From NCBI GenBank assembly GCA_963662665.2, contig CAXXJS010000054.1, positions 1-23,464 of the forward strand: a stretch of DNA of 23,464 nt, in the 5' to 3' direction. Origin of the DNA: Candidatus Latescibacterota bacterium. GTDB lineage: Bacteria > Latescibacterota > UBA2968 > GCA-2709665. Every line of letters starts with the position of its first letter. Position 1 is the stretch's first letter. The notes below the pieces were generated by a model that searched no databases, was not told where the DNA came from, and saw only the letters and a program-made list of their open reading frames with translations. Both the position numbers and the translations under genes were made by a program. This document shows positions 1-23,464 of the stretch, one piece after another.

Positions 1-247
1 TCAGCCCGGAACCCGTAGCGGCTCGGATGAAGACAGCCACGGTGTCGCGGACCTGCTCCGCCGTGAGTCCACTCGTCCCATCTCCTCCGGTCGCGGTGGA
101 TGAGATGGTGAGGGTGTTGGCGGCATCGTCGTGGACGATGGTTATATTCGTGCCTTCGCGGATGAAGGCAGCGATGGTGTCTCGGACCTGTTCGGCTGTC
201 AGACCGCCATCATTTCCCCCCCGTCTACCGGCAGGAATCAAAGGCAT
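1..247 (-). CDS. Virion/tail-fibre-like repeat protein, N-terminal part (runs off window start)
   Basis: Not in the ORF track. My translation from ATG 247 (GGAG RBS upstream) is MPLIPAGRRGGNDGGLTAEQVRDTIAAFIREGTNITIVHDDAANTLTISSTATGGDGTSGLTAEQVRDTVAVFIRAATGSGL..., open to the edge, with the repeat GLTAEQVRDT(I/V)AxFIR. Confidence 0.7.
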   Translation of the reverse strand, partial: MPLIPAGRRGGNDGGLTAEQVRDTIAAFIREGTNITIVHDDAANTLTISSTATGGDGTSGLTAEQVRDTVAVFIRAATGSGL

Positions 248-250
248 GGT

Positions 251-556
251 CTACTCCGTTTGAGTCACCGTGATGCGCCCGGTGCCGAAAGACAATTTGA
301 GCCAGAGATTGATTCCTGGACGCGGTGTATAAGTGCGGCTTATGCCACCGTCTCTTTCGGCCGTCGGACGCCACGGGTGCCCCCGTATCCCGACCGAAGG
401 TGGATTCGCGTCGTCTGTCTCGGCTTGGTGCGCGATGGCGTTGCGTCGGGCTTCCGAGAGGTCAACCAAGTATTCCGTTCCATCTGCCAGCGAAAGCGCA
501 GACTTCAAATTCTTCCAATCCGTTGTCAGACCGGTTTCGAGCGTGACATCAGCCAT
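251..556 (-). CDS. Hypothetical virion-associated protein
   Basis: 101 aa ORF tightly packed in the structural operon; it overlaps the upstream stop. Confidence 0.65.
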   Translation of the reverse strand: MADVTLETGLTTDWKNLKSALSLADGTEYLVDLSEARRNAIAHQAETDDANPPSVGIRGHPWRPTAERDGGISRTYTPRPGINLWLKLSFGTGRITVTQTE

Positions 557-893
557 CAGCGTTCAACTCCGCCAACATCGCCTGCGCCTTCAACTTTCCG
601 TTGACCCGGCGCGTAGATCCGTCTGGGAGTGTGATGGTGTGCCACGATGCCTTTACCAGCGTTATGGCAGCCTTCTTGGGCGGGAGCGGCTTCGCGGGCC
701 AGTTGGCCAGCTCAATGAATTGGCTGTCCCACAGCCGCCGGAGTTTCCCCCGGTTGCGCTTCAAGTCCGTGGGAATCGCGTCGCCGGGGCGAAAAATCTT
801 TCCGCCCCATTTGATCACCCGACGGAAAATGAAGTCCGCATCGGGGTTCCAGCGCTGCTTCCAATGCCTCACCTTCCGGACTGTTACAGCCAT
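549..893 (-). CDS. Hypothetical basic protein downstream of the major capsid gene
   Basis: 114 aa, GGAG RBS upstream, co-oriented with the capsid gene. Confidence 0.65.
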   Translation of the reverse strand: MAVTVRKVRHWKQRWNPDADFIFRRVIKWGGKIFRPGDAIPTDLKRNRGKLRRLWDSQFIELANWPAKPLPPKKAAITLVKASWHTITLPDGSTRRVNGKLKAQAMLAELNADG

Positions 894-922
894 CGAATTC
901 TCCGATTAGCCGACTTGCCGAC

Positions 923-1948
923 TTACTCGACGATGCCCTTCAGGAACACACCCAGATCGGACCCAGTCACCTTGAAATCGTAGGCGAACTGACCTTCGAT
1001 CCGATCCGATTCGAGTTTCTCCATGCGGAACCGCTTGATCCGGACCCCGCCGTCGGGTCCGGCTCCCACGAAACCGGTCCAAGAGAAGGTGTATCCGGCG
1101 GACGGAACGAGAATTCCGGGGGCCGGCGGACGATAGCTGAGCAGCCCATCCTTTTCGGCGATGAAATCGTGTTTGTCGGCTAGGCCTTCGGCCGCCGAAT
1201 TCACAATCGCATCCATGACCAGAATCTCATCCAGCTCGAAAAGAGCGGCGAGATTCTGACGGGTCACGATGGCCGGGTTCCCGGGGGTCTGGCCGCGATC
1301 GATGCGTCCCACGATGTCGCCGTGGTCCAGCAACGTATCGTAGACGTGGCGGCTCAGGGTCAGGATGTTCGGCATGAAACCGGTTTCCTGGAGCACCCGT
1401 CGTTTCAGGAACCGAATATCCTCGATCGGAGTCGAAGATCCGTCGCTCCAATGCACCACGTTCCGATTTGAATCAGTGCTGCTGGCGGGATCGAAACTCG
1501 ATGAACGGTTGGCGGCTCCTGCGGCCTCGAAGGTCCACACACCGGTTTTCATGTACCGACTTTTCCACGCGACCTCTTTCTGCAGCAGACCCTTCCGGGT
1601 GACAAATTCGGTGGTCATCCGGTCGAGATTCAGGGGGTTGTCCTGGTTCGCTCGGATCTGATCCGCGAGATCGTAATGGAAGGCCCACACCCGCGTGTAG
1701 TATTGATCCGTCGACACCTCGAACCGGCCACCTGCCGACTCGGTTCCGGGACGCCTTTCCTTCATTTCGTCCCGGTTGAAGTGGCCCCGGGGAAACGTAA
1801 AGTAATCGTCGGACTTCGACTCCACCGGAATGTTCGGAAAGACTCGGGGTGCCACGAACATCGAGATGTCCTGCATGTAGGCGATGCTGATGTTCGTCAG
1901 CGGCCTGTTCACGTGGACATCGCCAGTGGTGGGTTGGGAGTAGGGCAT
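923..1948 (-). CDS. Major capsid protein
   Basis: 341 aa; N-terminal DVHVNRPLTNISIAY and C-terminal DLGVFLKGIV resemble phage MCPs; strong GAGGAGG RBS; follows the scaffold and cement genes. Confidence 0.85.
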   Translation of the reverse strand: MPYSQPTTGDVHVNRPLTNISIAYMQDISMFVAPRVFPNIPVESKSDDYFTFPRGHFNRDEMKERRPGTESAGGRFEVSTDQYYTRVWAFHYDLADQIRANQDNPLNLDRMTTEFVTRKGLLQKEVAWKSRYMKTGVWTFEAAGAANRSSSFDPASSTDSNRNVVHWSDGSSTPIEDIRFLKRRVLQETGFMPNILTLSRHVYDTLLDHGDIVGRIDRGQTPGNPAIVTRQNLAALFELDEILVMDAIVNSAAEGLADKHDFIAEKDGLLSYRPPAPGILVPSAGYTFSWTGFVGAGPDGGVRIKRFRMEKLESDRIEGQFAYDFKVTGSDLGVFLKGIVE

Positions 1949-2003
1949 GGCGTATCCTCCTCAAAAAATTGTCATTCAGCGCACAAACTTTAGTCGTCAG
2001 CGG

Positions 2004-2414
2004 TCACCCTTTGGCCGGATGCAACAGGACAGAGAAAATCTGACCGTCCACAGCGGCTTCGAGAGCGATTCCGATGGCGTGGTCCCCGGAGGCCAAAGTG
2101 GCGGCAGACTGCTTGGCCCGTCCGGCTTTCATTGACGTATCGCTGCCACCGACCATCTTTCCGGCGGCGACAGTGCCATCGGCTCTGACAACGGCGATCC
2201 CGCCGGCGTTCACCAAGATCACCGGGACGTTGTAGCCAACGGTAGACACCGGGGCGCTTTCCGCAAGAATCCCGACGGGCAGTTGGTCCGGATCGGTTGC
2301 TTTGATCACCCGACCGACATTGTTGACGGTCAGAATGGAAAAAATGTCGGTCTTGGCGGAAAGGTCCGCCCCGGCCGGCAGATTGACAGCCTTGGTTGCT
2401 TCGGTAAGAGCCAT
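2004..2414 (-). CDS. Capsid cement/decoration protein (DUF2190-like)
   Basis: 136 aa, Ala/Gly/Val rich, IGIALEAA-x-DGQI motif, immediately upstream of the MCP; AGGAG RBS. Confidence 0.7.
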   Translation of the reverse strand: MALTEATKAVNLPAGADLSAKTDIFSILTVNNVGRVIKATDPDQLPVGILAESAPVSTVGYNVPVILVNAGGIAVVRADGTVAAGKMVGGSDTSMKAGRAKQSAATLASGDHAIGIALEAAVDGQIFSVLLHPAKG

Positions 2415-2464
2415 GGTTTTGTCTCCTAAATTCGAATTCGGTCAACGCCTTGGAATCACCGAAC

Positions 2465-3544
2465 TCAGTCGGCGTCCAGGGACTTGGCATACAGATCCTT
2501 GCCCTCGTCCGTGTTGAGCACCTTGGCGTAGGCTTCCGAATACGTGATGTTTTCGGACTTGGCCAACTCCTTGGCCTTTTTGTCCAATTCCGACTCGGGG
2601 GAGTCGTCATCCAAGATTTCCTGGACGGACGGACCGCCGGTGACGCCGGACTTCTTGAACTTCTTGGACAGTGCGGAATTTCCGGCCTTGAGGATCTTGA
2701 GCGCACCCTCGCGGGCTTCCTCGTCTTCGATCCCGTTCACCGCCTTGACCAAAGCGACTCGAACGTCCACCGAGCCCGGGCAATTCTTGAGCAAATCGCC
2801 AGCCTGCTTCCGCAGATTGATCTCATCCTGAGACTTGCGGAGCTCGGCGTTTTCCTTCGAAATCCGGTCATTCTGCTTGGCCATGGCCAACGTGACCGCG
2901 CCGTCGGACTTGCGAATCTTCAAGCCGTCGGTCGTGGTGTACACAACCGGATCGGCGTTCGCGGCCTTTTCGATGGCGTCCTGCCGCTCGCCGGAATCCT
3001 TCGCCAGAAAAGCGTCCTGGTCGGACTTCCTGACCAGACCATCGAAGTGCCGGCGTTCGTCGGCTTTCAGAGCGATGATCTCGGTGGCTCGCGCCAGTTC
3101 CTTTTTCAGCTTCTCCAAGCGCTTTTTGTTTTCGTCATCCATGATCTGATCTCCCTGATTTTTCTTCGTCTTGGACAAAAGATTGAGAATGGCAGTCTTG
3201 ATCGTGTCACCGTCCACCGAGTGCGTGTGGCCGGAACTCATCCCGATCTGGTAGGAACCATCCGAATCAACGGCTATCGGATGGGTGTGCTCGGTTTCAT
3301 CGTCCGTACCCTTGGCGTAGGTCAAGTAGACGTAGGCACGTTTGTCGTAGATTGAGACTTCAAGCCCGTGCTGATGCCCATCCTCGACGGAGGTCAGGAT
3401 CGTTGAAACCCGTTTCTTGGTGTCCGGGGAAGGTTTCGGGCCATCCTTCCGCTTCATCAAGACGACCTTCGCGCCTTCTTGAGCGGGAGTGTCCACTCCC
3501 GAAATCTCGTTGATCTTGAAGGCCCGCATGATGGTTTTAGCCAT
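2465..3544 (-). CDS. Capsid scaffolding protein with an N-terminal protease-like EISxVDxPA motif
   Basis: Start chosen at ATG 3544 (GAGGAAG RBS, overlapping the protease stop). Charged coiled-coil C-terminus ending ITYSEAYAKVL...LY; His-rich GHQH/EHTH/GHTH segments. Confidence 0.7.
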   Translation of the reverse strand: MAKTIMRAFKINEISGVDTPAQEGAKVVLMKRKDGPKPSPDTKKRVSTILTSVEDGHQHGLEVSIYDKRAYVYLTYAKGTDDETEHTHPIAVDSDGSYQIGMSSGHTHSVDGDTIKTAILNLLSKTKKNQGDQIMDDENKKRLEKLKKELARATEIIALKADERRHFDGLVRKSDQDAFLAKDSGERQDAIEKAANADPVVYTTTDGLKIRKSDGAVTLAMAKQNDRISKENAELRKSQDEINLRKQAGDLLKNCPGSVDVRVALVKAVNGIEDEEAREGALKILKAGNSALSKKFKKSGVTGGPSVQEILDDDSPESELDKKAKELAKSENITYSEAYAKVLNTDEGKDLYAKSLDAD

Positions 3545-3935
3545 CCGAGACTTCCTCATCCTTCACGCGCTTCCCGCCGATCGAGAAGCCGGTCAAATCT
3601 CCAGACTTGAATTTCTCCATCATCGACTCGGATGGACGAACCGCGATCATCAAGCCCGTTTTCTCGGTCTTCACTCCGAACGATTTCGCGACATCCGCCG
3701 TCATGGGCATCGCGAAAACCACGGATCCCTGATCATCGCCGTCATGGTTGACCTTGGAGGCTCGGCTGTTTTCCATAAAATCGAGAGCGGCTTTGACCAT
3801 CGAATCCTCAGGAATATGGTCATCCTGCAAATCGTAGTATTCTTCGCCGTTCTCTGAGCAGATGATGGCCCAGCCGAATACCAGGCCCAGTTCCTCATCA
3901 ACCTTGATGATCTTGGACCCTTTGGAAAAATCCAT
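3537..3935 (-). CDS. XkdF-like putative prohead serine protease
   Basis: Motifs LVFGWA, DLQDD, NH and KSGDLTGFSIGG, characteristic of XkdF-type phage proteases. Confidence 0.8.
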   Translation of the reverse strand: MDFSKGSKIIKVDEELGLVFGWAIICSENGEEYYDLQDDHIPEDSMVKAALDFMENSRASKVNHDGDDQGSVVFAMPMTADVAKSFGVKTEKTGLMIAVRPSESMMEKFKSGDLTGFSIGGKRVKDEEVSDG

Positions 3936-3955
3936 ACCGGAAATTCAATCAGACA

Positions 3956-3987
3956 TTCCCGAGTTGGGAAAGGTGAAATAATTTCAC
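3956..3987. promoter_or_regulatory. Two adjacent palindromes (candidate operators) between divergent genes
   Basis: TTCCC-GAGTT-GGGAA (3956-3970) and GTGAAAT-A-ATTTCAC (3973-3987). Confidence 0.4.
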
Positions 3988-3994
3988 ATTGATG

Positions 3995-4023
3995 TTGACA
4001 GGGATGTATACAAGGAATATACT
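3995..4023 (+). promoter_or_regulatory. Sigma70 promoter driving the Ro60/ncRNA cassette
   Basis: TTGACA (3995-4000), 17-bp spacer, TATACT (4018-4023). Confidence 0.8.
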
Positions 4024-4031
4024 TGCTCGCG

Positions 4032-4322
4032 GTGAAAGAATTACTTGGAAATACAGAGATCAAAGCGGTCTTGTCGATGTCGGTTGTATCGACTCACAAG
4101 GCCATTACTGGCCTTCTGATCGGGTACTTCTACTGGCACGAGGATACGCTCGCAGTCGTATCGATGATCGCGCTGTACGGGCTCTACACGATCCCGTCTC
4201 TGGTCTTTGGGTTGGTTTCGACCGATAAAATCAAAACGTTGTGGTGGCAGATCATGCTGAGTGTGATCAACGTCATCTGCAATGTTTGGTTGGTCGGTCG
4301 CATCATGGAGCACTGGCAATGA
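4032..4322 (+). CDS. Small multi-pass membrane protein
   Basis: About three hydrophobic segments. The track's TTG at 4023 overlaps the -10 box, so the near-leaderless GTG at 4032 is preferred. Confidence 0.6.
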   Translation: MKELLGNTEIKAVLSMSVVSTHKAITGLLIGYFYWHEDTLAVVSMIALYGLYTIPSLVFGLVSTDKIKTLWWQIMLSVINVICNVWLVGRIMEHWQ

Positions 4323-4350
4323 ATTCGTAGCAAGAGAAACAATTTGGAAG

Positions 4351-4457
4351 CGCCCGTAGCGTAGATCGCGGTTACTTCGGTTTGACAGGTTCGATTCCTG
4401 TACCGGCAAGGCTCATAGAGCCGGTCGGTATGCGCCGTGGTCGAAAAATCTCGGGCG
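4351..4457 (+). ncRNA. Y RNA-like unit 1 (T-arm plus closed acceptor-like stem as cargo)
   Basis: Outer stem CGCCCG/CGGGCG; TAGCGTAG-N8-TACTTC; inner stem GATCGCGGT/GCCGTGGTC; T arm ACAGG-TTCGATT-CCTGT followed by ACCGGC...GCCGGT. Confidence 0.75.
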
Positions 4458-4464
4458 TCCGATT

Positions 4465-4602
4465 TTGCTCGGTAGCGTAGAAATCGGGTACTTCGCTTTT
4501 GGTGCGAGAGATCCGGGTTCGAATCCCGGCGGGCCGCTGAGCGGTCTGTGGTGTAACGGTTATCACGCTTACGTTCCCCGATTCCGACTGTACTCCGAGC
4601 AA
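4465..4602 (+). ncRNA. Y RNA-like unit 2 (circularly permuted tRNA-Gln(UUG)-like cargo; YrlA-like)
   Basis: Outer stem TTGCTCGG/CCGAGCAA; inner stem AATCGGG/CCCGATT; anticodon arm, T arm, loop-closed acceptor stem and D arm in permuted order. Confidence 0.8.
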
Positions 4603-4608
4603 TCTTTA

Positions 4609-4685
4609 CCGGTCGTAGCGTAGACAGCGGTTACTTCTCATTTTGTAAATGAACCTCCGTACCGTTGCCGTTTGATCTCGACCGG
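4609..4685 (+). ncRNA. Y RNA-like unit 3 (anticodon-like hairpin cargo)
   Basis: Outer stem CCGGTCG/CGACCGG; inner stem CAGCGGT/ACCGTTG; hairpin TCAT-TTTGTAA-ATGA. Confidence 0.75.
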
Positions 4686-4692
4686 ATCATGA

Positions 4693-4760
4693 GGCGGAGT
4701 GGAATTCGTCAGGCTTGGGAGCTCAGCGAATCGCCGGTTCAAGCCAGCACTCCGCCACCG
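4693..4760 (+). ncRNA. Degenerate tRNA-like element
   Basis: GGCGGAGT/ACTCCGCC stem followed by ACCG; imperfect T-arm GCCGG-TTCAAG-CCAGC; one internal hairpin ATTCG...CGAAT; no D arm. Confidence 0.35.
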
Positions 4761-4765
4761 CATGA

Positions 4766-4794
4766 GAGTTCCCCGCATTGGTGGGGATAGACCG
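4766..4794 (+). CRISPR. Solitary type I-E CRISPR-like repeat (not an array)
   Basis: GAGTTCCCCGCATTGGTGGGGATAGACCG is 29 nt and 23/29 identical to the E. coli I-E repeat GAGTTCCCCGCGCCAGCGGGGATAAACCG as recalled; the hairpin is retained. Confidence 0.7.
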
Positions 4795-4797
4795 ATT

Positions 4798-4907
4798 GCC
4801 CCATAGCGTAGGAGACAGATACTTCTTGGGCACATTGTTCCAAGCCTGTCACGCCGGGTTGATTCCGATACGTGGCAGACGCAACTGTTTCCGGTTGTTC
4901 TTGGGGC
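4798..4907 (+). ncRNA. Y RNA-like unit 4 (two-hairpin cargo)
   Basis: Outer stem GCCCCA/TGGGGC; inner stem GGAGACAG/CTGTTTCC; hairpins CTTGGG...TCCAAG and CTGTCACG...CGTGGCAG. Confidence 0.75.
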
Positions 4908-4914
4908 TTGTTTT

Positions 4915-4986
4915 TGGCCGTAGCGTAGGGTTCGGTTACTTCTTAAGGCTAATTAGATTTGTACCGAATCCGCTTATTCTCGGCCA
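4915..4986 (+). ncRNA. Y RNA-like unit 5 (minimal; short AU-rich loop)
   Basis: Outer stem TGGCCG/CGGCCA; inner stem GGGTTCGGT/ACCGAATCC; same invariant motifs. Confidence 0.75.
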
Positions 4987-4998
4987 TCATCGTGGAAG

Positions 4999-5098
4999 GG
5001 CCGGTAGCGTAGACAACCGATACTTCGTACATTGGCGGAAAAGTCCCTTTTGGGCACTGCCGAATTGTTGCTCTCGGTTTTCGATTTGACCTCCGGCC
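4999..5098 (+). ncRNA. Y RNA-like unit 6 (long hairpin cargo)
   Basis: Outer stem GGCCGG/CCGGCC; inner stem AACCGA/TCGGTT; cargo TTGGCGG-AAAA-GTCC...GGGC-A-CTGCCGA. Confidence 0.72.
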
Positions 5099-5153
5099 TC
5101 CCTACCTTGACGGCCCTGAATCCGCTACATCACACCTAACCGGAGGAGGGGAA

Positions 5154-6503
5154 ATGAAACTCAACAGACCACCGAAACCGACCGAATTCACGCATCAGGG
5201 AGCACCGGCCGCCCGGCTCAACATCTTCCAGAAGTTGCGCCGATCCGTGCTGGCCTGCCTGTTGTGGGAGAAGGAATTCTACGAAGACGGGATCTCGATC
5301 GCGGATCAGATCACCACTCTTGCCAAGGCACTGAAAGACCCGGTGGGTCTCTCGATGCTGGCCTGTCAGGCTCGATCCGACTACAAACTACGGCACGTCC
5401 CGCTGTTGCTCTGCTCGATCCTCGCGGAAGTCGGGAAGGGTTCCAGTGTGGTCGCGGACACCATTGCTCACTGCATCCATCGGGCTGATGAGCCGGCTGA
5501 GTTCTTGGCAATCCACGCGAACCGCAACGGTGTCAAGGCGAGCGAGATCAAGCCGATCATCACGAACCAGATGCGGAAAGGGCTGGCCCGGGCATTTCAT
5601 CGGTTCGATGCCTATCAGTTGGCGAAATACGATCGCCCGGGGGAGATTCGGCTTCGGGATGTCCTGTTTCTGTGCCACCCGAAACCGGCCAGTCCTGAGC
5701 AGGAAGACCTGTGGAAGCGCCTGATCGACGGCACGTTGGAACCGCCCGACACGTGGGAAGTCGCGCTGTCCGGGGGAGCCGACAAGAAAGAGGCGTTCAC
5801 CCGACTGCTCAAGGAAGAGAATCTCGGCTATCTCGCGTTGCTTCGGAACCTGCGGAACATGGTCAATGCCGGAGTCAAGTCGGATCTGATCCGGAAGTCC
5901 ATCCGCGCCCGCAAGGGAGCGCAGTGGGTGTTGCCGTTTCGGTATGTCGCGGCCGCTCGGGCCTGTCCGCAAATGGAGCCGGATTTGGATGCCGCGCTCT
6001 TGGCGTCGCTCGAATACGGACCACAGACCATGCCCGGACACGGCAAGACGTTTCTGCTGATCGACGTGTCCGGTTCCATGGATTCCCGATTGTCGGCGAA
6101 GTCGGACCTGACCCGGATGGATGCCGCTGCGACTCTGGCGTCGATCTGGCCTGGAGCGGATCGAGTCTTCACCTTCTCACAATCGATCAAGGAAGTTCCG
6201 CCTCGAAAGGGAATGGCCGGAGTCGATGCCATCCGCAATTCCCAACTCCATGGCGGAACCTATCTCGGGGATGCGATCCGACATCTGAACAAGGAAATGG
6301 AGCCGGAGGATCGGTTGATCGTTCTCACTGACGAACAGTCAGCCGACCGAGTGCCGGATCCCCGGGCGAAGACGGCCTACATGGTGAATGTCGCGTCCTA
6401 CCAGCGCGGGATCGGTTCTGGCCGGTGGAACCGGGTTGACGGGTTTTCCGAGCACATCATCCGGTATATCCGGGAGTTGGAGATGGCCACGAAAATCAGT
6501 TGA
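5154..6503 (+). CDS. rsr: Ro60/TROVE-domain RNA-binding protein with C-terminal vWA domain (Rsr orthologue)
   Basis: TROVE motifs LRRSVLACLLWEKEFYEDG, RADEPAEFLA, FDAYQLAKY, LRDVLFLCHPKP, TWEVALS, ALLRNLRN, LPFRY; vWA MIDAS DVSGSM, GGT, LTDEQ; strong GGAGGAGG RBS. Confidence 0.93.
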   Translation: MKLNRPPKPTEFTHQGAPAARLNIFQKLRRSVLACLLWEKEFYEDGISIADQITTLAKALKDPVGLSMLACQARSDYKLRHVPLLLCSILAEVGKGSSVVADTIAHCIHRADEPAEFLAIHANRNGVKASEIKPIITNQMRKGLARAFHRFDAYQLAKYDRPGEIRLRDVLFLCHPKPASPEQEDLWKRLIDGTLEPPDTWEVALSGGADKKEAFTRLLKEENLGYLALLRNLRNMVNAGVKSDLIRKSIRARKGAQWVLPFRYVAAARACPQMEPDLDAALLASLEYGPQTMPGHGKTFLLIDVSGSMDSRLSAKSDLTRMDAAATLASIWPGADRVFTFSQSIKEVPPRKGMAGVDAIRNSQLHGGTYLGDAIRHLNKEMEPEDRLIVLTDEQSADRVPDPRAKTAYMVNVASYQRGIGSGRWNRVDGFSEHIIRYIRELEMATKIS

Positions 6504-6528
6504 CAGACTTGTATACTTCTTGTATACT
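6500..6528 (+). promoter_or_regulatory. Sigma70 promoter overlapping the rsr stop codon
   Basis: TTGACA (6500-6505), 17-bp spacer, TATACT (6523-6528); tandem CTTGTATACTT twice (6508-6529). Confidence 0.65.
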
Positions 6529-6555
6529 TGTCTTGTTTGACCCTTTCTTGAAGTC

Positions 6556-6594
6556 AGCGGTCATCGGGGGCGTTCCCCGGTGGCCGCTTTCTTC
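6556..6594 (+). terminator. Intrinsic terminator-like hairpin
   Basis: 14-bp stem AGCGGTCATCGGGG/CCCCGGTGGCCGCT; its G-U pairs work on the plus-strand RNA; followed by TTCTTC; lies between convergent genes. Confidence 0.65.
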
Positions 6595-6787
6595 ATTCTG
6601 GGGTTGAATTTTCTCGCTTTCGGTTCTCCAGCAAGAGTTGGATCGCCACTTCGACGGGGCCGGGGATCGCGATCGCACCGGACTGCCATAGGTAGACCGT
6701 CCTGCGATTCACTTTGAGCCGATTGGACACACCAATCACCGTGAAACCCAGCTTTTTCCTCGCTTCCAGGAATTCAGCAGGAGTCAT
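6593..6787 (-). CDS. XRE/Cro-like helix-turn-helix protein
   Basis: MTPAEFLEARKKLGFT...LKVNRRTVYLWQSG...IPGPV; the ATG overlaps the upstream stop (ATGA). Confidence 0.8.
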   Translation of the reverse strand: MTPAEFLEARKKLGFTVIGVSNRLKVNRRTVYLWQSGAIAIPGPVEVAIQLLLENRKRENSTPE

Positions 6788-7752
6788 GACGTATTCTTTA
6801 TCCTTGTCGTGACATCGCACCTGCAATTCACAACCTCCCGTCGTGGCCCGCTCGGGTCACCCGGATGCAACAGCAAAGCCCCACCGACTGAGAATCGTTC
6901 CCGCATCCCTCTTTGCTGTCCACGCGCCGCCAAGTGAGTCAAGCGCACCCTGTCGTCATTCGCCGTAATCCAAGTCCGGATCAGATTCGCTTCGTCTATA
7001 TGGCCCTCGTCAATGGCTTGCAGGTAGGCCTCATGGGAAGCTGAGTGGACCGCTGAAAGGGCTTCGGTTCGCGCTATGGTCCGAGTTCTGAACGCTCGGT
7101 ATCGGTCCCTATAGCGCTCGGTCATCCGGTCGATTTGCGCCGGAGACAATGGCTCTCCGGTCGTGATCGATCGTCGGATCGAACCATCGAATCTCCGGTC
7201 GCGAAGCTCTCGGTTCAGAGCTGTCGCATCGCCTTCCGCCGTCCGGCTCAGATAGGTCCGGTAATTCTGGACGTGCCGTTGCTGATTCTGAGTCAGCCCG
7301 ATCGATGCGCGGAAGTTGCGGGCCTGTGCGTTCGGGTTGAGGCCTCGCCTGATCCCATCGACCAAGGCCTCCCGGGTCGCCGCTCGCTGCTGGTCGGTGA
7401 GTTCGGAAATCAGCCGGAGACGCTGATTTTGCATGTAGTTGACGGCACGGTGATTCACCCGGTCGAAGCCGATCGTCACGTCGAGTGCGCCTTCAAGGAA
7501 GGCCGCTGTTTTGGCTCCGGCTACGGAATAGACTCCTGAATAAGAGTCGTAAATCCGCACGGCACCGGCGTTGGCAGCCGTCTGGATCGCTTCATCAGGC
7601 CGGCCCTGGCCGATAAGGTCTGCCAAGTCCGTGAGCGTCCCTGTGGCGCTTACAGCGGCCAGAAAGCCGCTCTGAGCCGCTCTCCCCATGTCGGAAGTCG
7701 CCCGTCTGACCAGATCGGCCAAGCGGTCAGCCCTGTCGATTGTGTCCGGCAC
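6784..7752 (-). CDS. Head morphogenesis protein (SPP1 gp7 / Mu F family)
   Basis: RTIARTE, WITANDDRVRLTH and HPGDP...VVNCRC motifs. Confidence 0.88.
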   Translation of the reverse strand: MPDTIDRADRLADLVRRATSDMGRAAQSGFLAAVSATGTLTDLADLIGQGRPDEAIQTAANAGAVRIYDSYSGVYSVAGAKTAAFLEGALDVTIGFDRVNHRAVNYMQNQRLRLISELTDQQRAATREALVDGIRRGLNPNAQARNFRASIGLTQNQQRHVQNYRTYLSRTAEGDATALNRELRDRRFDGSIRRSITTGEPLSPAQIDRMTERYRDRYRAFRTRTIARTEALSAVHSASHEAYLQAIDEGHIDEANLIRTWITANDDRVRLTHLAARGQQRGMRERFSVGGALLLHPGDPSGPRREVVNCRCDVTTRIKNTS

Positions 7753-7756
7753 CGGA

Positions 7757-8128
7757 TTATCGGGCCTCGAATTCGTAGAGTGCTTCTGCCGGGTCCCGCT
7801 CGATCAACCGGACCAATTCGAAGGTGATGCTGGACAACTCGGCTTTGTCTCCGACTTGGGGCACCGCCATTGGAGTCACCGACTTCCCAACGATCGTGAG
7901 GACCGGGATCGATTCGGCAACCAGAGTATCGGCAATCCTGACTTCCTTGAGTGAGAAGAAACCTTGAAACGAGTGGGTGGAAAGTACCGGATCGGTCGCC
8001 GCCGTCGGGTCGTCAGGATCACGCACACCGGGGCTTTCCTTCGTGAGCGTACCGGCCTGCAGTCCGCCGGCGGACGCGAGAGCATCCGCGACGATTTGCG
8101 CGATGTCCTGTCCGAAAATCTCGACCAT
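7757..8128 (-). CDS. Putative head-closure/head-tail joining protein
   Basis: 123 aa, beta-rich, ends RDPAEALYEFEAR; follows the connector gene. Confidence 0.55.
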   Translation of the reverse strand: MVEIFGQDIAQIVADALASAGGLQAGTLTKESPGVRDPDDPTAATDPVLSTHSFQGFFSLKEVRIADTLVAESIPVLTIVGKSVTPMAVPQVGDKAELSSITFELVRLIERDPAEALYEFEAR

Positions 8129-8718
8129 CAGGCCAGCCCCCCTGTGTATCCAAAGGCGTCCATATCATCGAACTGGGACACCGCATCCGTCCCGCTCGCG
8201 CAAGCTCCGACCTCAGCATCTTGGTTCGGCGTCCCACGATCAAGCCATTCGTTGATCAACGCCAGGATTTCATCCGTTTCAACCGGATGCTGAGGCGCAG
8301 ACTCCTGTGGGACCGCGAACCGGACCTCAGCCGACCCCGCCTTGACCACGCTGATGGCTGATGTTCTCTGAGTCGATTGGGTTGTGGACGGCAGACTGGT
8401 TGAACCCGCTGCCAGCGCGGTCGCCCGCTCGATCTCCGGCGGGATGGTATTTGGATCAACGGCTGCACCGCCATCGCGGTAAACCAGACCTGATCGAGGC
8501 CAGTCGGTTGTCTGACTTTCTGCGGTTTTTCGCCCCAGCCACCGAAAAAGATCAATCCGGTTCGTCGCCGCAATCAGGTGAATCTTCTTGGCATCTTCTT
8601 CCAGCGCGGCCCAATTCGTGTTTCGAGTCGGATCCACAGCCAAAATCTCATCCGCTTTCTCGACAGAACAATAACTCAGATAGTCCGTCCCGCTCAGCGT
8701 GATCGTCGTCAGGCTCAT
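8128..8718 (-). CDS. Head-tail adaptor ('DnaT-like' phage family)
   Basis: SYCSVEKAD...W...ATNRID...WLGRK...Q..DWPR...IPPEIERA pattern. Confidence 0.7.
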   Translation of the reverse strand: MSLTTITLSGTDYLSYCSVEKADEILAVDPTRNTNWAALEEDAKKIHLIAATNRIDLFRWLGRKTAESQTTDWPRSGLVYRDGGAAVDPNTIPPEIERATALAAGSTSLPSTTQSTQRTSAISVVKAGSAEVRFAVPQESAPQHPVETDEILALINEWLDRGTPNQDAEVGACASGTDAVSQFDDMDAFGYTGGLA

Positions 8719-10136
8719 GGCAGCCCTCGCGTGTCTCCCCGTGGATCATCGGTAGGAGGATCATCGGGATTGGACGGATCAGTCGGGAGCAGACCGCCCT
8801 CGTAATCATCGAGGATTTCTTGGGGTCGACGCGGCAATCCGAGCATGTCTCGGAGTTCGTCGATAACTGGATCCAGCGGATGGAGTACGGCTCCGGCATT
8901 CGCTTGGTCTCTCAGGGACGCTGAGATTTCGGCGACGTCGGTATACCGCACCGCCTCTGTATCCACCGAAGGTTTCAGGTTCTCATCCCAAGCGTTGAGT
9001 TCCCAAATTCGATCCACCAAGTCTTTTCGAACGGTTTCTTTGATCTCGGTCAGGGCGGAATCGATCAACAGGTAGAAAGCGTGGGTCTTGTCTTTCGACG
9101 TGGAAAAGGAACCGGTCGCGCCGGCTCCGAGCAACAACTGCTCGACACCCATGATCCGAGCCATCTCTCTGTTGAGACGTTCGATGGCGTTCGCGTTCTC
9201 AGAGAATGAAGTGGCGGACCCCGTGAGCAGTTCGATGTCCCACTGCTTGGCGTTCGACGGGCGCTCGATCTCATCCGCTGTCTGATACGTCATCGAATCC
9301 AGCAACAGCCCCAACTTCGGATTCTTGATGTGGTTCTTGACGAATTTCCGAATGGGCGCTTCGAGGGCCTCCCGTTGTTTCTTGTCGATCAACCCCTGCT
9401 TTTCCATCTCCCTGAGCGCCGTGAATGGAGCTCGACCAAGCGGGACGCCACGAAGATCGGTTTCGAATCCGAAACCTTCAAGCTGCTCATATCTCTTCAA
9501 CCTCAGGGACGGCCCAACCAGGTGCCGGAATATCCCCAATCCTTCGGGCGAATCATTCAACGTATCGTCGACCACGTACAGCACTTGATCGCGATCCAGG
9601 TAGATTTCCTTGTTGTCCTGTGGACTCCGCTGGATCATGCCCAAGACCTGTCCAGATCGATCCACGTCCCACCGTTCGATGGTTCGCTGCGGCCTGGGGG
9701 CGATGTCGTCAAACGTCAAATGCCCGTCGGCATGGCGACGGACATTCCATTCCTGCACTGCGAACCCGTAGAACCGGAACATCGCGGCTCTCCTGACGAT
9801 GCGATGCCAAGGGGTCTGCGGATCGATCGTGATCATGGACGTGAGCCGCTGCGCGAACTCTCCGTCGGTGTCCGCTTCCGACGGAATCCAGTACCACTTC
9901 GCTTTGGCAACCAAATTCAGGTAATAGCGAACTCCGGCGGCAACGATGCTGGTATTGACCATCAGACCGGAATAAGTCCGATACCGTACATCGTGGGATT
10001 TGAGGAGCGGGTTTTTTTCCAAGACCTCGATATACCCGTTCGTGATCCGGGTGCCGTGGGTCCCGGCCGTGTTCTTGGGAGACGACGATCGGCGGGGTCT
10101 CGGAATGGTTCCGCCAAAGAGACTTAGAACAGCCAT
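8715..10136 (-). CDS. Portal protein (DUF935/Mu gp29-like)
   Basis: 473 aa directly after TerL; FYGFAVQE, SPEGLGIFR, helical clip region, acidic tail. Confidence 0.8.
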   Translation of the reverse strand: MAVLSLFGGTIPRPRRSSSPKNTAGTHGTRITNGYIEVLEKNPLLKSHDVRYRTYSGLMVNTSIVAAGVRYYLNLVAKAKWYWIPSEADTDGEFAQRLTSMITIDPQTPWHRIVRRAAMFRFYGFAVQEWNVRRHADGHLTFDDIAPRPQRTIERWDVDRSGQVLGMIQRSPQDNKEIYLDRDQVLYVVDDTLNDSPEGLGIFRHLVGPSLRLKRYEQLEGFGFETDLRGVPLGRAPFTALREMEKQGLIDKKQREALEAPIRKFVKNHIKNPKLGLLLDSMTYQTADEIERPSNAKQWDIELLTGSATSFSENANAIERLNREMARIMGVEQLLLGAGATGSFSTSKDKTHAFYLLIDSALTEIKETVRKDLVDRIWELNAWDENLKPSVDTEAVRYTDVAEISASLRDQANAGAVLHPLDPVIDELRDMLGLPRRPQEILDDYEGGLLPTDPSNPDDPPTDDPRGDTRGLP

Positions 10137-10168
10137 CGAATTTCATCCTACATGACACGGGAGGCGAA

Positions 10169-11746
10169 TCACAACGGACGCTCAGGTCGTGAAAGATCGT
10201 AGATTTCAGCGGGAACAGTCGCGATTCGGCGCTCCCGGAAACGCCAGAAACACCGGTAACGGCTCATGTCGTAGATATGATCTTCCGCTTCGTCGTCTAC
10301 GTCGTCAGGGTCTTTTTCGTCTCTCGGAAGCGATGGGACAGTCCGGAGGAAGTGTCGGCACTCCTCACCGACAACGAACAGGCCGGGTTTCTCCCGGGGG
10401 GTGTTGTCTTCGTTCGGATGCGCTTGCTTGATGAGCTTCCGCATGATCTCAGCGCCCTGCTTGCGACTTCCTGGGCGCTTGTTCGCCTTGATCCAAGTGA
10501 TTCCGGGATAGATTCTGGTTCCGATTCTCACCGGAGATTTCATATCCGTAGCGATGGAGACGCGATTCTGAACGGCGTAGATTTCGCTGTCGGCGGGTCC
10601 GGGCCGCACCCGATGGTGAATTCCCCAAGCCAACTGCCGCTCGACAATGCCCTTGGCGACATCAACCGCGAGCATCCTGCAGCCCGTATTCGGGTGTCCG
10701 CTCCATCCGTACCATTCCCGCCAGAGGAATAGGTCCCGTCTGACCGTGGGAATGGTGAGGCCACCGACATCCAAGTCCGTTCCATCGGATTCTGCCCACC
10801 ACCCGACGGCGAACGGCCGCGCCGAACCCCAGTCGAATGACCGGTCGATCCGCCAACTCGATGGCGGGTCGAAATTCGGAACGATATTGTGTTCCTCACT
10901 CCAAAGATCATCGAACATCCCGCCGGCGGTGACTGACCAGTCACCACGCAACCACGCTTCTTTCATCGCTTCGTTCGATGCCGCCGCCGTGATCGTTTTT
11001 TCGTACTTCGGATCCGCCTCCAGAAGGATCTTGTTTTCGCTCAGATGCGAGTGGATGGCGACTCGGGTTTGCTCCTCATCATCGATGATGATCGTCCGCC
11101 ACCACTTGCCGTAGAGCCGGAATCGATCTTTGACCCACGAATGTCCGGGGCCATACGGATTGGTGTTGGCCCGCACCATTCTCGGGACGCCCTTTTTTGA
11201 GGCTCGGCAGCACGCAAACATGGGCGTATAGCACTCGGAGGTCGGCCAGTTCGTCAACTCCTCAAATCCGATGAAGGGCAGTTCGTGACCATGGTAGTTC
11301 CAATAATCCGACGGTTTGTCCATGTGCCGAAACATCAGAACTTCGCCCGTCGGCCATTCCCACGTGAAGGTCGAACGGCTGAATTTTGCCTGTGGGAAAA
11401 TCTGACGGAACCACCGAATCGACTTCGCCGTGATGTCTCCCAATTGGGGGTAGGTCTGCCGGAAGATCACGCCTCTCCAAGCTTCCCCGTGACCTTTTCC
11501 GACGTGCTGAGCGAAGGCCATGAGCAGCACGTCGGTCTTACCGCCGCCCCGTGTTCCGTGGATCAGCGCTTCGAAATGGGGGCAAGCCATGAAGTTCTGC
11601 TGGGAGCCGGGCTGCGGAGACCAAATGACCTTCGTTTTCCCGTCTCGGCTGGCCGCTTGCTGTTCCTCATGGAGCCGCCGATGGAACTGTTCATCGAATT
11701 CCCGGGCTTCCTCGGCGGTCGGCTGATAGTCAGATCCCGGAAACAT
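10169..11746 (-). CDS. terL: Terminase large subunit
   Basis: Q motif PQPGSQ, Walker A GTRGGGKT, Walker B FIGFEELT, NTNP coupling motif, nuclease FDWG and EDHIYD. Confidence 0.93.
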   Translation of the reverse strand: MFPGSDYQPTAEEAREFDEQFHRRLHEEQQAASRDGKTKVIWSPQPGSQQNFMACPHFEALIHGTRGGGKTDVLLMAFAQHVGKGHGEAWRGVIFRQTYPQLGDITAKSIRWFRQIFPQAKFSRSTFTWEWPTGEVLMFRHMDKPSDYWNYHGHELPFIGFEELTNWPTSECYTPMFACCRASKKGVPRMVRANTNPYGPGHSWVKDRFRLYGKWWRTIIIDDEEQTRVAIHSHLSENKILLEADPKYEKTITAAASNEAMKEAWLRGDWSVTAGGMFDDLWSEEHNIVPNFDPPSSWRIDRSFDWGSARPFAVGWWAESDGTDLDVGGLTIPTVRRDLFLWREWYGWSGHPNTGCRMLAVDVAKGIVERQLAWGIHHRVRPGPADSEIYAVQNRVSIATDMKSPVRIGTRIYPGITWIKANKRPGSRKQGAEIMRKLIKQAHPNEDNTPREKPGLFVVGEECRHFLRTVPSLPRDEKDPDDVDDEAEDHIYDMSRYRCFWRFRERRIATVPAEIYDLSRPERPL

Positions 11747-12486
11747 CAGGCTGGTACTTCACGGGCTTCTGCCTCAATCACAGATCCCTGATTGTAAGTG
11801 TCCTGGAGTTGGTTCCATTGGTCGGGGTCCAGCACCGCCGGCGCGAGCAGAACGCCGCCCTTGTGGTTGTGCTCAACGCGACCGCGCAGCGAGATCGCTT
11901 TCGATTCTTCCTGATAACCGTAGAACACCTTGAGCGCCCACGCTGCCCACTTCGGATCCTTTTTCGCTTTGTCGAGGATGGTGTTCGCGTGAACCATCGC
12001 TCCCTGCGCCCGGGCCTCTTCAGTTTCTTCCAGGAATCGCTGGAATTTGTCGCCCTGCCCCTTTCGCCCCAAGGCCCGCCAGCGCAAGAGCATTTGATAG
12101 GTGATGCCCGCATACGCCGCACAGTGCTTCCAGGTAAGCCCTCTATTCGCCGCCGCACAGACCAGCCTCACGACATCCTTCGTCATCAGAGACGATTGGC
12201 CGCCGGAGTCCACGACTTGGGCATCGGCTTCTACCAACTCCGTTTCCGCCGTTTTGACCTTCCCCATTTTCCTGGCGACGGTGATTTTCTCGAGGAATCG
12301 AGTGTATTTGTCCCGTTTCCCGGCTTTCAGGGACTTCCGAGCGGTGCGCTCCCACAGCCGGAGCGTCCCGAAGTTGATTCGGGCCAGAGCCGCGCACTGC
12401 TGGGGCGGCCGTCCCTCAGCAGCCGCATTGCATAGAATCTCCACTGTCTTCGGAGTCAGCTTCGATTTCCGTCCCCGTTTAGCCAT
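11746..12486 (-). CDS. terS: Terminase small subunit (duplicated HTH)
   Basis: Directly upstream of TerL; GRKSKLTP HTH start; KWAAWAL motif. Confidence 0.75.
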   Translation of the reverse strand: MAKRGRKSKLTPKTVEILCNAAAEGRPPQQCAALARINFGTLRLWERTARKSLKAGKRDKYTRFLEKITVARKMGKVKTAETELVEADAQVVDSGGQSSLMTKDVVRLVCAAANRGLTWKHCAAYAGITYQMLLRWRALGRKGQGDKFQRFLEETEEARAQGAMVHANTILDKAKKDPKWAAWALKVFYGYQEESKAISLRGRVEHNHKGGVLLAPAVLDPDQWNQLQDTYNQGSVIEAEAREVPA

Positions 12487-13216
12487 CGGATTCCTCGGCT
12501 TCGATTTGATCCAGTCGTTCGGCAGCGAGTTGTGCCAGCATACCGAACGCGATTGCGGAATTCACGACGTTCCACTTGTCTTTGATGTCTCCGATCGTGT
12601 TGAAAACCGCATTGAAGTCTTCGTACCGAGCCAAAAACGCATCCGGCGGTTTCTTGCGGTTGACATGCCGCCGCTTTTTGCTCACCCGAGCATCGATCCG
12701 CTCCAAGACTTGTCGGAATTCATCCAGTTCGGAGTGGAGAAAGAAAATGTTGACTTCACGGTACTCCGGCAGCCCGACGGTCAGCGCGGGAACGTCCAGT
12801 CCATCGAATTCCTTAATGTCGTCATCCGTGATTCCAGAGTAGAGTTTTTCATCCATGTCCAGCGTTTCGTAGAGTTCCGCCAATACGGATGGGTCGTCTT
12901 GACCGGAAATCGCATTGTGGCTCAGTTGGATCGCGACCTTCCGATCCTCGGTCAAATCGGACGTGATGATATGGGCGTCGATCGTTTTGACTCCAGCCGC
13001 GATAGCGGCCTTGGTCCGGTGATGCCCAGACAGGATCTCGGGACGGCTCTGACCGGCGGGCCAATGGGCCAAGACGGAGCTCGTAAGTGCTCCGTCCCGC
13101 TTCACATTTTCCACCAAACGGGTGAACTGGTCGCCCGTCATGTAGCGGGCGTTTTTCTCCCGTGGGAGCAGGATTTTAGGGTCGATCTTGTCAATCCGGT
13201 AGTCGATTTTTTCCAC
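12479..13216 (-). CDS. ParB/Sulfiredoxin N-terminal domain protein
   Basis: NARYM...LVENVKRDG...ILSGHHRTKAA...HNAISG. Confidence 0.85.
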   Translation of the reverse strand: MEKIDYRIDKIDPKILLPREKNARYMTGDQFTRLVENVKRDGALTSSVLAHWPAGQSRPEILSGHHRTKAAIAAGVKTIDAHIITSDLTEDRKVAIQLSHNAISGQDDPSVLAELYETLDMDEKLYSGITDDDIKEFDGLDVPALTVGLPEYREVNIFFLHSELDEFRQVLERIDARVSKKRRHVNRKKPPDAFLARYEDFNAVFNTIGDIKDKWNVVNSAIAFGMLAQLAAERLDQIEAEESDG

Positions 13217-14516
13217 GTAGATACTTTCGATACCACCAATTGAAAACCTGTTGCCCCGATTCCTCCCGAACCGGGGCCGAATACGTGATGATGTTTTTGC
13301 CCGTATCTTCGTCCTGTTTCCGCACCTTCAAATCGTAGATCCCACGGTACTTCATCGACATCGGGTGCCGGCTGATGGCGGTCGTGGTGATCGTTTCGAT
13401 CCGATGGAGCATCCGCGCTTCAACCATCGAAATCACTTCCCGGCAGATCGACAGCCGCGTCACGAATTTCGACAATTTGAACCCACCCGGGAGCGTCACG
13501 TCGCTCATCAAGTAGATCGAGTTCCAAGCGTATCGATTCCAGTTGTAGACCAAGCATCCGACCAGCATTTCGTCGATCAGAATGACGAAATTCAGGTTCC
13601 CGCGCCGCTGAACGATATCGGCGGACAGGTACACGTCCCGCACGTAGTCGGTGACTTCGTGGGGAACTTCACCGATTCTCACGGTCGATCGACGGTTGAC
13701 CTTGTAGAGGTCGATCGGGGAATACGCAATCGGAGATGTGTTCCGCGTGAAGCGCCGGACGCTCCCCCGAGCGGTTCGGGCGTAGCCGAAGTGCGGAACA
13801 TTCTTCATGGTCCTGTGCTCGATCACCGGCTTGAAGCCATCGACTACCTGGTCGGAATGCAAGCAGTACGGGACTCCGGATCGATCCACTTTCGTCAGCA
13901 CGTCATGAAATCTCTCGGGGTCATAGACCAGATATGGCGGCGGGGACCACTTCGTGTTTTGATCGATGAAGCGGAATTGCGCTTCGTAGCCGCCCTTGTA
14001 GAACGGCGGGAAGGCGACGATCCCGGAACCGGACTTGATGGCTCGGTCAATGTGGATGAGCCAATCGCCGGCGAAGTACCCGGTGAGCAGACCAGGCTCC
14101 ATCGACTTCGAGAGCTTTCCGACTCCGGCTTCAAGGTATTGCTCGAACCGCTGTTCGTAATATCGAAAATGCCTCTGATAGTAAGGGTGCTTCGACTTGA
14201 AGCGGGACATTTCGAGCGCCACCAATAGCGCGGCGACTCGGTTGATGTAAGGCTCACCGTGCAGGATGGCTTCGATGAACCCCAGCCTCTCGGTGAACTC
14301 GAATTCCAGTTCAGCGCCGGTGAACAGACGCCCGAGCGCCGTGCTGTAGAGGCTCACGTCATTGCTGTAGATTTTAAGATCCGGGAACCGCTTCCGCAGG
14401 ACGCGATCAACCTTGAAGGTTCCCGAGCAGCAAACGTGGACCCGCTCCCAATTCTCGAAATCCACCACGGCCAGCATTTGCTGGACAAACGCATTTGGAA
14501 CGGTGCCGAGAAACAT
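13191..14516 (-). CDS. Putative DNA-modification enzyme (adenine-methyltransferase-like N-terminus plus a second domain)
   Basis: SAM-binding-like CCSGTF...SNDVSLYS; catalytic-like FPPFYKGGY; translationally linked to the ParB gene. Confidence 0.55.
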   Translation of the reverse strand: MFLGTVPNAFVQQMLAVVDFENWERVHVCCSGTFKVDRVLRKRFPDLKIYSNDVSLYSTALGRLFTGAELEFEFTERLGFIEAILHGEPYINRVAALLVALEMSRFKSKHPYYQRHFRYYEQRFEQYLEAGVGKLSKSMEPGLLTGYFAGDWLIHIDRAIKSGSGIVAFPPFYKGGYEAQFRFIDQNTKWSPPPYLVYDPERFHDVLTKVDRSGVPYCLHSDQVVDGFKPVIEHRTMKNVPHFGYARTARGSVRRFTRNTSPIAYSPIDLYKVNRRSTVRIGEVPHEVTDYVRDVYLSADIVQRRGNLNFVILIDEMLVGCLVYNWNRYAWNSIYLMSDVTLPGGFKLSKFVTRLSICREVISMVEARMLHRIETITTTAISRHPMSMKYRGIYDLKVRKQDEDTGKNIITYSAPVREESGQQVFNWWYRKYLRGKNRLPD

Positions 14517-15022
14517 CTACGACGCCAACTCGAATTCGGGTGCTCGGGCGATTCCGGCTCCGATGAATTCCACGAACCAGACCCCATCGGCATACTCTTT
14601 GACTCCGGTCATTGGGCCGACGATCCCGGATTGATCGATCGATGGGTCATGAACGATCTTGGAATTCAGGCAAATGACCGTATGCCCGGTCCCATTTTTG
14701 CTCGTTCCGAGCAGCATGTAATAGAGTCCGGGGTTGTGGATCCCGACGGTTTCCAGCACGTTTCGAAGTGATTCCGTCCCCAGATAAGCCGTGGTGATCA
14801 GAGCCAAGCATAGGTATTGAGGAAGTCTATCGTGGCGTTGTGGGCCTTCTGGCAAGCCGCATCGCACCCATCCATCCCAAGCGTGATCCTGTCGTAAAAG
14901 TGCGGAACATCGTCCAGACCCAAGTCCAGAAGGGATGCGATACAGGCTCGGTAGCAATCACCGTAGGTTTCCGGCGGGTTGTGGAGATAGCGCTGAGTCA
15001 ACGGAGTCATGGTCTGAATCAT
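14517..15022 (-). pseudogene. Frameshifted papain-fold (C39-like) peptidase-like phage gene
   Basis: The N-half (GDCYRACIASLL...VPHF) and C-half (HTVI...IVHDP) are in different frames; adding one base near 14809 gives ...FLNTYGLALITTAY... Confidence 0.6.
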
Positions 15023-15055
15023 GCCTGAGAAGCGGAGATTCTGTCAAAACCCATG

Positions 15056-15084
15056 TTGACAGCAAGGAATATACGCTCTATCAT
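15056..15084 (+). promoter_or_regulatory. Sigma70 promoter of the rightward operon
   Basis: TTGACA (15056-15061), 17-bp spacer, TATCAT (15079-15084); lies at the strand switch. Confidence 0.75.
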
Positions 15085-15185
15085 CATGCATACACCATTT
15101 GGAGAATGGCTCTCCGGTCGATAGGCCGCCACCGCCGACAGGCCCAGTGGAACGGGGACCGGAGAGCCGAAACAGGAAGGGCCAA

Positions 15186-15593
15186 ATGGAAGTCACTCTG
15201 GATCAGTTGATCGAGCGCTTGGAATCGATCCCGAATACACAGTTCTCCCAATCTCATTTTGCGAATCAGGATTGCGGATGCATCGCCCATCACGTGGCCA
15301 AAATCTGCGGCAAGATTCCCGTTGAAACTTTTAGCAAGGCAGTCTCCGCTGACTGGACAATGACATTTGATGAGGCGGAAGACGTGCTCGACTCAATTAC
15401 TCCTCCTGAGATTCAATCCACTGACGTGACCGATCTGTGTGGTCCTGTATGGTGGGCGGAAGTTGATGGTCGGAATCGAGTGGTTTGTCCCAGTCGGGCG
15501 GAAGCTGTCGGGGTTTTGAAGCTGCTCCGGGAAGGGGTCAGTTTCCAAACTGCCGCCAGCATTGTCCTGTCAAAGAAAGGGAAATCGAAATGA
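15186..15593 (+). CDS. Hypothetical protein
   Basis: ATG 15186 with AGGAAGG RBS; contains GCIAHH; the stop overlaps the next ATG. Confidence 0.65.
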   Translation: MEVTLDQLIERLESIPNTQFSQSHFANQDCGCIAHHVAKICGKIPVETFSKAVSADWTMTFDEAEDVLDSITPPEIQSTDVTDLCGPVWWAEVDGRNRVVCPSRAEAVGVLKLLREGVSFQTAASIVLSKKGKSK

Positions 15594-15889
15594 TAGACGG
15601 ATTGGTCGATCAGTTGGAGAGAATCGTTTTCATCATCGAGCGGAAGGTCATTTATCAGCGCTCGGGAGAGAAGAAGTTCCGGTACATCGTCAAGGCCAAT
15701 TTGAGTGTGGACGAAGGCACTTCCGAATCCGCAGCCTTGAGGAAGTGGGCTGAGGAAAACATGCCGTCGACATTGGTGAATGGGCCGGAAAATGATGCTC
15801 ATAGCCTGATGGCGGCGGTGATCACTACCCCGGAACTCAGGGTCCACAAGGTCACATCGTACAGCTACCCGATGAAGTGGATCGATTGA
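15590..15889 (+). CDS. Hypothetical protein
   Basis: ATGA-coupled start, MIDGLVDQLERIVF... Confidence 0.6.
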   Translation: MIDGLVDQLERIVFIIERKVIYQRSGEKKFRYIVKANLSVDEGTSESAALRKWAEENMPSTLVNGPENDAHSLMAAVITTPELRVHKVTSYSYPMKWID

Positions 15890-16254
15890 TGGCGACGTGG
15901 ATCGAGCGGAGAGATCGGGAGTGGAGTCGCCAATTCCGGCTCCATAATCCGCCGATCCGACGACGGAAATCCAAACCGTTCCGATGGCCGAATGCGATCC
16001 CATTTCCGCCTCCGCAGGTCAACAGTCCATGGTGGCCGATCAAAGGCGTCAATTATCCGAAGTATCTGGTCTATGCGTGGGTAATCGGCAGGGAACCCCA
16101 TCATCTGTGGGTGCCTATGACAATCGCGTTCGAAGCGCTCATGCAAGATTCCACAGCACGGCATTTTTTCGGTTGGACAAATTGGGAAAACGTCCAGAAT
16201 CGAGCCTGTCAACTGATGGAATTACATGAGTCGATAGTGAAGGGAATGCCGTGA
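15889..16254 (+). CDS. Hypothetical protein
   Basis: TGATG coupling; the stop overlaps the next GTG. Confidence 0.55.
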   Translation: MATWIERRDREWSRQFRLHNPPIRRRKSKPFRWPNAIPFPPPQVNSPWWPIKGVNYPKYLVYAWVIGREPHHLWVPMTIAFEALMQDSTARHFFGWTNWENVQNRACQLMELHESIVKGMP

Positions 16255-16754
16255 TCCAAGCCAGTTCGGGCAACGCAGTCTTTTCGAAATGCGGAACCTA
16301 CCGCTACCGGCTTGATCGCAAGTGGATGTTCGGCTCCGGCCGAGTTGTTTGGGTATTGCTCAATCCATCAACTGCGGACGCCAAGAAAAATGATCCGACG
16401 ATTCGCCGGTGCATCCGGTTTTCGTTCGACTGGGGCTACCAGAAATTGACGATCCTGAATCTGTTCGCCTACCGGTCTACGGATCCGAAAGCGATCCGGC
16501 AGCAAGACGATCCGATCGGGCCGTCCAATCACCGAATCTCCCGGGAAGCGCTGATGACAGCGGACTTGGTTGTCTGCGGATGGGGCAATGACGGCTTCTA
16601 CCGGAAGCAGGACCGTCGGTTTCTGGATCTGATCCAAAAGTGCGGGAAGACCCCGATGATCCTCCAGTGGAATGCCAGTTGCAAAGCCCCTCGGCACCCG
16701 CTCTACATCCCTGCCGCCGCGAATCCGATCCTCTACCCTGTCGAGATTCTATGA
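16251..16754 (+). CDS. DUF1643 family protein
   Basis: YRYRLDRKW, LNPSTAD...DPTIRRC, NLFAYRSTDP, GWG and PRHPLY motifs. Confidence 0.88.
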   Translation: MIQASSGNAVFSKCGTYRYRLDRKWMFGSGRVVWVLLNPSTADAKKNDPTIRRCIRFSFDWGYQKLTILNLFAYRSTDPKAIRQQDDPIGPSNHRISREALMTADLVVCGWGNDGFYRKQDRRFLDLIQKCGKTPMILQWNASCKAPRHPLYIPAAANPILYPVEIL

Positions 16755-18226
16755 AAAGCCGCATCCTGATCGGCGCGGCCCATGAGCGCTTGAAAGAGCT
16801 TCCAAGCGAGTCTGTGAATTGCGTCGTCACTTCCCCTCCTTACTGGGGGCTTCGAGCGTACCGGGGCGGCCATGGGATGATCGGCCTTGAGCAGAACTTC
16901 GATGATCATCTGGTCAACCTTCTGGCCGTCTTCAAAGAGGTCTGGCGGGTGCTCCGGCCCGATGGAACCCTGTGGCTCAACTACGGCGATGCGTATGCCG
17001 GCAGCGGAAAGGGGGCCGGCGGGCAAGGAACCACGTCCACGATGCAACTCTCCAACACCGGAAGTTACCACAAGACCTACCGAATGAATCTGTGCGGGTT
17101 CAAGCCGAAGGATTTGATGCTGTTGCCGGCGAGAGTCGCCATGGCGCTCCAATCCGAAGGATGGTGGCTCCGTTCCGAGATCGTCTGGCACAAGCCGAAT
17201 CCAATGCCGGAGTCGGCCACCGACCGGCCAACGTCGTCACATGAGAAAATCTTCCTGTTTTCCAAGTCTGGAAAAACTCTGTATTGGACGCATCCGGTCC
17301 ATGCTGGCACGAGGGACAAACCGCCCGCCGACCACATCTTCATCAACAAGTTCACGGGCAATGTGACTCGGATCCAGCCGGAAAACTGGAAAGCCAACAA
17401 CGAGTGGAAGCGCAAGAATCTGTGGCGCGGACACACCTATTTCTACGACGGTTTGGCGGTCCGGACCCCGCTTGCCGACGAAACCAAGCGGCAGTCTTTC
17501 GACACGATGGATTTCAAGCGTCGGGACACCTACAAGATGCCCGACGGCTGGGAAACCGGACCCGGATCCCATGGAAAGGTCCATTCGAAGGGGCGGTCAA
17601 AGGGAGTTCGTGGACGGAGCACCTACGGGCGGCATACGCTCGGGGATGAGCTTCCTCCCCACGAACGACGAACTGACAAGCAGCGCGGCCATTCTAGGCG
17701 GCACGAAGGATTCAATGATCGCTGGGACTCCATGAGCAAAGAGGAGCAGCAAGCCGGCGGCGCTAATCTACGCAATGTCTGGCGAGTCGCAACCCATCCG
17801 TACAAGGGCGCTCACTTCGCCACATTTCCGTCGACCCTGATCACGCCGTGCATCCTCGCTGGATCGAGTGAAAGGGGTGTTTGCGCGGAATGCGGAGCGC
17901 CTTGGGATCGGGAGATCATACGGGAATTCCTGCAGACCGGACCCAACCGATTCAATCTCGATCCATCGAGCGAATGGGATGGGTTCCCGCGTGGCACCAC
18001 GGCGCAAACGGCCGGGGGCTGGAATCCCACCTGCGGATGCAAGGCGGAATTCGTGCCGTCTACGGTGCTTGATCCGTTCGCGGGATCAGGGACCGTCGGG
18101 CTGGTTTCTCAGCGTCTCGGACGGGATTCCGTATTGATCGAGTTGAGCCGCGAATATGCGGAGATGTCCGCTGCTCGGATCACGGCCGATATGCCGCTTT
18201 TCGCCGAAGTGGAGGTAATCGAATGA
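16751..18226 (+). CDS. DNA N4-cytosine/N6-adenine methyltransferase (beta class) with large insertions
   Basis: TSPPY (motif IV) precedes DPFAGSGT (motif I); WHKPNPMPES, HFATFP; ATG 16751 coupled to the upstream stop. Confidence 0.9.
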   Translation: MKSRILIGAAHERLKELPSESVNCVVTSPPYWGLRAYRGGHGMIGLEQNFDDHLVNLLAVFKEVWRVLRPDGTLWLNYGDAYAGSGKGAGGQGTTSTMQLSNTGSYHKTYRMNLCGFKPKDLMLLPARVAMALQSEGWWLRSEIVWHKPNPMPESATDRPTSSHEKIFLFSKSGKTLYWTHPVHAGTRDKPPADHIFINKFTGNVTRIQPENWKANNEWKRKNLWRGHTYFYDGLAVRTPLADETKRQSFDTMDFKRRDTYKMPDGWETGPGSHGKVHSKGRSKGVRGRSTYGRHTLGDELPPHERRTDKQRGHSRRHEGFNDRWDSMSKEEQQAGGANLRNVWRVATHPYKGAHFATFPSTLITPCILAGSSERGVCAECGAPWDREIIREFLQTGPNRFNLDPSSEWDGFPRGTTAQTAGGWNPTCGCKAEFVPSTVLDPFAGSGTVGLVSQRLGRDSVLIELSREYAEMSAARITADMPLFAEVEVIE

Positions 18227-19488
18227 TCGCCTACTACAATGACAACGACCGGTATATCTGCGATTGGCTCCAAAACCTGATGGACGCCGGCGAGATCATG
18301 CCCGGAAAGATCGATGATCGGAGTGTCGATGATGTCGACCCAGAAAGCCTTTTTCGATTTACCAGATGCCATTTCTTCGCCGGAATCGCCGGCTGGGACC
18401 TCGCGCTCCGCTTCTCTGGATGGCCCATCGAAAGACCGGTCTGGACCGGATCATGTCCCTGTCAGCCGCTTTCGAGCGCGGGCAAGAGAAAAGGTGCTGC
18501 CGACGAAAGACACCTCTGGCCCGCTTTTCATCGGCTCATCGAAATCTGCCGACCTCCAACGATCTTTGGCGAACAGGTTGCGTCGAATATTGGACGTGAA
18601 TGGCTCTCCGCTGTTCGACTTGATCTTGAGCAGTTGGGATATGCCGTCGGGGGTGCCGATCTTCCGGCTGCGAGCGTCGGGAATGCCAAAATCCTTACTG
18701 CGAGCGGCAAGGAGTCCATTATTTCGGATGCGATCGGAGGCGCTCCGCACATCCGGCAAAGACTGTGGTGGGTGGCGCACTCCGACCACTACGGACGGAG
18801 ATCGAGGAGCGGCCAAGAAAACTCACGATCGATCCCGGATCGGACTCACAACGATGGCAAGTTGGGCGACTCCGAGATCGGTGGAATCCGGCCATGCGAC
18901 GGGAAGTCCCGACAGAGCGCAGAAGCACCTGAGTCGGCTGGAAGATCAAGTGTTTCTGGCGGAAGCCCACTGGCCTACTCCGATGGCCGGGACTCCGAAG
19001 ACGAAAGAATACAACGAAGCGGGCAACACGGATTCGAGCCGGAAAACGGTCGAACTGGCGTCATGGCCGACCCCGAAATCCCGGAGGCCAGGACAGCCAT
19101 CGACTTACGCGAGAGGCAACCCGAATCTTGCGATGGCCGCGAGCTGGGCGACTCCCACCGGTCGCGACCACAAAGACAGATCGAGTACGTTGGAAAACAC
19201 GCCGATCAACTCGCTCCTTGGGCGTCAAGTCTCCTTATCCATTGCTCCGACGGAAAACTCCGTCCGGTTCCAGTTGAACCCCGCTTTTTCCCGTTGGCTC
19301 CAAGGGTATCCGCAGATTTGGGATCTGACCGCCCCGGTGAAGCAAGCCCGTTCCGCGTCATAACCGATCCCGAAACCGGACGATCCATCGGCCAGAAGCC
19401 GTGGCGGATCGGGATGCTCCGAGCCTATGGGAACTCCATCGTGCCTCAGACCGGTGCCCTGTTCATCCTGTCATTTCTCGATTTGTAG
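18223..19488 (+). CDS. DNA cytosine-C5 methyltransferase (alpha-type polypeptide)
   Basis: FFAGIAG (I), GSCPCQ (IV), EQV (VI), HIRQR (VIII), LRAYGNSIV (X). Confidence 0.88.
   Translation: MIAYYNDNDRYICDWLQNLMDAGEIMPGKIDDRSVDDVDPESLFRFTRCHFFAGIAGWDLALRFSGWPIERPVWTGSCPCQPLSSAGKRKGAADERHLWPAFHRLIEICRPPTIFGEQVASNIGREWLSAVRLDLEQLGYAVGGADLPAASVGNAKILTASGKESIISDAIGGAPHIRQRLWWVAHSDHYGRRSRSGQENSRSIPDRTHNDGKLGDSEIGGIRPCDGKSRQSAEAPESAGRSSVSGGSPLAYSDGRDSEDERIQRSGQHGFEPENGRTGVMADPEIPEARTAIDLRERQPESCDGRELGDSHRSRPQRQIEYVGKHADQLAPWASSLLIHCSDGKLRPVPVEPRFFPLAPRVSADLGSDRPGEASPFRVITDPETGRSIGQKPWRIGMLRAYGNSIVPQTGALFILSFLDL
18314..19363 (+). CDS. Nested alternative-frame ORF, candidate beta polypeptide of the C5 MTase (start uncertain)
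   Basis: Open for 349 codons inside the MTase gene; five W(A/P/R)TP repeats; ends QLNPAFSRWLQGYP (motif IX-like). Confidence 0.55.
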   Translation: MIGVSMMSTQKAFFDLPDAISSPESPAGTSRSASLDGPSKDRSGPDHVPVSRFRARAREKVLPTKDTSGPLFIGSSKSADLQRSLANRLRRILDVNGSPLFDLILSSWDMPSGVPIFRLRASGMPKSLLRAARSPLFRMRSEALRTSGKDCGGWRTPTTTDGDRGAAKKTHDRSRIGLTTMASWATPRSVESGHATGSPDRAQKHLSRLEDQVFLAEAHWPTPMAGTPKTKEYNEAGNTDSSRKTVELASWPTPKSRRPGQPSTYARGNPNLAMAASWATPTGRDHKDRSSTLENTPINSLLGRQVSLSIAPTENSVRFQLNPAFSRWLQGYPQIWDLTAPVKQARSAS

Positions 19489-19496
19489 ATTTCTTG

Positions 19497-19526
19497 TTGA
19501 CATCCCATTTCCACCCTTGCTATCGT
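19497..19526 (+). promoter_or_regulatory. Sigma70 promoter (extended -10)
   Basis: TTGACA (19497-19502), 18-bp spacer, TGC-TATCGT, in an intergenic gap. Confidence 0.5.
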
Positions 19527-19651
19527 CGCTTTTGAGCGATGGAGAAAGTTCTGCTTGGGTGGACAAACCATTCTTGTTGCGGGTGTTCAATTCCCGTGCC
19601 ATCGCTCTCAATCACCATCCGTAGACCGGTCTTCCACGCAGGAGAATTTGA

Positions 19652-19945
19652 ATGAGCGGACACCCTGACACCAAGTCATTTCTCATTTGGTGCCCAGAGA
19701 AAGGCGAGACGGAGGGTGACGCCATGGTTCTTTTCTCTTCCGATCCAGAAATGGTGGTCGAGGAATGGGCCGAATACACGGACACGGAAGGGGCTGAATA
19801 CACCATTGTCGCTGGGAAAGAATCTCCCGTCGTCATGGTGCGGGAACGGGATCGGGGTAAAGGCGTCTGGAAGCAAGCGACAATCTGGAAGGTTTCGGGA
19901 CGATCCATTCCTGAGTATACGGCACAGGAAGTGAAAGGGGACTGA
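19652..19945 (+). CDS. Hypothetical protein
   Basis: AGGAG RBS, 97 aa, coupled to the next gene. Confidence 0.7.
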   Translation: MSGHPDTKSFLIWCPEKGETEGDAMVLFSSDPEMVVEEWAEYTDTEGAEYTIVAGKESPVVMVRERDRGKGVWKQATIWKVSGRSIPEYTAQEVKGD

Positions 19946-20226
19946 TGAAGCGCATCTACAAATACCCGCTCGAAGCAATGCCGGTTCAGACCGTTGAAAT
20001 CCCGGAAGGTGCCAGACCCTTGAGAATCGCGTATCAGCGCGGCCAAGCGTGTCTCTGGGCCTTGGTCGACCCCGACAGGGACATGATCCAAGTTCAGGTG
20101 CTTTGTCTCGGCACCGGATGGGATGTCGATTACCCGGAAGAAAATCTCACCTATCTCGACACGATCTTTGACCAGATCGGATATGTCTGGCACTGGTTTC
20201 TGATCAAGACAGATTCTGATGTTTGA
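19945..20226 (+). CDS. Conserved small phage protein
   Basis: MKRIYKYPL...LWALVDP...GTG...VWH, a pattern common in phages. Confidence 0.75.
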   Translation: MKRIYKYPLEAMPVQTVEIPEGARPLRIAYQRGQACLWALVDPDRDMIQVQVLCLGTGWDVDYPEENLTYLDTIFDQIGYVWHWFLIKTDSDV

Positions 20227-20542
20227 CCAGAAAAAACTGTGCTCGAACTGCCCGTTTCGGAAGGGTCAGGGTGAGAACTTCAAACTCGGCAGAGCACGGA
20301 TCGAGGAGATTGCCAGATCCACTGCGTTCCAATGCCACAAGACCCTGATTCAGATGTTCGTCGCCAAGAAATCCCCTGCGCCTCAGCAATGCGCCGGCCT
20401 GATGTCGGTGCTGTTCGCTGAGCGGCGGCCGAATCAGATCATGCGCGTCGCCGTCGCTTTCGGAGAACTGGACCCGAACGATTTTCCAGTCGATGGCGCG
20501 TACTCGACTCTCGAAGAGGCTATCGCGGACCATTGCGAGTAA
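20219..20542 (+). CDS. Cys-rich hypothetical protein
   Basis: CSNCPF...FQCHK...CAG putative metal-binding motif. Confidence 0.7.
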   Translation: MFDQKKLCSNCPFRKGQGENFKLGRARIEEIARSTAFQCHKTLIQMFVAKKSPAPQQCAGLMSVLFAERRPNQIMRVAVAFGELDPNDFPVDGAYSTLEEAIADHCE

Positions 20543-20546
20543 GACC

Positions 20547-20816
20547 ATGAAGCTCAAGGGAATCAGATCGACTTTCAGCTTTGATGAATTCGACGATATG
20601 GCCGTGGTGACGTTCCACGCTATCCCGGACGATTACCCGTACAAGCATTACCGAAGAAAAGACCGGGCGGTCATGGTCATCTCCGTCATGGATTCGTTCC
20701 ATTCCGAACCGGAGGAATCCAAGATTCTTTCCCGTATGATTGTCGCCACCGACATCACCGTCTCGACGGTCGCCTTCCATGCGAAAAAGGTGTTGGAGCA
20801 CTACCGGGATCAATGA
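20547..20816 (+). CDS. Hypothetical protein
   Basis: ATG 20547 just after the upstream stop; coupled to the HNH gene. Confidence 0.6.
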   Translation: MKLKGIRSTFSFDEFDDMAVVTFHAIPDDYPYKHYRRKDRAVMVISVMDSFHSEPEESKILSRMIVATDITVSTVAFHAKKVLEHYRDQ

Positions 20817-21760
20817 GCATCCGTTCGGTCGATCATTTCCGATCCTTGCGTGGTGTGGTGATCCAGTGCCTTCCCTACGTCCGAAAAAATTGGTCTAGGT
20901 TGCAGTCTTGGTCCGAGCGGAATTGCGCTCCGACCACCGATTACCTCCAGAAGCCGCCGGGGAAGCGCCGGTGCAAGTGGTGTCACCAACGGCTGGAATC
21001 CAAGCGCGGACAGTGGCACCCACTGTGCGCGAACCTGTACTACGCCTGTCGAGGCAAAGCGATCAATTTCTACCGGCGGCCGGTGATTCCCGGGGGCAAA
21101 TGCGCCAGTTGTGGAGCGCCTGGAATTCCGAGCCGGAAAAAATGGCTACGGGCCGAGGAATGCGACAAAGAATGGGACCGCTACCGATCAATCCGAGATT
21201 CCCATCATGATCGACTGGATACGCTCCACAAGTTGGGTTTCATAGATTTCTATCGGATGCCATATGGAATGCTGATCCGGTGGGTCACATCTCAAATCAA
21301 GGAACCCGATTGTGATCGGTACTTGTCCCGTAAGCGAAACGCTGGATGGAAGCGAAGCGATATCTGCCGCCACGAACTTGACCACCGGATGCCGATCGCG
21401 GTCGCCCGACACAAGGATCCGGAATATTTCGTTCGCGCGTTTTTGCCTTCCAATCTGAACTGGTTGTGCAGGGATTGCCATAGACAAAAGACTGCAAAAG
21501 ATGTTAAAATTATCTCAGCACTGAAAAGGATCAAGAAGTCAGGTCAACTGGGGTTGTACAGTGATGCGCTGCCAACATTGCGGGAAGGAATTTCAATCCA
21601 GAAAAGGTACGAAATATTGCAGCAGGAGTTGCTTGGCAATGGCGGATTCAGAGCGGAGAAAGACTCGAACCAGAAACCGGAGAAAGGGGCGAATCTGCGA
21701 AGAATGCGGCGGACCCATTCCGGTGACGAAGGGCGGGAATTCCCGAGTCTGTTCGAATGA
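20813..21760 (+). CDS. HNH endonuclease domain protein
   Basis: CKWC, CASC, ELDHRMPI...NLNWLCRDCHRQKT; the C-terminal extent is uncertain (200-bp overlap). Confidence 0.78.
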   Translation: MSIRSVDHFRSLRGVVIQCLPYVRKNWSRLQSWSERNCAPTTDYLQKPPGKRRCKWCHQRLESKRGQWHPLCANLYYACRGKAINFYRRPVIPGGKCASCGAPGIPSRKKWLRAEECDKEWDRYRSIRDSHHDRLDTLHKLGFIDFYRMPYGMLIRWVTSQIKEPDCDRYLSRKRNAGWKRSDICRHELDHRMPIAVARHKDPEYFVRAFLPSNLNWLCRDCHRQKTAKDVKIISALKRIKKSGQLGLYSDALPTLREGISIQKRYEILQQELLGNGGFRAEKDSNQKPEKGANLRRMRRTHSGDEGREFPSLFE

Positions 21761-22352
21761 GTGTCGGCGGCACAGAACCTCGGCTCTGAGAAAGGCGGGG
21801 TATGGTCCCTGCTCGATATCGGGATGTCCCAACGCATCACACTTCAAGTCCGGACCCTACGCTGGAATGTGTTCGACCCACGCGAACCGAAAACGCACAG
21901 GCTCACCCCCGATGGATGCTCCCATTACTCACCACAAGTCCACCAAGGGAAGATGCGAGTTTTCCGATTGCGACCGCAAGATCAAGGCGGATCGCCTGTG
22001 TGCTTCCCACTATGAGCAGAAACGGCAGGGCCTGGAATTGACTCCGATCAAGGTTCATCCCTCGTTTTCGGGAGGATGGAAGCCACTGGGAACCAAGACT
22101 CGGACACCGCACGGATACGTTCGGATCAAGACTGATCATGGATGGATTCGAGAGCACACGGCGGTGATGGAGAAGCACTTGGGCCGAAAACTCTACCAGG
22201 GTGAGTCTGTGCATCACCGAAACGGAATCCGGGATGATAATCGGATTGAAAATCTGGAGCTGATGGTGAGCTATCACCCGAAGGGTCAGCGTGTCCCTGA
22301 TTTGGTCGAATGGGCGCGGGAAATTCTGGAGCGCTATGGGGAATTCACATGA
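21561..22352 (+). CDS. HNH (homing-type) endonuclease with N-terminal zinc-finger repeats
   Basis: CQHC...YCSRSC, CEEC...CSNEC, two CxxxxC...CxxH units; GYVRI...EHTAVME...VHHRNGIRDDNRIENLEL. Confidence 0.88.
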   Translation: MMRCQHCGKEFQSRKGTKYCSRSCLAMADSERRKTRTRNRRKGRICEECGGPIPVTKGGNSRVCSNECRRHRTSALRKAGYGPCSISGCPNASHFKSGPYAGMCSTHANRKRTGSPPMDAPITHHKSTKGRCEFSDCDRKIKADRLCASHYEQKRQGLELTPIKVHPSFSGGWKPLGTKTRTPHGYVRIKTDHGWIREHTAVMEKHLGRKLYQGESVHHRNGIRDDNRIENLELMVSYHPKGQRVPDLVEWAREILERYGEFT

Positions 22353-22685
22353 AAATTCATTCTCCGACCAAGGCTGAGTTGAAAGAACAAAGACGGCTGG
22401 AAATTAAAAACAAACATCTCACGGATCAGTTGTATTTGACAACCTTGCTGTCCGTTCCGAAAGTGGACCATGGACGATTTGCCGCCGGATCAGACCGCTG
22501 CATTTCTGAAAATAGAGCCGATGGTCCGATTGGCGTTCATCGGGGGCGCGGCCAAGGCGCTGACCACGTATTTCAAGGATATGGGAGATATGACTCTCGA
22601 TGAACTGTCATTGAAGTATTTCCAAGTCCTCAAGGAGTTGGAGGCGAACGGAGCCGACGCCAATCCATCCGAAAGGGTTCACTGA
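22349..22685 (+). CDS. Hypothetical protein, possibly frameshifted near 22460
   Basis: Coupled ATG 22349 (MKIHSPTKAELK...) switches frame to MDDLPPDQ... (22470-22685). Confidence 0.45.
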
Positions 22686-22687
22686 CC

Positions 22688-22915
22688 ATGCGCAAACAGC
22701 CCCTATTCGTCATTCTCTACGACCAGCGGAAGCTGATCGCTGCCCAGATCGAAGTGAAGAAAGTGCTCGGATACCGGGTGAAAGCCTTCGGAATGTCGGT
22801 TCCGGCGAGGCAGAGTGTCGGATACGGTCGCCCGGTGAAAAACAATCCGCCGGGGTTTTGGTGCCTGATGGAACTGACATGGTGGGAACGGTTCAAGAGT
22901 GCGCTGTTGGATTGA
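22688..22915 (+). CDS. Hypothetical protein
   Basis: 75 aa, tight operon packing. Confidence 0.6.
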   Translation: MRKQPLFVILYDQRKLIAAQIEVKKVLGYRVKAFGMSVPARQSVGYGRPVKNNPPGFWCLMELTWWERFKSALLD

Positions 22916-22918
22916 ATC

Positions 22919-23173
22919 ATGAAGCTGATTGTCGCGGTTTTCGCATTGATGCTGCTCCATATTTCGGACGCCTTCCATTGGCTGGATCGGAGATTATGGT
23001 TGAAGTCCAGGATTCTGGAACGCCGGATGGCGTGGTTCTACCGCTGTTCGGAGTACATTGCGTGGCGCTGGACAGGGTTCAACGACCGCCCGAAAGAGCT
23101 CATTTGGGACAAATCGTCGGGCATGTCTGAAAACGTCAATTGGAAGCCGTTCAGATGGCGTCGATGGCCATGA
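22919..23173 (+). CDS. Hypothetical protein with a hydrophobic N-terminus
   Basis: 84 aa, tight packing, stop overlaps the next ATG. Confidence 0.55.
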   Translation: MKLIVAVFALMLLHISDAFHWLDRRLWLKSRILERRMAWFYRCSEYIAWRWTGFNDRPKELIWDKSSGMSENVNWKPFRWRRWP

Positions 23174-23464
23174 GGCGAGCCGACCGGCTCCGGCGGAACA
23201 AGCTGATTCTCGGGCTTCACCTGTGCGGTCTGACCGATGCGAAGATCGGAAGTCTTGCAGGACTGTCCCGGACCGCCGTCCTCCAGATCGTAGCGAATGG
23301 CCGGAAGCAACTCGGACTCCCGAGCCGTGCGGAAGAATTCGCCCGGGCCAGACAGCAACGGGAAGCCAAGAAACTGGCGAAGATCAAGCGGAACCGGAAG
23401 ATCATCGCCTGCAGGCGGATGGGGTTTTCCTACTGGATCATCGCGAAATCATGCGGGCTTCATC
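23170..23464 (+). CDS. Tandem HTH DNA-binding protein (partial, runs off window end)
   Basis: My translation: MRRADRLRRNKLILGLHLCGLTDAKIGSLAGLSRTAVLQIV...KRNRKIIACRRMGFSYWIIAKSCGLH, with two RNxxI...G...I...G HTH units. Confidence 0.7.
   Translation, partial: MRRADRLRRNKLILGLHLCGLTDAKIGSLAGLSRTAVLQIVANGRKQLGLPSRAEEFARARQQREAKKLAKIKRNRKIIACRRMGFSYWIIAKSCGLH

Follow-up and report, generated by a model that had tools for sequence, protein, structure and literature searches.

A phage Ro60 gene preceded by six predicted Y RNA units that share one handle and differ in their inner modules

Introduction

Ro60-Y RNA particles form a conserved RNA-surveillance system whose function in bacteria and phages is poorly understood, and the Ro60 protein is an autoantigen in human lupus and Sjogren syndrome. 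A contig assembled from a Candidatus Latescibacterota bacterium (CAXXJS010000054.1; "the window" below is this whole stretch of 23,464 nucleotides) carries a Ro60-like gene preceded by six similarly built units, and the question that it raises is whether these units are genes for Y RNAs and, if so, of what kind. A sequence-only reading had taken them for an array of Y RNA-like scaffolds with variable cargo and knew of no such array in phages. We find that positions 4351-5098 most probably comprise six Y RNA genes, YrlA/YrlB-like, beside their presumed partner Ro60; on the sequence comparisons set out below, we place the probability of this reading at about 0.85.

Results

The Ro60 gene and its surroundings

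The open reading frame at 5154-6503 matches two Pfam families, TROVE (the HEAT-repeat ring domain) at 41.1 bits against a cut-off of 23 and VWA_2 at 27.5 bits against one of 27, as well as PHROG 850, "RNA-binding protein" (E 7.7e-38). The alignment to the solved Ro60 of Thermus phage phiLo (9KOP/9L5Y) is full-length, covering residues 13-445 at an E of 1.2e-22, and places the DVSGS sequence, a DxSxS-type metal site, against the same residues of the phiLo protein. Identity to gp139 of the Caulobacter phage CcrColossus is 54%. This reading frame is the only one in the whole assembly that matches TROVE, and GGAGGAGGGG lies ahead of its ATG. The two Pfam matches and the phage nature of the contig bear out the earlier identification of a phage Ro60 gene. 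The features of the locus are as follows, with R1 and R2 denoting the two covariance models described below and z the z-score of the fold.

3995..4023, + strand: putative sigma-70-like promoter, TTGACA-17-TATACT, 11/12; consensus scan only
4023..4322, + strand: 99-aa open reading frame directly upstream of the array, from the open reading frame list; putative member of the locus by its position only
4351..4457, + strand: unit 1, predicted Y RNA, 107 nt; R1 33.8 bits, E 1e-7; R2 50.5 bits, E 1.5e-11; z -3.31
4465..4602, + strand: unit 2, predicted Y RNA, 138 nt; R2 102.8 bits, but itself 1 of the 33 R2 seeds
4609..4685, + strand: unit 3, predicted Y RNA, 77 nt; R1 58.7 bits, E 7.5e-15; R2 39.0 bits; z -2.42
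4686..4797, + strand: spacer splitting the array 3+3; rod-like hairpin at about 4687-4765 and short G+C hairpin at 4770-4788
4798..4907, + strand: unit 4, predicted Y RNA, 110 nt; R1 32.5 bits, E 2.6e-7; R2 37.1 bits; z -3.91
4915..4986, + strand: unit 5, predicted Y RNA, 72 nt; R1 64.2 bits, E 2e-16; R2 48.0 bits; z -3.06
4999..5098, + strand: unit 6, predicted Y RNA, 100 nt; R1 40.2 bits, E 1.5e-9; R2 26.3 bits, E 2.8e-5; z -1.98
5154..6503, + strand: phage Ro60 (Rsr-like) gene, 449 aa; TROVE ring and vWA domain with DVSGS metal site
6556..6588, + strand: terminator-like hairpin with T-rich tail after Ro60; consensus scan only, weak alone

The 99-aa reading frame at 4023-4322 has no match in Pfam or PHROG.

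Six units with a common handle

Exact copies of TAGCGTAG-N8-TACTTC begin at 4357, 4473, 4616, 4804, 4921 and 5005 within 4351-5098, all on the + strand, which is where the earlier reading had placed its six units. In 100 dinucleotide shuffles the same pattern had a mean of 0.01 matches and no shuffle reached six, and TAGCGTAG alone was observed six times against an expectation of 0.06. When one mismatch was allowed, the whole 4.86-Mb assembly contained the pattern at these six forward-strand places only, with no match on its reverse strand. The units, all on the + strand, end 56-697 nt upstream of the Ro60 start at 5154.

When the six units were read out with a structural descriptor, the 6-nt outer 5' strand of each paired at 6/6 positions with that unit's own 3' end, and N8 paired with a downstream 8-mer at 7-8 of 8 positions, counting G-U. 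Units 1-5 have CG-N6-CT as their 3' loop and unit 6 has CG-N7-CT, and the inserts of units 1-6 measure 55, 82, 23, 58, 20 and 47 nt, respectively. This read-out matches the build that had been proposed, in which a variable insert is followed by the complement of N8, CG-N6/7-CT and the complement of the outer stem. The outer stems have six different sequences, as do the N8 helices, and the minimum free energy fold of every unit contains both helices (z-scores of -1.8 to -3.9); the earlier observation that the stems are unequal but always pair thus holds for both helices in all six units. The resulting handle consists of a terminal stem of 6-8 bp formed from both ends, a bulged U, an A-U and a G-C pair, an asymmetric internal loop with CGUA on its 5' side and G-N5/6 on its 3' side, and then an inner helix of 9 bp that ends in an invariant UAC-UUC.

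Repeats this evenly built, six in number and each with the same invariant 8-mer and 6-mer, could also be protein-binding sites, and the repeats might then act as DNA, as iterons or as recombination or packaging sites, their pairing being incidental. However, complementarity is kept while the sequence of both helices is new in every unit, and several of the pairs are G-U (three of them in the N8 helix of unit 1), which is possible only in RNA of the + strand. Moreover, the opposite strand of the window has no R1 or R2 match, and the orientation of the units always follows that of Ro60 in relatives. We regard a purely DNA-level role as having a negligible probability.

Covariance models and covariation

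A covariance model had been suggested as a check on the array. Model R1 has as its seeds 20 short units, all taken from phage and bacterial loci outside the window; model R2 has 32 foreign units and, in addition, unit 2 of the window. Both recover exactly the six units within the window: R1 with E values of 2e-16 to 3.7e-4, its next match having an E of 0.28, and R2 with nothing else at E up to 1. Unit 4 reached 48.2 bits in another R1 search. Among 150 other genomes of the host's phylum, R1 found no match at E up to 1e-5. Since R1 misaligns unit 2 and, with its filters off, fails to find units above about 105 nt, copy numbers are given below as the union of R1 and R2 matches.

Across 113 units, 92.4% of cells in the paired columns form pairs, versus 63.5% in shuffles and 44-51% when the partners are slid, and changes on both sides are seen in 32 of 36 pairs; the percentages for the two handle helices are inflated because the descriptor that chose the seeds of R1 and R2 demanded pairing there, and the related unit sequences behind all of these counts are not independent. 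The pair between motif position 2 and the last base of the 3' loop is G-C in 84 units, A-U in 27 and something else in 2, so that 111 of 113 covary. In the 62 units of the descriptor set, where this pair was not required, the counts are 42 G-C, 20 A-T and 0 other. All six units of the window have A with U at this place. In the long units, three arms played no part in the descriptor's selection, and these too show compensatory changes: the T arm pairs at 100%, the AS arm at 96.9% and the D arm at 96.8%.

Linkage of the units to Ro60

Forty loci were gathered by Ro60 protein similarity alone. All 40 contain at least two full-length units (R1 or R2), every one on the Ro60 strand, and the same handle precedes or adjoins Ro60 in arrays of 2-8 units per locus; as a rule, an array in this clade of Ro60 genes comprises 2-5 units. 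Six partial R2 matches (model positions 26-64, 26-101 or 26-102), which lie in the tRNA arrays of L157 and L158, were dropped from the counts. Among 120 loci gathered by the bare motif, Ro60 adjoins the motif in 13. Five further records have units that satisfy the strict descriptor and no Ro60 nearby, and in 5/5 of them Ro60 lies elsewhere in the record. When each locus was shuffled three times, the strict descriptor found nothing. Two looser descriptors proved too permissive, and their counts are left unused: one had 239 hits in shuffled loci against 307 in real ones, and the other passed 91 of 159 motif hits in "negative" loci. Linkage to TROVE genes, which had been put forward as a check, is seen as co-occurrence of units and Ro60 in all 40 loci gathered by Ro60 similarity.

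Position of the units relative to Ro60 expression signals

The sole upstream promoter-like site, at 3995, precedes all six units, no terminator-like site separates it from the Ro60 start, and unit 6 ends 55 nt before the Ro60 ATG. The units might for this reason not be released as stable trans-acting RNAs but be sites in the long 5' leader of the Ro60 mRNA, at which Ro60 would bind in cis and feed back on its own synthesis or on mRNA stability. The signals themselves occur at about chance frequency in the case of the promoter (2 sites in the scan versus 1.4 expected in shuffles) and at 1 versus 2.8 expected in the case of the terminator; the consensus scan found no promoter-like site in 4023-6500. 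A 7-nt stretch in the 3' strand of unit 6 (5090-5096) is complementary to the Shine-Dalgarno region (5139-5145), but the corresponding anti-Shine-Dalgarno fold is no better than shuffles (z -0.20; 75 of 200 shuffles fold as well), and at that z-score we abandoned the idea that unit 6 forms a switch with the ribosome-binding site of Ro60. A leader role is also unfit for the units that lie downstream of Ro60 in relatives L139, L145 and L150, or about 35 kb from Ro60 in one jumbo phage, and it is hard to see what a leader would do with the tRNA-like module of unit 2. Furthermore, the YrlA homologues that have been published (Chen et al. 2014) are stable RNAs. We consider it quite improbable that the units are leader sites. 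The two roles, leader and stable RNA, are mutually compatible.

The inner modules

The six predicted Y RNAs differ in what the handle carries. Unit 2 is a complete YrlA type, with handle, V arm (5 bp and a 7-nt loop), T arm, AS hairpin and D arm, and its alignment with 32 long units of other loci runs from end to end, across V, T, AS and D. Unit 1 combines the handle with a T-arm-like hairpin (ACAGG-UUCGAUU-CCUGU) and a second hairpin, without V or D arm; in the R2 alignment its T arm and AS-like stem are aligned and V and D are deleted, so that the T arm is all that it has of the tRNA-like module. That module is absent from units 3-6. Units 3 and 5 are short, YrlB-like forms in which the handle bears a single short hairpin. 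Unit 4 has two hairpins, with the T-loop-like GGGUUGAUUCC in the loop of the second, and its tRNA-like part aligns poorly in R2. Unit 6 has one long irregular hairpin without a T loop. In blastn-short searches against 162 loci, the inserts of units 1, 3, 4, 5 and 6 matched nothing beyond chance, and the unit 2 insert matched other loci through the T loop only. Any function for the cargoes of units 1, 4 and 6 is a guess, since these are without detectable relatives.

The likeness of unit 2 to tRNA raises an alternative in which the array would consist of tRNA genes, or of degenerate decoys derived from tRNA, that have no need of Ro60; such RNAs might, for instance, be substitutes for tRNAs that host nucleases target, or baits for those nucleases. 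ARAGORN calls the 5' half of unit 2 (4465-4537) a tRNA-Gln(UUG), and a homologous unit of CcrColossus is annotated as tRNA-Gln. A 5-bp stem with a 7-nt loop directly follows UAC in 19 of 33 long units, with U at loop position 2 in 18 of these 19 and a purine at position 6 in 17, and one relative's unit (L158, 1589-1659) passes the gathering score of the Rfam tRNA model at 33.7 bits. Unit 2, however, scores 20.4 bits with that model, under its gathering score of 29; the D-stem pairs are marked as non-standard and no D stem forms. Its 5' end pairs instead with its own 3' end over 8 bp, the strand after the T arm pairing at 6 of 7 positions with one mismatch. A cloverleaf is absent from five of the six units, what is conserved across all units is the handle and not tRNA identity elements, and co-occurrence with Ro60 is complete in the loci examined. 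Together these results make a tRNA or tRNA-decoy identity very improbable.

The spacer at 4686-4797 folds with z-scores of -1.95 to -2.11. It was considered as a seventh Y unit and rejected, having no R1 or R2 match, and as a tRNA or tmRNA, for which ARAGORN returned nothing at default or 80% thresholds and a tRNA-Pro call at 60% only. No similar sequence occurs among the 162 loci, and no Rfam family matches the spacer at E up to 10. At the 80% threshold only, ARAGORN also makes a "permuted tmRNA" call over 4448-4783.

Comparison with YrlA and other Y RNAs

The Ro60-binding motif of YrlA RNAs, as given in PMC4201824, is GNCGAAN0-1G near the 5' end, with a conserved YUAY at nt 22-25; members in the alignment of that paper also depart from the consensus. 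In the window the motif occupies unit positions 7-14 and UAC positions 23-25, and UAGCGUAG matches five of seven positions of GNCGAAN0-1G, with A for G and U for A. Among 62 units of relatives in the same model family, four have TGGCGAAG, which is exact GNCGAAG, and six have TGGTGAAG. Because relatives carry TGGCGAAG and the A/G change covaries with its partner (the 111 of 113 units above), UAGCGUAG can be tied to the published motif, and by sequence comparison the handle is a variant of that motif, in the place of the YrlA Ro60-binding module.

Described members of YrlA include RNAs of Salmonella Typhimurium, Mycobacterium smegmatis, mycobacteriophage and CcrColossus (PMC4201824; Rfam RF02553), and a YrlA structure has been presented (Wang et al. 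2018, bioRxiv 10.1101/312249). The units resemble YrlA in lying next to Ro60 (within about 4 kb) on the same strand, in the terminal stem made by their 5' and 3' ends, in the 5'-strand motif of GNCGAAN0-1G type followed by a helix and a conserved UA (6/6 window units), and, in unit 2, in a permuted tRNA-like module with the order V, T, AS, D. They differ from it in that only one of six has the whole tRNA-like module.

Comparison with Rfam, also suggested earlier, gave a divided answer: the long units of relatives do match the YrlA model (E 5.7e-10 to 9e-4, many over the full model), but at 34.5-55.9 bits all fall under its gathering score of 69. Unit 2 itself scores 15.7 bits (E 4.4) over T-AS-D only, and nothing in the window reaches the gathering score of any Rfam family. 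We take this failure to reflect an operational cut-off and not a biological feature, as a published CcrColossus YrlA fails too, at 42.3 bits.

Other known Y RNAs are alike in build. Short Y RNAs next to rsr (Chen et al. 2013 and 2014) include the YrlB of Salmonella Typhimurium, which according to PMC4201824 neighbours a YrlA and has the Ro60-binding motif but no tRNA-like domain. By this description, units 3 and 5 share its build, as unit 6 probably does; unlike that case, the window has several such short RNAs, no two with the same stems. In Thermus phage phiLo, two RNAs, Yrl1 and Yrl2, accompany phiRo60 (PDB 9KOP, 9L5Y; PMC12135203), and the same report gives biochemical evidence that its Ro60 binds the upstream Y-like RNAs, as well as binding to host PNPase. 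There, as here, more than one Y-like RNA precedes a phage Ro60, and a 5'-3' stem flanks an internal loop with a CGAA-type motif, as far as the published description goes; in contrast, phiLo has two RNAs and the window six, the proteins are only distantly related, and the RNAs are likened by description. With the metazoan and Deinococcus Y RNAs (hY1-5, Xenopus Y3, Yrn1) the units share a bulged terminal stem, an inner effector module and several paralogues per genome, again a likeness in build. Animal Y RNAs, according to PMC4201824, conserve both strands of the binding helix and have no tRNA-like module.

Discussion

Family covariation, co-occurrence with Ro60 and the YrlA module of unit 2 sustain the earlier Y RNA-like reading of a common handle with differing modules. 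Its claim of novelty was overstated. The motif is a variant of GNCGAAN0-1G, and both the three YrlA RNAs upstream of the CcrColossus Ro60 (Chen et al. 2014, PMC4201824) and the two RNAs of phiLo had already been published. The array adds one more case to the Y RNAs known from bacteria and phages, with a copy number near the top of the range. In CcrColossus, where we count eight units of the same subfamily by R1 and R2, the three YrlAs already published coincide with such units. Within the full-text literature outside subscription papers, we found no description of phage arrays of six to eight Y RNA genes or of the URGCGUAG variant. Arrays of that size (CcrColossus being published with three genes of its eight) and non-tRNA-like RNAs that share the same handle thus appear to be unreported in searchable papers.

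We propose that the array, and perhaps the 99-aa reading frame before it, would be co-transcribed with Ro60, from the candidate promoter at 3995 to the candidate terminator at 6556, and that the transcript would then be cut into RNAs of 72-138 nt. Co-occurrence and analogy suggest that every handle may be a docking site for the Ro60 ring, which would chiefly contact the conserved 5' strand where the helix is bulged. The module inside each handle would either gate Ro60 or link it to partners that differ among the units, which for the tRNA-like modules might be host PNPase or tRNA-recognising enzymes, and the likely purpose in infection would be RNA decay or repair, or counter-defence. The array might also act as the programmable RNP or decoy panel of the earlier reading.

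A bolder version of this proposal, which we think unlikely, is that one phage Ro60 ring is retargeted by six inner modules, with the V hairpins as baits or guides in a conflict over tRNA. The V hairpins of the tRNA-like members resemble anticodon arms and present different "anticodon" triplets in different units and phages. They could lure away anticodon nucleases of the host, or guide Ro60 to damaged tRNAs in company with an exonuclease or a repair enzyme. A phage Ro60-like protein is reported in PMC11482910 to counter the ppl defence system. If retargeting of this kind were true, it would make Ro60-Y RNA arrays a phage counter-defence system.

The advance made here is incremental, as elements of this kind were already known, together with their partner and their genomic habit. 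For annotation, it means that the current Rfam model misses most Y RNAs of this Ro60 phage clade and that some of them bear a tRNA-Gln annotation. For the family, the locus and its roughly 50 relatives amount to a large natural data set in which one handle carries many cargoes, and they yield a testable model of the docking site for Ro60, which would consist of the bulged U, the covarying R-Y pair, the G-C pair and the CGNA loop strand.

Results

The array and its Ro60 gene

An exact copy of TAGCGTAG-N8-TACTTC lies in each of the six Y RNA-like units on the forward strand between 4351 and 5098. This pattern has 6 matches in the window versus 0.01 expected, 0 of 100 shuffles reach 6, and the 8-mer TAGCGTAG by itself occurs 6 times versus 0.06 expected. 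Across the 4.86-Mb assembly, with 1 mismatch allowed, the pattern is confined to the array (6 forward and 0 reverse matches). Using a descriptor, we found that the 6-nt 5' strand pairs 6/6 with the unit's own 3' end in every unit, that N8 pairs at 7-8 of 8 positions with a downstream 8-mer, G-U pairs included, and that the 3' loop is CG-N6-CT in units 1-5 and CG-N7-CT in unit 6. No two units have the same stem sequences, and both helices are present in the minimum free energy folds of the units (z -1.8 to -3.9). The ORF at 5154-6503 encodes a TROVE + vWA protein. Its match to the Thermus phage phiLo Ro60 of solved structure spans residues 13-445 (E 1.2e-22) and takes in the DVSGS metal site. 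The motif counts, descriptor read-out, folds and TROVE + vWA match confirm as written the sequence-only reading's description of the six-unit array and Ro60 ORF.

Features of the array and its flanks
3995-4023: promoter-like site TTGACA-17-TATACT (11/12), ahead of the small ORF preceding the array; a consensus match at about chance frequency
4351-4457, +: unit 1, insert 55 nt; partial form that lacks V and D and has the T arm plus one hairpin
4465-4602, +: unit 2, insert 82 nt; long form, complete module
4609-4685, +: unit 3, insert 23 nt; short form, single hairpin starting with conserved UUC
4686-4797: spacer, 112 nt, dividing the array 3+3
4798-4907, +: unit 4, insert 58 nt; unique form
4915-4986, +: unit 5, insert 20 nt; short form, single hairpin starting with conserved UUC
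4999-5098, +: unit 6, insert 47 nt; unique form
5154-6503: Ro60 ORF
6500-6528: second copy of the promoter-like site TTGACA-17-TATACT (11/12), lying across the stop codon of Ro60; a CTTGTATACTT tandem repeat comes next, ahead of the terminator-like hairpin
6556-6588: terminator-like hairpin; a consensus match at about chance frequency

The spacer folds as a rod-like hairpin followed by a short G+C hairpin. CATGAG is present at both ends of the rod, and GGCGGAG in its 5' strand resembles the handle motif but is fully paired. Neither covariance model places a unit in the spacer, Rfam and ARAGORN make no call there at normal thresholds, and the fetched loci yielded no relative of it.

Relatives, covariance models and linkage to Ro60

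A bare-motif scan of viral contigs yielded 120 loci, the majority of which are expected to be chance matches given 14 specified bases; a Ro60 homologue directly adjoins the motif in 13 of them. Similarity to the Ro60 protein, used as the sole criterion, added 40 loci: 28 viral ones, and 12 taken from genome records of bacteria or archaea. A strict descriptor finds 62 distinct units in 39 loci and 0 in three shuffles per locus; two looser descriptors were discarded as too permissive.

Covariance model R1 was built from 20 short units of other loci and contains no window sequence; the seeds of model R2 were 32 long units together with unit 2 of the window. R1 recovers all six window units (E 2e-16, 7.5e-15, 1.5e-9, 1e-7, 2.6e-7 and 3.7e-4, the last being a match to unit 2 with the wrong 3' end), its next match in the window comes only at E 0.28, and at E <=1e-5 it has no match in any of 150 further genomes from the host's phylum. 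R2 recovers the same six units, with scores between 102.8 and 26.3 bits, and has no other match at E <=1.

Full-length R1 and R2 matches at E <=1e-3, taken as their union, are present in 40/40 protein-seeded loci, with every unit on the Ro60 strand. Since the flanks were 2.5 kb, the units-per-locus counts are lower bounds: two units in 15 loci, three in 14, four in 5, five in 5 and eight in 1, so that two to five per locus is usual. Three pairs of these loci are near-duplicates (L136/L137, L151/L152 and L144/L146). The units lie mostly upstream of Ro60, with some downstream in L139, L145 and L150. Five other records have strict units in the fetched piece and Ro60 elsewhere (5/5), and in one jumbo phage Ro60 lies ~35 kb from the units. 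The genomic association of handle units with Ro60 is obligatory among these loci. Because Ro60-seeded loci hold 2-8 units, Caulobacter phage CcrColossus having 8, and because two motif-seeded loci (L054 and L108) have six motif sites each within 2 mismatches, the window's six units are at the high end of copy number and are not unique.

Partial R2 matches (model positions 26-64, 26-101 or 26-102) also occur at tandem tRNA junctions, and six of these, in L157 and L158, were left out of the counts; the same artefact is described by Chen et al. 2014 (PMC4201824). L157 and L158 are alphaproteobacterial genome records in which the Ro60/Y RNA locus lies inside large tRNA gene arrays. At L054 the locus lies near a tmRNA gene (119.5 bits).

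Structure of the shared handle

In a model-based alignment of 113 units (46 sources), 92.4% of cells are paired; the figure is 63.5% after shuffling and 44-51% when the partners are slid. Double changes occur in 32 of 36 pairs. For the handle helices the pairing percentages are inflated, since the seeds were selected for pairing there. Free of this selection are the pairs of motif positions 2 and 8 and the T, AS and D arms of long units. Motif position 2 (A/G) and the last 3'-loop base (U/C) form 42 G-C, 20 A-T and 0 other combinations in the 62 descriptor units, and 84 G-C, 27 A-U and 2 other in the 113 aligned units. Motif position 8 (G) pairs with the first loop base (C) in 58/62, and the T, AS and D arms are paired in 100, 96.9 and 96.8%, with compensatory changes. 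This pairing and covariation give the handle the order terminal stem, bulged U, R-Y pair, G-C pair, internal loop (CGNA on the 5' side, G-N5/6 on the 3' side), 9-bp helix and UAC-UUC. Given the G-U pairs and zero opposite-strand matches, the structure resides in RNA of the + strand. That the units are DNA-level repeats is excluded by the covarying helices containing G-U pairs and by the strict strandedness of the units.

Cargo modules and tRNA likeness

Inserts across the family show two length modes, 11-29 nt (20/62 units) and 76-91 nt (34/62). The variability of cargo first noticed in the window is borne out by the long, partial, short and unique forms among its six units; the inserts of units 4 and 6 have no detectable relatives in a similarity search of the fetched loci. 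This variation lies on a known axis running between YrlA-like and YrlB-like forms, with idiosyncratic hairpins in addition. At the level of sequence, a shared structured handle with variable inner modules is shown.

ARAGORN calls the 5' half of unit 2 (4465-4537: outer strand, handle, V arm and T arm) a tRNA-Gln, which raises the alternative that the units are true tRNA genes. Five units are excluded as tRNA genes, and unit 2 is unlikely to be one, as it scores 20.4 bits against Rfam tRNA (cut-off 29) without a D stem. The 5' half of a long CcrColossus unit (L167 1661-1728, D866_gt024) is likewise a tRNA-Gln in the RefSeq record, and in L158 one unit's 5' half exceeds the Rfam tRNA cut-off (33.7 bits). 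Such tRNA readings of 5' halves are probably mis-annotated Y RNAs. When 33 long units are aligned, window 4467-4600 among them, 19/33 have a 5-bp stem closing a 7-nt loop directly after the invariant UAC; other V-loop lengths fit 0-7 of the 33. As in anticodon loops, the 7-nt loop has U at position 2 in 18/19 and a purine at position 6 in 17/19. Its middle triplets are varied, with UUG in window unit 2. This anticodon-arm-like V hairpin is consistent with an origin of YrlA from tandem tRNAs, or with functional mimicry of an anticodon arm.

A phage-borne YrlA subfamily

According to Chen et al. 2014 (PMC4201824), four features mark a YrlA RNA: it adjoins Ro60 and shares its strand, it bears a 5' GNCGAAN0-1G motif interpreted as the site for Ro60, it has YUAY conserved at nt 22-25, and its tRNA-like module is permuted (V, T, AS, D). 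The window motif UAGCGUAG occupies unit positions 7-14 and UAC positions 23-25, compared with YUAY at nt 22-25 in YrlA. In relatives that belong to this model family the motif can read TGGCGAAG, which is exact GNCGAAG, or TGGTGAAG, and the A/G difference is compensated on the opposite strand of the handle. The relatives' long units give matches to Rfam YrlA (E 5.7e-10 to 9e-4, many full-model), although their 34-56 bits fall short of its gathering score, 69. Window unit 2 has 15.7 bits, and nothing in the window passes Rfam at gathering score.

Table S2 of PMC4201824 lists three YrlAs for CcrColossus. With coordinates converted, these are units L167 1485-1623, 1657-1821 and 1986-2119. The CcrColossus locus (L167, also fetched as L129) has eight tandem units upstream of Ro60 at 1250-2443, five beyond the published three, with the handle GG-TGGCGTAG-N8-TACTTC...TTCC-CC in eight units. 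An annotated 'rho-independent terminator' (L167 1588-1603) falls inside unit 1485-1623. Judged by its sequence, the window array belongs to a phage-borne YrlA subfamily partly described in 2014, because of the match in motif and position, the Rfam YrlA matches of its relatives and the published CcrColossus YrlAs.

Phage context and a possible role

The contig is phage-like, with genes for a major head protein, portal, terminase, MuF and head closure protein. Its Ro60 is the sole TROVE gene of the assembly and is 54% identical to that of CcrColossus. Elsewhere in the window, 12479-19488 holds a dense cluster of DNA-modification and related genes.

Genes in the 12479-19488 cluster
within 12479-19488: ParB-N-like protein
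13191-14516, -: Dam-like methylase fused to a phage GNAT-like domain
16251-16754, +: DUF1643
16640-18226, +: N6/N4 methylase
18223-19488, +: C5 cytosine methylase

Ro60 is reported to bind Y RNAs at their bulged terminal stem, chiefly through the stem's 5' strand, and the inner module to tether partners such as PNPase (PMC4201824, bioRxiv 10.1101/312249). The Ro60 of phage phiLo reportedly binds its two upstream Y-like RNAs, compared with six units in the window, and joins host PNPase (PMC12135203). In a Listeria phage, three candidate Y RNAs described as highly transcribed precede an Rsr-like gene (PMC12282133). The array and Ro60 would be co-transcribed from the promoter-like site at 3995-4023 to the terminator-like hairpin at 6556-6588, and the transcript would be processed into six RNAs, each presumably bound by the phage Ro60.

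Alternatively, the units could be a purely cis-acting leader of the Ro60 mRNA. The 3' strand of unit 6, CCUCCGG (5090-5096), is complementary to the Ro60 Shine-Dalgarno region, CCGGAGG (5139-5145). However, the fold of 5085-5160 is not more stable than shuffles (z -0.20), and relatives have units downstream of Ro60 or far from it, so a cis leader is disfavoured. No comparable complement stood out in CcrColossus on inspection by eye. For a Ro60-Y RNA array, a counter-defence role is possible. The Ro60-like protein of phage Bas63 is reported to counter the ppl system (PMC11482910).

Four features seem to be unreported in searchable papers: the URGCGUAG variant with its R-Y covariation, phage short non-tRNA-like RNAs with the same handle, arrays of six to eight Y RNA genes, and the anticodon-arm-like V hairpin. 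All four are refinements of a known system.

Follow-up and report, generated by a model that had tools for sequence, protein, structure and literature searches.

This locus raises the question of whether nucleotides that read as a tRNA with its halves exchanged are an ordinary tRNA gene, a tRNA gene in permuted form, or part of an RNA of another kind. The window, by which we mean the whole stretch of DNA that was analysed (23,464 nucleotides), is the entire contig of a 4.86-Mb assembly. In a first-pass annotation, positions 4492-4567 were described as a complete, circularly permuted tRNA-Gln(UUG)-like fold. We examined which class of RNA these nucleotides belong to, how much of the fold is conserved in relatives, and which functions can reasonably be proposed for it.

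A Y-like array beside a phage Ro60 gene

The contig is that of a phage. Apart from the protein considered next, its products match major head, Mu-like portal, MuF and terminase proteins (Pfam, PHROGs). The gene at 5154-6503 encodes a Ro60-type protein. Its product is matched by the Pfam TROVE family (E = 1.7e-10) and also by VWA_2, by the RNA-binding protein family phrog_850 in PHROGs and, over residues 13-445, by the Ro60 protein of Thermus phage phiLo (9KOP, 9L5Y; E = 1.2e-22). A terminator-like hairpin is present after this gene, at 6556-6588.

On the same strand, positions 4345-5130 hold six copies of a 35-nt block, which consists of the core TAGCGTAG, 6-7 bases, and TTACTTC or a near variant. 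All six units carry the same core. Each is predicted to fold into a basal stem, an internal loop with the core on its 5' side, an upper stem and an apex that varies from unit to unit, and the z-scores of the folding energies range from -3.5 to -0.3 over the six units (Table 1). In unit 1, the basal stem is followed by the TAGCGTAG motif and the upper stem, and then by a short variable segment, a T arm and a closed hairpin; a D arm was not found in this unit. The second unit, which is the subject of this work, ends 552 nt upstream of the start of the TROVE+VWA gene. A promoter-like site precedes the array and the Ro60-like gene as well as a small ORF, and the array is probably co-transcribed with the Ro60 gene.

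Table 1. Positions of the array, of the elements of unit 2 and of neighbouring features within the window
Feature	Position	Strand	Basis
Promoter-like site, TTGACA-17 nt-TATACT, 11/12 matches	3995..4023	+	consensus match only
Y-like unit 1	4344..4462	+	motif, fold z = -3.09
Y-like unit 2, whole RNA	4465..4602	+	predicted fold; helices covary in relatives
Basal stem of unit 2	4465-4472 / 4595-4602	+	8/8 pairs, predicted fold
Ro-site-like motif TAGCGTAG of unit 2	4473..4480	+	variant of GNCGAAN0-1G (Chen 2014)
Upper Y stem, 5' strand (partner 4577-4583)	4482..4488	+	predicted fold
Anticodon-arm-like hairpin ('V' stem-loop of Chen 2014)	4492..4508	+	sequence, fold, ARAGORN
Variable loop AGAT, 4 nt	4509..4512	+	sequence reading
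T arm CCGGG/TTCGAAT/CCCGG, 5/5 Watson-Crick	4513..4529	+	sequence, Rfam YrlA alignment, ARAGORN
Closed acceptor stem, 7 bp + C-G closing pair, TGA loop	4530..4548	+	Rfam YrlA alignment, ARAGORN
T8-G9 and D arm	4549..4566	+	Rfam YrlA alignment, ARAGORN
Linker of 10 nt, predicted unpaired, D stem to upper Y stem	4567..4576	+	predicted fold
Upper-stem 3' strand, internal-loop 3' side, basal-stem 3' strand	4577..4602	+	fold, covariation
Y-like unit 3, motif and simple apical hairpin	4609..4685	+	motif, fold
Y-like unit 4	4798..4907	+	motif, fold z = -3.17
Y-like unit 5	4915..4986	+	motif, fold z = -3.54
Y-like unit 6	4994..5123	+	motif, fold z = -0.75, fold uncertain
Ro60-type protein (TROVE + VWA), 449 aa	5154..6503	+	Pfam, PHROGs, structure match

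The apex of unit 2 is a five-way junction from which four arms emerge: a hairpin with the geometry of an anticodon arm, a T arm, a closed acceptor stem and a D arm. Two covarying stems close the unit and flank the internal loop that contains the Ro-site-like motif. The stem of the hairpin (TTCGC/GCGAG) has 5 bp, the first of them a T-G wobble, and its loop of 7 nt (4497-4503) has the triplet TTG at 4499-4501. In the acceptor, the 3' strand (4530-4536) precedes the 5' strand (4542-4548) and forms 7/7 pairs with it, two of which are G-T; C 4537 pairs with G 4541 and leaves TGA (4538-4540) as the loop. T8-G9 correspond to 4549-4550, and the D arm (4551-4566) has GG in its loop and a stem of three good pairs and one T-T. 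The core contacts of tRNA are able to form with T8, the D-loop GG and A15:T48, where the last T of AGAT can make the 15:48 (Levitt) pair with the A that is the second base of the D loop.

The elements listed in the first-pass annotation (the hairpin, AGAT, T arm, closed acceptor, T8-G9 and D arm) all match the sequence at the positions given for them, and the only corrections needed are the wobble pairs and the weak fourth pair of the D stem. Its description of a circular permutation also stands: the 5' half comes after the 3' half, and the acceptor is closed. When the unit is re-permuted (4542-4567 followed by 4492-4537), as had been suggested there, ARAGORN reports a tRNA-Gln(ttg) of 72 nt with 7/7 acceptor pairs, two being G-T, full anticodon and T stems, and a D stem of three pairs plus T-T. 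Four further constructs, whose joints were shifted by 1-2 bases, yield the same tRNA-Gln(ttg) call. The proposed cloverleaf was recovered in part by minimum-energy prediction, which yields the arms and draws the D region otherwise.

Comparison with YrlA RNAs and conservation of the fold

As described in the text of Chen 2014 (PMC4201824), YrlA RNAs are encoded near Ro60 and contain a 5' motif, GNCGAAN0-1G, that is proposed to contact Ro60, a conserved YUAY where the variable region begins, and the elements T (a T arm), AS (an acceptor-like stem-loop that is closed) and D (a D arm). Covariation of 15:48 is also reported in that text, as are YrlA-like sequences in 22 phages and the modification of Salmonella YrlA by TruB and DusA. 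Many YrlA RNAs have a fourth stem-loop, 'V', upstream of T, which these authors read as a variable arm and term 'less conserved'. The crystal structure of the Salmonella module is presented by Wang et al. 2018 (bioRxiv 10.1101/312249), who liken YrlA to circularly permuted tRNA genes and discuss an origin from a dimeric tRNA transcript.

Unit 2 is located less than 4 kb from a Ro60/TROVE ortholog on the same strand. Its TAGCGTAG is a variant that departs from GNCGAAG at two positions, and YUAY is likewise represented by a variant. This is GTAC at 4488-4491, which departs once from YUAY and gives the end of the 35-nt block as GTACTTC; the corresponding position has TTAC in three other units of the array and ATAC in two. 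The order of T arm, closed acceptor stem-loop and D arm is that of YrlA, and the 15:48 pair shows compensatory changes in relatives. As in many YrlA RNAs, a fourth stem-loop is present upstream of T, and the 7-bp acceptor is shared with M. smegmatis YrlA. The YrlA model of Rfam (RF02553), when run in E-value mode, aligns its positions 28-81, which comprise the T arm, acceptor hairpin and D arm, to 4510-4566. However, the score of unit 2 is 15.7 bits, which is far below the gathering threshold of 69. The window has no Rfam match at gathering threshold, and no YrlA was found at that threshold in 20 viral loci; scores below gathering were obtained in five phage loci and in one further locus (L013), with 47 bits as the best. 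Canonical YrlA RNAs were detected in 0 of 151 genomes of the same phylum at E <= 1e-5. A further difference is that the array has six units, unlike the YrlA RNAs used for comparison.

A close parallel in a phage is that of Yrl1 and Yrl2 in Thermus phage phiLo (PMC12135203), in which, according to the main text of that work, phage Y-like RNAs are also upstream of a phage Ro60 gene, and the RNA consists of stem, bulge and stem with a CGAA-type motif. The protein of the window matches the phiLo Ro60, as noted above. Unlike in our case, the terms 'tRNA-like' and 'anticodon' occur 0 times in the main text of PMC12135203.

We searched for relatives of the array through the protein. Ro60-like proteins were found in 28 viral contigs (43-59% identity), in 96 records of cultured or deposited phages, and in at least 571 stretches of bacterial and archaeal contigs, of which 80 were kept. 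The scan for units covered 111 sources (the window, L001-L028, two named phages and L040-L119) with exact duplicates removed; L032, which is near-identical to L013, was omitted. The 5' motif was found in 382 distinct units from 103 of the 111 sources. In the viral loci inspected, it is present beside the Ro60-like gene on the same strand, in 1-7 copies per locus. The motif of these relatives is TGGCGTAG or TGGCGAAG, the latter being an exact match to GNCGAAN0-1G, and the YUAY position is TTAC in most of them. A T arm could be identified in 164 of the 382 units, and 153 of these, which we refer to as full units, add a closed acceptor and a D arm.

To evaluate covariation, we used 23 related units that were picked for having all arms, a choice that biases the percentage of pairing in the hairpin upward (82.4% of its cells are paired). 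The basal stem is paired in 90.2% of cells, the upper stem in 88.8%, the T arm in 100%, the acceptor in 93.8% and the D arm in 98.9%. Over the six helices, 91.9% of 819 cells pair, as against 38-47% when the partners are slid by 1-3 columns. Both sides change in 31 of 36 pairs, among them 7/7 pairs of the upper stem and 7/7 of the acceptor, and the observed covariation values were attained in 0 of 500 shuffles. Within the hairpin, the inner two pairs covary (GC 14 and CG 5 in one, AT 9 and CG 8 in the other); the outer three hardly vary, since the conserved TTC makes up their 5' side. At 15:48, G:C is found in 17 of 21 hairpin units and A:T in the window and L026; in the larger set of 65 hairpin units defined below, 43 have G:C, 9 have A:T and 13 have another combination. 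All six helices covary in the aligned sequences, and the comparative evidence for the predicted fold is strong. The folding energy of unit 2 is weak evidence when taken alone (z = -1.84; 7 of 200 shuffles fold equally well).

We consider it likely that 4492-4567 represents the tRNA-like effector module in a Y RNA of the YrlA class, present as unit 2 of a six-unit array. The part formed by T, AS and D is the known YrlA module, the hairpin is the published V stem-loop, and the object as a whole is a new member of the YrlA class, itself already known, from a clade of phages to which the Rfam model is blind. What is new is modest: the geometry of an anticodon arm with its loop signature in 65 of 153 units, the diversity of the triplet, and the fact that such RNAs are systematically mis-annotated as tRNAs.

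Anticodon arm or variable arm

We counted how often the hairpin recurs. The exact register of an anticodon arm was defined as a hairpin of 5 bp with a loop of 7 nt, separated from the T stem by 4-5 nt. In this register, 40 of the 153 full units form 5/5 pairs, 25 form 4/5, 20 form 3/5, 21 form 2/5 and 9 form 1/5, while in 38 the segment is too short. At least 4/5 pairs are accordingly present in 65 of 153 units, a count made with no selection of units. The parser accepted variable loops of 4 or 5 nt; a count in the fixed register of a MAFFT alignment misses hairpins that begin one base earlier (L001, L006:2841, L019). If the length restriction is dropped, 69 of 153 units have at least 4/5 pairs, compared with 16-28 of 153 in ten shuffles and with 22-48 in other registers, some of which overlap real helices. 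Among perfect hairpins, the commonest geometry is 5 bp, 7 nt and 5 nt before the T stem (24 units), followed by 5 bp, 7 nt and 4 nt (5 units). It is important to consider that the counted units are mutually related, and that their numbers are not numbers of independent events.

The loops of the 65 hairpin units also have the signature of an anticodon loop, with a pyrimidine at position 32 in 55, T33 in 54, a purine at position 37 in 56 and A38 in 46. AGGTC follows the hairpin in 34 of the 65. As the middle triplet, 24 different sequences are found over these units, TTG being that of the window. Sources of the hairpin units are labelled Alphaproteobacteria, Acidobacteriota, Planctomycetota and others; the same layout is seen in two actinophages, Gordonia phage VanLee and Streptomyces phage LuckySocke, and hairpin-form units are present in Caulobacter phage CcrColossus, which according to the text of PMC12135203 is among the phages of Chen 2014. 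When re-permuted, 16 of 17 related units with at least 4/5 pairs were called as tRNAs with a 3-nt anticodon by ARAGORN, which is lenient in this setting, as it also called 4 of 9 constructs with 3 or fewer pairs.

The expectation that homologues keep the anticodon arm is thereby borne out in the 65 units. The contrast with YrlA that the first-pass annotation had drawn from it was overstated: a hairpin is indeed present, but it equals the V stem-loop already noted by Chen 2014, and the novelty claimed for a retained anticodon arm is only partly right. Since V is published and the hairpin recurs in relatives, unit 2 is a typical member of a large subclass and not the singular intermediate between tRNA and YrlA that had been proposed.

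Whether the hairpin should be called an anticodon arm or a variable arm is a separate matter, and the order of the arms alone is compatible with both labels. We somewhat favor the former, i.e., that the hairpin would stack under the D stem as an anticodon arm does, over the published variable-arm reading. This preference is based on the 5-bp/7-nt geometry with the signature Y32-T33...R37-A38, on the presence of a separate variable loop of 4-5 nt that ends in the partner of the 15:48 pair, and on the long unpaired linker at a place where tRNA has a single nucleotide. This linker, between the D stem and the upper Y stem, has 10 nt in unit 2 and mostly 5-12 nt in hairpin-form units. On the same reading, and with the same leaning, the Y stem of unit 2 would be attached where a tRNA has nucleotide 26, through two flexible linkers, one of 3 nt and one of 10 nt. 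The Salmonella YrlA structure, as reported by Wang 2018, differs in that the 5' and 3' strands together make the equivalent of the anticodon stem, and it lacks both a hairpin and an anticodon loop; unit 2 has a hairpin of exact anticodon-arm geometry, with the Y stem on long unpaired linkers. We found no description of the V stem-loop as an anticodon arm in the YrlA literature at the level of the texts cited here, although the figures or supplement of Chen 2014 may show such a hairpin.

Not all full units have this form. The hairpin register is missing from 88 of 153, and at least 37 of these 88 have a two-strand stem (at least 4/5 pairs) directly after the D arm, which is the canonical YrlA form. 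The two forms can be found in one locus, as in L026:4360 and L026:4501. Moreover, in 17 of the 65 hairpin units, including that of the window, pairing of at least 4/5 would be possible between the 3' strand of the hairpin and the five bases that follow the D arm, and these 17 units could therefore adopt a two-strand alternative fold.

A bolder proposal is that what has been published as a 'variable arm' is in truth an anticodon arm, with the Y stem inserted at nucleotide 26, and that phage Ro60 loci hold panels of complete cloverleaf mimics in which the triplet selects the tRNA-directed factor that the Ro60 particle engages. Candidates for such a factor are anticodon nucleases, modification enzymes, synthetases and repair ligases. 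We regard this proposal as unlikely.

Possible functions and the ordinary tRNA reading

Under the preferred identification as a YrlA-class Y RNA, a course of events can be outlined with the help of the YrlA literature. The array and the phage Ro60 gene downstream of it would share a precursor transcript, from which the units would be cut. Ro60 would then bind the 5' motif, while host tRNA-binding factors might recognize the L-shaped module, which could serve to tether Ro60 to an effector or to shield the RNA from nucleases. RNase P may in addition open the 7-bp acceptor.

The first-pass suggestion of a decoy is best seen as a layer on top of the Y RNA identity, rather than an alternative to it. 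The anticodon-like loop would then be the part that does the work. In one version, cloverleaf look-alikes held on Ro60 soak up anticodon nucleases or other defences that target tRNAs; in another, the mimics direct Ro60 to damaged tRNAs together with its nuclease or repair partners. A loop that keeps Y32, T33, R37 and A38 while its triplet varies is what such a bait might look like, and several tRNA-like units per phage occur in arrays. The literature places Ro60/Y RNA systems in contexts of RNA repair and conflict, and a phage Ro60 with Y-like RNAs is reported in the main text of PMC12135203 to bind host PNPase in vitro. However, drift under a purely structural constraint would likewise diversify the triplets, and the hairpin register is absent from more than half of the full units. 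A nuclease connection is seen for none of these units, and neither an RNA ligase nor a kinase was seen among the window proteins scanned (10 by PHROGs, 9 by Pfam). In addition, the hairpin of unit 2 matches the tRNAs of the assembly in 11 of 17 bases at best. Taken together, the two versions have a low probability.

The suggested precursor of a tRNA fares worse, and we consider it very unlikely. Here, RNase P and 3' trimming would open the acceptor loop and CCA would be added, leading to a chargeable tRNA-Gln in two pieces held by the Y stems, or in ligated form. The acceptor of unit 2 is fully paired over 7 bp, and this length is, according to the text of PMC4201824, the feature that makes M. 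smegmatis YrlA a target of RNase P in vivo, the cut being followed by the addition of CCA; the possibility is also raised for YrlA generally by Wang 2018. Against this, CCA is not encoded in unit 2, where C73 forms a pair with G 4541, and acceptor loops are mostly 2-10 nt. CCA does follow position 73 in 9 of 153 units, versus about 2.4 expected by chance, but several of the nine are close relatives and this observation is too weak to build on. Comparison of the re-permuted unit with the 43 other tRNA calls of the assembly places it nearest to the two tRNA-Gln, and only weakly so (scores of 15 and 14, as against 12 for tRNA-Pro). Recent capture from a tRNA-Gln of the assembly was considered as a separate candidate and rejected, the likeness being weak and not distinctive.

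True permuted tRNA genes, which Wang 2018 describes for algae and one archaeon, do share the order of the halves with unit 2, as well as an acceptor that is at first a closed loop. In the same account, these genes mature to real tRNAs by way of a splicing endonuclease and a circular intermediate, and such an endonuclease is unreported in bacteria. Their break falls within an arm or loop and their termini form a processing helix, whereas unit 2 is broken between its D arm and its hairpin, and the break bears the putative Ro60-binding module.

A further explanation, which we judge to be even less probable than the preceding one, is that the hairpin is a leftover anticodon arm from the first tRNA of a dimeric ancestor and now a mere stable spacer. 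The published model of a dimeric-tRNA origin (via Wang 2018), the two-strand units that do without a hairpin, and the 'less conserved' label given to V in Chen 2014 are all in line with it. Free drift, however, should erase the 7-nt loop, T33 and R37, and these are retained in most hairpin units. The signature moreover spans Alphaproteobacteria-, Acidobacteriota- and Planctomycetota-labelled sources as well as the two actinophages, and the stem of the hairpin shows compensatory changes.

Finally, an ordinary tRNA-Gln(TTG) gene at 4465-4537 can practically be dismissed: ARAGORN calls a non-permuted tRNA-Gln there, and GenBank annotators have made equivalent calls at the same place in related phages, but the Rfam tRNA model (RF00005) scores 20.4 bits against a gathering threshold of 29, at 4476-4531 with the D stem skipped, the call has a T-C mismatch in its acceptor and a poor D stem, its 5' strand forms 8/8 pairs with 4595-4602, a stem for which relatives show covariation, and acceptor pairing in native order is no better than in a cross-unit control (mean of 4.57 versus 4.40 of 7 over 21 hairpin units). 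The last comparison also led us to reject the idea that the native order preserves a relic of an ordinary tRNA. Like ordinary phage tRNA genes, re-permuted unit 2 is a complete cloverleaf that ARAGORN accepts. Unlike them, it has four arms with a 7-nt anticodon loop only after re-permutation, encodes no CCA, has no free acceptor ends, as the two strands are joined by C, TGA and G (4537-4541), and scores below gathering for tRNA in its native order. Unit 2 is no tRNA gene; what ARAGORN reports at 4465-4537 is an artefact that arises because the Ro-site motif resembles a D arm.

This artefact has consequences for annotation. Tools that find tRNAs, and at least 4 GenBank phage records, label the 5' parts of Y RNAs as tRNA genes, which inflates the tRNA counts of phages and hides their Y RNAs. 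For the biology of the family, a large subclass that combines full anticodon-arm geometry with a variable triplet is a testable handle on the effector of the module. If the proposal of triplet-selected panels were true, it would give the sought effector of the tRNA-like domain of YrlA a handle on specificity. The finding is also comparative support for a tRNA origin of bacterial and phage Y RNAs.

Composition of the array

Unit 1 (4344-4462), one of the six Y-RNA-like units that lie upstream of the Ro60-like gene, has a T arm (ACAGG / TTCGATT / CCTGT) followed by a closed hairpin. The segment ahead of this T arm comprises 12 nt only, and no D arm is recognisable in the unit. A T-arm-only YrlB type in M. 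smegmatis is described in an earlier paper (Chen 2014, PMC4201824), and unit 1 may be the counterpart of this type.

An additional long stem-loop, closed by a 9-bp stem, is located between units 3 and 4 (4692-4757). It contains AGCGAAT, which is similar to the Ro-site motif found near the 5' end of units, as well as the T-loop-like GGTTCAAGCC, and is without the standard 5' block of the array units. This stem-loop may be a seventh, divergent Y-like unit. We also observed a 23-nt inverted repeat (83% complementary) that encloses most of the array, with one arm just upstream of unit 1 (4333-4355) and the other within unit 6 (5052-5074). These arms might pair in a precursor transcript.

Putative expression signals and the host

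The window contains two copies of a promoter-like site with the layout TTGACA, 17 nt, TATACT, and one terminator-like hairpin (see the table). A search of 151 genomes with the Rfam YrlA model, covering the Latescibacterota assembly G000 plus 150 others from this phylum, gave no matches at E <= 1e-5. The Ro60/Y RNA locus is carried by a phage-like contig, and its binning with G000 therefore gives little information on the host.

Features in the window and tRNA annotations in phage records (L-numbers denote loci of related Ro60-like genes, with coordinates within each locus)
Feature	Coordinates	Record	Remarks
Promoter-like site, copy 1	3995-4023	Window	11/12 consensus matches; before the small ORF 4023-4322, which precedes the array
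Promoter-like site, copy 2	6500-6528	Window	11/12 consensus matches; overlaps the Ro60 gene end
Terminator-like hairpin	6556-6588	Window	15 bp; just after promoter-like copy 2
tRNA-Thr annotation	L033:1945-2012	Xanthomonas phage 10KY502B	GenBank feature over 5' part of Y-like unit
tRNA-Ser annotation	L034:2229-2303	Brevundimonas phage Kikimora	GenBank feature over 5' part of Y-like unit
tRNA-Arg(tct) annotation	L035:1302-1373	Gordonia phage VanLee	GenBank feature over 5' part of Y-like unit
tRNA-Ser(gct) annotation	L036:1363-1436	Streptomyces phage LuckySocke	GenBank feature over 5' part of Y-like unit

Resemblance to tRNA in related loci

Four GenBank records carry a tRNA gene annotation over the Ro-site motif, hairpin and T arm, which make up the 5' portion of a Y-like unit; in all four, the annotated tRNA is followed by a closed acceptor stem and then by a D arm. 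The features annotated in VanLee and LuckySocke have no Rfam tRNA match at E < 0.01. On a related viral contig, a tmRNA gene (L007:6532-6891; Rfam, 113.8 bits) lies roughly 2.2 kb downstream of the Ro60-like gene, and its tag peptide is given by ARAGORN.

In two related units that carry the anticodon-arm-like hairpin before the T arm (L013:2163 and L014:2407), the acceptor loop is long, at 34-35 nt. Both loops start with A-CCA, immediately 3' of the 7-nt acceptor 3' strand, and this start is, in sequence, like an encoded tRNA 3' end.

The reciprocal permutation is found in the Bacteroides crAss-like phage PhiCrAssBcn21, downstream of the phage's TROVE gene, where an Rfam tRNA match (46.6 bits) extends over 144 nt (L038:3668-3811). 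Its arms are in the native tRNA order (open acceptor, D arm, T arm), and a Y module takes the place of the anticodon region. This module consists, in order, of the upper-stem 3' strand, the 3' loop motif, a closed basal hairpin, TGGTGTAG and TTACTTC. The element resembles a Y RNA that is laid out in tRNA order and whose acceptor ends are free.

Follow-up and report, generated by a model that had tools for sequence, protein, structure and literature searches.

A genuine, intact and solitary type I-E CRISPR repeat is present at positions 4766-4794 (+ strand; GAGTTCCCCGCATTGGTGGGGATAGACCG) of a contig whose gene content identifies it as a tailed-phage fragment. The element has the sequence and the fold of a type I-E repeat, occurs as a single copy on its phage carrier and lies in sense orientation within the cassette of a Ro60 orthologue gene. 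By analogy with known RNA anti-CRISPRs, it is tentatively read as a solitary repeat unit (SRU) acting as an RNA decoy against type I-E immunity, at a confidence that falls a little short of even.

Sequence and copy number of the repeat

The window, i.e. the whole stretch of DNA that was analysed (23,464 nucleotides), comprises the whole of contig C54. As E. coli reference, the CRISPR-I array of K-12 (NC_000913.3) was used, in which the consensus repeat is present in 10 copies. The 29-mer at 4766-4794 is identical to this consensus at 23/29 positions, and to the variant repeats of K-12 at 25, 24 and 22 of 29. Differences from the consensus are confined to the four loop bases, one C-to-T exchange, by which a G-C pair becomes G-U, and one A-to-G exchange in the 8-nt handle. 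Within the window, a single copy was detected when up to 3 mismatches were allowed (shuffled sequences: 0/100), and the 29-mer is likewise single in the 4,860,532-base assembly. No second or degenerate copy was found at CRISPR spacing around the repeat, where the next-best local matches (offsets +28 and -47) reached 16/29. Cas families were recognised neither among 29 ORFs of the window scanned with Pfam nor among 23 scanned with PHROGs. The original prediction had described one 29-nt type I-E repeat with 23/29 identities to E. coli and the differences listed above, no second copy and no cas genes in the window; all of this was borne out by the comparison with NC_000913.3, by the copy number in the window and the 4.86-Mb assembly, and by the Pfam and PHROGs scans. 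Functional CRISPR arrays have at least two regularly spaced repeats with spacers, usually beside cas genes, and the sequence at 4766-4794 has neither regularly spaced neighbours nor adjacent cas genes.

A chance origin of the 29-mer in the 23-kb window is very unlikely, because its core pattern (CCCCGC, four bases, GYGGGGATAGACC) was not found in 14 same-genus genomes when up to 1 mismatch was allowed, and 52 same-order genomes yielded one match, itself with one mismatch. The likeness to type I-E repeats also reaches past the hairpin, into GAGTT on the 5' side and ATAGACCG on the 3' side. Exact or near-exact copies were absent from the viral contigs (0) and the metagenome contigs (0) that were searched. 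With Rfam, no family reached threshold in the window, and a sub-threshold scan of 4000-5300 was without a match overlapping 4766-4794. Contigs of two other runs (X2, X3) span the repeat with identical sequence and are uninformative on its evolution.

Fold and predicted processing

The repeat folds into a hairpin (4770-4787, + strand) of 7 bp (U-A, four C-G, G-U, C-G) with the 4-nt loop AUUG. This hairpin was obtained for the repeat alone and was present in the MFE folds of 4680-4910 and of the 829-nt RNA region 4325-5153, with pair probabilities of 0.85-0.999 in context. According to PMC5965381, the 3' handle derived from type I-E repeats consists of a stem of 7 bp and a loop of 4 nt, and the crRNA carries an 8-nt 5' handle after cleavage. 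The geometry of this family, i.e. a length of 28-29 nt, 7-bp stem, 4-nt loop and 8-nt 3' part, is that of the repeat. By analogy with the type I-E crRNA described in the same source, AUAGACCG at 4787-4794 (+) is the predicted 8-nt crRNA-type 5' handle, and Cas6e would be expected to cut between 4786 and 4787.

Comparison with natural type I-E repeats

Natural repeats were collected by pattern scans with one genome per species. The ATAGACC handle of the repeat differs from that of E. coli and is common in natural type I-E arrays, whose repeats with this handle are 19-24/29 identical to the solitary copy. Arrays with such repeats and a 61-nt period were found in MAGs labelled Dehalococcoidia/Chloroflexota, Caldilineaceae, Alpha- and Gammaproteobacteria, and others. 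One pattern scan returned 7 loci, 5 of them with neighbouring repeats; a further scan returned 41 loci, among which 23 had at least 3 copies at ~61-nt spacing and 9 had a single copy within 1 kb. In the binned genome's class, the ATAGACC handle occurs in type I-E arrays of six genomes (7-78 copies), and it was found at two loci of its order.

At positions conserved to at least 90% among 31 distinct consensus repeats (49 arrays), the solitary repeat agrees in 15/15 cases, an agreement that is partly built in, as the harvesting pattern itself fixes several of these 15 positions. Where the repeat departs from its nearest natural counterparts, the changes affect the loop and the 5' flank or keep the pairing as G-U, and the G-U variant GTGGGG is itself the consensus of at least one natural array (L046). 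A natural array with the ATTG loop was not found in 185,579 species genomes (0) or in the viral collection (0). Natural arrays of the type GGTTCCCCCGCACxCGCGGGGATAGACC share with the repeat the CCCCGC/GYGGGG stem, a 4-nt loop and the ATAGACC handle, and differ from it in that they run with a 61-nt period beside cas genes, whereas a single copy on a phage is found here.

The scans also returned type I-E repeats in other settings. At one locus of an alphaproteobacterial MAG (L092, ~1001-1026), a complete I-E-type repeat forms the spacer between repeats of another CRISPR array, whose repeat ends in ...GCGCGGATTGAAAC. Judged by this arrangement, an I-E repeat apparently served as the source of a spacer for another CRISPR system, and it may have come from an element with a lone repeat. 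In two MAGs labelled Bryobacterales and Terriglobia (L080 and L091), single I-E repeats lie directly 3' of an ORF end, with homologous flanks conserved between both; these may be one-repeat arrays or regulatory sites.

Phage contig and rsr cassette

The assignment of the contig to a tailed phage is based on genes recognised with Pfam and PHROGs for a major head protein, a protease, a MuF-like head morphogenesis protein, head closure and adaptor proteins, a Mu-type portal and the large and small terminase. Further genes encode a ParB-like protein, three proteins of DNA methyltransferase type and HNH endonucleases; a DUF1643 gene is found on the contig as well. The DNA-modification genes are located at 13191-14516 (DAM-like domain fused to a GNAT-like domain), 16640-18226 (N6/N4 methylase) and 18223-19488 (C5 methylase), and on this set of predicted domains DNA modification is a major investment of the phage. 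In contigs of three runs (X3, X4, X5), position 136 is linked back to position 1 via AACTG; for window 1-136, this may reflect a short duplication at the terminus or a join made in assembly where the contig begins.

The cassette with the repeat sits between the protease and MuF genes, on the strand opposite to both. In the order of the + strand, it comprises a promoter-like site (3995-4023; TTGACA-17-TATACT, 11 of 12 positions, consensus match only), a small ORF for a hydrophobic protein of 99 aa without family (4023-4322), an RNA array (4345-5100), rsr (5154-6503) and a terminator-like hairpin at its end (6556-6588). The repeat is encoded in the same sense. The rsr product is a Ro60 orthologue with TROVE (1.7e-10) and VWA (VWA_2, 5e-06) domains and was assigned to phrog_850, RNA-binding protein, at 7.7e-38. 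The cassette, including the repeat, is likely transcribed as a single RNA. The nearest promoter-like site is the one ending at 4023, 743 nt upstream of the repeat, and a sigma-70 consensus scan found none within 250 nt upstream. A single ORF overlaps the repeat, namely a frame of 103 aa at 4778-5089 within the RNA array.

The cassette is bracketed by two promoter-like sites whose hexamers are the same (TTGACA-17-TATACT; 3995-4023 and 6500-6528). Both contain GTATAC boxes, which make up an inverted repeat of 17 nt from one site to the other, possibly a common operator.

RNA array around the repeat

Six units with a shared 27-nt 5' block (GTAGCGTAG...TACTTC) and two other structured modules make up the RNA array. 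Directly 5' of the repeat, folds predict a stem-loop module (4687-4765, +; 5-bp + 9-bp terminal helix). On its 3' side, unit 4 (4798-4907, +) starts 3 nt after the repeat, is predicted to fold into a tRNA-like multibranch RNA closed by GCCCCA/UGGGGC and carries the 27-nt unit block at 4801-4827. One unit (4465-4537) was called tRNA-Gln by ARAGORN.

According to PMC4201824, tRNA-like RNA arrays before rsr are ordinary at Ro60 loci, phages included. The array shares its context, a series of tRNA-like small RNAs immediately before the gene of a Ro60 orthologue, with YrlA-type Y RNA arrays as described there (Chen et al. 2014; RF02553). With regard to a possible membership of the Y RNAs, the array adjoins rsr, has one ARAGORN tRNA-like unit and five units with relatives upstream of rsr elsewhere, and gives an RF02553 score well below threshold. 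In sub-threshold Rfam scans, the array scored 20.4 bits for tRNA and only 15.7 bits for YrlA (RF02553), against a threshold of 69, and it differs from YrlA also in that the Ro60-binding motif GNCGAAN0-1G is absent. No similarity between the array and the rest of the assembly was found. A full-text literature search returned no work joining YrlA/Rsr with a CRISPR repeat in this sense.

For comparison, 120 loci encoding Rsr relatives, all 40-60% identical, were used; 28 were taken from viral contigs, 12 from genome contigs and the remainder from metagenome contigs (best 80 of 91). The presence of the repeat in related rsr cassettes, which the original prediction had raised as a point to look up, was not observed: type I-E-like repeats were found in 0/120 loci (609,301 bases, both strands; metagenome part best 80 of 91), and the best scores were three 21/28 matches without a hairpin. 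As far as these sequences indicate, the repeat is not a feature of rsr cassettes as such. Since many of the 120 loci have relatives of units 1, 2, 3, 5 and 6 before their rsr gene, and the stretch 4642-4911 (stem-loop, repeat and unit 4) is the only part of the array without any, the repeat is placed in a lineage-specific insert within a kind of array that is conserved in other respects. Unit 4 is the most divergent array unit, and 4642-4911 may have arrived as one block. Close relatives of the phage were not found (Rsr at most 60%, MuF at most 44% identical). With closest relatives of only 40-60% identity in Rsr and at most 44% in MuF, a comparison with empty sites or of PAM junctions was impossible.

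Host assignment

The genome into which the contig was binned is 92% complete with 5.4% contamination. Neither Cas6e nor a type I-E array was found in it. Its only clear CRISPR locus is an array of 37-nt repeats on contig C5 beside a type I-B operon with Cas6b, Cas8b-type TM1802, Cas7, Cas5, Cas3, Cas1 and Cas4. At ~18.1-37 kb of this contig, transposase/IS genes (rve, DDE_Tnp_1, IstB) interrupt the array, leaving it in three blocks. The 37-nt type I-B repeat is common to 6/14 same-genus genomes, and a mimic of it was not found in the window (best 21/37).

In the phylum, Cas6e was detected in 22/168 genomes. None of the 14 same-genus and none of the 21 same-family genomes carries it; it is present in 6/31 genomes of a sister family in the same order and in 16/76 genomes of a family of the same class. 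In these Cas6e-bearing same-order and same-class genomes, array repeats share 19-22 of 29 positions with the solitary copy, and the ATAGACC handle is present in several of them.

The contig is only weakly tied to its bin, and the host assignment is doubtful, because the contig is a tetranucleotide outlier in the bin (0.0193 vs 0.0075 +/- 0.0022; 1/88 equal-sized windows as far) and its nearest terminase relatives in the phylum belong to another, I-E-bearing family (f4; identity up to 53%). A search of 52 genomes from the family and order of the bin itself gave no terminase relative. Spacers were of no further help in these comparisons: among the matches listed, the longest exact match to the phage was 14 nt for the bin's 33 own type I-B spacers, and it was 14 nt for 122 spacers of same-genus and same-family arrays. 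Across 255 other loci including arrays (1.32 Mb), no spacer-like match of at least 22 nt to the phage was found beyond the repeat and the RNA-unit blocks.

Interpretation of the repeat

According to PMC10651486, 2,103 viral SRUs have been catalogued, and nine candidates inhibited CRISPR, including candidates tested against type I-E. The source also states that 83% of SRUs match the CRISPR subtype of their host and that the tested candidates were selected with a predicted promoter at most 250 bp upstream. RacrIF1 is a substrate of Cas6f, which binds and cuts it, and it gives rise to an aberrant Cas6f-Cas7f particle (PMC10651486). A lone phage-borne repeat is a kind of element already known, because five other viral contigs carry a lone ATAGACC-family repeat, none of them beside tRNA. 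For the decoy reading, the following course is envisaged. Transcription of the repeat in crRNA sense would start from the promoter-like site at 3995 and take in small ORF, array and rsr up to the terminator-like hairpin at 6556-6588. If the true host has a type I-E system, its Cas6e would bind to the 7-bp/4-nt hairpin, cleave the RNA behind G4786 and remain attached to this hairpin, and Cas5e and Cas7e could load on the downstream RNA led by AUAGACCG. After the RacrIF1 model, the RNA would tie up Cascade subunits in non-productive particles.

Like the SRU/Racr elements described in the available text of Camara-Wilpert et al. 2023 (PMC10651486), i.e. RacrIF1, RacrIC1 and the tested type I-E candidates, the repeat is single, on a phage and without cas genes, and it is intergenic and in sense, with the Cas6-binding hairpin and the handle kept. 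As in that catalogue, it is virus-encoded, matches a known repeat and has no other (partial) repeats near. It differs in that it lies 743 nt inside a long structured RNA array and not just behind a promoter of its own (250 bp at most for the tested candidates), that no acr gene was recognised nearby with Pfam or PHROGs, that the binned host has type I-B and not type I-E, and that its activity is only a candidate one. As to a host of the same subtype, the binned genome is of type I-B without Cas6e, its link to the contig is weak, and type I-E occurs in the same order and class. The decoy reading is favoured by an intact repeat that folds in its context, a phage carrier, the sense orientation together with promoter-like and terminator-like sites, Cas6e and ATAGACC arrays in the lineage, terminase relatives in the I-E-bearing family f4 and the SRU precedent. 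Against it stand the host mismatch, the promoter distance of 743 nt, the lack of a recognised acr gene, the 0/120 conservation, the lack of a spacer match and of an array with the ATTG loop, and the RNA upstream of the repeat, which is a stable stem-loop where RacrIF1 has a Cas7-coated upstream stretch. The Racr-type reading of the original prediction is therefore reasonable to the extent that a genuine solitary I-E phage repeat is present in sense in a likely single transcript, with hairpin and handle intact; it is weakened by a type I-B binned genome without Cas6e or I-E array, by the lack of a promoter-like site within 250 nt and by the absence of the repeat from 120 rsr loci. The RNA-based anti-defence island also suggested there is a conjecture; tRNA-like RNAs before rsr are common at Ro60 loci (PMC4201824).

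Several other explanations were weighed against the decoy. The repeat could be a passive relic without a current role, picked up once by recombination from a host type I-E array or another mobile element. Such an origin would agree with its being unique to this phage (0/120 rsr loci; metagenome part best 80 of 91), with its position in the sole array stretch without relatives (4642-4911), where it would sit in a non-essential spacer, with a binned host that lacks type I-E and with the lack of a nearby promoter-like site. Lone I-E repeats do persist as chromosomal debris, e.g. beside a 185-aa Cas3 HD fragment (L259). A relic is nevertheless judged unlikely, with perhaps a quarter of the weight: the conserved positions, the full hairpin and the handle are all intact, what distinguishes the repeat from its closest natural counterparts is limited to the loop, the 5' flank and a pairing-preserving G-U, and the orientation is sense. 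An improbable but conceivable alternative is a one-repeat guide or processing unit, in which a Cas6e cut would give unit 4 a crRNA-type 5' handle for array maturation or as a Cascade guide; in a variant, the phage sequence after the repeat would be loaded into Cascade, e.g. against related phages without the insert. The end of the repeat only 3 nt before unit 4 fits this, and E. coli type I-E is reported to work with unit-sized crRNA made without Cas6e (PMC4499155). The would-be guide, however, is a tightly folded RNA, no second or degenerate repeat lies at CRISPR spacing (best 16/29), and the repeat is present at one array junction only. Relatives of five of the six units occur in rsr loci without any repeat, so Cas6e is not needed for the maturation of these five, and with a site at a single junction the earlier proposal that Cas6e matures the polycistronic RNA is unparsimonious.

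Cracr-type regulation is a highly unlikely explanation. Here, the repeat and a spacer-like stretch would form a crRNA mimic that directs Cascade to a host cas promoter or a CreT-type toxin gene. Phage type I-E Cracr arrays do exist (Liu et al., bioRxiv 10.1101/2024.10.29.618823), and as described in the available text they resemble the present case in being phage-borne and I-E repeat-like; such RNAs would be substrates of Cas6e and competitors for Cas proteins. On one gut phage scaffold, two I-E-like hairpins are separated by 50 nt, and the second of them is 25/29 identical to the repeat and has the same loop. In Cracr RNAs as described in that source, however, the spacer-like part has a repeat-like sequence on either side and shows a match to a cas or toxin promoter, whereas a single repeat is present here and no second repeat-like sequence was found near 4766-4794. 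Compared with 18 type I-E cas loci of the phylum (253,416 bases), the 33 nt after the handle reached at best 18 effective matches, no better than a shuffled null of 18-21, a result that is not decisive, as the true host locus may lie outside this set. That the repeat is just a chance G+C-rich hairpin of a structured array, with no CRISPR link, is scarcely credible. The array is full of hairpins, and Rfam gave no family at threshold and nothing sub-threshold over 4766-4794; yet the matches extend outside the stem (GAGTT on the 5' side, ATAGACCG on the 3' side), the sequence is the sole one of its kind in 4.86 Mb with shuffles at 0/100, and the core was found 0 times in 14 same-genus and once, mismatched, in 52 same-order genomes.

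Further lone or paired repeats were recorded during these searches. Lone pattern matches occurred in four genomes of the phylum, two inside ORFs, which look like chance matches, one beside the Cas3 HD fragment and one intergenic. A lone intergenic I-E repeat between two ORFs without family is located at position 4675 of contig C77 of a genome of the same class (G165; L260), and its core pattern deviates by one base from that of an array repeat in another genome. A blastn search with a 33-mer against a phage database gave 4 records, one of them informative. The gut phage scaffold named above (MT837197.1, unverified; L258) carries its two I-E-like hairpins at 1452-1530, the second with an ATTG loop, in a layout like that of Cracr mini-arrays.

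A wider reading would take the repeat as a functional graft that links the phage Ro60/small-RNA machinery to the host CRISPR machinery via chimeric RNAs cut by Cas6e from 4642-4911, and very little probability is attached to it. One product would be a structured RNA ending in a Cas6e-bound hairpin, the other a tRNA-like RNA with a crRNA 5' handle. These chimeric RNAs might plug Cascade with an unusable folded 'guide', or tether Cas6e/Cascade to a Ro60-exoribonuclease complex, as Y RNAs tether Ro60 to PNPase.

Biological meaning

Two features set the solitary repeat apart as far as the sequence comparisons go: its location inside a tRNA-like RNA operon before the Ro60 gene of a phage, and its repeat type, which suggests that the host is not the binned genome. 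The repeat could thus serve as a host-range clue, indicating a host with a type I-E system that uses ATAGACC-handle repeats, unlike the binned genome. If the candidate decoy is active, RNA anti-CRISPRs would extend to phages of poorly known environmental bacteria, and the repeat mimic would ride in a tRNA-like/Y-RNA operon and not behind a promoter of its own. Searches for solitary repeats that demand a nearby promoter would miss such a case.
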